Assembly: GCF_009914755.1 (NCBI RefSeq) | Contig: NC_060938.1 | Length of the DNA: 64,000 bases | Strand: one strand, 5' to 3' | DNA from: the human T2T-CHM13v2.0 reference genome, Homo sapiens | Shown: positions 1 through 64,000 of the stretch, piece after piece | How positions within the stretch are numbered: position 1 is the stretch's first letter | Layout: each line of letters begins with the position of its first letter | Notes under the pieces: generated by a model | Seen by the model: only the letters and a program-made list of their open reading frames with translations | Told to the model about the DNA's origin: nothing | Databases searched by the model: none | Program-made: the position numbers and the translations under genes

Positions 1-603
1 GATATGAATAAAAATTCTAATATTATCTTCCTGCCCCTGGAGTGCACAGGCCCCCAATTACAGACTATTTCTTTGTCCTTCTCATGTTTATTAGCATAAT
101 TTCTATGGGTTTCAGGGGTTGTTACATGTGATTCAAACATTTTCACACAGGTTAAACCCTTGGGTAACCAAACATTTTTAAATATCCACAGAAAATTATT
201 TGATTAAATAAATACATGCTCAGGAACACAAACAATTCTCAGAAGCACTTTTATGTGCGGTGTTAAGTTCCAAACAAGTGATCCATGTTTAGCATTACAC
301 ATGGTACAAATTCTAAGCTTGATTTTAACAGATTGAATAAACAAATGCTCCAAAGGGCTTAATGATTCCTTCAAGCAATTCCCACTTCCCTGTGGCTTGG
401 TGGATCATTTACAAGGTAACAGGCCTGGGTCTTAGGTGAGCTTGGATGCTCGAGTGATCATCCGCTGGAGCAATCATGTGATTAGTGGGACCAGCTGGAC
501 TTGTATCTCCCAAATAAGCATTTTAAGCAGAGAGATTTAATAGGGGAAGTGCCGAGTCTCAGAGAGACTAAAGCCCATACTGATAGTTAATGGTGGATTA
601 ACT

Positions 604-4108
<3,505 letters not shown>

Positions 4109-4399
4109 TAGGCGAGCACATTTTAAGCCTCTGCTCACTTCCTGGCCACTAATATGCCAATGTTACTTGGGCAAGCCCAAAGTCAATGAGTGGGAAGGTT
4201 TCTCCCTCCCACCATGAGGCTATAGCAAAAGTGGGAACAAGTCCCTTTTTCATTCATCATAAGCAGTGGTTTGAGTCCACAGGGACCAAATCCCCAGCTA
4301 CCTGAATGGACCTGAACTTGTGGCTGCTCTCTGCCCAAAGGAGGGGGCTGGTCTCTGAAGAATTGCAGTTCTGCCTCTAACAAGGCCTTTTTTTAAAAA

Positions 4400-5126
4400 A
4401 TATATTTTTGTTATGAAAATGTCCAAGCACACATTAGAGAGAGAGTAGTCTAAAGAACTCCCACACACTCATTACTTAGTTTTAACATTCTGTCATATTG
4501 CTTCATCTGTTAGTAATTAATATAATCATAACACTATCATTACCACTGATATTGACATTTAATCACTTGATACCATCTAATATGTTCAGTTTCCCCCAAT
4601 TGTCTCAAGCCTTTTTACAGTTGTTTGTTTGAATTAGAATTCAAACAAGGTCTACACACTGCTTTTGGTTGACATGTCCCTTAAGACTCTTTCAATTTGT
4701 ATCACTTGCCCCTCCTTCTGAAAATGCCATTTATTTGTTAAAGAAACTTGGTCATTCACACTGTGCAAGTTCCCACAGTCTGGATTTGGTGTTCAGCATG
4801 TTTCTCTCTCCTCCATTTTCCTGTAAACTGGAGGTTGATCTAACGACTTAAGTAGATTCTGGTGTAGTATTCCGGGGAATAATGGAGCCACAGGTGGTGC
4901 TGTGTACCTGAAGGCACCATATCAAAAGGTGCTCCAGCCCTAGAATCAGCCACTTCTCAAGGAACTCTGGATTCTTCTAGTGGGAAATGCTACTTAAAAA
5001 TCACAATCAAGATGCTAAATATGTTTATTGCTACTGGGGTATTATCACTTCTAAGGCTATTCAGTATACAATGCAGTATATATATATATACACAATGCAG
5101 TATATATATGTATACACACAATGCAG

Positions 5127-5195
<69 letters not shown>

Positions 5196-5270
5196 TTTAG
5201 AAAGAGGAAAATAAATCCTGAGTTATACTGATGAAATAAATCCTGAGTTATACTGACATTTCAAATTCAA
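4400..5270. mobile_element. Old L1M-type 3' fragments
   Basis: AT-rich sequence resembling L1MC/L1ME 3' ends, from recall only. Confidence 0.45.
5078..5192. repeat. (TA)n microsatellite with repeated acaatgcagt spacers
   Basis: Directly visible TA runs. Confidence 0.95.
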
Positions 5271-5289
5271 AGTTCCTCTTGCCTAAAAA

Positions 5290-8200
5290 TGGATCTAGCA
5301 CTATGGGATGTTAACCGCTATTCTCTTTGGATTAATCTGCCTTGCACTCTTTGCTGACAGCTATGGGTGACAGGATTAGGCACGTACAGGATCATGGGAT
5401 ATGGGGAGCTTTTTCTCCCCAAAAGAGGGAAAATTGAGAGCTGATGAGACTGCTGGAAAAGATCCTTTTGCAACTGACAAACAGCTGCCTGAACTTTTCA
5501 GTGTCACTGCAATGGGTGGGTCTTTATCTGGCCTTCCTGAGCTCTTGGCCTTCCCCATCCTGCCGCAGACAATGCTTTTTTCTCTCTCATTTCCCTTTCC
5601 TATCTTTTCTGTTTCTCAGGGCAACCATCCTGCCAGAGACCACATATGGAAAAATGTCCTTGGGAGCTTGACCTTGTAAACATGTGGTGGTACTTCCTCC
5701 TGGTCTCTGCTATCCAGGGACAGGAATTTTGGGGTTCATAGCTCCAAAAATTATCTTGAGTAGTTAAAAGTCTTCGAAAGCTCAATATTGGCTGTTCTAG
5801 ACTCCTTCTGGGGAGAGCAATGGAAACTGCCCCAATGTCGTAACTCAGGAGTTAAGGCTTTGCCATTTTACAATGGTGGCTCATGTTCAATCCTGGCTTA
5901 GAGAGTGAGTCCTTTCTGGTTTGATATCTGTGTAACCTTGATCATTTGGTTATTCTCTTCCCCTCCACAAACCATTTTGAATTTTTCTTTCTCTGAGCAC
6001 AGAAATATTGGCTTTTTGGCCTGGCTAATGCTGGGCAATAAGAAATTTAAAAGGACTTTTTAAAAAGAACACTATGCACTATGGTGAAAAGTCAGCTTAA
6101 TGAAAAGTGGATATTCACACTCTGACAGTCTGGGACTCCTTGGCAAAAACAGGAGACATCACAGACCCCGTTTTAGGAAAAAACTCAGTTTTCCTCATGA
6201 AACCCCAGGATTGAAAGCAGATAAATCCCTCTCAAAATCTAAGGCTCTGTTCTGTTTTGCATTGCATTATCTGATGGTTTTAACTTTTTGGAGTATCAGA
6301 AATTACTTTGTCTTATAAGAGAGATTTGATGTGTAATAATTAGGTAGGAAATATACTTTTGGGGCTAGCTAATGGCAGTTATGGGGGAATACTCAGCTCT
6401 GCACATTTGGATCAGAGAAGCATGCTCTTGGCCACCTAGCAAGTATGGAGACGTCCCTACCCCCCACTGAGAAATAAGACTCCCATGGGGATGGGCTGAT
6501 TCCTCTTTTTGGAATTCAGGATCTGGTATAAAAATGGGACCCTTAATTTTGGGCGATCTGTTTTGCCTTCTAGCTGTGCCTGCTTATTAGGCCATAGAAA
6601 CGATATGCTTTCCTGGCCCTGTTCCTCCAAGGGCTCCATTCTGAAGCCAGTAATCCAATTTAAAAAGTGACAGATGAAAAATCTTACAAGTACTAAATCT
6701 TCTTCTGTCTGTGTATTTATATGTGTTGTGTGTGTGATATGAAAGAGCTTTAATTAATTGGCTTAAAAAATAAGGGCTTAAATAAAATATTTTATCAGAG
6801 AAGTAAAAAGTGTAATGCCTTTTAGTTCATGTAACTTAAATAAGCTTTGGCAAATAAAGGCAGTTTTAAAGATTATTGGTAAAATAAAAATATCTTCAAA
6901 ATTTAGACATTTCATTTAAATCAGGCAGGTCAGATACTAAGTTTTTCAAATGCTTTAAGGTCATAAAATGCTTCTTTGGCTTTTGAAAATTGTTCAATTT
7001 ACCTAATTTGGGGCATTGGATTCTAGATAAGGCCTGGGAACATGTGGAGAGCCATGCCCCCTAGCTATGCTGAAAAGAGTCAGCCCTTATCTGCACTTCT
7101 GTCTGGTTCCTAGGTTCCACATCTAGTACATAATTAAAATCCCTTACTTACCAAGGTTTTTCAAAAATAAAAGTCGCTAAGAGTTAACATTGTAATATGT
7201 AATTGAGACACTGGAGAAACAGTTTTACAAGCAAGGTGTGTAAGAAAAGTGAAATGTGTTTTGGTAAAAGATTATAAGAAGGCATGGAAATGTAGATTTT
7301 TCTGCCTAGATTAAAGGGTTAAAGGGTTGTGTCAAGTTAGATAGGGTAAAGCTGAAGGTTTAAGCCAGTTTTGGAAGGCTTGTGAAAAACTAATGTTGTA
7401 AAAGAAATTCTGTGTGTGAACATATTGGCTAAAGTTAAAGGGGTATTATTCAGTTTTTTCATAAAGTGAGCATTGAAATAAAAGCACAGCAGGTTTTCTT
7501 TAGAGCACTGATCTGCTCTTCAACAAAAATTTGTAAAGGGTTATAAAAGATTTATGAGAATCTTACCTTATGGTCAAACTGATTAAACTGGATAGATTTG
7601 TCTATAAGGTTTTATTAAGAATTGGGTTAGCATCAATAATGCACTAATGCAAAGGTGAAATTGGGCTCATTTAGTATAAAAATCATACAGGAAGCATTGT
7701 CAAATATGAAATGATGTTTTGCTTTCTTCGGGCTGTATTCGTATAAATATGGTATTGGGATGTCTTCCAAAATTATGGAAAACTCCTATAATTTTAATAT
7801 GACTTGGTGTATGATATCAATAACTATACTTATTATGTAAAATTGTTGTATGCCACAGAAGTAACAAAAATTTCTTTGTTAATTGTGGCTTTAATAGTGG
7901 CTGTCCTAAAACTTTTTGTCATCTGCTGACAATTGTCTTGTTTTTGTCCTCTTCAAAAGGTGGTTTTATAATCAGCTATAGGAATTTTACAGGTGCTCTT
8001 TAATGCATGTTTCTGATAACTTTGGAGATTGTGACACTAGAGTAAAGGAAAAAACTTTCAGGATTCCTGGAAAGCTAAAATGTTCATGAATATCAAGCAG
8101 AACGGAGTTAACTGCATGAACTGCATTAATAGAAGACTGAAGTAATCTTTTTGACTTTTTGCTTAAAATGTTCCTGATGCTTTGTTTTCTTTTTGAGTCA

Positions 8201-9473
8201 AGGAAACTTTTCTTTTGAGCCATTAACAGCTTTTAACAATTGAGAAAAGTATACTTCTGTGAACAAAATTTGGAGCATATTTGTTTCTCTCTACCTGATT
8301 TCTCAAAAATTTGGAAACTACTCGTTAGTATTCTTAATTTATGGCAGTATAGTTATTTGCATAAGTGCAATAAGAATCTGTTTTCTTTTGTAACAGTACA
8401 CAGTTGGAGAAACTGGTTATTTTACCAAGGCTTTGACTGGAATGGCATGCTTTCCTTTAGGGAATCAAAGTTGACTTGCAGAGCCAATAGAAGCCCTTTG
8501 GGAAAACTGGCCTCATATCTTGTCTCCACAGTCCCTGTACAGGGTTCCTGACCTGTGGTAAGTAAAAAATGTTAATTTCTGACAGGCCCAGAAGCCCCAA
8601 GTTATCTTGGGACTTCAAGACGAGAGGAATTTACCCAACTCATAGGTATTTGATGGTACAAATCCATGGCTGGGCTCAGCTTTAAAAAAAAAAAATAAGT
8701 CTTATCTGAGATTCCTTCCATGGAAGAAGATTCCATCAAAGCCAATTTTAAAAGCTTATGTAAAAAATTATTCTTGTTGCACTTTATACAAACAATCAGG
8801 CCAAGTATAATAAAGGAAATTGGTCTTACCATGATTTGTCTTTAGTAAAAATGGGAGACTGAAGAGAGAAAAAATTGTATTTCAAGAACTATGGTACACC
8901 TGTTAGATTCTAGTCTCATCAGTTGTTTTTGGGTTTTTTTTCCTGCAATTTAGACTGACCCTGCTTATTTCTGTGAACCAACCAGTGATCTCTGGCTACT
9001 GCTCAGAAGAAACAGAGGGGTGAGTAACATAAGAATCTGGAGCAATATTTTATTTCTGGGCACATTGGAATCAGCCTGTGACCCCATATCAGCTTGGTTC
9101 CAACAGCTGTCCAGTTCATAGAAAGCCTTCTAATTTAGTTTACTTGGAATAATTTTGCTTATTTTGCTTTACTGTTGTGAAATATGTTGCTGTTGTGCTC
9201 TTTGTGTAAGAATGCAGGATAAGCTTAATGAATGTTTTCTTAAATTGTACATTTATTAATCCAGATATCACCTTTCATTGGAGTTATGAATAGCCCTCAT
9301 CATACTGATGATTTCTGACTGAGCTCGTCTCTACCTTGAATACAAGCGACCCTAATAGTTAGGCAGGAATATCATTGCCCCTATTCAGCCTAAAGAAGTT
9401 ACAGAAGATGGATCTTTGTCTCTCTACAACCATTAGGATTAAGAGTTTTCTTATAAAAGGGAGGGAGGAAATA
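5290..9473 (+). mobile_element. MER41-type (MER4-group ERV1) non-autonomous internal region; no 5' LTR seen
   Basis: MER4-group internal sequence ending in a polypurine tract (aaaagggagggaggaa, ~9455-9470) just before an LTR starting TGTCAGA. No intact gag/pol/env. Confidence 0.75.
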
Positions 9474-9902
9474 TGTCAGAGTTGTTTGAACCAGAGTGAC
9501 TCTATCTTGAATAGGGCTGGGTAAAATAAGGCTGAGACCTGCTGGGCTGCATTCCCAGTAAGTTAAGGCATTTTTAGTCACAGGATGAGATAGGAGGTCG
9601 GCACAAGATACAGGTAATCAAGACCTTGCTGATAAAACAGTTTACAGTAAAGAAGCCAGCTAAAACCCACCAAAACCAAGATGGCAACAGGTGGTTGTCC
9701 TCAATACCACACTCTCACCAGCACCATGACAGTTTACAAATACCATGGCAACATCAAGAATTTATCCTACATGGTTTAAAAAAGAGAGGAACCCTCAGTT
9801 CTGGGAATTCCCCATCCCTTTTCTGGAAAACTCATGAATAACCCACCCCTTGTTTAGTATATAATCAAGACATAACCATAAAAATGGGCTACTAGCAGCT
9901 CT
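9474..9902 (+). mobile_element. MER41B-like 3' LTR, 3'-truncated
   Basis: tgtcagagttgtttgaaccagag...aaggctgagacct...ggtcggcacaagatacagg matches the MER41 consensus and includes the GAS-bearing segment typical of MER41B. Confidence 0.85.
9799..9807 (+). promoter_or_regulatory. STAT1 GAS motif (TTCTGGGAA) in MER41B-like LTR
   Basis: Perfect TTCNNNGAA. The second tandem site is degenerate (TTTCTGGAA, 9820-9828). Confidence 0.6.
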
Positions 9903-9969
9903 AAGTGATCTGTCCACCTTGGCCTCCCAAAGTGCTGGGATTACAGGCGTGAGTCACCACGCTTTGCCT
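9903..9969 (-). mobile_element. Alu left-arm fragment fused to truncated LTR
   Basis: aagtgatctgtccaccttggcctcccaaagtgctgggattacaggcgtgag. Confidence 0.85.
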
Positions 9970-10821
9970 AGACACTGTTAAAATTGCATTTGAACTTCAA
10001 ACAATGTGGGGACTAGGGATGCTGACCTCTGTAGAGTTGAAAATCCGAGTATAACTTTTGACTGCCCAAAAACCTAATCACTAATAGCCTACTGTTGATC
10101 AGAAGCCTTACTGATAACATAGTCAATTAATACATATTGTGGGTTTTATATGTGTTATATACTGTATTCTTACAATAAAGTAAGCTAGAGAAAAGAAATG
10201 TTACTAAGTAAATCATAAGGAAGAAAAATATATATTCAAGATTCATTAAGTGGAAGTGAATCACCATAAAGGTCTTCATCCTCATGTTGAGGATGCTTCT
10301 TCATGTTGAGTAGGCTGACAGGGAGGAGGAAGACAAGGGGTTCATCTTGTTGTTTCAAGAGTGTCAGAGGTAGAAGAGGTAGAGGAGGAGGAGGAAGAAG
10401 GGGCAGGAGAAGCGGGGACACTTGGTGTAACTTTATGTAAATATAATGTAATTTTTGTCTGAAATTTTTGCTTTTATATTTCTCTAAAAATGTCTCTATT
10501 TGGTACCAAGTCTTCTTCCACTGTTTGCTTTAGTCTCAGGGCTTCATATCATAGACAGGTCCATGTTGTAAAAGAAGTAAAAAACAGTGTTGAATAATCA
10601 GAACCCTTCGGTCAGATTGCCTAATGTCCATTGTTTTGTGGCACTGGCTCTTCTATGTCTTTTTCCTCATTGTCTGGCACTGGTTCAGAAGCACTCCTCT
10701 CCATCAAATCGTCTTCTGTTCATTCCTCTGTCTGTTAGCTTCTTTTTGTTGTTGTTTTCAGGTTTTTGGGAAAGATCTGATTTTAGTTGAAAAAGCAGAG
10801 GAAACCCCATACAGTGCCCTG

Positions 10822-11746
<925 letters not shown>

Positions 11747-11915
11747 CATTCATGATTTTCTTGATTGGACCTGTTATAAATTCTATGAAGTCATGAAGTC
11801 ATGCACAACATCTGAACACAGTTTTCTCCAGCAGGAATTTATTGTTTTAAGCACCGTGGCTTTCACAGCTTTTTCTATAATAACAATGGCATCTTCAATG
11901 GTGTAATCTTTCTAG

Positions 11916-12222
<307 letters not shown>

Positions 12223-13159
12223 TCTTTCTAGACTTTCATAATGTTCTACCAGCTTTTTTTTCGGCATTGTTGGCAATCATTTCCATAGAGCACTGCATGT
12301 GATGAACCTTGAAGGTCCTTATGACTGCCTGATTTAGAGTCTGAACTAGAGATGTTGTGCTTGGGGGCAAGTAGAACACTTTGACTTCAGTATTGAACTG
12401 ATGGGGTTCTGCATGGCCGGGGCATTGTCCAATATCAAATGTATGTTAAAAGGCAGTCTCTTACTGGCAAGGTACTTCCTAACTTCAGGGACAAAGCATC
12501 AATGGAACTAGTCCAGAAAAAGGGTTCTTGTTGTCCAGGCCTTCTTGTTCTACAACCAAGAGACTCGTAGCTGGTGTTTATCCTTTTCCTTCAAGGCCCA
12601 GGGGCTAGCAGCTTTATAGATAAGGGCAGTCCTGATCAGAAACCCAACTTATTTGCACAAACAGTAGACTTAACTTATCCCTTCCTGCCTTAAATCCCAG
12701 TGCTTGCTTCTTTTCCTTACCAATGTCCTTTCTGACTCCCCCCTCCCCCAGAATAGGGCACTTTTGTCTACATTTAAAACCTGTTCAGGCAGTTATCCTT
12801 TCTCCTCAATGATTTTCTTAATGGCACCTGGGAACTCTTCTGCTGCCTCTTGATCAGCAGAGGTTGCTTCTGTTATGCCGACATTTTTAAAGCCAAATAT
12901 CTTTCTAAAATTATCAAACCATACTTTGCTGGGATTGTATTCTTCAGCTTTAGATCCTTTGCTTTCCTTTTTCTTTAAGTTGTCATATAACGACTTCACT
13001 TCTTCTCAAACTGTATTAGAGTTGACAGGTATACCTTTCTTCCAGCAATCCACACCTATATAAAAGCTGCATTTTCAACATGAGATAAAAAGTTATTTCA
13101 CAAAAAATGCAGTTTTTATGCCTGCTGGTGTAGCTGCAGTGAAGCTTCACAATTTTCTC

Positions 13160-13468
13160 TTTATTTTTAATATTATTTAACTTTTGAGATGGGGTCTCAC
13201 TCTGTCTCCCTTGCTGGAGTGCAGTGGCACGACATGGTTCACTGCGGTCTCCACCTACCAGGCTCAAGTGATCCTCCTGCCTCAGCCTCCCAAGTAGCTG
13301 GGACTGTAGGTGTGCACCACCACACTTGGCTAATTTTTAAAATTTTTTGTAGAGACAGGGTCCCCCTATGTTACCTGTGCTGGTCTTGAACTTCTGGGCT
13401 CAAGCCCTCTTCCCGCCTCAGCCTCCCAAAGTGCTGGGATTACAGGCATGACCCACTGTAAACTGGAC
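13160..13468 (-). mobile_element. AluJ-like in Tigger2
   Basis: Diverged dimeric Alu. Confidence 0.88.
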
Positions 13469-14559
13469 TCCTTTTCTTTTTCTTTTCTTTTCTTTTCTTT
13501 TTCAATGGTCCTTACACTGGATTAATTTATCTTGGAATGGTGGGTAACTGCAGCTACTTACCTCAATCTATGGTACATATCAAGCAACTCAACTTTTTCT
13601 TGTAATGTCATGACTTTTCTCGGCTTCTTCAAAGCACTTCCAGTATCACTAGTGGCACTTCATATGGAACCCATTGTGCTATTCAAGGTGTACAATATTG
13701 CACTAAACAATGAAAAAGATGCAAGAACTGAGAGATCACTTTGTACTGCAATATGCAATTTACTGGAGAGATGAACTGCTTGCAATATTTGAGCTCATTG
13801 CAATAGCAACAGGAGGTGGTGGCTATAAAATTATTACAGTAGTGCAGTGTGTACTATAGTTAATTTTATGCAGTTGTGATTTAATACTGCATCTTTACAT
13901 TGTTTACATTTCTCTCAACTGCAAATGGCATCATATATGATCTGTTTTTGTGTACGTTTTGATAAATTTTAACTTTTTGTAATAGATTTGTATATCTTTT
14001 TGGGTAGTAAATGATAAAAAGATCTATCTACATATATTTTATGCATTCATGACAAACTTAATTTTTCTGCAAATAGAGAACATAGAGATTGGTGTTACCT
14101 CTTCCTCTCCAATTCTTCTGCCTCTTCTTGCTTTCTCTTGTCTAATTGCTTTGGCTAATATCTCCAGCATCATGTTCAACAGTCATGATGTGTTATTTTT
14201 TAATGTGCAGTTGGTTTTTGTTTGCTAGTACTTTATTTAAGATTTTTCTATCTGGGTTTATTTAAGATCTATCTGTGATCAAGTGAGGTTAGTGGGGCCT
14301 GTTTTTAAACCCTTCTCTGGTACCCACAGCCTATGTGTGGGTGACAGCATGAACTGCAAAGATTCTCATGAAATTCACCTTGCATGTTCTTCCTTCCACA
14401 CTGGCCGCTGCCACCACCTTCAAAATCTACTCCTCTGTGCTTCCTTTTGCCTCACCCTCTGTTGGTCTTTCAGACTCCTACTTTCACCTTCATGTCTGCT
14501 TTCTGCTCTTTCCCCTTCCCGGGGAAGCTTATGATATCGGGAAAGTGAACAAGCCTTGG

Positions 14560-14720
14560 ACCCACACAGACCAACCTGGTATTGAATCACAGCTCAGCCA
14601 CTTGCCAGGTTTGAGGCTTTGGGCAGGTTGAAGAATCTTTTCAAGCCTCAGCTTTCTCATCTGTGAAATGGGAATGCTAACAATGCCTCACTTCACTGGG
14701 TTGCTGATAGGTGTAATATA
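14560..14720 (+). mobile_element. MIR
   Basis: Core gcctcagctttctcatctgtgaaatgggaat. Confidence 0.7.
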
Positions 14721-14759
14721 ATTTAAAAAGATAACACAGTGAACAGCTGTTTGTTAGAG

Positions 14760-15165
14760 CTGTTCACCAAGCTCAGTTCTTCTTCCTGGGCATAGGCTTA
14801 GATAACATTTCCCACCCTTCTTTGCAGATGGTGTGGGAGAAGCCTGCTGTGTGCTAGCCAGTGGAATGTGACCAGAATGATGTGTACCACTTTCTGGTAA
14901 GGCCTACAAAGAGCCTCTCTCATGAAATTTTCCACGTTCTTTTTCCTTTTGCTAGTTTGACACAGACAAGCAAGGTGAAGATGGTGGAGCCACAATGTGG
15001 AAGGAGGTTGGATCCCTGAATCACCACTGGGAAGAGAGTCACCTGCTAATCAAAAACATGGTTTTGGATTTTACCTGAAAACTTATAAACTTCTATCATA
15101 TTTGACCCATTGTCCATTTCAGGGTTTGTTTGTTGTAGCAACAAACATTATCCTAATTAATACTG
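14760..15165. mobile_element. MLT1 (MaLR) LTR
   Basis: gccagtggaatgtgaccagaatgatgtgtaccacttctgg ... ending ctaattaatac. Confidence 0.65.
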
Positions 15166-17118
15166 TGTTCAAGAAATGTGACTTCTTCCTCCCACTTTCC
15201 TCTTTCTCATCCCTCTTGACCCAGCTCAAAATGCCAGCTCCCTGGTAAGTCTTTCTCCCACCCCTTCAGGTAAAAGTCATCATGCAGTCTTTGGTGCTCT
15301 CAGAGCACTTAGTGCTAGCCCTTTCTCGATCACAAACTGGGTTGTGAATTCTTTGTTTACACATCTTTCTGGCCATCAGTGCAGTGAGGTGTCTGGTCCA
15401 GAGCCAGTTCTCAGAAGGGGTTAGTGGGCTGGATGAGGGATGAGTATGTCGTGTGCAGATGTATTAAGCACATGTTCTGCTTAAAAATTGATGTGTACAA
15501 AATCTCTGCAAAAGGGTGTAGCAGTAATACATTAACCATCTCTTCCAACCTTAAGTTCAAAGCGAACTCTCGACGTAGTTACAATGTTGGGTCACTGCCA
15601 GGGACAGCTCTTCGTAAAGGCTCCTGGAACAAATGACGTGGATTGTATTTCATGGGCCCTTTATTTCCTACCATGTTAGGTTCAAGTCTTGGCTCTGTCT
15701 GGAACTAGCTATGAGGCCTTTGGCGTGTTACCTCCCTGAGGGTTCATACAGTTGTGATCTGGTGGGGAGGGAGACCACTCCTTACCTCAGGTGGGCCTAG
15801 GGAGGCCAAGCTGCAGGGAGCTGAGGCTGGAGGAGGCAGCCCTGGAGAAGGGCTGGAGGAGGGCTTCTTTGAGGTTCCATGTGGCATTCATGTCCGCAGA
15901 CCTCTGAAATGCCAGATTGTGGGCCTAGGCTTCAGCTCTCCCTGCTCAAGAGCTTGGCCCCAGCTATCAAGCTGCTCCAAACTCCTGGAAGGCAGGGCCA
16001 CATCAAGACTTCCTAAGGCCCTGCATTCCAGAGAGATTCTGGTGCTCACCACCACCCCACAAGTCAGACAAAACTAAAACAATACTATAATGGAAATACC
16101 ATAGTGCAACCGAGTTCTGATTTTTTTCATGATTATTACTTTGATAGTGCTTTTGCAACATTACATATCACTATCTTTCTAAAATATTTTCTTTTTCCTC
16201 ATTTATTTTTTGGTGCCCCTGTTTGCTGTCATCTTCAGCACCTGCTGGGCCTCCTGTTGGAGAATCCAGGAGGCAAGTGATACCTGTCTTAAGGCACCTT
16301 GAAAATCTTGCATTCTTGGTATCCGTGGGAGCGGAGCCCAATTCCTGTCCGTGTGGGCAGGTGCTGATACCTCACTTGCACGTGGCTGGAAAGGAGCCAA
16401 GTCTCAGAGCTGCGGAGCCGCGGCACCTTTCCTGGGTTCCTGTGGTGCATGGAGGGGGCAGGAAGTCTTGCAAGCTGCTGTGTGTGTGGGGTGAGGGTGT
16501 GACAAAGGGCGCTGGGGATGGGGACAGGAGGGGAATGGAGAGGCTGAGCTGGGAGGAAAGCGAGCAGGGAGGGGCCTGTGGACAATGCCACTTGCGTCAT
16601 CCCTTGGGCTCTGGGAGAGGCAGCAAAATGTGGAACAAGCCCAGGTGCTTCCTGGTGTAGGGGTCTCAGAGGGGTTGGCTGAGGCGGTGGCTTGGTGGGC
16701 TGGGGAGGTGGGGCTTGGCACTGGAGACAAAGAGCCCCTGGCTGGCCTCGGAATCTTTCTTCTTATGTCCCTATAGTGGCAGGGAAGCAGCATAGTTAAA
16801 AAACATGCACTTTAGAGCCAGATTGTCCAGATCCACATCTGAGCTCTGTGGTCACCAGCTCCACCACCTTCAGAAAACCACTGAACATTTCTGAGACACG
16901 AGTTGTTTCAAACTAGAAGGGTCAAAAAGGCCCCTCAGCCCAGCAACCTCATTTCACAGAGAATGCTGCTGAGGCCCCACTGGGGAAGGAGCTCTCCAGA
17001 AGCTCCAGCTAGGAGGAGGCAGAGCTGGAGCCTGAACCTAGGACCTCTGACTCCCGTCTGAGTACTTCATTCAGTCCATCATTGTGAATATTGGGCATAA
17101 ACAATCTCCACCCACTGA

Positions 17119-17741
<623 letters not shown>

Positions 17742-17869
17742 TAAATCATTTTTTCTCGATTCAAATCAGTGTTTACTAATTTGCTATTAAGTTCATAGTG
17801 TTCTAAGCACTGCTGGGTAGGGGTCAGGATTCAGAAAGAAAACCCATTAAAACATAAAATATTGTTTTC

Positions 17870-18980
<1,111 letters not shown>

Positions 18981-19369
18981 TCAAGAATTCCACTGTTTTT
19001 CAAGAATCAGGAAAGGATTGAAATGTAATTTTAAGTTTCTTTTGGTTGCCAGACTATGAGTCTTTGAGTGCAAATTCATGCAAAGACTGGTCCATGTGGA
19101 GCCTTGCATTTTATTCAGGTTACAAATATATAGCTCTTCTCCATCAATTAGTACTATGACAAAGAGATCCTTGGGGAATGAGCTGGTCAGAGAAGCTCTG
19201 CCTCCAGCAGGAACTGGAAAACTATTGGAAGCAGAGATGTAAGTGACAGCTGGCTGGGCAGCGAGGAAGAGGAAGCCTTGTGAGTCCAGATGAGAAAGGG
19301 GAAAGGCATGGAGAAGATGAATATTTATGTGCACTGTCCTAGGCTCATATACATACCTTCGTGTCACTT

Positions 19370-19520
19370 AATCCACACAATATCCCTGCTAACTAATTAT
19401 TATGAGCTCCATTTTACAGATAAGAAGACTGAGTCACAGAGAGATCCCCCAAGGTCATAATGCTAGTAAATAGCAGAACCAGGAATTGCATGATGCCAAA
19501 GACCGCAGTGCTATCCTGAC
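19370..19520 (-). mobile_element. MIR
   Basis: ccattttacagataagaagactgagtcacagagag. Confidence 0.7.
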
Positions 19521-20840
19521 TCAAGGAAGAACATGTCATGGGAAGATGGTAGGGAGAGGTGAGATAGGGATGAGCCCAAGGGAAGGCCTTGGATGCCAGA
19601 AGCAAGAGCCCAGACTTCACCAACATAGATTCTAAGAAAACTGCTAGCAGAGAAGGGAGCTGGTGGGCATGGAATGTTAAGAAGGCCAGGGGTCATAATC
19701 TCACCCAGCCACCGCAGCAGCTGTCACCAAGACACCCACCTCTCAGAGAGCCTTGCTTGCAGACCCCTTCATCTGATGGATTCTCCCGAGAGGTAGGAAC
19801 TGCTTCCTTCTCTATGGCACCAGGCACATTTAGATTCAGAGAGGGATGTGAATTCCATGTGGGCAGGCTCCAGTTGTGACCTTGCCAGCTGCTGCTTCCT
19901 GTTCTCTCCTGATACAGGATGGGGGACAGCCCCGCCTCCTCCTTGCAGACTGGATGATAATTGAGCACACACCAGCTGCTCAGTGAGCCCAGCCTCCCTC
20001 TGCTTGGTGACTTGGACTGCAGCCTTGCCCACCTGGCCAGCTCGGAGCCCAGACCAGACCCTGCCCAGTGGGCAGAGGGCTGAGCTTGTGACACAGGGGC
20101 CCAGAGAAGGCCGAGGTCTGGCAGGAGGAGGGGAGCAGTGAGATCCAGAAAAGAACCACTTGGGATTTCAGCAAAGTAGAAGGATGATTTTCCCAACTGG
20201 GCCAGGGCTCTGTCTTCTTCTGTCTGTTAGAGGCAGATCATGATGAGGCCCTACAGAATGGCTGAGCCACAGGAGGGAAGAAGCCTGGGTCTCCAAAGGA
20301 CCATGTAAAGGACAGCTGACCCCCACCCTCAATACCTACCCTGGGACTAGCGTGAGTGTGGGCAAGAAATGTGCTTCTGCTGCAGGGAGATGTTACCTGC
20401 GTGGGCCTGTTTGTTACAGCAGAATGCCTCCCCTAATACACAGTCTGTGTCATCATGGGGTCATGCAAATAGCACCCAGCTCCTGACTCAAAAAATAAGC
20501 CACCCGTTCGCTGTCATCTTGGACAGTTGCTTTGCTGAGACCCAATTTTCCCATCTGTGAGGAAAGAGGATCAGTTAGGTGATTTCCAAAAGTCCATTCT
20601 GTTCTGTGATTCTGTTTTCTAAGAGGTGGACAGCAGTCTTTGGGAATAAAAACCCAGCCAAATATTAGACAAAATGTCTGACAGCATCCTGACTGATAAG
20701 ATGGCCAAGTGGAAGCTTGCAGGCTGCAGGTGGAGATGGGTCACAGCAGGCTGAGTAATGACGCTTAAGGAGTATTGATTAGTATGGATCAATAACAGCC
20801 CAGCAAGGAAGTCTCTAGTGATGTGTCACAGGACTCTTTT

Positions 20841-21168
<328 letters not shown>

Positions 21169-21604
21169 TGAACGAACCTACAGAAAAGAAGTTGAAATGT
21201 ATACAAAACACAAAACAGAGAGGGCTAATGCACAAGTGGATGAGAGACCCATGATGAGAAGACCATGGTTCAAAATGGTCTTCATAAAGCAAGAGATTGG
21301 GACAAAGGTGACAAAGGCAAACAGAACCAAAGATGAATGCGAGTCCTGCAGAACTCAAGGGCTGGGAGAGCTTGTCTTGGCAACAGGCCTTAGCAGCAGG
21401 CTGTGCAAATGTGACCTGGGCATCTCTGCTGCCCACGTGGGTTCTTGGGAAGCCAGTACTGGGCCATGGCTACTGAAGCCCATGGCATTTGAAGCTGCAC
21501 TGAGCAGTCACACATGGGGTCCAAGGAGGGGAAAGAAGGTTTCCATCCTAAATGGTCATCCCTGAGGTCCCATGTGCCACGGAGGGGACCACTGATGCTT
21601 TAGA

Positions 21605-21820
21605 ACGAAAGTCAGAAATTTTCTGTAAAGGACCAAGTAGTAAACGTTTAAACTTTGGGCCATACAGGTTCTGTTTTAGCTGTTCCACTTGGCCTCTGTA
21701 GCTCAAAAGCAGCCACAGACAACAGTAAACAAATGCGTGTGGCTGTGCTCCAATAAAACTTTATTTACAAAAACAAGTGGTGGGCCAGATTTGGCCCTTG
21801 GGCTGTAGTTTGTTCTCCCA
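21605..21820 (+). mobile_element. MER58A (hAT-Charlie)
   Basis: ttttctgtaaagg...gtgtggctgtgctccaataaaactttatttacaaaaac...gggccagatttggccc. Confidence 0.85.
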
Positions 21821-24800
21821 ACTTTGGAAAAAAGGGCAGACATCAGGGTGGCGAGGGTTCTGGAGGTGGAGGCCAGTGTGGATGGGTAAAAGAACCAGGT
21901 GGGGCTCAGTGGGGAGAGGTAGGCATACCCCCTCAGTGGCCCCAGATGGAGAGCCATGTGGGGGAAAGTGAGAAGGGGGCTTATTTTCATCCATGCCAGG
22001 GAAGACCCCCATAAAACAACAAAGGAGTGATTCTGCATTATCCGAGGCTAGGGATGGGGGGACTGGGCCTGGTGATCTTCCACACCTTGGCCTCTGCCTC
22101 CTGGAATGGCCCTGTCTTCCCATCCTTCCCTGTCCCAGCACTGGGCTGGGACATTCTGCCTACATAGTGAGACATGAATAATACCCTGGAGGCACAGCCA
22201 CAATCCCTTCAATGATGAGGCTCGAGGAATCAAGGAGGCATTTGTAAGGCTGGCTTGATGAGAGACTTCAGCAAGCCCTGAGGGGCTGGGGAGGCCTCTG
22301 GCTGCCGATTACCCTCCCTACCATATAGGTGATGGAAAGCTGGCTCTTCGGGTGGGAGGCCTGGCCCAGAGCTGGGCTCTCAGAGCCTGGTTTGTGCCTT
22401 GGGGTTCCCCTCTGGTCCAAATGGTAGTAGGCAGTAGGATGAATTAATTCCTCTGGTCCTTTCCAGCATAGGCATCCTGGGACCACGGAGCAGCCACCAA
22501 CGACTACAGATGAAACACAAGCCTCTCCGGTCACTTTTTGCTGGCCGTTGGAAGGAGGCTGTTGAGTGGGAGTGGAACCTCCAGGTTTCCTGGGGCACTA
22601 TTCTGGATCCCCTCATCTCAGCTCTGTGAGGTCATGGCTAAGCCTGAAACAGGTCCCAACTCATTCAATCTTGCCATAAACCTATGAAATGGGTGTCAGC
22701 CATGAGGCTTTGGTTGCAAATAACAGAAACCCCAACTTAACTGTCATATGGAAGCAGAGAAGCAACTGACTCTTTGCCAGAGGCTTATGTCATGACTCCA
22801 AGTAGTGAGGGGGTGGCTGTTCAGGTCAAAGGATTAGCAACAATGACTGGCTTAAACAACGAAAAACTGCATCTATGATCTTAGCAACAACATTCAGTAA
22901 CATTAGGTATCACCAGGGAGGAGGACGCCACCTCCCTGGTGATAGCTGATTGGACCAGAGGGAAGCCCCAGTCCCAGGGCAGCCAATCAGCAGCCTGCAA
23001 GCAGCCAATGAGATGGCCTGGAGGGGGAGTTCTGCCCAATCACAATACCAATAAATAAGAGGTCCAGGCTGGATCTCTGTCTTGGAGATTTGAGCCGGAG
23101 ATTTGAGCGAGAGATTTGGAAGAAATGTGGGGCAATCTGTAGAAGGAGCAGAAGACAAAAATCACACTGAAGGCAGTGAGTGGAGGAGCTTGTGCTGCAG
23201 GATACAGAAGCCAGGAGAGAGTGAGGCGCAGGCAGAGCCAGCCTGGCGAGGACTAAGCCATGTTTAAAGCCATGAATGGAAGGTTCTCTGTCCCCAGAAG
23301 TGAAGCAGGACTTTCCCAGTCCCCAGTTTGTTCTGGTCTTTAGAAGCTGGCGAGTGGCCAGCCATGAAGGCCATGCCAAGTGACTGGCATGGCTGAGTTG
23401 CTATCCTTATATGTGGCCTCCCATCTGCCCCTCGCCTTCACTGGAGAGGCAGCAAGGAGGGCATTGAAGCCTGAAATTCTGAAGAATTTTCTTGCAGGAT
23501 TATGGTGTGGCGTAAGCCAGGCTTCTTGGGCCAGGTTCTCTCTCTACAGGGCATCTCTGGGGAATGTGTGAGTGCTGGGAGTGGTACCTAGGTCTCTAGG
23601 CCCCCTGGACTTTCCAGTGCCATCCCTAAACTGGGGAGTCTTTCCTGAGCCTGAATGAGAGTGCTTTGGTCGGCTAAGGCCAGGGAATCAGCCCCAAAGC
23701 AGTGTTTCGGGAGGAATGGGCTGCCAGCCTCATCCTCTGCCCTGGCCCAAACCAGGATTGTCAGTATGGGGTGTAGACAGAAGGAAGAGAGAGTGCGGAG
23801 GCCCAACGGGGTCTCCAGAGTATGGGCCACCTGTGCCTCTTTTCTGCCTCCCACCCTCACCTGCATTTCACTGGGGGCCCCTGAGTTTCTCAGACAACAG
23901 AGACCATCCAAATACCTTGTAACTGAGGGTGCAGTCATTGGAGTCCCATCAAACTCCCAAGTCCACCATCTACTGTGAGTCAGGCAAGTCACCTAACCTC
24001 CCTGAGCCTCCATTTTTTCATCAGTGAAATGGGAGTGATCATAGTGCCTCCTACACAGAGCAGGGGAATTCAATGAGTCCCCACTTGTGAAGCGCATGAA
24101 CCTGTGCCTGGCACACGGCACATGTGGATTAGACACCTCCTGTAAGCAGGGGCTCAGGGAAGGGAGCCAGGAAAGAGGGATGTAGAGAAGACAGGGGGCA
24201 GAGAGAAACGTTAAAAGAAGAAGAAGGAGGGGAGAAGGGTGTGAAGAGGCCAGAGAGGAAATGGGTCTCCCTGGGGTGTTGGCCTTGACCTCTCAGGCCT
24301 GGCTCAGGTCTGACTTTCTTGTTCTTTCTTCCCCCATATAATCTCTCTCTGGAATGCTGAGAAATTCTGCTTCCACCCCCCAGCAGTTGCCATGGTGATG
24401 AAAACCTGGACCCAGTGGAAAGTTCTCTGTGCTCTTGGCAACAAGGCTGCAGCACCCTGCCTCCCCCCGCCTGCCTGTGCGTGGGCGGCCAGCTCCGGAT
24501 GCTGCCAGGATTTGGGGCCAGCACGGCCTGTCTGCAAGACCCAGCCCTGCCCCCATAGAATCTAGGATGGGAGCTTCGGCATATCTGGTGCTGGGGGCTC
24601 CCAGAGAATATCTAGCCAGTCCCATTTTACGGATGGGGCACTGGGCCAGAGAGGATCGGTGGCTTGTCCAAAGCTGCACAGACCCCCTGGGGTCTCCCTC
24701 CTGGGCTCAGCTGTGATCAGGTGGGCACGGAGCACCCGGAAACATCGCAGACAGGGGACTAGCCACATGGCAGACCAGTCCCAGAAAGCAGGCCAGCTGC

Positions 24801-24887
24801 TGGAGCCAGGGAGATGCAGAAGACAAAGGGACTCCAGGAAGCTGGACACTGCCTTCCTCTTCTCTCCCAGACACAGTGGTGGGTGGG

Positions 24888-25217
24888 TGCGAAGGAGTGA
24901 ATGCTTGTGTCCCTCTACAATTCACATGCAGAAGCCCCAGGCACTAGTGTGATGGTATTTGGGGTGGGGCCTTTGGGGGTGATTAGGGCATGAGGGAGGA
25001 GCCCTCACAGTGGAATTAGTGCTGTTGTGAGAAGAGACAGGAGAGATGATCCCTCTACCACGCGAGGGTGCCTGCAACCAGGGAGAAGGCCCTCCGCAGC
25101 CCGACCATGCTGGTACTCTGATCTTGCAGACTTTAGAGCTGCAATAAATCCATACTTATTGTCGAAGCTGCCTTGTGCACAGTAATGAGTTACAGCGTCC
25201 TGAGCTGACTCAGACAG
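24888..25217. mobile_element. MLT1A-like MaLR LTR
   Basis: gtgtgatggtatttggggtggggcctttgggggtgattagg ... gagctgactcagaca. Confidence 0.7.
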
Positions 25218-25297
25218 TCAATTTGTGGGGGTGCTGAGTTTGCTCCACTCTCAGCAGCCCCAGCTCTCAGACTAAGTGGAAGGGCACAAGCCAGCCA

Positions 25298-25886
<589 letters not shown>

Positions 25887-26105
25887 AAGCCAGCCTTTAG
25901 CAACCTCCCTGCCAGGGTCCTGGGGGCCCCTATTTGTTTCCCCTCCTCTTTTTCCTCCTCCTCAGCAGGCTGAACGTTGGTCCTGAAGTTTGCTTCCAGC
26001 AGAGGCCAACGGCCTCCCTTTAAGGCTGGTAGGTCCTTAACCAGCTCTCTCCTGCCTTCTGCCCACCCAACTCCTTCTGTGTTATTTTTCTTTTATGTAT
26101 CCCAT

Positions 26106-26460
26106 GTGCTATGGTCTGAATGTTTCATGTTGCCCGGAAGTTTATATGTTGTCGTCTAATCCCCATTGTGATGGTATTAGGAGGTGGGAGCCTTGGGGAG
26201 GTGATTAGGTCATCAGGCCAGACCCTCATGAATGGGATCAGTACTCTTATAAAAGAGGCACTGAAGAGCTCCCTTACCTCTTCCACCATGTGAAGACACA
26301 GCAAGAAGACAGTTATCTGTGAGCCAGGAAACAGGCCCTCACCAGACACCAGAGCTGCCAGCACCTTGATTTTGGACTTTCCAGCCTCCAGAATTTCTGT
26401 TGTTTATAAACCACTTAGTTTATGATAGTTTACTATAGTAGTCTGAATGAACTAAGATAC
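26106..26460. mobile_element. MLT1A/MST-type MaLR LTR
   Basis: tgctatggtctgaatgtt ... gaactaagatac. Confidence 0.75.
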
Positions 26461-26494
26461 CATGTTTTCAAAACTTCTCTTTCTCTGTTTCTTC

Positions 26495-26776
26495 TTGAGT
26501 GAGGGACTCACTCTGTTGCCCAGGCTGGAGTGCAGTGGCACGATCATGGCTCACTATAGCCTCGACCTCCTGGACTCAGGGAATCTTCCAGTCTCAGCCT
26601 CCCGAGTAGCTGGGATCACAGGCGCACACCACCACAACTGGCTACTTTTTCATATTTTTGTAGAGATGGGGTTTTGCCATGTTGCTCAGGCTGGTCTTGA
26701 ACTCCTGGGTTCAAGTAATCCACCTGCCTCGGCCTCCCAAAGTGCTGGGATTCTAGGCATGAACCACCACCCTGGC
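26495..26776 (-). mobile_element. AluJ-like
   Basis: Diverged dimeric Alu. Confidence 0.88.
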
Positions 26777-28749
26777 TGTCTCTTAAGCAAACAGCTATAT
26801 TGAGTAACGACACACACAATAGCCCATTTTTGATCATCAAAGCCCCACAGAATCCAGGCTTTGCCTACCCCAGAGACACGGGACTCTTCAGGATCTTATA
26901 TGGTCATGTGATGGATATGTGGGACAGTTTCATAAGCTGAACACTGTCACTAGTGCAGGGCCTACTGTCTGCATCCCTCAGAACCCTGCAGGTGAAGGTT
27001 CCCAAGATGACATCAATGGAATTTCCTGCAGGACCCACAGGCCCATATTGGGATGGGATGTGGGTCGTCCCAGGAGCTCTGGCCATGGATCAGACTGAGG
27101 CCAGACTGGGCCATATCATGCCTACCACAAACTTCCCATGGGACTCAACTGCTCAGACATTTTGGGAGTGTGACATGTCCTTGTGGTTCTTGCCAAGAAT
27201 CCAGTTATTGGAAAGAAGGGGCCTCCCACCTTGTTTCTGATGATAAAACTTGGACAATGAAACTACTCACTGGGTGCCAAGGGCTTTCTCTTGTGCCATC
27301 TCAGTGGCCCCAGAAGCTGTGGCCCCCAAAATACAGACTAAACCCATGGGTTCTAATTTTTCATGGAAATTGGTGTTGGGACATTTCCCTAGAGATGTCT
27401 TCATTACACAGGAGCATCAGTTTGATCTAGAGATGGGAAGTGATGGCACAGGCAGGGGATGGCTACAGTGTCCAGAGCCCAGTTCCATCTCTGTCACTCC
27501 TGAACTATGTAATCATAGAAGAATCACATCACTCCCTCAGCCTCAGTCTCCAAATCTGTAAAATGGAGCTCAGATTATCAGCCACTATAATTCCTCCACC
27601 AGGTCATATACTCCTTTGGGCAAGGACTGTGCTCTTGTTCTCTTCTGTGTTTCCGACACAAAGGCTACCAGAATAGCCCTGGCTTAATCAAAGGGTAGGC
27701 ACAGATTGTGAGAGAATTCTTTCCCCTAGACCATCCACCACAGATTCATTTCATTCATGAATTCATTTTTCTGTTCAACCAAAATTTAATGTCATTATCT
27801 ATATGCTGGGGACACAAGAGTGAGGGAAACGAACTGAGAGCTTACAATTGACTGATAGGACCCAAAAGGTGGTCACTGCACACTGGAATGTGGGACATAT
27901 AGGATGCTGCCCGAACACGAAGGAGGACACCTACCTCAGTTCTGCAGAGTCCAAGAAGACTTTCCCGAGAAGCTGACAACTCAGCTATGACCTCAAAGAT
28001 AAGATGGCTTAATGTAAGCCAGAAAAGCAGGTTTAGAATTCCAGGAAGTGGAGAAGTAAAAGTATGACATGGAAAGGGACGGGGGAGGGAGAGGAGCCTC
28101 TGGGACCACACAATCCCCCCTTCCCCCGCCAACTGCTTTGCTAAGAAACCACCTCACTCACCCTGAGCAGGGACTAGTGAGGTTCAGGACCATGGAGAGC
28201 ACCACAGTGATCTTACAGGCACCATTTTGCTCTTGCTAATTACCTAAAGGGCCCCGCTCGGGTTAAAGCCTGAGGAGACGAAGGACAGGGTCTGGGGGTG
28301 CGGAAACCACCAGGCTGGGGGCCAAGGAGGGAGAGTCCGGGGGCCAGCTAAGTCTGGGGAATCAACTGTCAGCTCTCAAACTGCATGAAGGCTGTAGTCA
28401 CAGACCCAAGGGGAGCCTGGTGAGTCACACTTAGGCCTGGGAGCCCAGGAACCCTGCTGGGCACAAGGAAAACAGTGGGATGATGGAGACAAGTGGTTCT
28501 CTAAGGTCTTTGTTACCCAGACTGGAGTGCAGTGGTGTGAACATGGCTCACTGCAGCTTCGACCTCCCGGGCTGCAGTGATCCTCCTGCCTTAGCCTCCC
28601 AAGTATCTGGGACTACAGGCATGCACCACCATGCCTGGCTAGTTTTTGTATTTTTTGTAGAGTCGGGATTTTACCATGTTGGTCAGACTGGTCTGGAACT
28701 CCAGGACTCAAGCGATCCGCCCACCTCAGCCTCCCAAAGTGCTGGGATT

Positions 28750-30334
<1,585 letters not shown>

Positions 30335-30336
30335 AT

Positions 30337-30597
30337 CTTTTTTTCTTTTAGAGATGGGGTCTCACACTGTCACCCAGGCTGGAGTGCAGTGATGTCTTCA
30401 TAGATAACTGCAGCCTCCAGTTCCTAGGCTCAAGCAGTCCTTCTGCGTCAGCCTCCTGAGTAACTGGGACTACAGGCACACACCACCACACCCGGCTAAT
30501 TAAAACTTTTTTTATATAGAGACAGGATCTTGCTATGTTGCCCAGGCTGGCCTCAAACTCCTAGCCTCAAGCAATCCTCCTGCCTTGGCCTCCCAGC
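30337..30597 (-). mobile_element. AluJ-like (5'-truncated)
   Basis: Diverged Alu. Confidence 0.85.
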
Positions 30598-30676
30598 TAG
30601 TTCTCTACTTTTTAAAATCAGAAGCCCTTTGATAATCTGACGAATGGTAAATAATACATTTAGAAACTTATAATAA

Positions 30677-30951
30677 GGCCAGGCATGTTTTCTCATGCCT
30701 GTAATCCCAGCACATTGGGAGGTCTAGGCAGGTGGATCGCTTGAGCCCAGGAGTTTGAGACTAGCCTGGGCAATATGGCGAAACCCCATCTCTACTAAAA
30801 ATACAAAATTTAGCCAGGCAAGGTGGCACATGCCTGCTGTTTCAGCTACTTGGGAGGCTGAGACAGGAGGATCACCTGAGCCTTGGAAGGTCAAGGTTTC
30901 AGTGAGCTGTGGTTGCACCACTGCACTCCAGCCTGTGCAACAGAGTGAGAA
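30677..30951 (+). mobile_element. AluJ-like
   Basis: Full Alu; TSD ~agaaactta. Confidence 0.88.
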
Positions 30952-31335
30952 AGAAACTTAATAAGTAAGTAAATGTATGGTGTGGTATGTTAGAAATTGA
31001 TAAACGCTGTGGGAAAAAAGGAAAACATTCTCCCCCTGAAAAACAAGTGACCTCTGGAATTATATGAACAAAGTTGGTTTTTAGCCCTCCTGAGCCCTCC
31101 ATGGATACAGCTCAGAACCAGTGCCCCTCCAGGTTATGACCTTCTCTACATGGAGTGGGGAAGAGGGAAAGAGGGAATGGGCTGAGTCTGCCTGGACCCC
31201 CAAGCCAGGTGTGGGGGGACCTCTGCCCCGACCAGCTGCAAGGGGCATCCCCAGGCCCCTGGCTCCTGACTTGCAGCCCCTCCCTCACCACTGTATTTAC
31301 CAATTGAGCAACTATACTGTATCAGTCACAAGATG

Positions 31336-31725
31336 ATTAAGATGCTGAAGGTGATCAGGATGCTGGAGGTGATATTAGGATGCTGGAGGTGATATTAGGA
31401 TGCTGGAGCTGATATTAGGATGCTGGAGGTGGTTAGGATGCTGGAGGTGGTTAAGATGCTGGAGGTGATATTAGAATGCTAGAGGTGGTTAGGATGCTGG
31501 AGGTGATATTAGGGTGCTGGAGGTGATATTAGGATGCTGGAGCTGATATTAAGATGCTGGAGGTGGTTAGGATGCTGGAGGTGGTTAGGATGCTGGAGGT
31601 GATATTAGAATGCTGGAGGTGGTTAGGATGCTGGAGGTGATATTAGAATGCTGGAGGTGGTTAGGATGCTGGAGCTGACATTAGGAAGCTGGAGGTGATT
31701 AGGATACTGGAAGTGATTAGGATGC
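31336..31725. repeat. Minisatellite with alternating 18/20-bp units (aggatgctggaggtgatatt / aggatgctggaggtggtt)
   Basis: About 20 visible copies. Confidence 0.95.
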
Positions 31726-31749
31726 ATTGGTCAGCAGAAGTAAAGTTAA

Positions 31750-32625
31750 TGCCCCCAGACAGCTCATATCCTAGTGGGTGCAGACAGATAATAATGAACA
31801 CGGTAATTTAAATTATATAGCACATTCAAAGTGGTTAGTGCTCTGGGAAAAACAAAAAAAGCTTAGCAGGGTAAGGGGGTGGGGAGTGCGGGGATGGGCT
31901 TGGGTAATGTGTTTGGGGGTCAGGGGGCTGCAATTTTTTAAACAGAGGTCAGAGTGGGCCTCACTGAGAAAGCGACCCCTGAGCAAAGACTCAAAGGGGC
32001 TGAGGGGCTTGGTCATGCAGATGTGGGGGAACAGGGCTTCAGGCAGAGGGGACAGCCAGTGCAAAGGCCAGAGGAGGGGAATGTGGCTGGTGTGGAGGAG
32101 GACCCAGCACAGGAGGCGTGGTTGGAAGGAAGTGAGGGGGCAAGGGGACCAAGCCATGGGGAGCCCTCATACAGACTGGCTTCTGCTCAACGTCACAGCA
32201 GGGTTAGAGCAGAGGAAGAACATGATCTGACTTAGATTTAAAGGGCTCTTGTGGCGAGAATGGATTGTGGAGGAAAGGGGATTGGTTAGGAGGCTCTAGC
32301 AGTTACCCAGATGAGAGGTGACGGCTTGGACCAGGATGACGGCCAGGGCCGTGGAGAGACCAGTCAGACTTGGGATAGATTCCGAGGGTAGGGACAGCAG
32401 GATGTGTGGATGGATCAGAATGGAAGACAGAGGGGATTGAAGGATGACTTGGAAGTCTTGGCCTGAGCTACTGGAAGCATGGAGTTGCCATCCCCAGAGA
32501 TGGGGAGACTGCAGAAAGGGCAGCCTGCGGGACAGAATGGGAGTTGGATTTGGATGTGTTGTCTGAGGTGCCCACTGGACATCCCAGGGAGACACTGAGG
32601 AGGGATTTGGAAACAGGATTCTGGA
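31750..32625 (-). mobile_element. L2 fragment
   Basis: Antisense L2 hallmarks (ggcctcactgagaaagcgacccctgagcaaagac; gacagccagtgcaaaggcc; ggatgacttggaagtcttggcctgagc). Confidence 0.75.
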
Positions 32626-34601
32626 TTTCACAGCCCAGAGTGGCTCAAATGGGACCCGCCCTTAGAAGGCCACCTGAACCCAAGGCCCGTCAGAGCTGGG
32701 ACATTCTCCTCCACCACATTTGCATCACTGACTACGTGCATCCAGGGTGGGTCACCACTGTCTTCCCAGGCAGCTGAAAGAAGGATAGATACTGAGTGGA
32801 AGGATAGAAGGATAAAGAGTGGATGGATGGAGGGTTGGATGGATGGATGGATGGATAGAATGGGCATTAGACTGGAGGGAAGGAAGGATGGAAAAATGAA
32901 AGAAAGGAAGCAAGGAAAGGTGAATAAATAAAATAATAGTTGGAATCTATTAGTTTATTTGTGTGGCTGGACATCCCTGACTGAGGCGTTCTTCCTACAC
33001 CAAAGGGACTTCTGTCCCACAGGCCTCAGGGCCACAAGGAGAAACACACAAGGAGAAATGTTGCAGCCTCAGAGAATGAGAGGCAGAGAGGAGATAGGAA
33101 GTTCCCAGTGCCTGTCTGGAATACTTGGTGAGACCAGGGGTCCCCAACACATCCAGGGCTTCCCAACAAATGCCCCCTTTCTCTTAAGCTGGCCCCAGGG
33201 GCTTCTGCTACTGCTACCAGAGACCCCTGCCCGGCCAAGCCACGTACAGACAGAGAAGCCATGAGGATTCCAAGAGATAATGCATCAAATGCTTCGCCCA
33301 GTGCCTGGTGCAGAGAAAGTGCTAGATGCAACGAGATAATCACCTGGACCCTGCAAGCATCCAGGAGGGTGCTGGTGGGGAAGGAGACCCTTGAGTTAAG
33401 TGCTAAGAGATGGTCAAGAGTTAACCCAAGAGGAAGAGATGGGGAAAGGAATTCCAAGAATTCCCCTCCAGCCCCCAGGTCCGCAAGCCATCTCGTCTTC
33501 ATACTGAGCATGTCCAGCTCCTGCCAGCCCCTCTCCCATAGCCAGTGGTCCTGCCCTTCTTTAAAAGGTAGTGCCCGGGGCAGAATCTTGCGAGGGGACA
33601 TAGCCCAGTATTGATGCCGCAGAGACTGGAGCTGTGTGACATTGGGCAAGGTACTGAACTCCTCTGTGCTTCACTTTCCTAGTCTACAGACAAGGGGTTG
33701 GTAACAGGACCTGCTTTGTTGACTTGTTGAAGATTAAGTGGGCTCATGCCTGCCTGGATCACGCTTGGAAAGACTCCAGACATGGTGGGCTCAGGGAATG
33801 TGAGCACAGTGGGGGCCTGGTGCAGGACTGGCCTCAGCTCCTGCTCACCTGAGCAAACCCTGGCAGGTCCACCTCAGCTCAAAAGCCTGGTCCAGTCCGT
33901 AAGCCCAGGCGGCTCTGCTTTATGGAGAAGGACATGGAGGCAGCTCAGAGTGGCCAAATAACACATCTCAGACCCCACTGCCGGCCCAGGGCAAACTCAG
34001 CCAGAGACCCAGCTCTCACTCAGCAGACGACCAGTGGCCAAGGAATCGAGTGAGGGTGTGGTTGGAACCTAAGCTGCAGCCGGAAGCAGAGGAGACAGCA
34101 GGACTGGGGGACTGGGGAGGAGAGAGGAGGCAGGTTCCGGCCGGAAGAGGGAGAACAACCACGTCCGGAAGGGCAGTGGAAGCTTCGGCCACAGACACCT
34201 GGCTGTCCCTTTGGGTCCCTCACAGTCCCCTCTTGCTTCGGCATTCAGTCCGGGGCTGCAGCAGAAAAGCCATTTGCTGAGTCACCCAGCAGCATGCACA
34301 GCCCGGAGCTTCCTCTGGCTATCAAGAGTCCCCACTCAGTTCCACTTCCCGGCCCTGCAGCCCCAGGGGCCTTGGCGGCTGCTCCCGACTGTCCACCTGC
34401 TGACTGCGCATCCCTGTGTAGGCCACTGCACCTCTGTAAGTCTCAGGCTCCGGAACTGTCCAGCAGGACTTGCTGTCACCAGGATGCAGGTCCCAGGAAG
34501 ACAGGGATGCTGGTGACCTGTTTGCTGTGTATCCAGGGCCTACAGTGGAGTCAGGTACATGGTGTTCAGAAAGTGTTTGTCAAGTAAATGAAAGAATGAA
34601 T

Positions 34602-34974
<373 letters not shown>

Positions 34975-35879
34975 TCAGTACTGGAGACCAGGGGAGCTAA
35001 CAAGCAGCAAAAGCCAGTGCTACAGATCTGTGTGCCCACTCTTCCGGGGTGCCCCCAGGCCCCAGACTCTCCTTAGCTGAGCCTAGACTCACCCTGCCCT
35101 CTGACCCCTGCTTCTCTTTCATGTTCCCAGCTCCAGCATCATCACCCCTGGCCACCCGCAGGACCCCCCTCAGTACCACCGCCCTCTTCCTGCCCATCAC
35201 TTGCTCCTGCTGCCACCCACACCACTCTCCACTCTGCTCACTCTCCCTCTGAGCTCCAGCACCTTCACCAGTGCAAGTCATCTCCTCTCTTACCTCCCAG
35301 GGTGACCTTCCCCCTGCCTACAGTCACATTCCTCAGCCCTGAACATTCCTTCCTCCCCTCCCAGCCAGGGGGGCCTTTCTTCTAGGGCTCCCCTTGTCCT
35401 CAGGACAAAGTCCAAATTCTTCACGTGGCTCACAGAGACTGGGCTCTGGCTCTCCTCTCCAGCCCCCTCCTCTCCACCCTCTGTCCTGTTAGCACACAAC
35501 GTGCTCTTCATCACCTCCCTGCTCTCCCATGCCTCTGTGCCTTTGCCCATTCCCTTCCTTCAGCCTGGAATGCCTTCCTTATCTGCATGATAAACATTCA
35601 TTTCCCACCTCCCCCAAGAGCACCTCGGGAACCCATTATGACCACCTGAGGGCTGGCGACTCCACCCTAACTTGCATTACTTCTTGGAAACACATCTATT
35701 ATATTGCATTTCTCAAGTTGTACCTTAAGTATTTGAAGTCTTTCTTCCCTATGAGATGTTTCTAGAATAGGCTTATGGTTTATTCAGATTGAAAAATTTG
35801 GACATGCATAAAATGTAAATATTTAAATATAACTAGTATCCAGTTCAAGCAGGTACTCATAAATATGTAATCAATGAAT

Positions 35880-36400
35880 GTATGATGGGTAGAAAGGACG
35901 GGTGGACCAATGGAAGGAGGAAAGGAAGAATGATTGGCTAGATTGAATGATGGATGGATGGAAGTGAGGAAAAGGAAAGATGGATGGATGGTTGAATGGA
36001 TATATATGGAAAGAGTATGAAAGAAAGAAAGGATAGTTGAATGGGAGGAAAGGAGGATAGATATTGAGTGGAAGGATAGAAGGATAAAGGATGCAAGGAT
36101 GAATGGAGGGAAAGATTGACCATTAGAATGGAGGGAAGGAAGGATGGAAAAATGAAAGAAAGGAAGGAAGGGAAAAGGGTGAATAGATAAAAGAATAGCT
36201 GGATTCTATTAGTTGGATAGTTGGATTCTATTAATAGTGAGATAAATTAATGGAAGGATGAAAGGAAATAAAGGATGAAATGATGGATGGATGTTTGGAT
36301 GGACTGATGGAAGAATGAAAGGCTGAAAGGAACAATGTAAGAGGTTAGAGAAGGAAGAATGGAAGGATGGGTGAATTAATGGCTGGATGCCTGGATTCAT
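35880..36400. repeat. Purine-rich (GGAA/GGAT) low-complexity tract
   Basis: Directly visible. Confidence 0.85.
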
Positions 36401-36836
36401 GGCTAGACGTGAGAGTTCTTATGCCCCTTCAGCTGGTCAGCTCCCTCAGAAGGCAGTCTGGAACTCCCAGGTGGCCCCTGCAGCCGGCCTCCATTGCCAG
36501 ATCTGCTACATTTATCTTGTATATTTTGACTTTAGTCAATAAACAAGTAATCTATTTGTGGTTATTAAGGAAAACTAGAATGCTAGAGGCCAGTTAGCCT
36601 AATAGATTCAAGGTGGTTTCAGAGGACATGGGCTCAGCCTGTCGAGGTCATGTCCGGGTCCTGCGATACCTAACGAGCTCAGCTCAGCTAACTCCACCCA
36701 GAGCTCTGCATTCTGCTTTCCACTTCCCATCTCTCCCAGGAGGTTCGTTCAGAGCAAGGTCTGCCTGACCGCTAACCTAGGGAGAGATTTTTCATGGAAC
36801 GCATGAGAAAGGGAAATGACCTCAACCAAGGGTTGA

Positions 36837-37830
<994 letters not shown>

Positions 37831-38188
37831 CCCTGCTCTTTTTCTCAGCTCCTCACACACCAACTTCACTAATCAAGTTTCCAGAAGATGCTTGCACACC
37901 TGTGGTATCCACACACTGCCCCGCATCTCTGCATCCCAGGTGGGCGGCCATGACCCAGAAGATCCATGCCTGGGATCCCAGCCACTCCCTTCTCCAATGT
38001 CCTTCCATGCACAGTCCCCACGCTGGGACACCTGGCAGTCACTTCCCCTGGAACTTCCACCTTCACCCTCTCAGCGAGCCTTCCAGCAGCCCTGGGTGGG
38101 GGTCAAGCGGGGGGGCCTGGAGTTTCTATTACACAGACACGGACCCAGAACCAAAGGCAAGAGAGGTCAGAAGAGGCCACACAGTTTA

Positions 38189-38583
<395 letters not shown>

Positions 38584-38973
38584 CTAAGTATGTGAGTCCT
38601 GCTGCCTGTTTTCTTTAAGTAAAACAAAGCAGATATTTTCAAACTGCAACTTAGTTTTTGTTTTCTCCGTTTCTTTCTGGAAAACAATTCAGAGATTGCC
38701 TTCCATGCTTCACGACCACAGAGACTGAGCAAACCTCTGCTTCGGAAAGTCGGGGGCAAGTCCAAGTTTCCCAGGGAGGCCGGCCCTGCCATGCGGGGTT
38801 GGGTTTTCTTGCCTTCTCTTGTGCAGAGTTGGCCAATCCCTGCCGCCAGGCCTCAGACACTCAGCCCTTTGTGGGCCTTGCACCCACTGCGGTTTTTAAT
38901 GTTGTTATTTTTCAGAGTTAAAAATCTGCGGTTTTTAATTGCACCTGAGGATGCCCCCCTGCTCTGTTCCTAG

Positions 38974-39007
38974 CTGGTGTTCGACAGGCGGAACGGAAGG
39001 ATTGAAG
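38974..39007 (+). other. Candidate small exon (34 nt; alternative acceptor at 38915 gives 92 nt)
   Basis: ctgctctgttcctag acceptor and strong AAG|GTAAGA donor in unique, CpG-retaining sequence. Confidence 0.35.
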
Positions 39008-39159
39008 GTAAGATTCCAGGCCTTCTGTGTTGGGGTGGTCATTCACGAAAACACACAGCAATATGTATTTACGCAAGCAGAGACGTGTCATAGAAATCTT
39101 TATGGAGAACTAGGCATAAAGTCTAATTTTAAAACATGTGTTTGTATAAATTCATCTTT

Positions 39160-39762
<603 letters not shown>

Positions 39763-39939
39763 TGAATTAATATTTGAATTGCACAAATTTATAGCAAATG
39801 TGTGAAAGTATTATACTTTGGGATTATTACTGCTCATCTTTAAGAGCCTGGCCTTCTGATAGGCCTCCTTGCCCCTTCCAATCTGCTTTCAGCAGCAGCT
39901 GAGTGATTGGGGTGAAACTTAAGGCACACACATTTAGGA

Positions 39940-40165
39940 GAGCATCAGAAAACTTCCTCTGTAAAGGGCCAGAGGGTAAATATTTTAAACTTTGCGAGTC
40001 ATACAGTCTCCACTGTAGTAACTCAACTACTCTGCCAGTATAGCACAAAAGCGGCCAAGCACAACAGTAAATGAATGGGTGTGGCTGTGTTCCAATAAAA
40101 CTTTATTTGCACAAAGAAGTGGTGGGCCAGATTTGGCCTTTGGGCTGTAGTTCGCCACCCCCTGG
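39940..40165 (+). mobile_element. MER58A
   Basis: Same motifs as the copy at 21.6 kb. Confidence 0.85.
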
Positions 40166-40482
40166 TTTAGAAAAAGGACACATATAAATGACCAAAATGG
40201 TGAGCGTTCAAGAGGTAGTGGCGCGTGTATATGGACTGAGGAAAGAACTGGGTGGGATTGGTTTAGTGTGAAGACTCAGAGAGTTAGGCATCCACCCCTA
40301 AAACACCAAGGGATGGTGACAGATCCATTCAATGGCCCCAGAGCCCAACTGTAATGCGGGGGACGTAGCAAAGAGACTTATGTTCATTCACGACAAGAAA
40401 GACCCGATAAGCAATGAAGGGGTGAGTCCCATATTCTTAGAGGCATGCAAGCAGAGGCTGGGGGTTGGGGAGAATTGTTCTT

Positions 40483-40582
40483 TTTTTTAAAAAAAATTAT
40501 TTTTATTTTAAGTTCCGGGGTACATGTGCAGGATGTGCAGGTTTGTTACATGTTACATAGGTTAACGTGGGCCATGGTGGTG
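40483..40582 (-). mobile_element. Very short 5'-truncated L1PA insertion
   Basis: L1 3' terminus (gggtacatgtgcaggatgtgcaggtttgttacat) bracketed by TSD ggggagaa(t/c)tgttctt (40467-40482, 40583-40598). Confidence 0.85.
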
Positions 40583-40629
40583 GGGGAGAACTGTTCTTAT
40601 ACATCCAGTCCTGCTCTTAGAGTGAGAGA

Positions 40630-41138
40630 GGTTCTCTGTTCCTGCTCAAAACTCTCCACAGTCCCTGCTTTGCTCAAGGCAGAGGCCAAAGTCCCCGCTA
40701 AGGCTGACCACCTGCCCGTCCTGGCCCCACTGCCTGACCGCCCTCACCTCGCACTCTCCTCCCTCTCTCAACTCCAGCTCTGCTGCTTCTGAGTTGTGGC
40801 CCAAGCCCCTGACATCCCCCACCTCAGTGCCTCTGCTCAGGCTATCCCTCTCCTGGAGTCTCATCCCCAGACGTCACCGCAGAGGGGACCAGACATGTGG
40901 GGAGAGGACCCTCTTGTCACTCAGCCCTCTCCCTGCCTGCCCTGGTCCTTGACTGCTTGTTCTCCTTAGCGCTCACCTCCACTTAACGCGCCATTGCATT
41001 TATTTATTTGCTCGATGGTCTGGCTTCCCCTACTAGAATGTCAGCTCCATGAGGCAGGGACTGGTGTCTGTGGTTCACGTCTGGATTCCCAGTGTTTAGT
41101 GCCTGGCTCACAGTAGGTTTGCAATAAATATTTACTAA
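40630..41138 (+). mobile_element. L2 3' fragment
   Basis: ctagaatgtcagctccatgaggcaggga ... gtgcctggctcacagtaggtttgcaataaatattt. Confidence 0.8.
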
Positions 41139-41139
41139 T

Positions 41140-41600
41140 ATGGCGGTTGTCTTTTCCAGAGCTGACCACAATACCTCCCAAGCCACTGTGCTTCTTACAG
41201 CATGGCGCCAATACCCGTCCCTTTGAGAAGTGGAGTCTTTGTTCCCTTCCCTTGAGTTTTGGCAGGACTCTGACTATGTCAGAGGTAAATTTATGTGACT
41301 TCCGAGACTGGGTCATGAAAGACAACACCGGTTCTGCCCAGTTCCTTAGAATGAAGGAAGGCTGGCACCATGGTGTGAGGAAGCCGAAGCCACACAGAGG
41401 CTGCACGTGGATGCTCCAGCCAACTGCCCCAGCTGAGGCTCAGCCGCCAGACATGGGCATGAAGACATCTTCAGAACAACTCTGGCCCCAGCCGCCGTGA
41501 TGGCAGGAGAGGCTCCCAGAGAGAACCAGCCAACCCCCAGGACTGTGGGACATAGTAACAAAATCTTGTTGGGGGTGATATTTTACCTAAAGAACAATGA
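41140..41600. mobile_element. MLT1-type MaLR LTR
   Basis: atgtgacttccgagactgggtcatgaaag, gtgaggaagccgaagccacac. Confidence 0.6.
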
Positions 41601-41944
41601 ACAAAAAATGCTGATGTGTCATTGGTGCCTCCAGTGTTCCTACCTCACTGTTCTGAGACCTCACTTTTCATACCTTCCCCCTCAGAGTATGCACTCCTGC
41701 TTCTGTGCATTTTCCGGGCCCTGCCTTCCTCTGGTGTTCTCTGGAAGCTTCTCCTGGTGGCAGGGGGTATTCTGCTCTCTCCTCTAGCATCTGCTGAGAC
41801 TCCTTCTCCTGGGAGTTGACCTCTGCAGATGTTCCCAGGCTTTGGGGTGCGTGGGGACACCTCTCTTCTTAAGGTGCTTCCCTCCTTAGGGTGGCCAGAG
41901 CAGATGCCACCTGCACGGAGGCGGAGGCCCCCTTAGTCATGATC

Positions 41945-42395
41945 CTGATGAAGATTCCTTGCTTGGCCAAACTTTAGTCAGGCTTCTGAATCTTCTGCTA
42001 CACCCGTCTGGGCACTTCCTTGTAAAACCCAGTTTTAGCAAAAGAACCTGTGAAGTCAGTTTAGGCAGACCCCCCATCCTAGATCGCTGATCACCGTGGA
42101 GACCTGAACGAACGGGGTTCCTCATTCTCCGCCACCCCCGGGCACTGTCCGATCACCCTGCCTGCAGCAAGAATCCTGTTCGGGCGGTTTTGTCAGATGT
42201 TTCCTCTCAGTGATTTTCCATCCGCCGACACCCGTTCTGCCTCCTCTGCTATAAATCCCCACCTGCCGGGCTGGTCTTTGAGGTTGAGCCAGTTCTCTCC
42301 CTCAGCAAGACCCTGGTGCAGTGGCCCCTATACCTATCATGACGGTCCTGAGCGAAGTCCTCCTTACCCTGCCTTAACCAGTGCCACCGAATACA
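41945..42395 (+). mobile_element. MER31-like solo LTR (ERV1)
   Basis: ttggccaaactttagtcaggcttctgaa...cacttccttgtaaaacccagttttagcaa; TATA-like ctataaat at ~42249. Confidence 0.7.
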
Positions 42396-42880
42396 CCAGT
42401 CCTCAATACTGGCTGTCCTAGAAACTGTTGCCCACTCTGGGCTCCTGCTGCCACCTCCACCACCAAGAGGGGGAAACTGAGGCACGGTTTTGTCTTTAAT
42501 TCCCAGCTGCCTCCATGAGACCTGGGAAAACTCACCCACCATCACGACCACTTCAGGCCTCTGAAGGGAAACATGAGCCCAGAGAGAGCAGAAAGTCCTT
42601 TCTCCCTCCTGGACCCCAGACACTCCTCTTTCATGGACCTTCTTTCCAAGATGACTGACAGCAGCCACTCCACTCAGCTCTCCCCTGAATCCCACCCCCA
42701 CGCCCATTCAGGATGTGGTGCAGCTGGTCCCAGCATCATGATGCCCCAAGAGCCTGGCACTGGTATTTTCCTGAAAGTCTGGGCCAATTGATGTTACCGT
42801 CCATGACCACCCGGAGGCTTCTGCTTCCTTCCAATGCCCTCTGGCCACAGGTTGGGGCAAGCTCCTCCACTCACATTCTG

Positions 42881-43400
<520 letters not shown>

Positions 43401-44109
43401 TTGCATGTGACACAGTCAGACAGCCAGGCAAGGCACGAGTGGCCCTGTGTTCCCATCTCTGGTGGCTCACCCAGCTCTACCGCCCCCTCCACCCCGCCTC
43501 ACCTTTGGTGGCGCACAGCCCAGTTGTTCTCGTTAGACGATGCTGCTCTGCTCCCAATGTGTCACTCACGTGAGCCAGCACACACCTCATCCCTGCCCCC
43601 ATCACTGTTTTGCTGGAAGAAACCCAGGAGCCAGGGCCTCAGAGCCAGCTCCCCCTGTGCCCGCCTTCTTGGTCATGCAAATCAGAGTGAGCTCTTCCCC
43701 TCTGCCTGGGCAGACTCCCGCTGACTCCCCCTTCATTCCTGTCCACTTCTCCCCAAACAAAACAGAAAGGAGGGCCCAGGAAAAGAAGGGGTATCAAAAT
43801 CTGGCTTTTGAATCAGGCTCAGAATGAATCAAGGTTTGGCCCCTGGAAGCAACATGAACCCCCAGAGGCTTGCGAGGTGCTGCTCTGCCCCTTACTAGCT
43901 TTGTGGCCTTGGGCAAGTCCCTTTACCTCTTTGAGCTCCAGCTTTGTCACCTCTGACACAGGGACAGTAGTATAAGCCCTGGGGCACTGTACACTCCTGC
44001 CTGGCTCTGAGCTGAGCCATGTTGCCTCTCTGAGGCCACTTTGATTTGGTCTGTCCTGTTCCTGGGTCCATAATTCCTGCCGCCTGCCCTCCCACACAGA
44101 AGTCCGACA

Positions 44110-44615
<506 letters not shown>

Positions 44616-47600
44616 TCAATTTTTGACGTCACACCTGCAGCAGGGCTGAGTGCCCAGGAGAAAAGGGTCTTAACAGCACCTTGAAGTGAGTTGCCAGGCT
44701 GGGCAGAGATCAGGGAAGGCCAAGGAGGAAGGCTGTGAGCCACCTGGCCTTCAGAGAACTCCCAGACAGTGGCCCAGGGACCAGTCCAGCCCAGATCACC
44801 TTAGGCAGTGACCCCTCTCCCAGAATCCAGGCACCCTAGAGGCACCTTAGCAGAAGAACTCTCTGAGGTCTGCAGGCTTGAGCTGTTTTGCTTTCTCCAA
44901 GACAGTTTCGTCCTGTAATGGTCGCCATTCTCATTGTCATCATCCCGTTACAGTATATTTGTTTTATTTGAGAAACGTATGTAATGATTATTTCTGGCAC
45001 TATGCTAAGTGCTTAAAAAGTATGAATTCACTAACTGCCGCAACCCCATAAGGTGGGTACTATTTATGAACCCTGAGGCCCAGAGAGGTCGAGTAACGTG
45101 CTTGATGTCATGTGGCCGATGGATGGCCACGTGGGGCTCTCGGCTTCCTTCTGAGAGGCAGCTGCCAGGGATGGGACACACAGTTGCTCCAGGCCCATCT
45201 CCAGACACAGCACTGTCCCCTATGTTGTCCCCATGCTTCCTGGGGCCTTGTGAGCTTCAGATTATTCATCTGTAAATGAGGACAATAAGGCCAGCTCTGG
45301 GGGCCCAGGGCTGGGCCTGGGGGAGGGCTCAGCCCCACAGGGCCCTGCCCCCTCCTTGCTGTTCACCATCTGTCTGAGGCTCACTCAGAAGCTCCCACTG
45401 ACACGATTTGATTCTGCCAGAGCAATGTGCTGAGGGGTAGATGCAGGGCCCGGTGGGAGCCCCAGACTGCAGGGTGAGCTTCCTCTGGGGGCAAACCCAG
45501 CCACGCCAACCCAGGTGAGGCAGCCTGTGTGCTCTTGCGTGCCCCTGACCTTCCCCTGCCAGGCTGGCAGCCAGAGCTGACTCTTTTAAAGAACACTGGG
45601 CCAGGATCACAGCCACCCCAGGCCGAACCCTGAGCTGTGGGTTGTTTGCCAGGACGAGGTGGCCCTGGGGCAAGGAGGCCTCCCCAGGATGGGCTGCCCC
45701 CACCGTGGAGGAAATCCACACAGCAGCTCGGTTCCCCCAAAGGATTCCCTGCCTGCAGTCCAGGCCACACCAAAGTACACAGAGCCCTTGTGTGCGGCAG
45801 GAGGAGAGGGTGGGACTCCAGCAGGAGAAGCTTCCCGCCTTTTGGAAGCCCCCAGGCACCTGCCCAGGGGTCATAGGGATTCTTGGAGATCACTTTCCAG
45901 TCCAGAAATGCCTCCACCCCAGCCCTTCCAAGCCCTCAGTGTGGGGAGAGGCAGAGCCCCAGCACAGCTCACCCCTCCCTTGGAGGAAGGGAGTCAGAGG
46001 GGGTGAGCACTGGCTAAAGGTCACGCAGGAGACCTGGCTGCCGGCTGCCTTGGGCTGGGCCTGTCACAGGAGCCTTCTTGCACACTAAGGGCCTCAAACA
46101 TAAGCCTTTGACATTCTCTCCAAAGGAGGTTACAGACTCAGGCACAACCACGATGTCTGCAGGGCCAGAGGAAGTTTGTTTCACAGCCACCAGGGAGGGT
46201 CCCATCACTGGACGCACCTCCTATGGCTCCTAAACCTGGATGTGTCGGAAATAAATCCTGTATCTACTTGGTAGCTACCACTAGGCTATTGCCCCAGTGG
46301 GGGCTGAAAGTGGTAATTTGTTCACCATAAGCATTACAAACAATATTATGATTCTTATAACGTGATCTCCATGTGTCGGTAAGACATTAAGACCCTTAAA
46401 AAATGACCATGACTCAAGTTGTTCTCTGCCTCCAAGGGCCTGGTTCCAGAAAATTCTGGGTGGAGGTGAGCTGGGCAGCCTCCCTCTAACCTCCCCGGGG
46501 AATGGCCTGGGGACTTAGCCAAACGCTGACAACCAGTGTGTGAGGGACAGGTGGACGCTTCCCAAATCAGCTCTGTGCAGAGGACAGACCGCAGCTGTCA
46601 GGCCTATGTTGGCCTGACCCTCCCCTGTGACCTTGGGCCAGGGACCCCCTCCAGTGTCAGCGTCCCCATCAGAGCCTCAAGAGCTGAGCCAAGTGACCCT
46701 TCTGATGCTCCCTAGCCCTGCCACTCAGCTCCAGCTCAGCCCCAGGGAAGCCCCTCCACTGTGGGGACTCACCTGGAGCTACCTGGGGCATGAGCAGCTG
46801 AGGAAGGAAAGAAAATGCTCTTTAAGTTGTCATAACAGAGCGGGGCCTCCAGCACCTCCTGTTTACTGAAGCTGAGTAAATACAGCCGGGCCCTTAGCAA
46901 CAGGCACAAAGGGGCCCTTGTGCCGCCCGCTGCTCGCTGCTCGCTGCTCCCTTGGCTCCCTCCCTGAGCTCAGCCCCAGCTGGGAGCTCTCTGAGAGGCA
47001 GGCTGGCCTGGCCCACAGCCCTGGCCTGACTGGGTGGGGAACGGGGCGGGTGCAAGGACTGCTGTGTGCCAGTCTCCAGGCGTGTCAGGGAGCCAGGCCT
47101 TTAGAGGGCCCTGTCCTCTGCAGGCAGAAAATTCCACCCCATTCTTCTGACCAGCAAACTGGGGTTCTGAGAGGCCCCTGATTTGAGTTTGTCACTCAGA
47201 GATGGAGCGGGTGAGCCTTAGACCAAGAAGCCCTGAGTTGGACGTCAGTCTCGGCCATGGGCGCTTTGGCGTGTTCTGTGTTACGAGTCCCAGTCTCTTC
47301 ATTTCTAACAAGGGGCTCATGCATCACGCCTGGCTCACCTGGCTGCGTGCGCATCAAATCAGATGAGTGTGTGAGGACGTTCATTCTAAACTTTACAAGC
47401 TCTGAGCAAACAGAGGGAGTTATTATTGGGCCAAGGGGGCAGACCAGACATTAGAGTTGATGATAAATCGGTCGGGCCCCTGTCAAGCGCTAGGAGCTTC
47501 CAGAGCCCCCTTTTGAATGATGAGGTGTCACGCCTCCTGGAACCCCAGGTACTGGCAGCCGACTCCATGCCAGGCTGGGGAAATGGGGTGAGGATGGTGC

Positions 47601-47745
47601 AATCCCTGCCTAGAGGGCCTCCCTCTCTAAAACAAAGGGCTAGTTCCACGGTGTATGAAGCACTATAATTCATCAATAAACTGTGAAGGCCTCAGTTGAA
47701 AAATGAGAAAAAGACATGGCTAAGAAGTAACTCATGAAAGAATTA

Positions 47746-48045
<300 letters not shown>

Positions 48046-48156
48046 AAAATGAATGCTTATCAACACTTAGAAAAAAACAAAAAATAGAAATCAACCTGAT
48101 GAGTAACAAAAATGAAAATAAAAGCAACATTCAGATTTTCTGCACCCCCCCATTAG

Positions 48157-48527
<371 letters not shown>

Positions 48528-49374
48528 ACCCCTTACTAACTTTTGACCTCTAGCATAAACTCCATGCCTCACTTTACCTGTCTGTAAAATGGGCACTAAC
48601 AGTACCCGCCTTGCAGGTTTGTTGGGAGGAGTAAATGAGTTACTGTGTATAAAGTGCTTCGAGGGATGCCAGGCGTGTAACTGGTATTTCATGCACTGTA
48701 GTTATTATTTTTATGATCACCATTGGTTCAAAGTATACATTGGACAATCTTGTCTTGTTTGTTAAAATAAAAAGTTGGAAATCATCTAAAGTCCTTTAAC
48801 TGGGAACTAAAGAATTCGATTAGAATCTGTGGATCCCATGGAATACGTTCCCACAACTGGGTCAGCGAGCGCACGGGTGTTTGTATTGACACGGAAGGTT
48901 CTCCATGTCACATTGATGGATGAACAAGCAGCCACGCCAAAGAGATCCGGCTTCTGTGGAGTTGGAAACATGGATTTATTGGTGTGTATTTGCGCTGAGA
49001 CACGGGCAGGGATGTTCTCCAGCTGTTAGCGGCGGCTTTCTAGGAATGAAGCATTTTAAGGCTTTTGTTTTCTTCTCTACACTTTTCTGGTTTTTAAAAA
49101 GTACAAGAAGTTTTTTTTTTTTGGTTAAAAAAAAAGTTTCCTAAAGCCATTTTCTTTTGTTTGAATTTCAAATGCAGTAAGTGCTGAACGGAAGCGCTGA
49201 GGCAGAAGTGACCAAAGAGGGAACAGTGAAATTTGGGCTTGTCAGTGGGGACGAGGTGGGGGAGGCAGAGTCAGTGTTGATGGGGTGGGAGGTGGGCTAT
49301 GTGGCAGGAGGGCAGGGACTTTGAAGAGTCCAGGGCTTTGAGAGGGACAAGGGGGGCAGTTAGAAAAGCAAGTT

Positions 49375-49667
49375 GGCTGGGCGTGGTGGCTCACGCCTGT
49401 AATCCCAGCACTTTGGGAGGCTGAGGTGGGCAGATCACAAGGTCAGGAGTTCGAGACCAGCCTGGCCAATATAGTGAAACCCTATCTCTACCAAAAATAC
49501 AAAAATTAGCTGGGTGTGGTGGCACATGCCTGTAATCCTAGCTACTCAGGAGGCTGAGGAAGGAGAATTGCTTGAACTCAGGAGGCGGAGGTTGCAGTGA
49601 GCCAAGATTGCGCCACTGCACTCCAGCCTGGGCGACAAAGGAAGACTCCGTCTCAAAGAAGAAAATT
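49375..49667 (+). mobile_element. AluS
   Basis: TSD gaaaagcaagtt. Confidence 0.93.
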
Positions 49668-50279
49668 GAAAAGCAAGTTGAAGCAAAGTCACATCATTGG
49701 AAGGGCAGATGGAGGTTTTATCTGGAAGGTGCAGGGGAGTTCAAAAAAGTAAGATAAGATGTGGACTCTGATCTGGCCTCTGCCCTATTTTGGTTGTTCT
49801 CATTTGGGCCTCAGTGCTCTGGGCAGGAAAGTCTTGGAGCAGGGACACAGGCGGGAGCCTCCTGTCCATTTTCTGAGAGAGATAGGCCAGAGAAGGCAGC
49901 TGGATGCTTGAGTATGAAGAAAGCCCCCTGTTTAGGGCTTGTATCTCTCCAAGTCCAGCAGGGCCTCGGCCACCCTGAGAAGAGAGCCAGTCCCCATGTG
50001 TGTGCTGGGACTTGAAGAGCCTAAGAAAAGGGCTGGACCCTCCCAGGGCCAGCAGGCTCTCACTACCCCAGAGCCAAAGACCACAAGCCACTCTCCAGGG
50101 CCAAGGGATGGCAGCCTGATGAGTCAGCGCAGTTACCTGATCAGGCAGCGTCGCGCCATGAGAGGTGATCTCATGCGCCAGTCTCCAGCCGCTCCTCGCT
50201 ATTCCCCAGGCTCTGGGACGGTGGAGTTAGCTGACCAGGCAGAAGTTGGCTCCCTGGCAGCACGCTGGTGGTCCCAAGA

Positions 50280-50455
50280 CGCCCTGTTAATATTTGGAGG
50301 CTGGATAGGTCCACGTGGTGGGGAGCTGTCCTGTGTATGGTGGGATTTTTAGCAGTGCCCCGGCTTCTACCCACTAGATGCCAGCAGTATCCCTTGGCAA
50401 TTGTGACATTGCCAAATGGTCCCTGGGAGACACAATTACCCCCATTTGAGAACTT
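50280..50455 (-). mobile_element. MER20 (hAT-Charlie)
   Basis: ctacccactagatgccag...gacattgccaaatg...ttgagaac. Confidence 0.8.
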
Positions 50456-52289
50456 CAGCTCCATGGTGACCTGCATGGCCATCAGCCCCTCTCCAGGGCT
50501 GAACACTCCTCAGGGACAGGGTCTCCATGTCCCCAGCACCCCACACAGGCTCAGCATACAGCAGGTGTGAACACCTGGGCTCTGGCCCTCCCTCACCAGA
50601 ACCCCCTCCCTTCTTGCAAGGAGTGCAGCTGCAGCCAGAGAGGACACCCAGTCCCTGCCCCTGCCCCCAGCCCGCCCAGAGCGGAGATGAGCTGAAAACC
50701 CCACTGTGTCTCCCACCTCGCCCAACTCTGGGATCCAAGCGGCCAGGATGCAAAGAACCAAATCCTTTGAGTGAAACAACCTTTAGTAACCTTTTCAGAC
50801 AAACACGCCCTCCCCTCCCGCCACTTGCTGGAAGCCAAAGCTGCTGACACAGCCATGTGGGGACCTGTGGGGACTCCCTCTCCTTGAATGGCGGCACATG
50901 CACCCTTCACACCCAGCCACTCCCTGCCACCCGCTCTCTCAAAGGGAAGGGCCACCAGGATCTACTGCCACACTCTTTTTTTTTTCTTCGAGACAGGGCC
51001 TTGCTCTGTCACCCAGGCTGGAGTGCGGTGGTGTGATCACAGCCTTCCCAAGCCCCATTCTTAACACCCAAAAGCATTTATAAGAAGTTCAGTTCTCAGT
51101 GTTTAGGGAGACAGTGGGAGGGAGATCTGTCCAAAGGGTGCTGAGTCCTGCACTGCCCAAGTACGAGATTTGTTGGGGCTCCCCCAGCAAGTGTCCTGGG
51201 GCCATGCGCTGTCTGGAGGGGCTTCTGCTTCCATCTCTGACTCTGATCTGGAAGGGATTCCATCCCCTCCCTCTGCCAGTGCCTGGGACAGAGACAGCTT
51301 CTGCCGGAGATCTGCAGGGCCTAACATAAAGCAAGAAGCCGTGCTCGTTAGGCCGGCGGCCAGCACCGCAGAGCGCGCAGAAGGAAATAAACTTCCACTA
51401 GAAACTGCTGGCTGGGCAGGCAGGAAGGGTGCTCCAGGGAGCTTGGAGCTTTTGCAGGGTCAGGGACCCCAAACATCATGTGCACAGTGGCTAGTGCTCC
51501 AGCTCAGGAGAGCGTCCCCAGAATGCATGACCCGGACCAAGGCCCACAGGGCACACATGGCGTCAACAGGACCCTGGATAGAGGGCTTTCAGATAAAATC
51601 CAAACAGGGACGCATCTCCCAAAAAAGACCCGTGGTTGGTCCCGGACAGCCAAGCCCCGCCCTCAGCACTCAGCCAGGGCTGGTCCTCAAGCTGTGTTGA
51701 CTGAAGGGCAGGCCGGATTAATGTCACTCCAGAAGGAACATGACAGCAAGCCCTTCTCAACAACCCATCTTCACAAATGCTCCACGAGGCAGTCATTCCC
51801 CGCACTAGGGACTCCCGGCTGGCTCCATGTGATGCCTGGGGAAGGTGAGCTACTGACTTCCTGTTGTCTTTCGTTAGAGGGGACTCCAGGCTACCCCATG
51901 ACAGCGTCATCAGGCACTCGCAGGCAGATATGTTTTGGTGAGGGCTGGTGAAGGGTAGGACGGCCATGGGCATGCACCCATCCCATCCATGTGTCATGGC
52001 AGGAAGAAACAAAGGTTAAGAACCACAGCACTAGATGTCTGGGTTCGCGGACACGTGCCGTTGTGACCTGGATTCTGGTGCCTGGGGTGGGCACAACCAG
52101 GTACGTGCCTTGTTCCAGGAAGCTGTCTGCAGCAGGCCTGTTGCTGGCTGGGTTTGCACTGGAATTTGGGGTCCCCTCATCCCCCGCCAGGCGTTCACAC
52201 CCCTGTGCCTTCTGTGTCTTCTGTCCCACACTGCCCCCTGGAGGAGGGATGAAGGATGGTGCTGAAGGGCACAAGCGGTAGACATTTTC

Positions 52290-52815
52290 ATCCACCTTCA
52301 CCTCCTCTTCCTGGCCAACAGAACGTTGATTTTGTTCAAGGCGGCAGAATGCCCAGCCCCAGGGACAAGTCTTGCTTCATTGCATAAGTCAGTGATGATG
52401 GCCCTGTACCCCTGTGCCAGGCCCTTTCTTTCCCAGCCTCCTTTGCAGCTAGGGGCCATTGACGCAATTTCAGGCAATGAAGTGTAAGGGAAAGTTTTTT
52501 GTGGGGGTGCTTCTGGGAGAGCTTTTGCTTCTTAACAAAAGGGAAGGGTGTGAAAGGAGAGTTCTCTTAGGTCCACCCTCACTTTCTTTCATGCTGGAGT
52601 GCAGACGTGGTGGCCGGTGCTGCAGCAGCCATCCTGCAACTATGTGGCACCAAGTTAACACAGAGGATGGTGGGCAGAGAGAGGGAAAGAACCTGGGTCC
52701 TTGATGACCTCACCAAGCAGCCAAGCCACCCGGAAACTGCCTATGCCCAGGGTCCTTGTGAAGTAACAATGGCTGTATTTGTGGTTTTGTTGAATTCTGT
52801 TACTTGCAGCCAAAC
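52290..52815. mobile_element. Old MLT1-type MaLR LTR
   Basis: ttcccagcctcctttgcagctagggg, gcagcagccatcctgcaactatg, ctgttacttgcagccaaac. Confidence 0.6.
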
Positions 52816-55800
52816 ACATCGGGGCAGCACTGAGGTGTGAGGTGCTGTGTGAGCATGGGTAAAGCACTTGGCACAATGCCCAGCCTATGGTAAATGCGCA
52901 TCAATGGAGGCTATTATTACAATCACGTGCATCTATGAGTGTGCACGAGTTGCTAACTCGTGTGGGCACATATGGGTGAATATGGATGTGTGATGTGCAG
53001 GTGACCTCTGGTTCAAAATGTGATTCAAGTCCTGTCCTGTTACTTGGCCCAGGCACTGGGGCCACTCCCTCGACCTTGCTGAGATGCAGTTTCCTTAACT
53101 AAATGGGGAGGACAATGACTTACATGGGTCCAAGCTGGCAGTTGGCATTGCTAACCTCGCAATCACCCAGAGGTAGGACAAGAGTATTGGCTCCACCTGG
53201 CAGATGGGGAAACTGAGGCTTAGAGAGCGTAAGTGAAACGCCCACATTTAGAGCCAAGAAGTGGTGATGCTGAGACTTGAACCATGTGGCCTCACACAGA
53301 ACCTGTGTGTGCAGGGCTGTATGTGAGTGTGTATATGTGCAGGAGTGTGTGTGCAGGAATGTGTGTGCAAGGGTGTGTGTGCAGGAGTGCATGTGAACAT
53401 GTGTTCAGGGGTCTGTGTGCAGGGAGTGTGCACATGAGAAGTCACTTAGGTCAGTGTGTATGAAACCCAAGCCATTCTGGACAAACCCTGATGACTCTGT
53501 CTAGAGGGAGGGTCTCTCCTTATTCCTCAGAGGAGCAGTTGGGCCTCCCTCACCCAAATCTTTACTGGCTCTCCCAGACTCCTGGGCTCCAGCAGGACTG
53601 TCTCTGTTGCAGTGGCTCTCTCTGGCTCTCCAGGGCCCTGGCGCTCCACAGTGGCTGCCTCCTGATCCCTTTTCCAAAACAACATCCGCAGCAGCTCCCA
53701 AGGGGTGAGCCACCTCCCTCCTGTTTACCACTTGCGTGGCCCCCCGCCCTGCGGGGCTAGCTCCAGGCTGCCATCAGCAGCTGTGTTTTCCAGGCCCTGG
53801 CCCTTTCCCCTCCTGGCACCTTGGAGGCCCAGCTACAGGGCAGCTACTCTCAGGAGGGTTATCTTTTCCCTTGACACCAGGACCCACCAAGTCAAGGGGT
53901 ACTTCCCAGGCTTCCCCAGTTGGGTCCAGCCTGGCAGGTGGGGAGGGGATGGTGCTGAGTGAGAGAGAAGGAAGGTGAAGGGAGTCAGAATCTCCTAGAG
54001 ACAGTCCCAGGCTCCTTGCCCCACCCTCACCTCCTTCCTTGTCTGAGCAGATCTTTCAGGCTTCTCTGAAGACAGGGGTCCACTGGGACCTCAAGCTTGG
54101 GCCCAGAGGTTGTCCAGTCCCAGCTAACACACTGGGAGCCTCCTGTTCTCACTTCACCCTAACGGGCTCCTTTCTCCACCCTGTGCTCCTTGTCCTTACC
54201 TCCTCTTCTGCATCTGTGGTGAGAGACAGAGAGGTTCCACACCCCTTCCCCATTTGGAGCCTGAGGCAGCCCCACCTCCTGGGCCCATCTGTCCCCTCCA
54301 GACCCTAAGACACAAGCTTCACCTCCACGATTTTCTCACAGCAAACCTGCTGTCCTCTCCTACTGTCCTCCCCCAGGGAGTCTTTGATCCAGCTTGGGCC
54401 TTGAGCCAAAAAGTCATTAAAAGAAAGTACAGCCAAGGAGAGGAAAAAATTGCTCTTCTGATGGGAGAAAGCCAAAAGCTGTCACACGCCAGGGCCACTG
54501 GCTCTCACCCAGGAACTTGGGGGAGAACTTTCTGGGAGGTAGGGTGGGGGCCAGGGGCTGAGGCAGGAGGAGACGGTTATAGCAAAGGTCTTGGGGCCCA
54601 ACAGACCGAGATGCAGCGACCAGCTTTGTTCTTGCTGAGACCTGGAGCAAGTGCCCAGCCTCTTGAGAGCCGTGACCTTGCAGGGTTGGGTGCCATGGAG
54701 ACCTGGCATGCAGCGGGCCCCAGCTAGAAGGACCTCCTGAGGTCTCTGATGTTTTCCACAGCTCACAAAGGTGTTTGGGAGGGAACAGCACCAGCTGGAG
54801 CCTCTTACAGGACAGGAGACCGAGCAGAGGCCCCGGGAGGGTGACCTGTCCAACGTCACACAACAACTGGATGCCCTTGGCTCTGCCTGCATCCCCTGCA
54901 GTCCTGGCCTGTAGGAGACAGGACAGCCAGAGACATCGTCATTGGTGAGCCTCACCTTCTCAGCCCCCAGCTGGGGAAACTGAGGCCCAGAGTGGGAACT
55001 CCCATGGGCATGTGACCCGTGTAAGACGAACACGGGCAAGAAGGCACAGGTCCTGCTTCTCCCTGCCTCGCGCCCCTCTAAACCAAATAGCCGATGCTCA
55101 CTGCACCAGGAACCTTGTACTTGAGGCTTTCAAGACATGATCAGATTTGATTTTTACAACAAACTAATCAATGAGGTAGGTGCCTTTATTACCCCTCATT
55201 TACAGATGAGTAAGGTGGGGCACAGAGAGGGCAAGTGACAGACTGAAAGTCACGCAGCAGATACACAGTGGAGCCGGACTTGAAACCCAGGGTGCGTGAC
55301 TCCAGCACCCGTGGCTGTGGCCTCCAGTGGGGCCAGGAGAAGCTGACCTAGTCCTCCATTCTCTGCTCGCTCCCTGAAGGCCTGGGCCGGGAGGGGGAAG
55401 AATGTCCAGAACACCGCCTGCTGGGCTCCTTGTGCGGTGTGCCTGGTGCACAGTGGGTGCCTGCTGAACGTGGCACTGTGCTGAGTGAGGTGGGCTCAGC
55501 AATTGCGCTAGCACAGGGCGCTCGGGCTGAGACCCCTGTGGGAGAAACAGAGGCGGGGAGGGGCCTTCGGCTGGGCGGACACACTCAGGCGCTCACAACA
55601 GTGCATCACTATGGGCCACGCAAGTCAAGGGCAAACTCTTCACCCCCGCTCTTGCTGTAGGAAGAGCGCCAGCTCTGGGTTTCAAGCCCCTCTGCCTGAG
55701 TGGAAGGACATGTAGGGGCATCTGTGAGGATTTGAAAGGAGCAGAAGAGCGGACAGCACGAGGGGAGGCTCTGGTCAGGAAAACCAGCCAGGAGTAGTGG

Positions 55801-56483
55801 GAGGAGAAGCCGCGGGGGCTGCGGTCAGGAGTGGCTTCCTTCAGGCACTGGTCCTGGCCTGGCATGGTGGTGACGACAAGGGAGACTCCTCCTCGTGCCG
55901 CGGCCTGGGCGCCTCCCCTTTCTCCTGGCTGCAGTCCTTCCCTGGCCTCTGGAGTGTGTACTCTGAGCGCCTACCCCATCACCTGTCCCCTGAGATCTCT
56001 CTAGGGAGCTGGATGTGCCTGGGGGGAGTGCCTTCTTTGGCCCCCACCCAATCCTGTCCCTTTTTGCAGTCACAGCAGCGCTCCACGCCACCCTCTGCCC
56101 TCCCCCTACCTTTCTGTGAAAACAGCTCTGGCCGGAGCACTCAAAGAGAGACCGCGCCCCGCATGGGCACCACAGCGTGGGAGGGGGGAGCTGGTCCTTT
56201 GGCTTCCAGCCCTGAGCCTGTGGTGGTTGCCAGGGCAACAGCAGCCCAAGGGAGGCAGGCCTGACAGCATCGCAGGAGGCTGCCCAGCCCCTCCATCCCT
56301 CCCTGCTCCCAGGGAGGTGTAGCACCTGGGTGTGTGCACCGTGCGTGTCTGTGTGTACACACATGAACCTGCAGTCTGGATGCCACTGGCCCTGGGTTCC
56401 GCAGAGCTGGTCACCAATGGCCTCACTGATCAGAGAAGGGCGGGATGCCCGGGGCTGGGGGCTTAAAGCTCCCTCAAAGTTTT

Positions 56484-56807
<324 letters not shown>

Positions 56808-58556
56808 TCATTTCAAAATTATTTGAGTAGCTGGATTTTTCTTTCTTGGGCCACAGACATAAGAACTGGGCCCTCAGGTTTGGAAGAGCACCAACCGCAC
56901 GGCAGGTGATCAGAACATGTGTCCTGACCCCTGCCCACAGGCATGGTGGTCCAGGCCTCAGCCACAGGCCACGAGGTGTTTTGGGGCCACCGCAGCAGTG
57001 GGCCGAGGCCTTTGCTTGTGGATGGACAGGGGGCTGTGCTGGGCCTCCAGAACCCACCATGCTCCCTGGAAACAAAGGAGGCCACGTGCAGGGTCTGACC
57101 TTTAGCTCCCCATAGGGAAAGGATGTGTCAGCAGAGTGTGAGCAGTGGAACCAACCTGAGCTGGCCACTGTTGGCCTTGGGAGTCCAGGCCTTGGGTCTC
57201 ACCCTGCTGGTCCCAAGGCCTAGGTGGGGCAGGAAGGTGTCAGAGTTGTCCAGGACACCCCGACGGTTTGCCTGATTTTGCAAGGACAGAGGCTCAACTG
57301 AGAAGCAGGCACCCATCAACCCTCCCTCAGTAGTGTCTTTCCTGTCTCTGCTGGGCCTTGTTGACTGTGATCAATGACTTCCACTTCCCCGTTGGGGAAA
57401 CTGAGGCACAGAGAAGTCATGCAGTGCCCTAGCAGCAGGGCTGAAATTCACTGGGGCTGTGGGCCCCGCCAGGAAGCCACTGGCCGCCCCACCATGCACT
57501 CCTGGCAGCCCGGCTCTCAGCGAAGTGGGAGATGGGGTGGGCTTGGCCGGAGCTAGGGAAGGGTCGCTGCAGCCCCGGCCCCACCCAGACAAGCCTCCAC
57601 TTCCTGAGCTGGCCGCCAGGACAGGCTGGGCTCCCAAAATCCTTCCTAAAAAGGAATCAGGCTGTGGTGGCCCACACTATTTTTAGATAATTGTGTTGAA
57701 AAATCCCAAGGCACATGTAGCATCATGCATTTTTTTATTCAGGAAGAAAAAAGAAAGGGACCTCCCCACTCTTCTCCCCACAGCCACCGCCTGCCCGAAA
57801 CAGGTCATGCCCCTGGAGTGGCCTCGCACCGTCCATCCCCGGAGGGGCAGTAGCCTGGGCCCTGCAGCTGCCCAGCCCTGGGGGTTAGGGCCTTGGGGTT
57901 TCTGGCTAGAAACAGGGCTCACCTCGGTCTCCTCCTAAGCCTGGAGCTCTCAGGTGGTGCAAGGCACACGGGGATCCCCCACATTGCAGGTGGGGAGACT
58001 GAGGCCAGGCTGTACTCATCTCCATTACGAGGCCTTTTTTTTTAAAAAAAAAACAAACAAAAAAACAAAAAACAGCCTTATGAAGATGTGATTGGCACGT
58101 AGTAAAGCGCAAGCATTTAAAATATACAGTTCAATATGTCTTGACATTTGTATCTATCCATGAAGCCATCGCCACTATTAAGAGAGGGATCATATCCATC
58201 ACCCTCAAAATGTCTTTATCATCTTTGAAACCCCTCCCTCTGGCCCCCCCTCCACCCCCAAGTCTCCTTGCCCCAGGCGCAATCACGGGTCTGCTTTCCC
58301 TCACTCTAGATTAGTCCACATTTTCTAGAGTTTTCTATAAATGGAATCACACAGCACGTTCTTTTTTGACTGGCTCCTTCAACTCGTCACCACTACCTGG
58401 AGATTCACCCATGTTGCTGCAGGCACCAAGCCCCTCATATGGACAGATCACAATTCGCTTCTCCTTTGATCTGTTGGTGGACATTTGGATTGTGATCAGT
58501 TTTTGGCTATTACAAATAAAGCTGCTATAAACATTTGCGGAGAAGTCTTTGTATTT

Positions 58557-59146
58557 GAGGGGACTGCAGGGAGGCCGGGCTGAGTCAGCGCCACTGCCGC
58601 TGCTGCGTGTCCCTTTCTGAGGCCTCGGACCGCACCGCTTTCGCCCTGCGGCCCGGCTCGGTAGCCTGATCAGTCGCGTTCCCGGCTGCGTCTCCGGTCA
58701 CCGAACGGGACGGCGGGATGGCGGGGTCGATCTGTGCAGACGCTGCTAGTGGTTCCGCAGTCGTCGCTGGGTCAGCTGTTTCGAGCGGCGGATCTGCTCC
58801 TATAGATGTCCAGATTGTTAGACGGTGGGCTTCATCCGTCCTACCTCGCCCAACCCAGTTGACTAATATTTGGGTCGGTGGAGCCCGAATAATACAATAA
58901 GAATAAAACCCAACGACAAAGGCCCTCTCTAACCCGAGTACACCGGCCTCTGGCTTTGTGACAAGCACGTCACTGTTAGGCTAAGCAGAGACTTTGGAAC
59001 CCCGGTTCTAAAGCTCTCAGAGTGGAAGAGTACCAGGACATGGGGGTGGGGGTTGGGGCAAAGCTTTGCTCCCTTAGAATAATACCAACGTACAGAGTTG
59101 CGATTGGTTAAAAAATAAAAAAAAATAAAAAAAATAAAAAAAAAAA
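58557..59146 (+). mobile_element. Young L1-mediated retroposed insertion of unknown origin (orphan retrocopy)
   Basis: Perfect 16-bp TSD agaagtctttgtattt (58541-58556, 59147-59162), A-rich tail 59110-59146, about 40 CpGs in ~550 bp by hand count. Confidence 0.9.
58718..58900 (+). CDS. Putative 60-aa microprotein ORF inside the orphan retrocopy
   Basis: First ATG of the insert, strong Kozak context gggATGG, in-frame upstream TGA at 58667, same strand as the tail. No homolog recognised. Confidence 0.35.
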   Translation: MAGSICADAASGSAVVAGSAVSSGGSAPIDVQIVRRWASSVLPRPTQLTNIWVGGARIIQ

Positions 59147-59489
59147 AGAAGTCTTTGTATTTTATATTTGTACATATATTTCCTTTTCTCTGGGGTACAT
59201 ACTAAGAGAGGAATTCCTGGATAATTCTATGTCTAACTTTTTAAGAAACTGCCAAACTGTTTTCCAAAGTGGCTGTACCATTTTACATTCCCTCCAACAA
59301 CGTATGAGGGTTCCAATTTCCCCACGTCCTCACAAACATTTGTTATTGTCTGTCTTTTTGATTATAGACATCCTAGTGGGTGTAAGGTGGTATCTCTTGG
59401 AGTTTTGACTTGCATTTCCCTAGTGAGTAATGATGTTGAACATTTCTTCATGTGCTTGTTGGCCTAGACCTTACTTTAAAAAAAAATAA

Positions 59490-60480
59490 ACTATTAAGTT
59501 TGGGATAATTTTAGATTCACTGAAAAGTTTCAGAGATAACACAGGGAATTCCCATTTACCCTTCACTCAATTTCCCCTAATATAACCTTTATGTTACCTG
59601 GCACATTTGTGCCAACAATGGAACTGACATTGATAAATTACTAGTAACCAAACTCCAGACTTTATTTAGATGTCAGCAGCTTATAATACGAATGTGCCTG
59701 ATATGGTTTGGCTGTGTCCCCACCCAAATCTCGTCTTGAATTGTAGTTCCCATAATCCCCACATGTCATGGGAGGGACCCGGTGCAAGGTAATTGAATCA
59801 TGGGGGTGGCTACCCTCATGCTGTTCTCATGATAGTGAGTTCTCATGAGATCTGATGGTTTTATAAGGGTTTTTCCCCCTCCTTTTGCACGGCATTTCTC
59901 CTTCCTGCTGCCATGTGAAGAAGGACATGTTTGCCTCCCCTTCCTCCATGATTGTAAGTTTCCCGAGGCCTCTCCAGCCATGCTGAACTGTGAGTCAATT
60001 AAACTCGTTTTCTTTATAAATTACCTAGTCTCGGGTATGTCTTTATTAGCTGCATGAGGACGTACTAATACGGTGCCTTTCATCCAGGACCCCATACCAC
60101 CTAATATTTAGCTATGTCTTCATGGGCTTCTCTGGTTTTCGTCAGTTTCTTAGACTTTTCTTTTTCATGCTCTTGGTAGTTTTGAGGGGTATTGGTCAGG
60201 TATTTTGTAGAAAGTTCATCGGTTTGGGTTTGTCTGATGTTTTCTCATGATTACACTGGAGTTATGGGTTTGGGGGAAGAAGACCACAGAGATGAGGTGC
60301 CCTGCTCACCCCATCATATCTGGGGGTACCTGGTATTCACACGACTCATCACTGGGAATGCTGACCTTCATTGACTGGTGAAGGTGATGTCCTGCCAGGT
60401 TTCTCTGTGGTAATGTTACTATTTTTCCTATTTCCACATCCTTCTCTCTGAATGCAAGTCACCAAGTCCAGCCCACACTC
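59490..60480. mobile_element. L1MC-type fragment interrupted by THE1 LTR
   Basis: aattttagattcactgaaaagtt...; ggtcaggtattttgtagaa...gtttgtctgatgtttttctcatgatta. Confidence 0.65.
59699..60072. mobile_element. THE1C/D solo LTR (MaLR)
   Basis: tgatatggtttggctgtgtccccacccaaatctc...actaatac; 5-bp TSD gtgcc (59694-59698, 60073-60077). Confidence 0.93.
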
Positions 60481-60707
60481 CAGTGATGAAGCTCCCCAAG
60501 CTTCACTTGACTCTGAGGATCTTCTACGCCAGGCACTTCACATTGATGTTTCACTTAACCCCACCCCTGTTACTGTCCCTCTGGTAGAAGTCCTAATAAT
60601 CTCTAAACTTAGCAAATTCGCAGTTACAAAGGCTCAGGGATCACTTAGTCAAAACCTTCTTTACCATTTTTACAGACAAGGAAACTGAGATCCAGAGGGA
60701 GATGTGA

Positions 60708-61010
<303 letters not shown>

Positions 61011-61620
61011 AGATGTGACTCACTTTATGATCACATCACAAGCTAAAGGAAAATGGCGAGCCAGGTGTGGCGGCTCACGCCTGTAATCCCAGCACTTTGG
61101 GAGGCTGAGGCGGGTGGATCACTTGGAAGGATGTCTTGATCCAGAGTAAAGGCTCCATAGGCATTTATTGGTTGACAAGGTTGGCATATGTTGTATGAAT
61201 AAGAGCTTCCGTATGTGATAAGGTTTCTCTCTGTGGATGACATAGCCATGGGGTCGCCTGCTGCCTCCCGGTTACCCATACAAACCATGGAAACAGGAAT
61301 GGGTGACAGCCCCACGCTCCCCTGCTGTGAGCCTCCAATCCCCTGGCTGGCTAAACAGCAGCACCAGCTCCTCCTTCTGTCCAGCCGGACAGAGAGCCTG
61401 GAGGAAGCTGGAGTCTGGGTTTCAGTGGCTACAGACAACCCTCCAAATGGTCAGTTAAGAACCAGGGCCACATTGTGAGTGGACACTTTCACACTCTGCA
61501 GGTGACCACGCAAAGTGGTAGAGCAACTTATTTTATTTTTGTCATTCTTTTGAGGCAGGGTCTTGCTGTGTCTCCCAGGCTGGGGTGCAGTGGCATAATC
61601 ACTGCAGCCTTGACCTCCCA

Positions 61621-62385
61621 CTTTGTTACCTGTTTCCGACGGTGTGACCCGAGTGCGCTTCGTTACCCGTTTCTGATGGCATGACCCGACTGCACTTTGT
61701 TACCTGTTTTGATGGTTGTTTCTGATGGCATGACCCAACTGTGCCTCGTTACCCGTTTCCGATGGTGTGACCTGACTGTGCTTTGTTACCTGTTTCTGAT
61801 GTTTGTTTCTGATGGTGTGACCCGACTGTGTTTTGTTACCTGTTTCCGATGGTGTGACCTGACTGCGCTTTGTTACCTGTTTCTGATGGTTGTTTCTGAT
61901 GGTGTGACCCGACTGTGTTTTGTTACCTGTTTCTGATGGTTGTTTCTGGTGGTGTGACCCAACTGCACTTTGTTACCTGTTTCTGATGGTGTGACATGAC
62001 TGCGCTTCGTTACCCATTTCCGATGGTGTGACCTGACTACGCTTTGTTACCTGTTTCTGGTGGTGTGACCCAACTGTGATTTGTTACCTGTTTCTGATGT
62101 TTGTTTCTGATGGTGTGACCTGACTGCTTTGTTACCTGTTTCCAATGGCGTGACCTGACTGAGCTTTGTTACCTGTTTCTGATGGTGTGACCTGACTGCT
62201 TTGTTACCTGTTTCCAATGGTGTGACCTGACTGCGCTTTGTTACCTGTTTCCGATGGTGTGACCTGACTGCTTTGTTACCTGTTTCCAATGGCATGACCT
62301 GACTGCGCTTTGTTACCTGTTTCTGATGGCGTGACCTGACTGCGCTTTGTTACCTCTTTCCGATAGCGGGATCTGACTGCATTTT
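61621..62385. repeat. Minisatellite (VNTR), ~37-bp unit tttgttacctgtttc(c/t)gatggtgtgacctgactgcgc with shorter and longer variants
   Basis: About 19 visible copies. Confidence 0.96.
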
Positions 62386-62689
62386 GCATTCATGGGGGCA
62401 CCGTCTGGCAAGGTGAGCTTGTCAGGGAGAGGCCGTAGCCCTCACCACCGCTAATGACTGGCTACCACACAGAGGTTCCAGGCAGAGTCTAGCTACTGGA
62501 GCCAACCAGCGTGGCTTCGGCCAGTTAACAGACCACTTCTTGGAGTCATGAGGATTAACTCAGTGAGCCCATGGAAAATGCACAAACTAAGCCCTCAATA
62601 AATATAGCCTGATGAACTGCCATTCTGCCTATCCGAATTCTACCCTAAGATAGATAATCAGAGATGCTAGGAGAAAACATGAGCATGTG

Positions 62690-62910
62690 AGTGGCTAAGA
62701 GTATGGATTCTGGAGTCAGGCAACCTGGGTTCAAGGCCTGCTGTAGTATTACCCAAACTTGGGCAAGTTTGTTCATCTTCTGAAGAGAGCTTCATTTCTC
62801 ACCTGGACCTGTATCCGTAATAACTGTATGCATATCATAGCACTGTCATGAGGATTAGATGAGTTAATACATGTCGAATGATTGGTGCATAATAAATGCT
62901 CAATAATTGT
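62690..62910 (+). mobile_element. MIR
   Basis: ggattctggagtcaggcaacctgggttcaa...gaggattagatgagttaatac. Confidence 0.75.
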
Positions 62911-63135
62911 GAGCTGGCATTACCCATTCCATTGTATGTGGCATGACAATGTGAAACCACTTAAATCATTGACAATAAAGAAAGGGTTAAACAGTCTGCA
63001 GTGCATCCATGTGAGGGGAGGTTATGCTGTCTCTAAGTTATCTAGAAAGATTTTTACTGACAAGAGAATATTAAGTGAAAAGATCCATACGGTGTTATAG
63101 ATAGTATGATTTCACTTCATTAAATATCTATACTT

Positions 63136-64000
<865 letters not shown>

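What the first reader, a model, noticed from the sequence alone, without database searches (positions are those of the whole stretch)
58541..59162. Orphan, very young, CpG-rich retroposed RNA with perfect TSD: unknown parent or new mobile RNA family
Seen: a ~590-bp segment interrupts an old L1M. It is bracketed by an identical 16-bp duplication (agaagtctttgtattt), ends in a 37-nt A-rich tail, and keeps about 40 CpGs in ~550 bp while the flanks are CpG-depleted. Established: a TSD plus poly(A) is the signature of L1 ORF2p target-primed reverse transcription, and methylated CpGs and A tails decay over time. Inference: the insertion is recent and possibly polymorphic. I cannot match the body to Alu, L1, SVA, HERV-K, 7SL/7SK, snRNA, rRNA, snaR or any mRNA I know. 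Candidates are a retrocopy of an unannotated CpG-island transcript, a new non-autonomous L1-dependent element, or a captured exogenous (viral) RNA.
Basis: partly seen in the sequence, partly recalled or inferred. Interest (0 to 1): 0.92.

Follow-up and report, generated by a model that had tools for sequence, protein, structure and literature searches.

The report
Known human-specific retrocopy of PCMT1-promoter RNA
This is an ordinary, already published L1-made copy of a short non-coding RNA that starts beside the PCMT1 gene on chromosome 6, dropped recently into the tail end of the TTC7B gene; it is not an orphan, a new mobile family or a viral capture.

Summary
There is an exact 16-bp duplication at 58541-58556 and 59147-59162, a 553-bp body with 41 CpGs (o/e 0.87 against 0.24 for the window), and a 37-nt A-rich tail.

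The "orphan" reading does not hold. A whole-genome search finds 2 of 2 places: the insert itself and one contiguous locus on chr6 at 150948827-150949378, minus strand. The aligned stretch is 556/560 identical, with 4 differences in the 552-bp body. The parent's 5' end lies 117 bp upstream of the PCMT1 start codon and points the other way.

The copy carries one untemplated G at its 5' end, a cap signature. It keeps all 40 parental CpGs. The host repeat is an old L1 on the minus strand.

Mori et al. 2016 (PMC5010893) list this element as "Novel-r": chr14:90991749-90992338 in GRCh37, 590 bp, non-coding. They describe it as a human-specific retrocopy of an unannotated transcript made head-to-head from the PCMT1 5' region, sitting in the TTC7B 3' UTR.

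Verdict: already known, low interest. Not tested here: the empty site in apes, polymorphism in humans, and expression of the parent RNA.

The parts
58541..58556 (.). 5' copy of the 16-bp target-site duplication
   Evidence: Exact 16-mer found only at 58541 and 59147 in the window.
58557..58557 (+). Untemplated G between the TSD and the first parental base (cap signature)
   Evidence: The parent has C at this position and the target has T after the TSD. PMC3287187 attributes untemplated 5' G at L1-mediated insertions to reverse transcription of the m7G cap (passage read).
58558..59109 (+). Retrocopy body: 552 bp collinear, without gaps, with G000:C6:150948827-150949378 (minus strand)
   Evidence: One search gives 99% identity over query 2-553. 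Searches show 4 mismatches, at window 58596, 58689, 58705 and 58775. All 40 parental CpGs are retained.
58718..58900 (+). 60-codon ATG ORF inside the body; no evidence that it is coding
   Evidence: Listed. It matches 0 Pfam families at E<=1 (protein 4). The parent ORF differs by one residue, A/P.
59078..59083 (+). AATAAT, the only AAUAAA-like hexamer near the 3' end; possible weak poly(A) signal (inferred)
   Evidence: Hexamer scan. It ends 26 nt before 59109. A canonical AATAAA at 58902 lies about 200 nt further upstream and was evidently not used for this copy.
59110..59117 (+). AAAAAATA: first 8 nt of the A-rich tail, also encoded in the parent genome, so the cleavage site is ambiguous within or after it
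   Evidence: The alignment extends through these 8 nt. The parent then continues CCACTGTG.
59118..59146 (+). Untemplated poly(A) tail remainder (29 nt, 2 T interruptions)
   Evidence: Absent from the parent locus. Sequence shown.
59147..59162 (.). 3' copy of the 16-bp target-site duplication
59165..59329 (-). Host repeat: old L1, ORF2 C-terminal region, on the minus strand
   Evidence: phmmer against the PDB hits LINE-1 ORF2 protein (8sxt_A residues 1133-1182, E 1.5e-12; 9hdo_A, E 2.4e-13). The 3' flank has 8414 first-look candidates in the genome; the 39 scored hits other than the window's own are 75-82% identical.
58440..58540 (-). Continuation of the same L1 on the other side of the insert
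   Evidence: 2 of 5 other L1 loci (L005, L008) match both flanks collinearly with no insert between them. The minus-strand frame reads MFIAALFVIAKN, which I recall as an L1 ORF2 motif. That recall was not tested by a tool.
57718..64000 (-). TTC7B last exon / 3' UTR (continues to 74741, outside the window); the insert lies inside it, antisense to TTC7B
   Evidence: Hub annotation supplied with the finding (NM_001010854.2). The paper also states that the retrocopy is incorporated in the TTC7B 3' UTR according to Ensembl.

Best explanation
This is an L1-mediated processed retrocopy of a short, unspliced, non-coding RNA polymerase II transcript. It was published as 'Novel-r' by Mori et al. 2016.

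The parent RNA starts in the CpG-island promoter of PCMT1 on chr6. It runs divergently (head-to-head) from PCMT1 for about 552-560 nt and is polyadenylated there. It therefore has the anatomy of an upstream-antisense / promoter-upstream transcript.

A capped, polyadenylated molecule of this RNA was used in trans by L1 ORF2p. The steps were:
1. The endonuclease nicked the bottom strand of an old L1 inside what is now the TTC7B 3' UTR.
2. The poly(A) tail annealed and the RNA was copied to its very 5' end, including one G for the cap.
3. Staggered second-strand cleavage left a 16-bp target-site duplication.

The event is recent, and human-specific according to the paper. That is why the tail, the TSD and all CpGs are still intact.

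Shown here: the anatomy, the single parent locus, its position relative to PCMT1, and the L1 host. Inferred: the Pol II / cap / PROMPT-like nature of the parent RNA, the poly(A) signal, and the age.
For: 1. Hallmarks: exact 16-bp TSD, A-rich tail, 553-bp body.

2. One parent: the whole-genome search gives 2 of 2 places, self and G000:C6:150948827-150949378 minus strand, 99% identical over query 2-553 in one block. The gapless alignment is 556/560 identical.

3. Direction of copying: the chr6 locus has no TSD and no long A tail. It continues upstream into unrelated GC-rich promoter sequence and downstream into unique sequence.

4. Parent context:
- PF01135 (PCMT) exons lie on C6 plus strand at 150970372-151001728.
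- L002:2170-2397 plus strand translates to an open 76-residue exon followed by GT.
- Its last 17 residues are identical to residues 1-17 of PDB 1i1n, protein-L-isoaspartate O-methyltransferase.
- The parent's first base (L002 2052) is 117 bp from that ATG on the opposite strand.

5. Full-length, capped template: there is an untemplated G at 58557, where the parent has C. The cap interpretation comes from PMC3287187.

6. Youth: 4 differences in 552 bp, and 40 of 40 parental CpGs retained.

7. Published identity: Table 1 of PMC5010893 lists Novel-r at chr14:90991749-90992338 (GRCh37), 590 bp (= 553 + 37), non-coding. [quoted passage not shown]

8. Host site: the flank is L1 ORF2, and other L1 copies are continuous across the site (2 of 5 loci).
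Against: - The endonuclease site is a poor match to the L1 consensus. The bottom strand reads 5'-CTTCT/CC, whereas the consensus I recall is 5'-TTTT/AA (sequence).
- There is no canonical AAUAAA or AUUAAA within 40 nt of the 3' end, only AATAAT. 3'-end formation of the parent RNA is therefore not explained by a standard signal.
- Because the parent is unspliced, intron loss, the usual proof of an RNA intermediate, is not available.
- I saw no expression data for the parent RNA. Its existence rests on the copy itself and on the paper's statement.
- I did not compare sequences with the paper's Novel-r. The identification rests on chromosome, host gene, length and parent. The paper's supplementary PDF (dot plots, primers) could not be read.
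Confidence: 0.95

Rival explanations
1. The template was not a discrete ~555-nt promoter-upstream RNA. It was a prematurely polyadenylated or 5'-truncated form of a longer (possibly spliced) lncRNA from the same chr6 promoter, and the extra G is a chance non-templated base at the 5' junction.
For: There is no canonical poly(A) signal at the 3' end, only AATAAT. The parent genome has an A-rich AAAAAATA exactly at the end of homology. Non-templated bases at 5' junctions also occur without a cap (general knowledge).
Against: The 5' end falls 117 bp from the PCMT1 ATG inside the CpG-island promoter, which is the spacing expected for a divergent TSS. The added base is precisely a single G. The paper also calls the parent a transcript from the PCMT1 5' region, head-to-head.
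Confidence: 0.12
2. It is a member of a new non-autonomous L1-dependent retrotransposon family.
For: It has the TSD, A tail and L1-type insertion anatomy.
Against: The whole-genome search finds only 2 of 2 places, the copy and a promoter-embedded source without TSD or tail. There is no internal repeat structure and no Rfam match: 0 hits at E<=1 over 58300-59400.
Confidence: 0.01
3. It is a captured exogenous (viral) RNA reverse-transcribed by L1.
For: CpG content is unusually high for human non-island sequence.
Against: A 99%-identical host locus is physically continuous with PCMT1 exon 1 on chr6. The CpG richness is explained by that CpG island together with the copy's youth.
Confidence: 0.003
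4. It is a DNA-level duplication or transposition from chr6, or an assembly or engineered artefact, rather than an RNA-mediated event.
For: No intron loss can be shown, because the parent block is contiguous.
Against: Homology starts at a promoter-proximal point and ends at an added A tail of about 29 untemplated nt. It is bracketed by a 16-bp TSD and carries a single extra G at the 5' end. The element is present in two independent assemblies, GRCh37 per the paper and CHM13 here. The paper amplified it by PCR from genomic DNA, and it was among the 12 loci with retrocopy-specific primers.
Confidence: 0.01

Closest known systems
'Novel-r', human-specific retrocopy in Mori et al. 2016, Genome Biol Evol 8:2288 (PMC5010893; Results, Discussion and Table 1 read; supplement PDF not readable)
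   Same: Same chromosome. Same length (590 bp = body 553 + tail 37). Same host (TTC7B 3' UTR). Same non-coding status. Same parent (unannotated transcript head-to-head with PCMT1), which I confirmed independently.
   Different: Nothing differs; this is the same element. The paper's Table 1 lists the host as 'Intergenic', while its text places the copy in the Ensembl TTC7B 3' UTR.
Processed pseudogenes / retrocopies of mRNAs made in trans by L1 ORF2p
   Same: TSD, 3' poly(A), homology limited to the transcribed region, a single source gene, and insertion at a nick in A/T-rich old repeat DNA.
   Different: The template is a short, unspliced, non-coding divergent promoter transcript rather than a spliced mRNA, so no introns are lost. 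The endonuclease site is a weak match to the consensus.
Promoter-upstream transcripts (PROMPTs) / upstream antisense RNAs of CpG-island promoters (class of the parent RNA; description from my own knowledge)
   Same: Divergent orientation from a protein-coding CpG-island promoter, a start about 100 bp from the gene's own 5' end, a length of about 0.5 kb, unspliced, and capped and polyadenylated (cap and tail inferred from the copy).
   Different: Exosome sensitivity, nuclear retention and PAS-dependent early termination define the class and were not testable here. No canonical AAUAAA is used at the observed end.
SVA / Alu non-autonomous L1-dependent elements
   Same: Mobilised in trans by L1 with a TSD and A tail. 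Full-length SVA insertions also show untemplated 5' G (PMC3287187).
   Different: Those are multi-copy families. This sequence has one copy and one source.

Membership tests
L1-mediated processed retrocopy | Target-site duplication flanking the insert | tested here: met
   Exact 16 bp at 58541-58556 and 59147-59162, the only two copies in the window.
L1-mediated processed retrocopy | 3' poly(A) tail not encoded at the source locus | tested here: met
   Of the 37-nt tail, 29 nt are absent from chr6. The first 8 nt (AAAAAATA) are templated.
L1-mediated processed retrocopy | A source gene elsewhere, with homology confined to the transcribed region (no promoter copied) | tested here: met
   There is a single chr6 locus. 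Homology starts at L002 2052, and the upstream GC-box promoter sequence is not copied.
L1-mediated processed retrocopy | Loss of the source gene's introns | tested here: inconclusive
   The source block is contiguous, 552 bp in one piece. There is no intron to lose.
L1-mediated processed retrocopy | Insertion at an L1 endonuclease consensus site (5'-TTTT/AA on the nicked strand; consensus recalled) | tested here: inconclusive
   The nicked strand reads 5'-CTTCT/CC. It is pyrimidine-rich before the nick, but C replaces A after it. This is a degenerate match.
'Novel-r' of Mori et al. 2016 | chr14, 590 bp, non-coding, in the TTC7B 3' UTR, parent head-to-head with PCMT1 | tested here: met
   Body 553 + tail 37 = 590 bp. 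The hub annotation places it in the TTC7B last exon. The parent was mapped beside PCMT1 exon 1. Paper read. No direct liftover of the GRCh37 coordinates was possible.
'Novel-r' of Mori et al. 2016 | Human-specific (absent from the orthologous chimpanzee, gorilla and orangutan sites) | not testable with these tools
   No ape genome is held. The claim is the paper's, based on BLAT filtering. My divergence estimate is compatible: 4/552, about 3.6-3.8 My, 95% range about 1-10 My.
Non-autonomous retrotransposon family (SINE/SVA-like) | Multiple dispersed copies with different TSDs | tested here: not met
   2 of 2 places in the 3.1-Gb genome, the copy and the source.
Endogenous viral element / captured exogenous RNA | No cellular source locus; similarity to viral sequence | tested here: not met
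   A cellular source lies at the PCMT1 promoter. Viral collections were not searched because the parent was found.
Known structured ncRNA (Rfam families: 7SL, 7SK, snRNA, snaR, etc.) | Match to an Rfam covariance model | tested here: not met
   0 matches at E<=1 over 58300-59400, both strands.
PROMPT / upstream antisense RNA (class of the parent transcript) | Divergent start within about 100-200 bp of a protein-coding gene's promoter; short; unspliced | tested here: met
   The 5' end is 117 bp from the PCMT1 ATG on the opposite strand. The contiguous block is 552-560 nt.
PROMPT / upstream antisense RNA (class of the parent transcript) | Nuclear-exosome sensitivity and early PAS-dependent termination | not testable with these tools
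   No expression data were available. Only a non-canonical AATAAT lies 26 nt before the end.

The most novel reading that the evidence does not exclude
The insert lies antisense inside the long TTC7B 3' UTR. Human TTC7B mRNA therefore carries about 550 nt that are near-perfectly complementary to the divergent promoter RNA of PCMT1. This could create a human-specific RNA-RNA duplex, or endo-siRNA or decoy cross-talk, between TTC7B and the PCMT1 promoter transcript. More modestly, the copy is a germline 'fossil' showing that a short, normally unstable promoter-upstream RNA can reach the L1 RNP and be retrotransposed at full length.
Probability: 0.04. Interest if true: 0.4.

Novelty: already known. 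Interest (0 to 1): 0.12.

Why it matters
It matters little beyond bookkeeping. The element was published in 2016 as one of 16 human-specific CpG-island-bearing retrocopies. Here it is tied by sequence to a single, unspliced source next to PCMT1 exon 1.

It is a clean textbook example of three things. L1 can copy a non-coding divergent promoter transcript. An untemplated 5' G marks a full-length capped template. Intact CpGs mark youth rather than foreign origin.

It also shows that an 'orphan' status assigned by eye can vanish with one genome-wide search. The element carries no RefSeq row in the hub annotation, so scans that rely on gene tables or on protein-coding parents will keep re-discovering it.

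Tried and rejected
- Rfam scan of 58300-59400 at E<=1 gave 0 matches, so no known structured-RNA family.
- blastn of the body against the rest of the window gave only chance hits with E>=1.2, so there is no local paralogue.
- Pfam on the 60-aa ORF and on plus-strand flank frames gave 0 families, apart from one meaningless Pro-rich_19 hit at E 0.21.
- I first assumed the host L1 was on the plus strand, from recalled antisense-frame peptides. PDB searches with plus-strand frames found no L1: one aminotransferase hit at E 0.42 and 0 hits. The minus-strand frame hit L1 ORF2p, so the orientation was corrected.
- A literature search for a named PCMT1 antisense or divergent lncRNA (PCMT1-DT, PCMT1-AS1, PCMT1-AS, 'PCMT1 antisense') found 1 paper. 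I judged it irrelevant from the listing alone and did not open it.
- A search for papers on lncRNA retrocopies with my chosen phrases found 0 papers, which says little.
- A search for the GRCh37 coordinate 90991749 found only Mori et al..
- The supplementary PDF of PMC5010893 could not be read. It may hold the Novel-r dot plot, TSD, primers and methylation group.
- Viral-collection and large protein-database searches were not run, because the chr6 parent made them unnecessary.

Full report
**Observation.**
- The 16-mer AGAAGTCTTTGTATTT occurs exactly twice in the window, at 58541 and 59147.
- Between the two copies lie a 553-bp body (58557-59109) and a 37-nt A-rich tail (59110-59146, with 3 T).
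- The body has 41 CpGs, CpG o/e 0.87 and GC 0.584.
- The flanks have o/e 0.13-0.43 and the window as a whole 0.24.
- It is the densest CpG cluster in the window.
- Rfam finds nothing at E<=1. Nothing else in the window resembles the body.

**The parent.** A DNA search of the whole 3.1-Gb genome with the body returned 2 of 2 places. One is the insert itself. The other is G000:C6:150948827-150949378 on the minus strand, 99% identical over query positions 2-553 in a single block.
- A gapless alignment with flanks gives 556/560 identities.
- That is 4 mismatches in the 552-bp body, at window 58596, 58689, 58705 and 58775.
- Eight further identical bases (AAAAAATA) form the start of the 'tail'.
- The chr6 locus has no flanking duplication and no long A run. 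Downstream it continues with unique sequence and upstream with GC-rich promoter sequence.

So chr6 is the source and chr14 is the copy. With only one copy, this is not a repeat family. Because the source is host DNA, an exogenous origin is excluded.

**Where the parent sits.**
- Pfam PF01135 (PCMT) exons lie on the plus strand of C6 at 150970372-151001728. The other hits are on C20 and C8; I take these to be the paralogues PCMTD2 and PCMTD1, from recall.
- In locus L002, the plus strand from 2170 to 2397 is an open 76-codon exon starting with ATG and followed by GT.
- Its last 17 residues are identical to residues 1-17 of PDB 1i1n, human protein-L-isoaspartate O-methyltransferase. This is PCMT1 exon 1.
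- The first parental base of the retrocopy is L002 position 2052 on the opposite strand, 117 bp from that ATG.

The template RNA therefore starts in the PCMT1 CpG-island promoter and runs away from PCMT1. It is unspliced over about 552-560 nt. That is the anatomy of an upstream-antisense / promoter-upstream transcript. The class assignment is my inference, and exosome sensitivity was not testable.

**Mechanism.**
- The base at 58557, between the 5' TSD and the first parental base, is a G. It is templated neither by the parent (C) nor by the target (T). [quoted passage not shown] This argues that the copy is full length and marks the parent's transcription start.
- The 16-bp TSD and the untemplated A tail (about 29 nt) are the signature of L1 ORF2p target-primed reverse transcription.
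- Two points fit less well. The nicked strand reads 5'-CTTCT/CC, a weak match to the TTTT/AA consensus (recalled). The only AAUAAA-like hexamer near the end is AATAAT, 26 nt upstream of 59109. A canonical AATAAA at 58902 was read through.

**Host site.**
Window 59165-59329 on the minus strand matches human L1 ORF2p residues 1133-1182 (E 1.5e-12 for 8sxt_A). Plus-strand frames found no L1.
- The 3' flank has 8414 first-look candidates in the genome. Of these, 40 were scored, and the 39 other than the window's own are 75-82% identical. This is consistent with an ancient L1 subfamily.
- In 2 of 5 other L1 loci fetched (L005, L008), both flanks align collinearly with no insert between them. The other 3 match only the right flank.
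- The insert is antisense to both the L1 and TTC7B. According to the hub's RefSeq annotation, the last exon of TTC7B (57718-74741, minus strand) contains it.

**Age.** Four differences in 552 bp give a divergence of 0.72%. That corresponds to about 3.6-3.8 My at phylogenetic rates, with a Poisson 95% range of roughly 1-10 My. All 40 parental CpGs are retained in the copy. The one CpG difference is a TG in the parent. With 41 CpGs, the expected loss over 3 My is only about 1 (using rates I recalled). The intact CpGs therefore need no explanation beyond youth.

**Already in print.** Searching for TTC7B together with 'retrocopy' found 2 papers. One of them, on snoRNA retrocopies, concerns dog Ttc7b and is irrelevant. 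The other is Mori et al. 2016 (PMC5010893).
- Their Table 1 lists 'Novel-r' at chr14:90991749-90992338 (GRCh37): 590 bp, non-coding, parent 'Novel'.
- 590 bp equals my body plus tail.
- They report it as human-specific, by BLAT against chimpanzee, gorilla and orangutan.
- Their Discussion names two other retrocopies, not this one, as polymorphic.
- The GRCh37 coordinate appears in no other paper of the library.
- I could not read their supplementary PDF. I also could not learn from the text which methylation group Novel-r belongs to.

**Verdict.**
The retrocopy-of-an-unannotated-CpG-island-transcript option is right. 'Orphan', 'new mobile family' and 'exogenous RNA' are wrong.
- The element is already known, and its interest is low.
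- Details found here that I did not see in the sections of the paper I read:
  - the unspliced 552-bp source
  - its 117-bp distance from the PCMT1 ATG
  - the cap-G
  - the 4 differences
  - the minus-strand L1 host
- Left open: ape empty sites, human polymorphism, direct evidence for the parent RNA, and any effect on TTC7B or PCMT1.

Noticed in passing
window 59110-59146: The A tail carries T at quasi-regular spacing (A6 T A9 T A8 T A11). The first A6TA is templated by the parent genome. The other two T may be post-insertion changes or tail heterogeneity.
   Followed up: partly
window 58470-58556 and 59148-59405, plus strand: The strand antisense to the L1 ORF2 remnant stays open in one frame across the reconstructed empty site. 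The two TSD copies are 606 bp apart, a multiple of 3, and the same frame runs on both sides. This open antisense frame first misled me about the L1's orientation.
   Followed up: yes
L002 (G000:C6:150947327-150950878), position 1921; window 58689: The single CpG difference between copy and parent is a TG in the chr6 parent, while the chr14 copy keeps CG. The promoter-side source, not the retrocopy, seems to have changed, or CHM13 carries a variant allele there. No outgroup was available to polarise it.
   Followed up: no
window 57400-58000: A GC-rich stretch (GC 0.59-0.67 in 200-bp windows) around the annotated TTC7B 3' end at 57718. It does not pass the CpG-island criteria used. Its nature was not examined.
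   Followed up: no
window 58902-58907: A canonical AATAAA lies inside the retrocopy body about 200 nt before its actual 3' end. The parent RNA that was copied read through it.
   Followed up: partly

What the first reader, a model, noticed from the sequence alone, without database searches (positions are those of the whole stretch)
58557..58907. The orphan insert is built like a complete small mRNA encoding a 60-aa peptide
Seen: a 161-nt GC-rich leader with no ATG and an in-frame TGA (58667), then a first ATG in strong Kozak context (G at -3, G at +4). An uninterrupted ORF (MAGSICADAASGSAVVAGSAVSSGGSAPIDVQIVRRWASSVLPRPTQLTNIWVGGARIIQ) follows, then AATAAA at 58902 right after the stop and a ~210-nt trailer. 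Codon usage is flat, with codons rare in human genes (TCG, GCG, CGA, CTA, ATA). The antisense mirror frame (58585-58968) is also open for 127 codons. Inference: a possible intact microprotein retrogene or a non-host mRNA.
Basis: partly seen in the sequence, partly recalled or inferred. Interest (0 to 1): 0.7.

Follow-up and report, generated by a model that had tools for sequence, protein, structure and literature searches.

The report
Human-specific retrocopy of PCMT1 antisense RNA
The insert is a young, already published, human-specific reverse-transcribed copy of a short non-coding RNA made next to the PCMT1 gene, and its 60-codon reading frame is no longer than chance would give.

Summary
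The insert has a 161-nt leader without ATG, a first ATG in a G(-3)/G(+4) context, a 60-codon ORF and AATAAA after the stop. The opposite strand has a long open frame.

The insert (58557-59146, 590 nt) is an L1-type retrocopy. It has a perfect 16-bp target-site duplication, a 37-nt A-rich tail and one extra 5' G. It sits in an old LINE-1 ORF2 remnant inside the annotated TTC7B 3'UTR, antisense to TTC7B.

Its source is in the same genome. Positions 58558-59117 match chr6 with 4 differences in 560 nt. The chr6 stretch is colinear and lies just upstream of PCMT1 exon 1, on the opposite strand, 2.4 kb from NUP43 exon 1. So the insert copies a short, unspliced divergent transcript of the PCMT1 CpG-island promoter.

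This locus is in print. Mori et al. 2016 (PMC5010893) list it as "Novel-r": 590 bp, noncoding, human-specific.

The ORF is unremarkable. 1243 of 5000 dinucleotide shuffles give a + strand ATG ORF of at least 60 codons. It has no Pfam match and no database homolog. GC at the third codon position is lower than at the first two. The antisense frame has no ATG.

A non-host origin is refuted and a microprotein is unsupported. Verdict: already known, low interest.

The parts
58541..58556 (.). Left copy of the 16-bp target-site duplication AGAAGTCTTTGTATTT
   Evidence: two 100% identical copies, spacing 606
58557..58557 (+). One extra G. It is in neither the parent (C at that place) nor the duplicated target
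   Evidence: alignment. Reading it as a cap-derived G is from recalled knowledge of full-length L1-mediated inserts
58558..59117 (+). Retrocopy body. It is colinear with chr6 150948819-150949378 (minus strand), with 4 differences in 560 nt at 58596, 58689, 58705 and 58775
58558..58717 (+). GC-rich leader (GC 0.72, 20 CpG, observed/expected 0.97) with no ATG
58718..58900 (+). 60-codon ATG ORF, also open in the chr6 parent with one difference (Ala20 here, Pro20 on chr6). Judged incidental
58902..58907 (+). AATAAA hexamer. It was not the signal used by the copied RNA, which continues to 59109
58588..58980 (-). Stop-free stretch of 131 codons on the opposite strand, without any ATG
59110..59146 (+). 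A-rich tail (A6 T A9 T A8 T A11-12). Only its first 8 bases (AAAAAATA) are also present at the chr6 parent
59147..59162 (.). Right copy of the target-site duplication
59163..59700 (-). Old LINE-1 ORF2 C-terminal remnant that was split by the insertion. It continues at 58250-58540
   Evidence: window:59165-59329:- matches LINE-1 ORF2 protein residues ~1133-1183, E 2.4e-13; 9152 dispersed candidates at 72-83% identity (76-83% for the right-flank matches), with left and right flanks abutting in other copies.
57718..64000 (-). TTC7B last exon (3'UTR) that hosts the insert in antisense orientation. AATAAA lies on the minus strand just before the annotated end
   Evidence: hub annotation table

Best explanation
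A short RNA of about 550 nt, unspliced, capped and polyadenylated, is transcribed from the PCMT1 CpG-island promoter on chr6 in the direction away from PCMT1. It is an upstream antisense, or divergent, transcript.

The LINE-1 machinery reverse-transcribed this RNA and inserted it on chr14 by target-primed reverse transcription. The landing site was an old LINE-1 remnant inside what is now annotated as the TTC7B 3'UTR, on the strand opposite to TTC7B. The event happened in the human lineage after the split from chimpanzee.

The copy brought no promoter of its own. It is most likely a neutral passenger, transcribed only as antisense sequence within the long TTC7B 3'UTR. The 60-codon ORF and the long antisense open frame are by-products of GC-rich sequence that is poor in stop codons and ATGs. 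They are not genes.

Shown: the insert's anatomy, the parent locus, and the chance level of the ORF. Taken from the paper: human specificity. Inferred: neutrality, and capping of the source RNA.
For: Anatomy of the insert:
- Perfect 16-bp target-site duplication at 58541-58556 and 59147-59162.
- A 37-nt A-rich tail that is absent at the parent apart from a genomic AAAAAATA.
- Homology to chr6 starts and stops exactly at the insert ends, with 4 differences in 560 nt, in one colinear piece.
- Only these two copies were found in the genome (2 candidates, 2 scored).

Parent locus:
- The parent 5' end is 292 nt upstream of, and opposite to, the PCMT1 exon-1 ATG. That exon is identified by PDB 1i1n residues 1-17, E 0.0017.
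- It lies inside the PCMT1 CpG island.
- It lies 2.4 kb from NUP43 exon 1, identified by PDB 5a9q, E 2.4e-22.

Insertion site:
- The flanks are an old dispersed repeat. In other copies the left-flank and right-flank homologues abut, for example C23:13544426-13544546 with 13544540-13544831.
- The flank encodes a LINE-1 ORF2 remnant.

ORF:
- Chance level in shuffles, 1243 of 5000.
- GC by codon position is 0.59, 0.62 and 0.43.
- No Pfam match, no protein relatives, no Rfam family, and fold z-score 0.17.

In print: Mori et al. 2016, PMC5010893 (Results and Discussion read). Table 1 lists 'Novel-r', chr14:90991749-90992338 (GRCh37), 590 bp, noncoding, parent 'Novel'. The text calls it a retrocopy of an unannotated transcript from the 5' region of PCMT1, head-to-head, incorporated into the TTC7B 3'UTR. 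It is one of 16 retrocopies absent from chimpanzee, gorilla and orangutan.
Against: - Intron loss, the usual proof of an RNA intermediate, cannot be shown because the parent is colinear.
- No canonical AATAAA or ATTAAA lies within 40 nt of the tail; only AATAAT at 59078-59083 does. The parent has a genomic A6 run at the 3' end. So the true 3' end of the source RNA is not certain.
- The bases at the nick site (GG/AGAAG on the top strand) match the L1 endonuclease consensus only weakly.
- All 40 CpGs present in the chr6 source over 58558-59106 (41 in the chr14 copy, which also has CG at 58689 where chr6 has TG) are retained in the chr14 copy. That fits youth, but it would also fit a protected, unmethylated and possibly active CpG island. 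I could not see the paper's methylation figure.
- The ORF is intact in both copies and has a good start context. Translation of the parent RNA is therefore not excluded.
- I had no other primate genome, so human specificity rests on the paper. My only support is the low divergence.
Confidence: 0.93

Rival explanations
1. The ORF encodes a real 60-aa microprotein. It would be translated from the PCMT1 upstream antisense RNA, and the chr14 insert would be a second, human-specific gene copy (a microprotein retrogene).
For: The ORF starts at the first ATG of the RNA in a G(-3)/G(+4) context. The leader has no upstream ATG. The ORF is intact in both copies, with one amino-acid difference.
Against: - ORF length is at chance: 1243 of 5000 shuffles overall, and 523 of 5000 for a first-ATG ORF.
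- The composition is low in complexity: 33 of 60 residues are A, S, G or V. GC at the third codon position (0.43) is below that at positions 1 and 2.
- No Pfam match. No hit among proteins of 33-105 aa in the 5.8-billion set. No paper holds the peptide's first 12 residues (supplements were not searched).
- The chr14 copy has no promoter of its own and lies antisense in the TTC7B 3'UTR.
- Mori et al. list it as noncoding, and found none of their characterised retrocopy-associated transcripts starting at its 5' CpG island.
Confidence: 0.04
2. The insert has been taken up as a regulatory element. One route is that the TTC7B 3'UTR now carries about 550 nt complementary to the PCMT1 upstream antisense RNA, which would allow RNA duplexes. 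Another is that it acts as a new CpG island or enhancer carrying PCMT1 promoter-proximal sites.
For: - The insert is antisense within the annotated TTC7B 3'UTR (hub table).
- CpG observed/expected is 0.98 over 58558-58960, and no source CpG has been lost.
- There is a GCTGAGTCAGC palindrome at 58579-58589; its identity as an AP-1/Maf-type site is recalled.
- Mori et al. discuss antisense duplex formation for other retrocopies in their set.
Against: There is no functional data for this locus in the paper sections read. The insert is too young for constraint to show. The source RNA is probably rare. There is no structure signal (z 0.17).
Confidence: 0.05
3. The insert is foreign (non-host) sequence, or a DNA-level duplication such as a segmental duplication or gene conversion, and not an RNA-mediated copy.
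For: The codon usage is unusual for human genes, the CpG content is high, and the parent is colinear, so there is no intron loss to prove an RNA step.
Against: A near-identical source exists in the same genome (4 differences in 560 nt). The homology ends exactly at an A-rich tail and at a single extra G. The whole insert is bracketed by a 16-bp target-site duplication.
Confidence: 0.01

Closest known systems
[quoted passage not shown] 2016 (Genome Biol Evol 8:2288; PMC5010893)
   Same: Same chromosome, same 590-bp length, same host (TTC7B 3'UTR), and same source (an unannotated transcript head-to-head with PCMT1). The paper also classes it as noncoding.
   Different: Nothing differs in substance: this is the same locus in another assembly. 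Added here:
- the exact TSD, the extra 5' G and the tail structure;
- the four diagnostic differences;
- the LINE-1 ORF2 host remnant;
- a chance test of the ORF.
L1-mediated processed pseudogenes / gene retrocopies
   Same: Target-site duplication, a poly(A) tail absent at the parent, loss of the parent's flanks and promoter, and a source on another chromosome.
   Different: The source is not a spliced protein-coding mRNA. It is a short unspliced promoter-upstream antisense RNA, so there is no intron loss and no parental coding sequence.
Promoter upstream transcripts / upstream antisense RNAs (PROMPTs, uaRNAs) of CpG-island promoters
   Same: The parent starts inside the PCMT1 CpG island on the opposite strand. 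It is about 550 nt, unspliced, and ends at an A-rich site. The general properties of the class are recalled, not tested.
   Different: Such RNAs are thought to be short-lived. This one lasted long enough in the germline or early embryo to be retrotransposed at full length. Its instability and exosome sensitivity were not tested.

Membership tests
L1-mediated retrocopy (processed copy of a cellular RNA) | Flanking target-site duplication of about 7-20 bp | tested here: met
   16-bp perfect direct repeat at 58541-58556 and 59147-59162. It was the only direct-repeat family found in 58400-59300.
L1-mediated retrocopy (processed copy of a cellular RNA) | 3' poly(A) tail not encoded at the source locus | tested here: met
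   The 37-nt A-rich tail is at 59110-59146. The parent has only AAAAAATA and then unrelated sequence.
L1-mediated retrocopy (processed copy of a cellular RNA) | Homology to the source limited to the transcribed unit, with the source elsewhere in the genome | tested here: met
   Homology spans 58558-59117 only, and the flanks are unrelated to chr6.
L1-mediated retrocopy (processed copy of a cellular RNA) | Loss of introns relative to the source | tested here: inconclusive
   The source is colinear in one piece, with no intron to lose.
L1-mediated retrocopy (processed copy of a cellular RNA) | Uninterrupted (empty) target site in related sequences or species | tested here: met
   In other copies of the host repeat the left-flank and right-flank homologues abut or overlap by 7-8 bp. 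Absence from chimpanzee, gorilla and orangutan is reported by PMC5010893 and was not tested here.
L1-mediated retrocopy (processed copy of a cellular RNA) | L1 endonuclease-type nick site (TTTT/AA on the bottom strand; consensus recalled) | tested here: inconclusive
   The top strand reads GG/AGAAG, so the bottom strand reads CTTCT/CC. This is a weak match.
Promoter upstream / divergent antisense transcript | Start within a few hundred bp of a coding gene's start, on the opposite strand, in the same CpG island | tested here: met
   The parent 5' end is at L002 2049 on the minus strand. The PCMT1 exon-1 ATG is at L002 2341 on the plus strand. CpG observed/expected is 0.92-0.99 across the region.
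Promoter upstream / divergent antisense transcript | Direct RNA evidence for the transcript and its instability | not testable with these tools
   The only evidence is the retrocopy itself and the paper's statement that the source is an unannotated transcript.
Protein-coding retrogene / microprotein gene | ORF longer than expected from composition | tested here: not met
   1243 of 5000 shuffles reach 60 codons on the + strand.
Protein-coding retrogene / microprotein gene | Homologues or a known family | tested here: not met
   Pfam gave 0 families. The 5.8-billion protein search gave 3 word-sharing candidates and none at E<=0.01. Primate orthologues could not be examined.
Protein-coding retrogene / microprotein gene | Sense transcription and translation | not testable with these tools
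   No expression data are available here. The paper treats the locus as part of the TTC7B 3'UTR, which is the opposite strand.
Foreign (non-host) sequence | No source in the host genome | tested here: not met
   The source is on chr6 of the same assembly, with 4 differences in 560 nt.

The most novel reading that the evidence does not exclude
The PCMT1 upstream antisense RNA is translated into a 60-aa peptide, and humans alone carry a second intact copy on chr14. Alternatively, the human-specific insert makes the TTC7B 3'UTR base-pair with that RNA and so couples TTC7B and PCMT1 regulation. Neither is excluded, because no expression, ribosome-profiling or cross-species data could be examined.
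Probability: 0.05. Interest if true: 0.4.

Novelty: already known. Interest (0 to 1): 0.12.

Why it matters
There is little new here. The locus was described in 2016 as one of 16 human-specific retrocopies with a 5' CpG island.

It has modest value as an example. A retrocopy can act as a full-length fossil of an otherwise unannotated promoter-upstream antisense RNA, fixing that RNA's 5' and 3' ends. It also shows that an apparently complete small mRNA with a 60-codon ORF in GC-rich DNA need not be a gene.

If the ORF were translated, or the insert altered TTC7B or PCMT1 regulation, it would be a human-specific change. Nothing here points that way.

Tried and rejected
- Rfam, all families, E<=1, over 58300-59400: 0 matches.
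- RNA fold of 58558-59106: z 0.17, and 55 of 100 shuffles fold at least as well. There is no structured-RNA signal.
- Pfam on the 60-aa ORF and on the 131-aa antisense frame: 0 families each.
- 5.8-billion protein search with the 60-aa ORF (near lengths only, 33-105 aa): nothing at E<=0.01. The longer and shorter length classes were not searched.
- First attempt to identify the flanking repeat used + strand ORFs, against PDB and Pfam: 0 hits. I had recalled the LINE-1 orientation wrongly. The minus-strand translation then matched LINE-1 ORF2.
- Literature searches that found nothing relevant:
  - peptide prefix;
  - 'PCMT1' with 'divergent transcript';
  - PCMT1-AS, PCMT1-DT, 'PCMT1 antisense', 'PCMT1 promoter' (two unrelated papers, one checked);
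  - phrases for lncRNA retrocopies;
  - retrocopies with promoter upstream transcripts (one review, not read);
  - PCMT1 with bidirectional or upstream antisense (none of the 12 listed papers holds PCMT1).
- The search 'TTC7B' with 'retrocopy' found the decisive paper.
- No cross-species comparison was possible, because no other primate genome is held by the tools.
- The paper's figures (methylation heat map, fig. 4h) and its supplements were not seen.

Full report
**1. Observation**

- The stretch 58557-58717 (161 nt) has no ATG. The + strand ATGs in 58558-59106 are only at 58718, 58806 and 59040.
- An in-frame TGA lies at 58667.
- The ATG at 58718 sits in GACGGCGGGATGGCG, so G at -3 and G at +4.
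- The ORF 58718-58900 gives exactly the quoted 60 residues.
- AATAAA is at 58902-58907.
- On the opposite strand a stop-free stretch runs 58588-58980.

**2. Is it more than chance?**

No. I made 5000 dinucleotide-preserving shuffles of 58558-59106.
- 1243 had a + strand ATG ORF of at least 60 codons.
- 2092 had one on either strand.
- 523 had a first-ATG ORF of at least 60 codons.
- 336 had a reverse-strand open stretch of at least 131 codons.

The peptide is dominated by A, S, G and V (33 of 60 residues). GC by codon position is 0.59, 0.62 and 0.43. That is the opposite of the third-position GC enrichment usual for human coding sequence in GC-rich DNA (general knowledge).

**3. What the insert is**

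- A perfect 16-bp direct repeat, AGAAGTCTTTGTATTT, lies at 58541-58556 and 59147-59162. It was the only direct-repeat family in 58400-59300.
- Between the repeats are one G (58557), a 552-nt body (58558-59109) and a 37-nt A-rich tail (59110-59146).
- The total, 58557-59146, is 590 nt.
- Target-site duplication plus A-tail is the anatomy of an L1-mediated retrotransposition.

**4. The landing site**

- The flanks belong to an old dispersed repeat. There were 9152 first-look candidates, and the 40 scored were 72-83% identical (76-83% for the right-flank matches).
- In other copies the left-flank and right-flank homologues abut or overlap by 7-8 bp. Examples are C23:13544426-13544546 with 13544540-13544831, and C1:6332583-6332687 with 6332680-6332976. 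The target was therefore continuous before the insertion.
- Translated on the minus strand, the flank 59165-59329 matches LINE-1 ORF2 protein residues about 1133-1183 (PDB 9hdo and 8sxt, E 2.4e-13 and 1.5e-12).
- My first attempt on the + strand found nothing, because I had recalled the orientation wrongly.
- The whole site lies in the last exon (3'UTR) of TTC7B on the minus strand, according to the hub's annotation. An AATAAA lies on the minus strand just before the annotated end at 57718. The insert is antisense to TTC7B.

**5. The source**

- A search of the window's own genome found only two places: the insert itself and chr6 150948830-150949378 on the minus strand (2 candidates, 2 scored).
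- With a longer query the match runs from 58558 to 59117.
- The alignment has 4 differences in 560 positions, at 58596 (G here, T on chr6), 58689 (C/T), 58705 (A/G) and 58775 (G/C). It has no gaps.
- At chr6 the homology is flanked by unrelated sequence on both sides. There is no duplication and no tail there, only a genomic AAAAAATA. So chr6 is the source and chr14 is the copy.
- The base before the homology is C on chr6 and G on chr14. The G at 58557 is therefore untemplated. An extra G at the 5' end of full-length L1-mediated inserts is usually ascribed to the cap (recalled). The implied start, A after C, is a typical initiator dinucleotide (recalled).

**6. What the source is**

- The chr6 stretch begins 292 nt upstream of the PCMT1 exon-1 ATG and points away from it. 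Translation of L002 2167-2394 matches residues 1-17 of PDB 1i1n, protein-L-isoaspartate O-methyltransferase, E 0.0017.
- It lies in the same CpG island, with observed/expected 0.92-0.99 at chr6 150949100-150949700.
- NUP43 exon 1 has its own CpG island and lies 2.4 kb beyond the source's 3' end, in the same orientation. It is identified by PDB 5a9q, E 2.4e-22.
- The source is therefore a short, unspliced, divergent (upstream antisense) transcript of the PCMT1 promoter, and not part of NUP43 or PCMT1.
- No canonical AATAAA or ATTAAA lies within 40 nt of its 3' end. Only AATAAT at 59078-59083 does.

**7. Age**

- The divergence is 4 differences in 560 nt, or 0.7%.
- All 40 CpGs present in the chr6 source over 58558-59106 are retained in the chr14 copy. 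The single CpG/TpG difference has the CpG on chr14.
- That is less than the human-chimpanzee divergence of about 1.2% (recalled). It fits an insertion in the human lineage.

**8. Already in print**

A search for 'TTC7B' with 'retrocopy' led to Mori et al. 2016, Genome Biol Evol 8:2288 (PMC5010893). I read its Results and Discussion. I did not see its figures or supplements.
- Table 1 lists 'Novel-r', chr14:90991749-90992338 (GRCh37), 590 bp, 'Noncoding', parent 'Novel'.
- It is one of 16 retrocopies with 5' CpG islands that have no counterpart on the orthologous chromosomes of chimpanzee, gorilla and orangutan.
- The authors found that none of the retrocopy-associated transcripts whose structure they determined starts at its 5' CpG island. 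They treat this one as transcribed within the host 3'UTR.
- The length, chromosome, host and source all match the insert analysed here.

**9. Other tests of a function of its own**

- Rfam: 0 matches at E<=1.
- RNA fold: z-score 0.17.
- Pfam: 0 families for both peptides.
- 5.8-billion protein search with the 60-aa ORF: none at E<=0.01, near lengths only.
- No paper holds the first 12 residues of the peptide (supplements were not searched).
- The ORF is also open in the chr6 source, with one difference (Ala20 on chr14, Pro20 on chr6). So any coding claim would belong first to the source RNA.

**10. Verdict**

Its reading is half right.
- The insert is a complete small polyadenylated RNA copied into DNA.
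- It is host-derived, non-coding by all tests available here, and already published.

Still open:
- whether the source ORF is conserved or translated;
- whether the insert is polymorphic in people;
- whether it matters for TTC7B or PCMT1.

None of these could be addressed, because the tools hold no other primate genome and no expression data.

Noticed in passing
window 58579-58589: The palindrome GCTGAGTCAGC contains TGAGTCA near the 5' end of the insert. By recall this is an AP-1 / Maf-recognition-type site. It derives from the PCMT1 promoter-proximal region, so the retrocopy carried part of that upstream regulatory DNA to chr14.
   Followed up: no
L002 2167-2340 (chr6, + strand): An upstream in-frame ATG opens a 58-codon N-terminal extension that runs into the PCMT1 exon-1 start codon (translation used). 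I did not check whether this is the known long PCMT1 isoform.
   Followed up: no
window 58689 versus its chr6 counterpart: The only CpG/TpG difference between the copies has the CpG on the chr14 retrocopy and TpG at the chr6 source. This suggests the change, or a polymorphism, arose at the source inside the PCMT1 CpG island after the copy was made.
   Followed up: no
window 59110-59146: The A-tail is interrupted by T at fairly regular intervals (A6 T A9 T A8 T A11-12). Its first 8 bases equal the genomic AAAAAATA at the source, so the exact RNA 3' end within 59109-59117 is ambiguous.
   Followed up: partly
window 57718-57745, minus strand: An AATAAA followed by an A-run lies just upstream of the annotated TTC7B 3' end. 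This agrees with the annotated very long (about 17 kb) terminal exon.
   Followed up: partly
window 58020-58075, minus strand: A T-rich then A-rich run (ttttttgtttttttgtttgttttttttttaaaaaaaaa) lies about 500 nt from the insert in the TTC7B 3'UTR. It is probably the edge of another repeat and was not examined.
   Followed up: no
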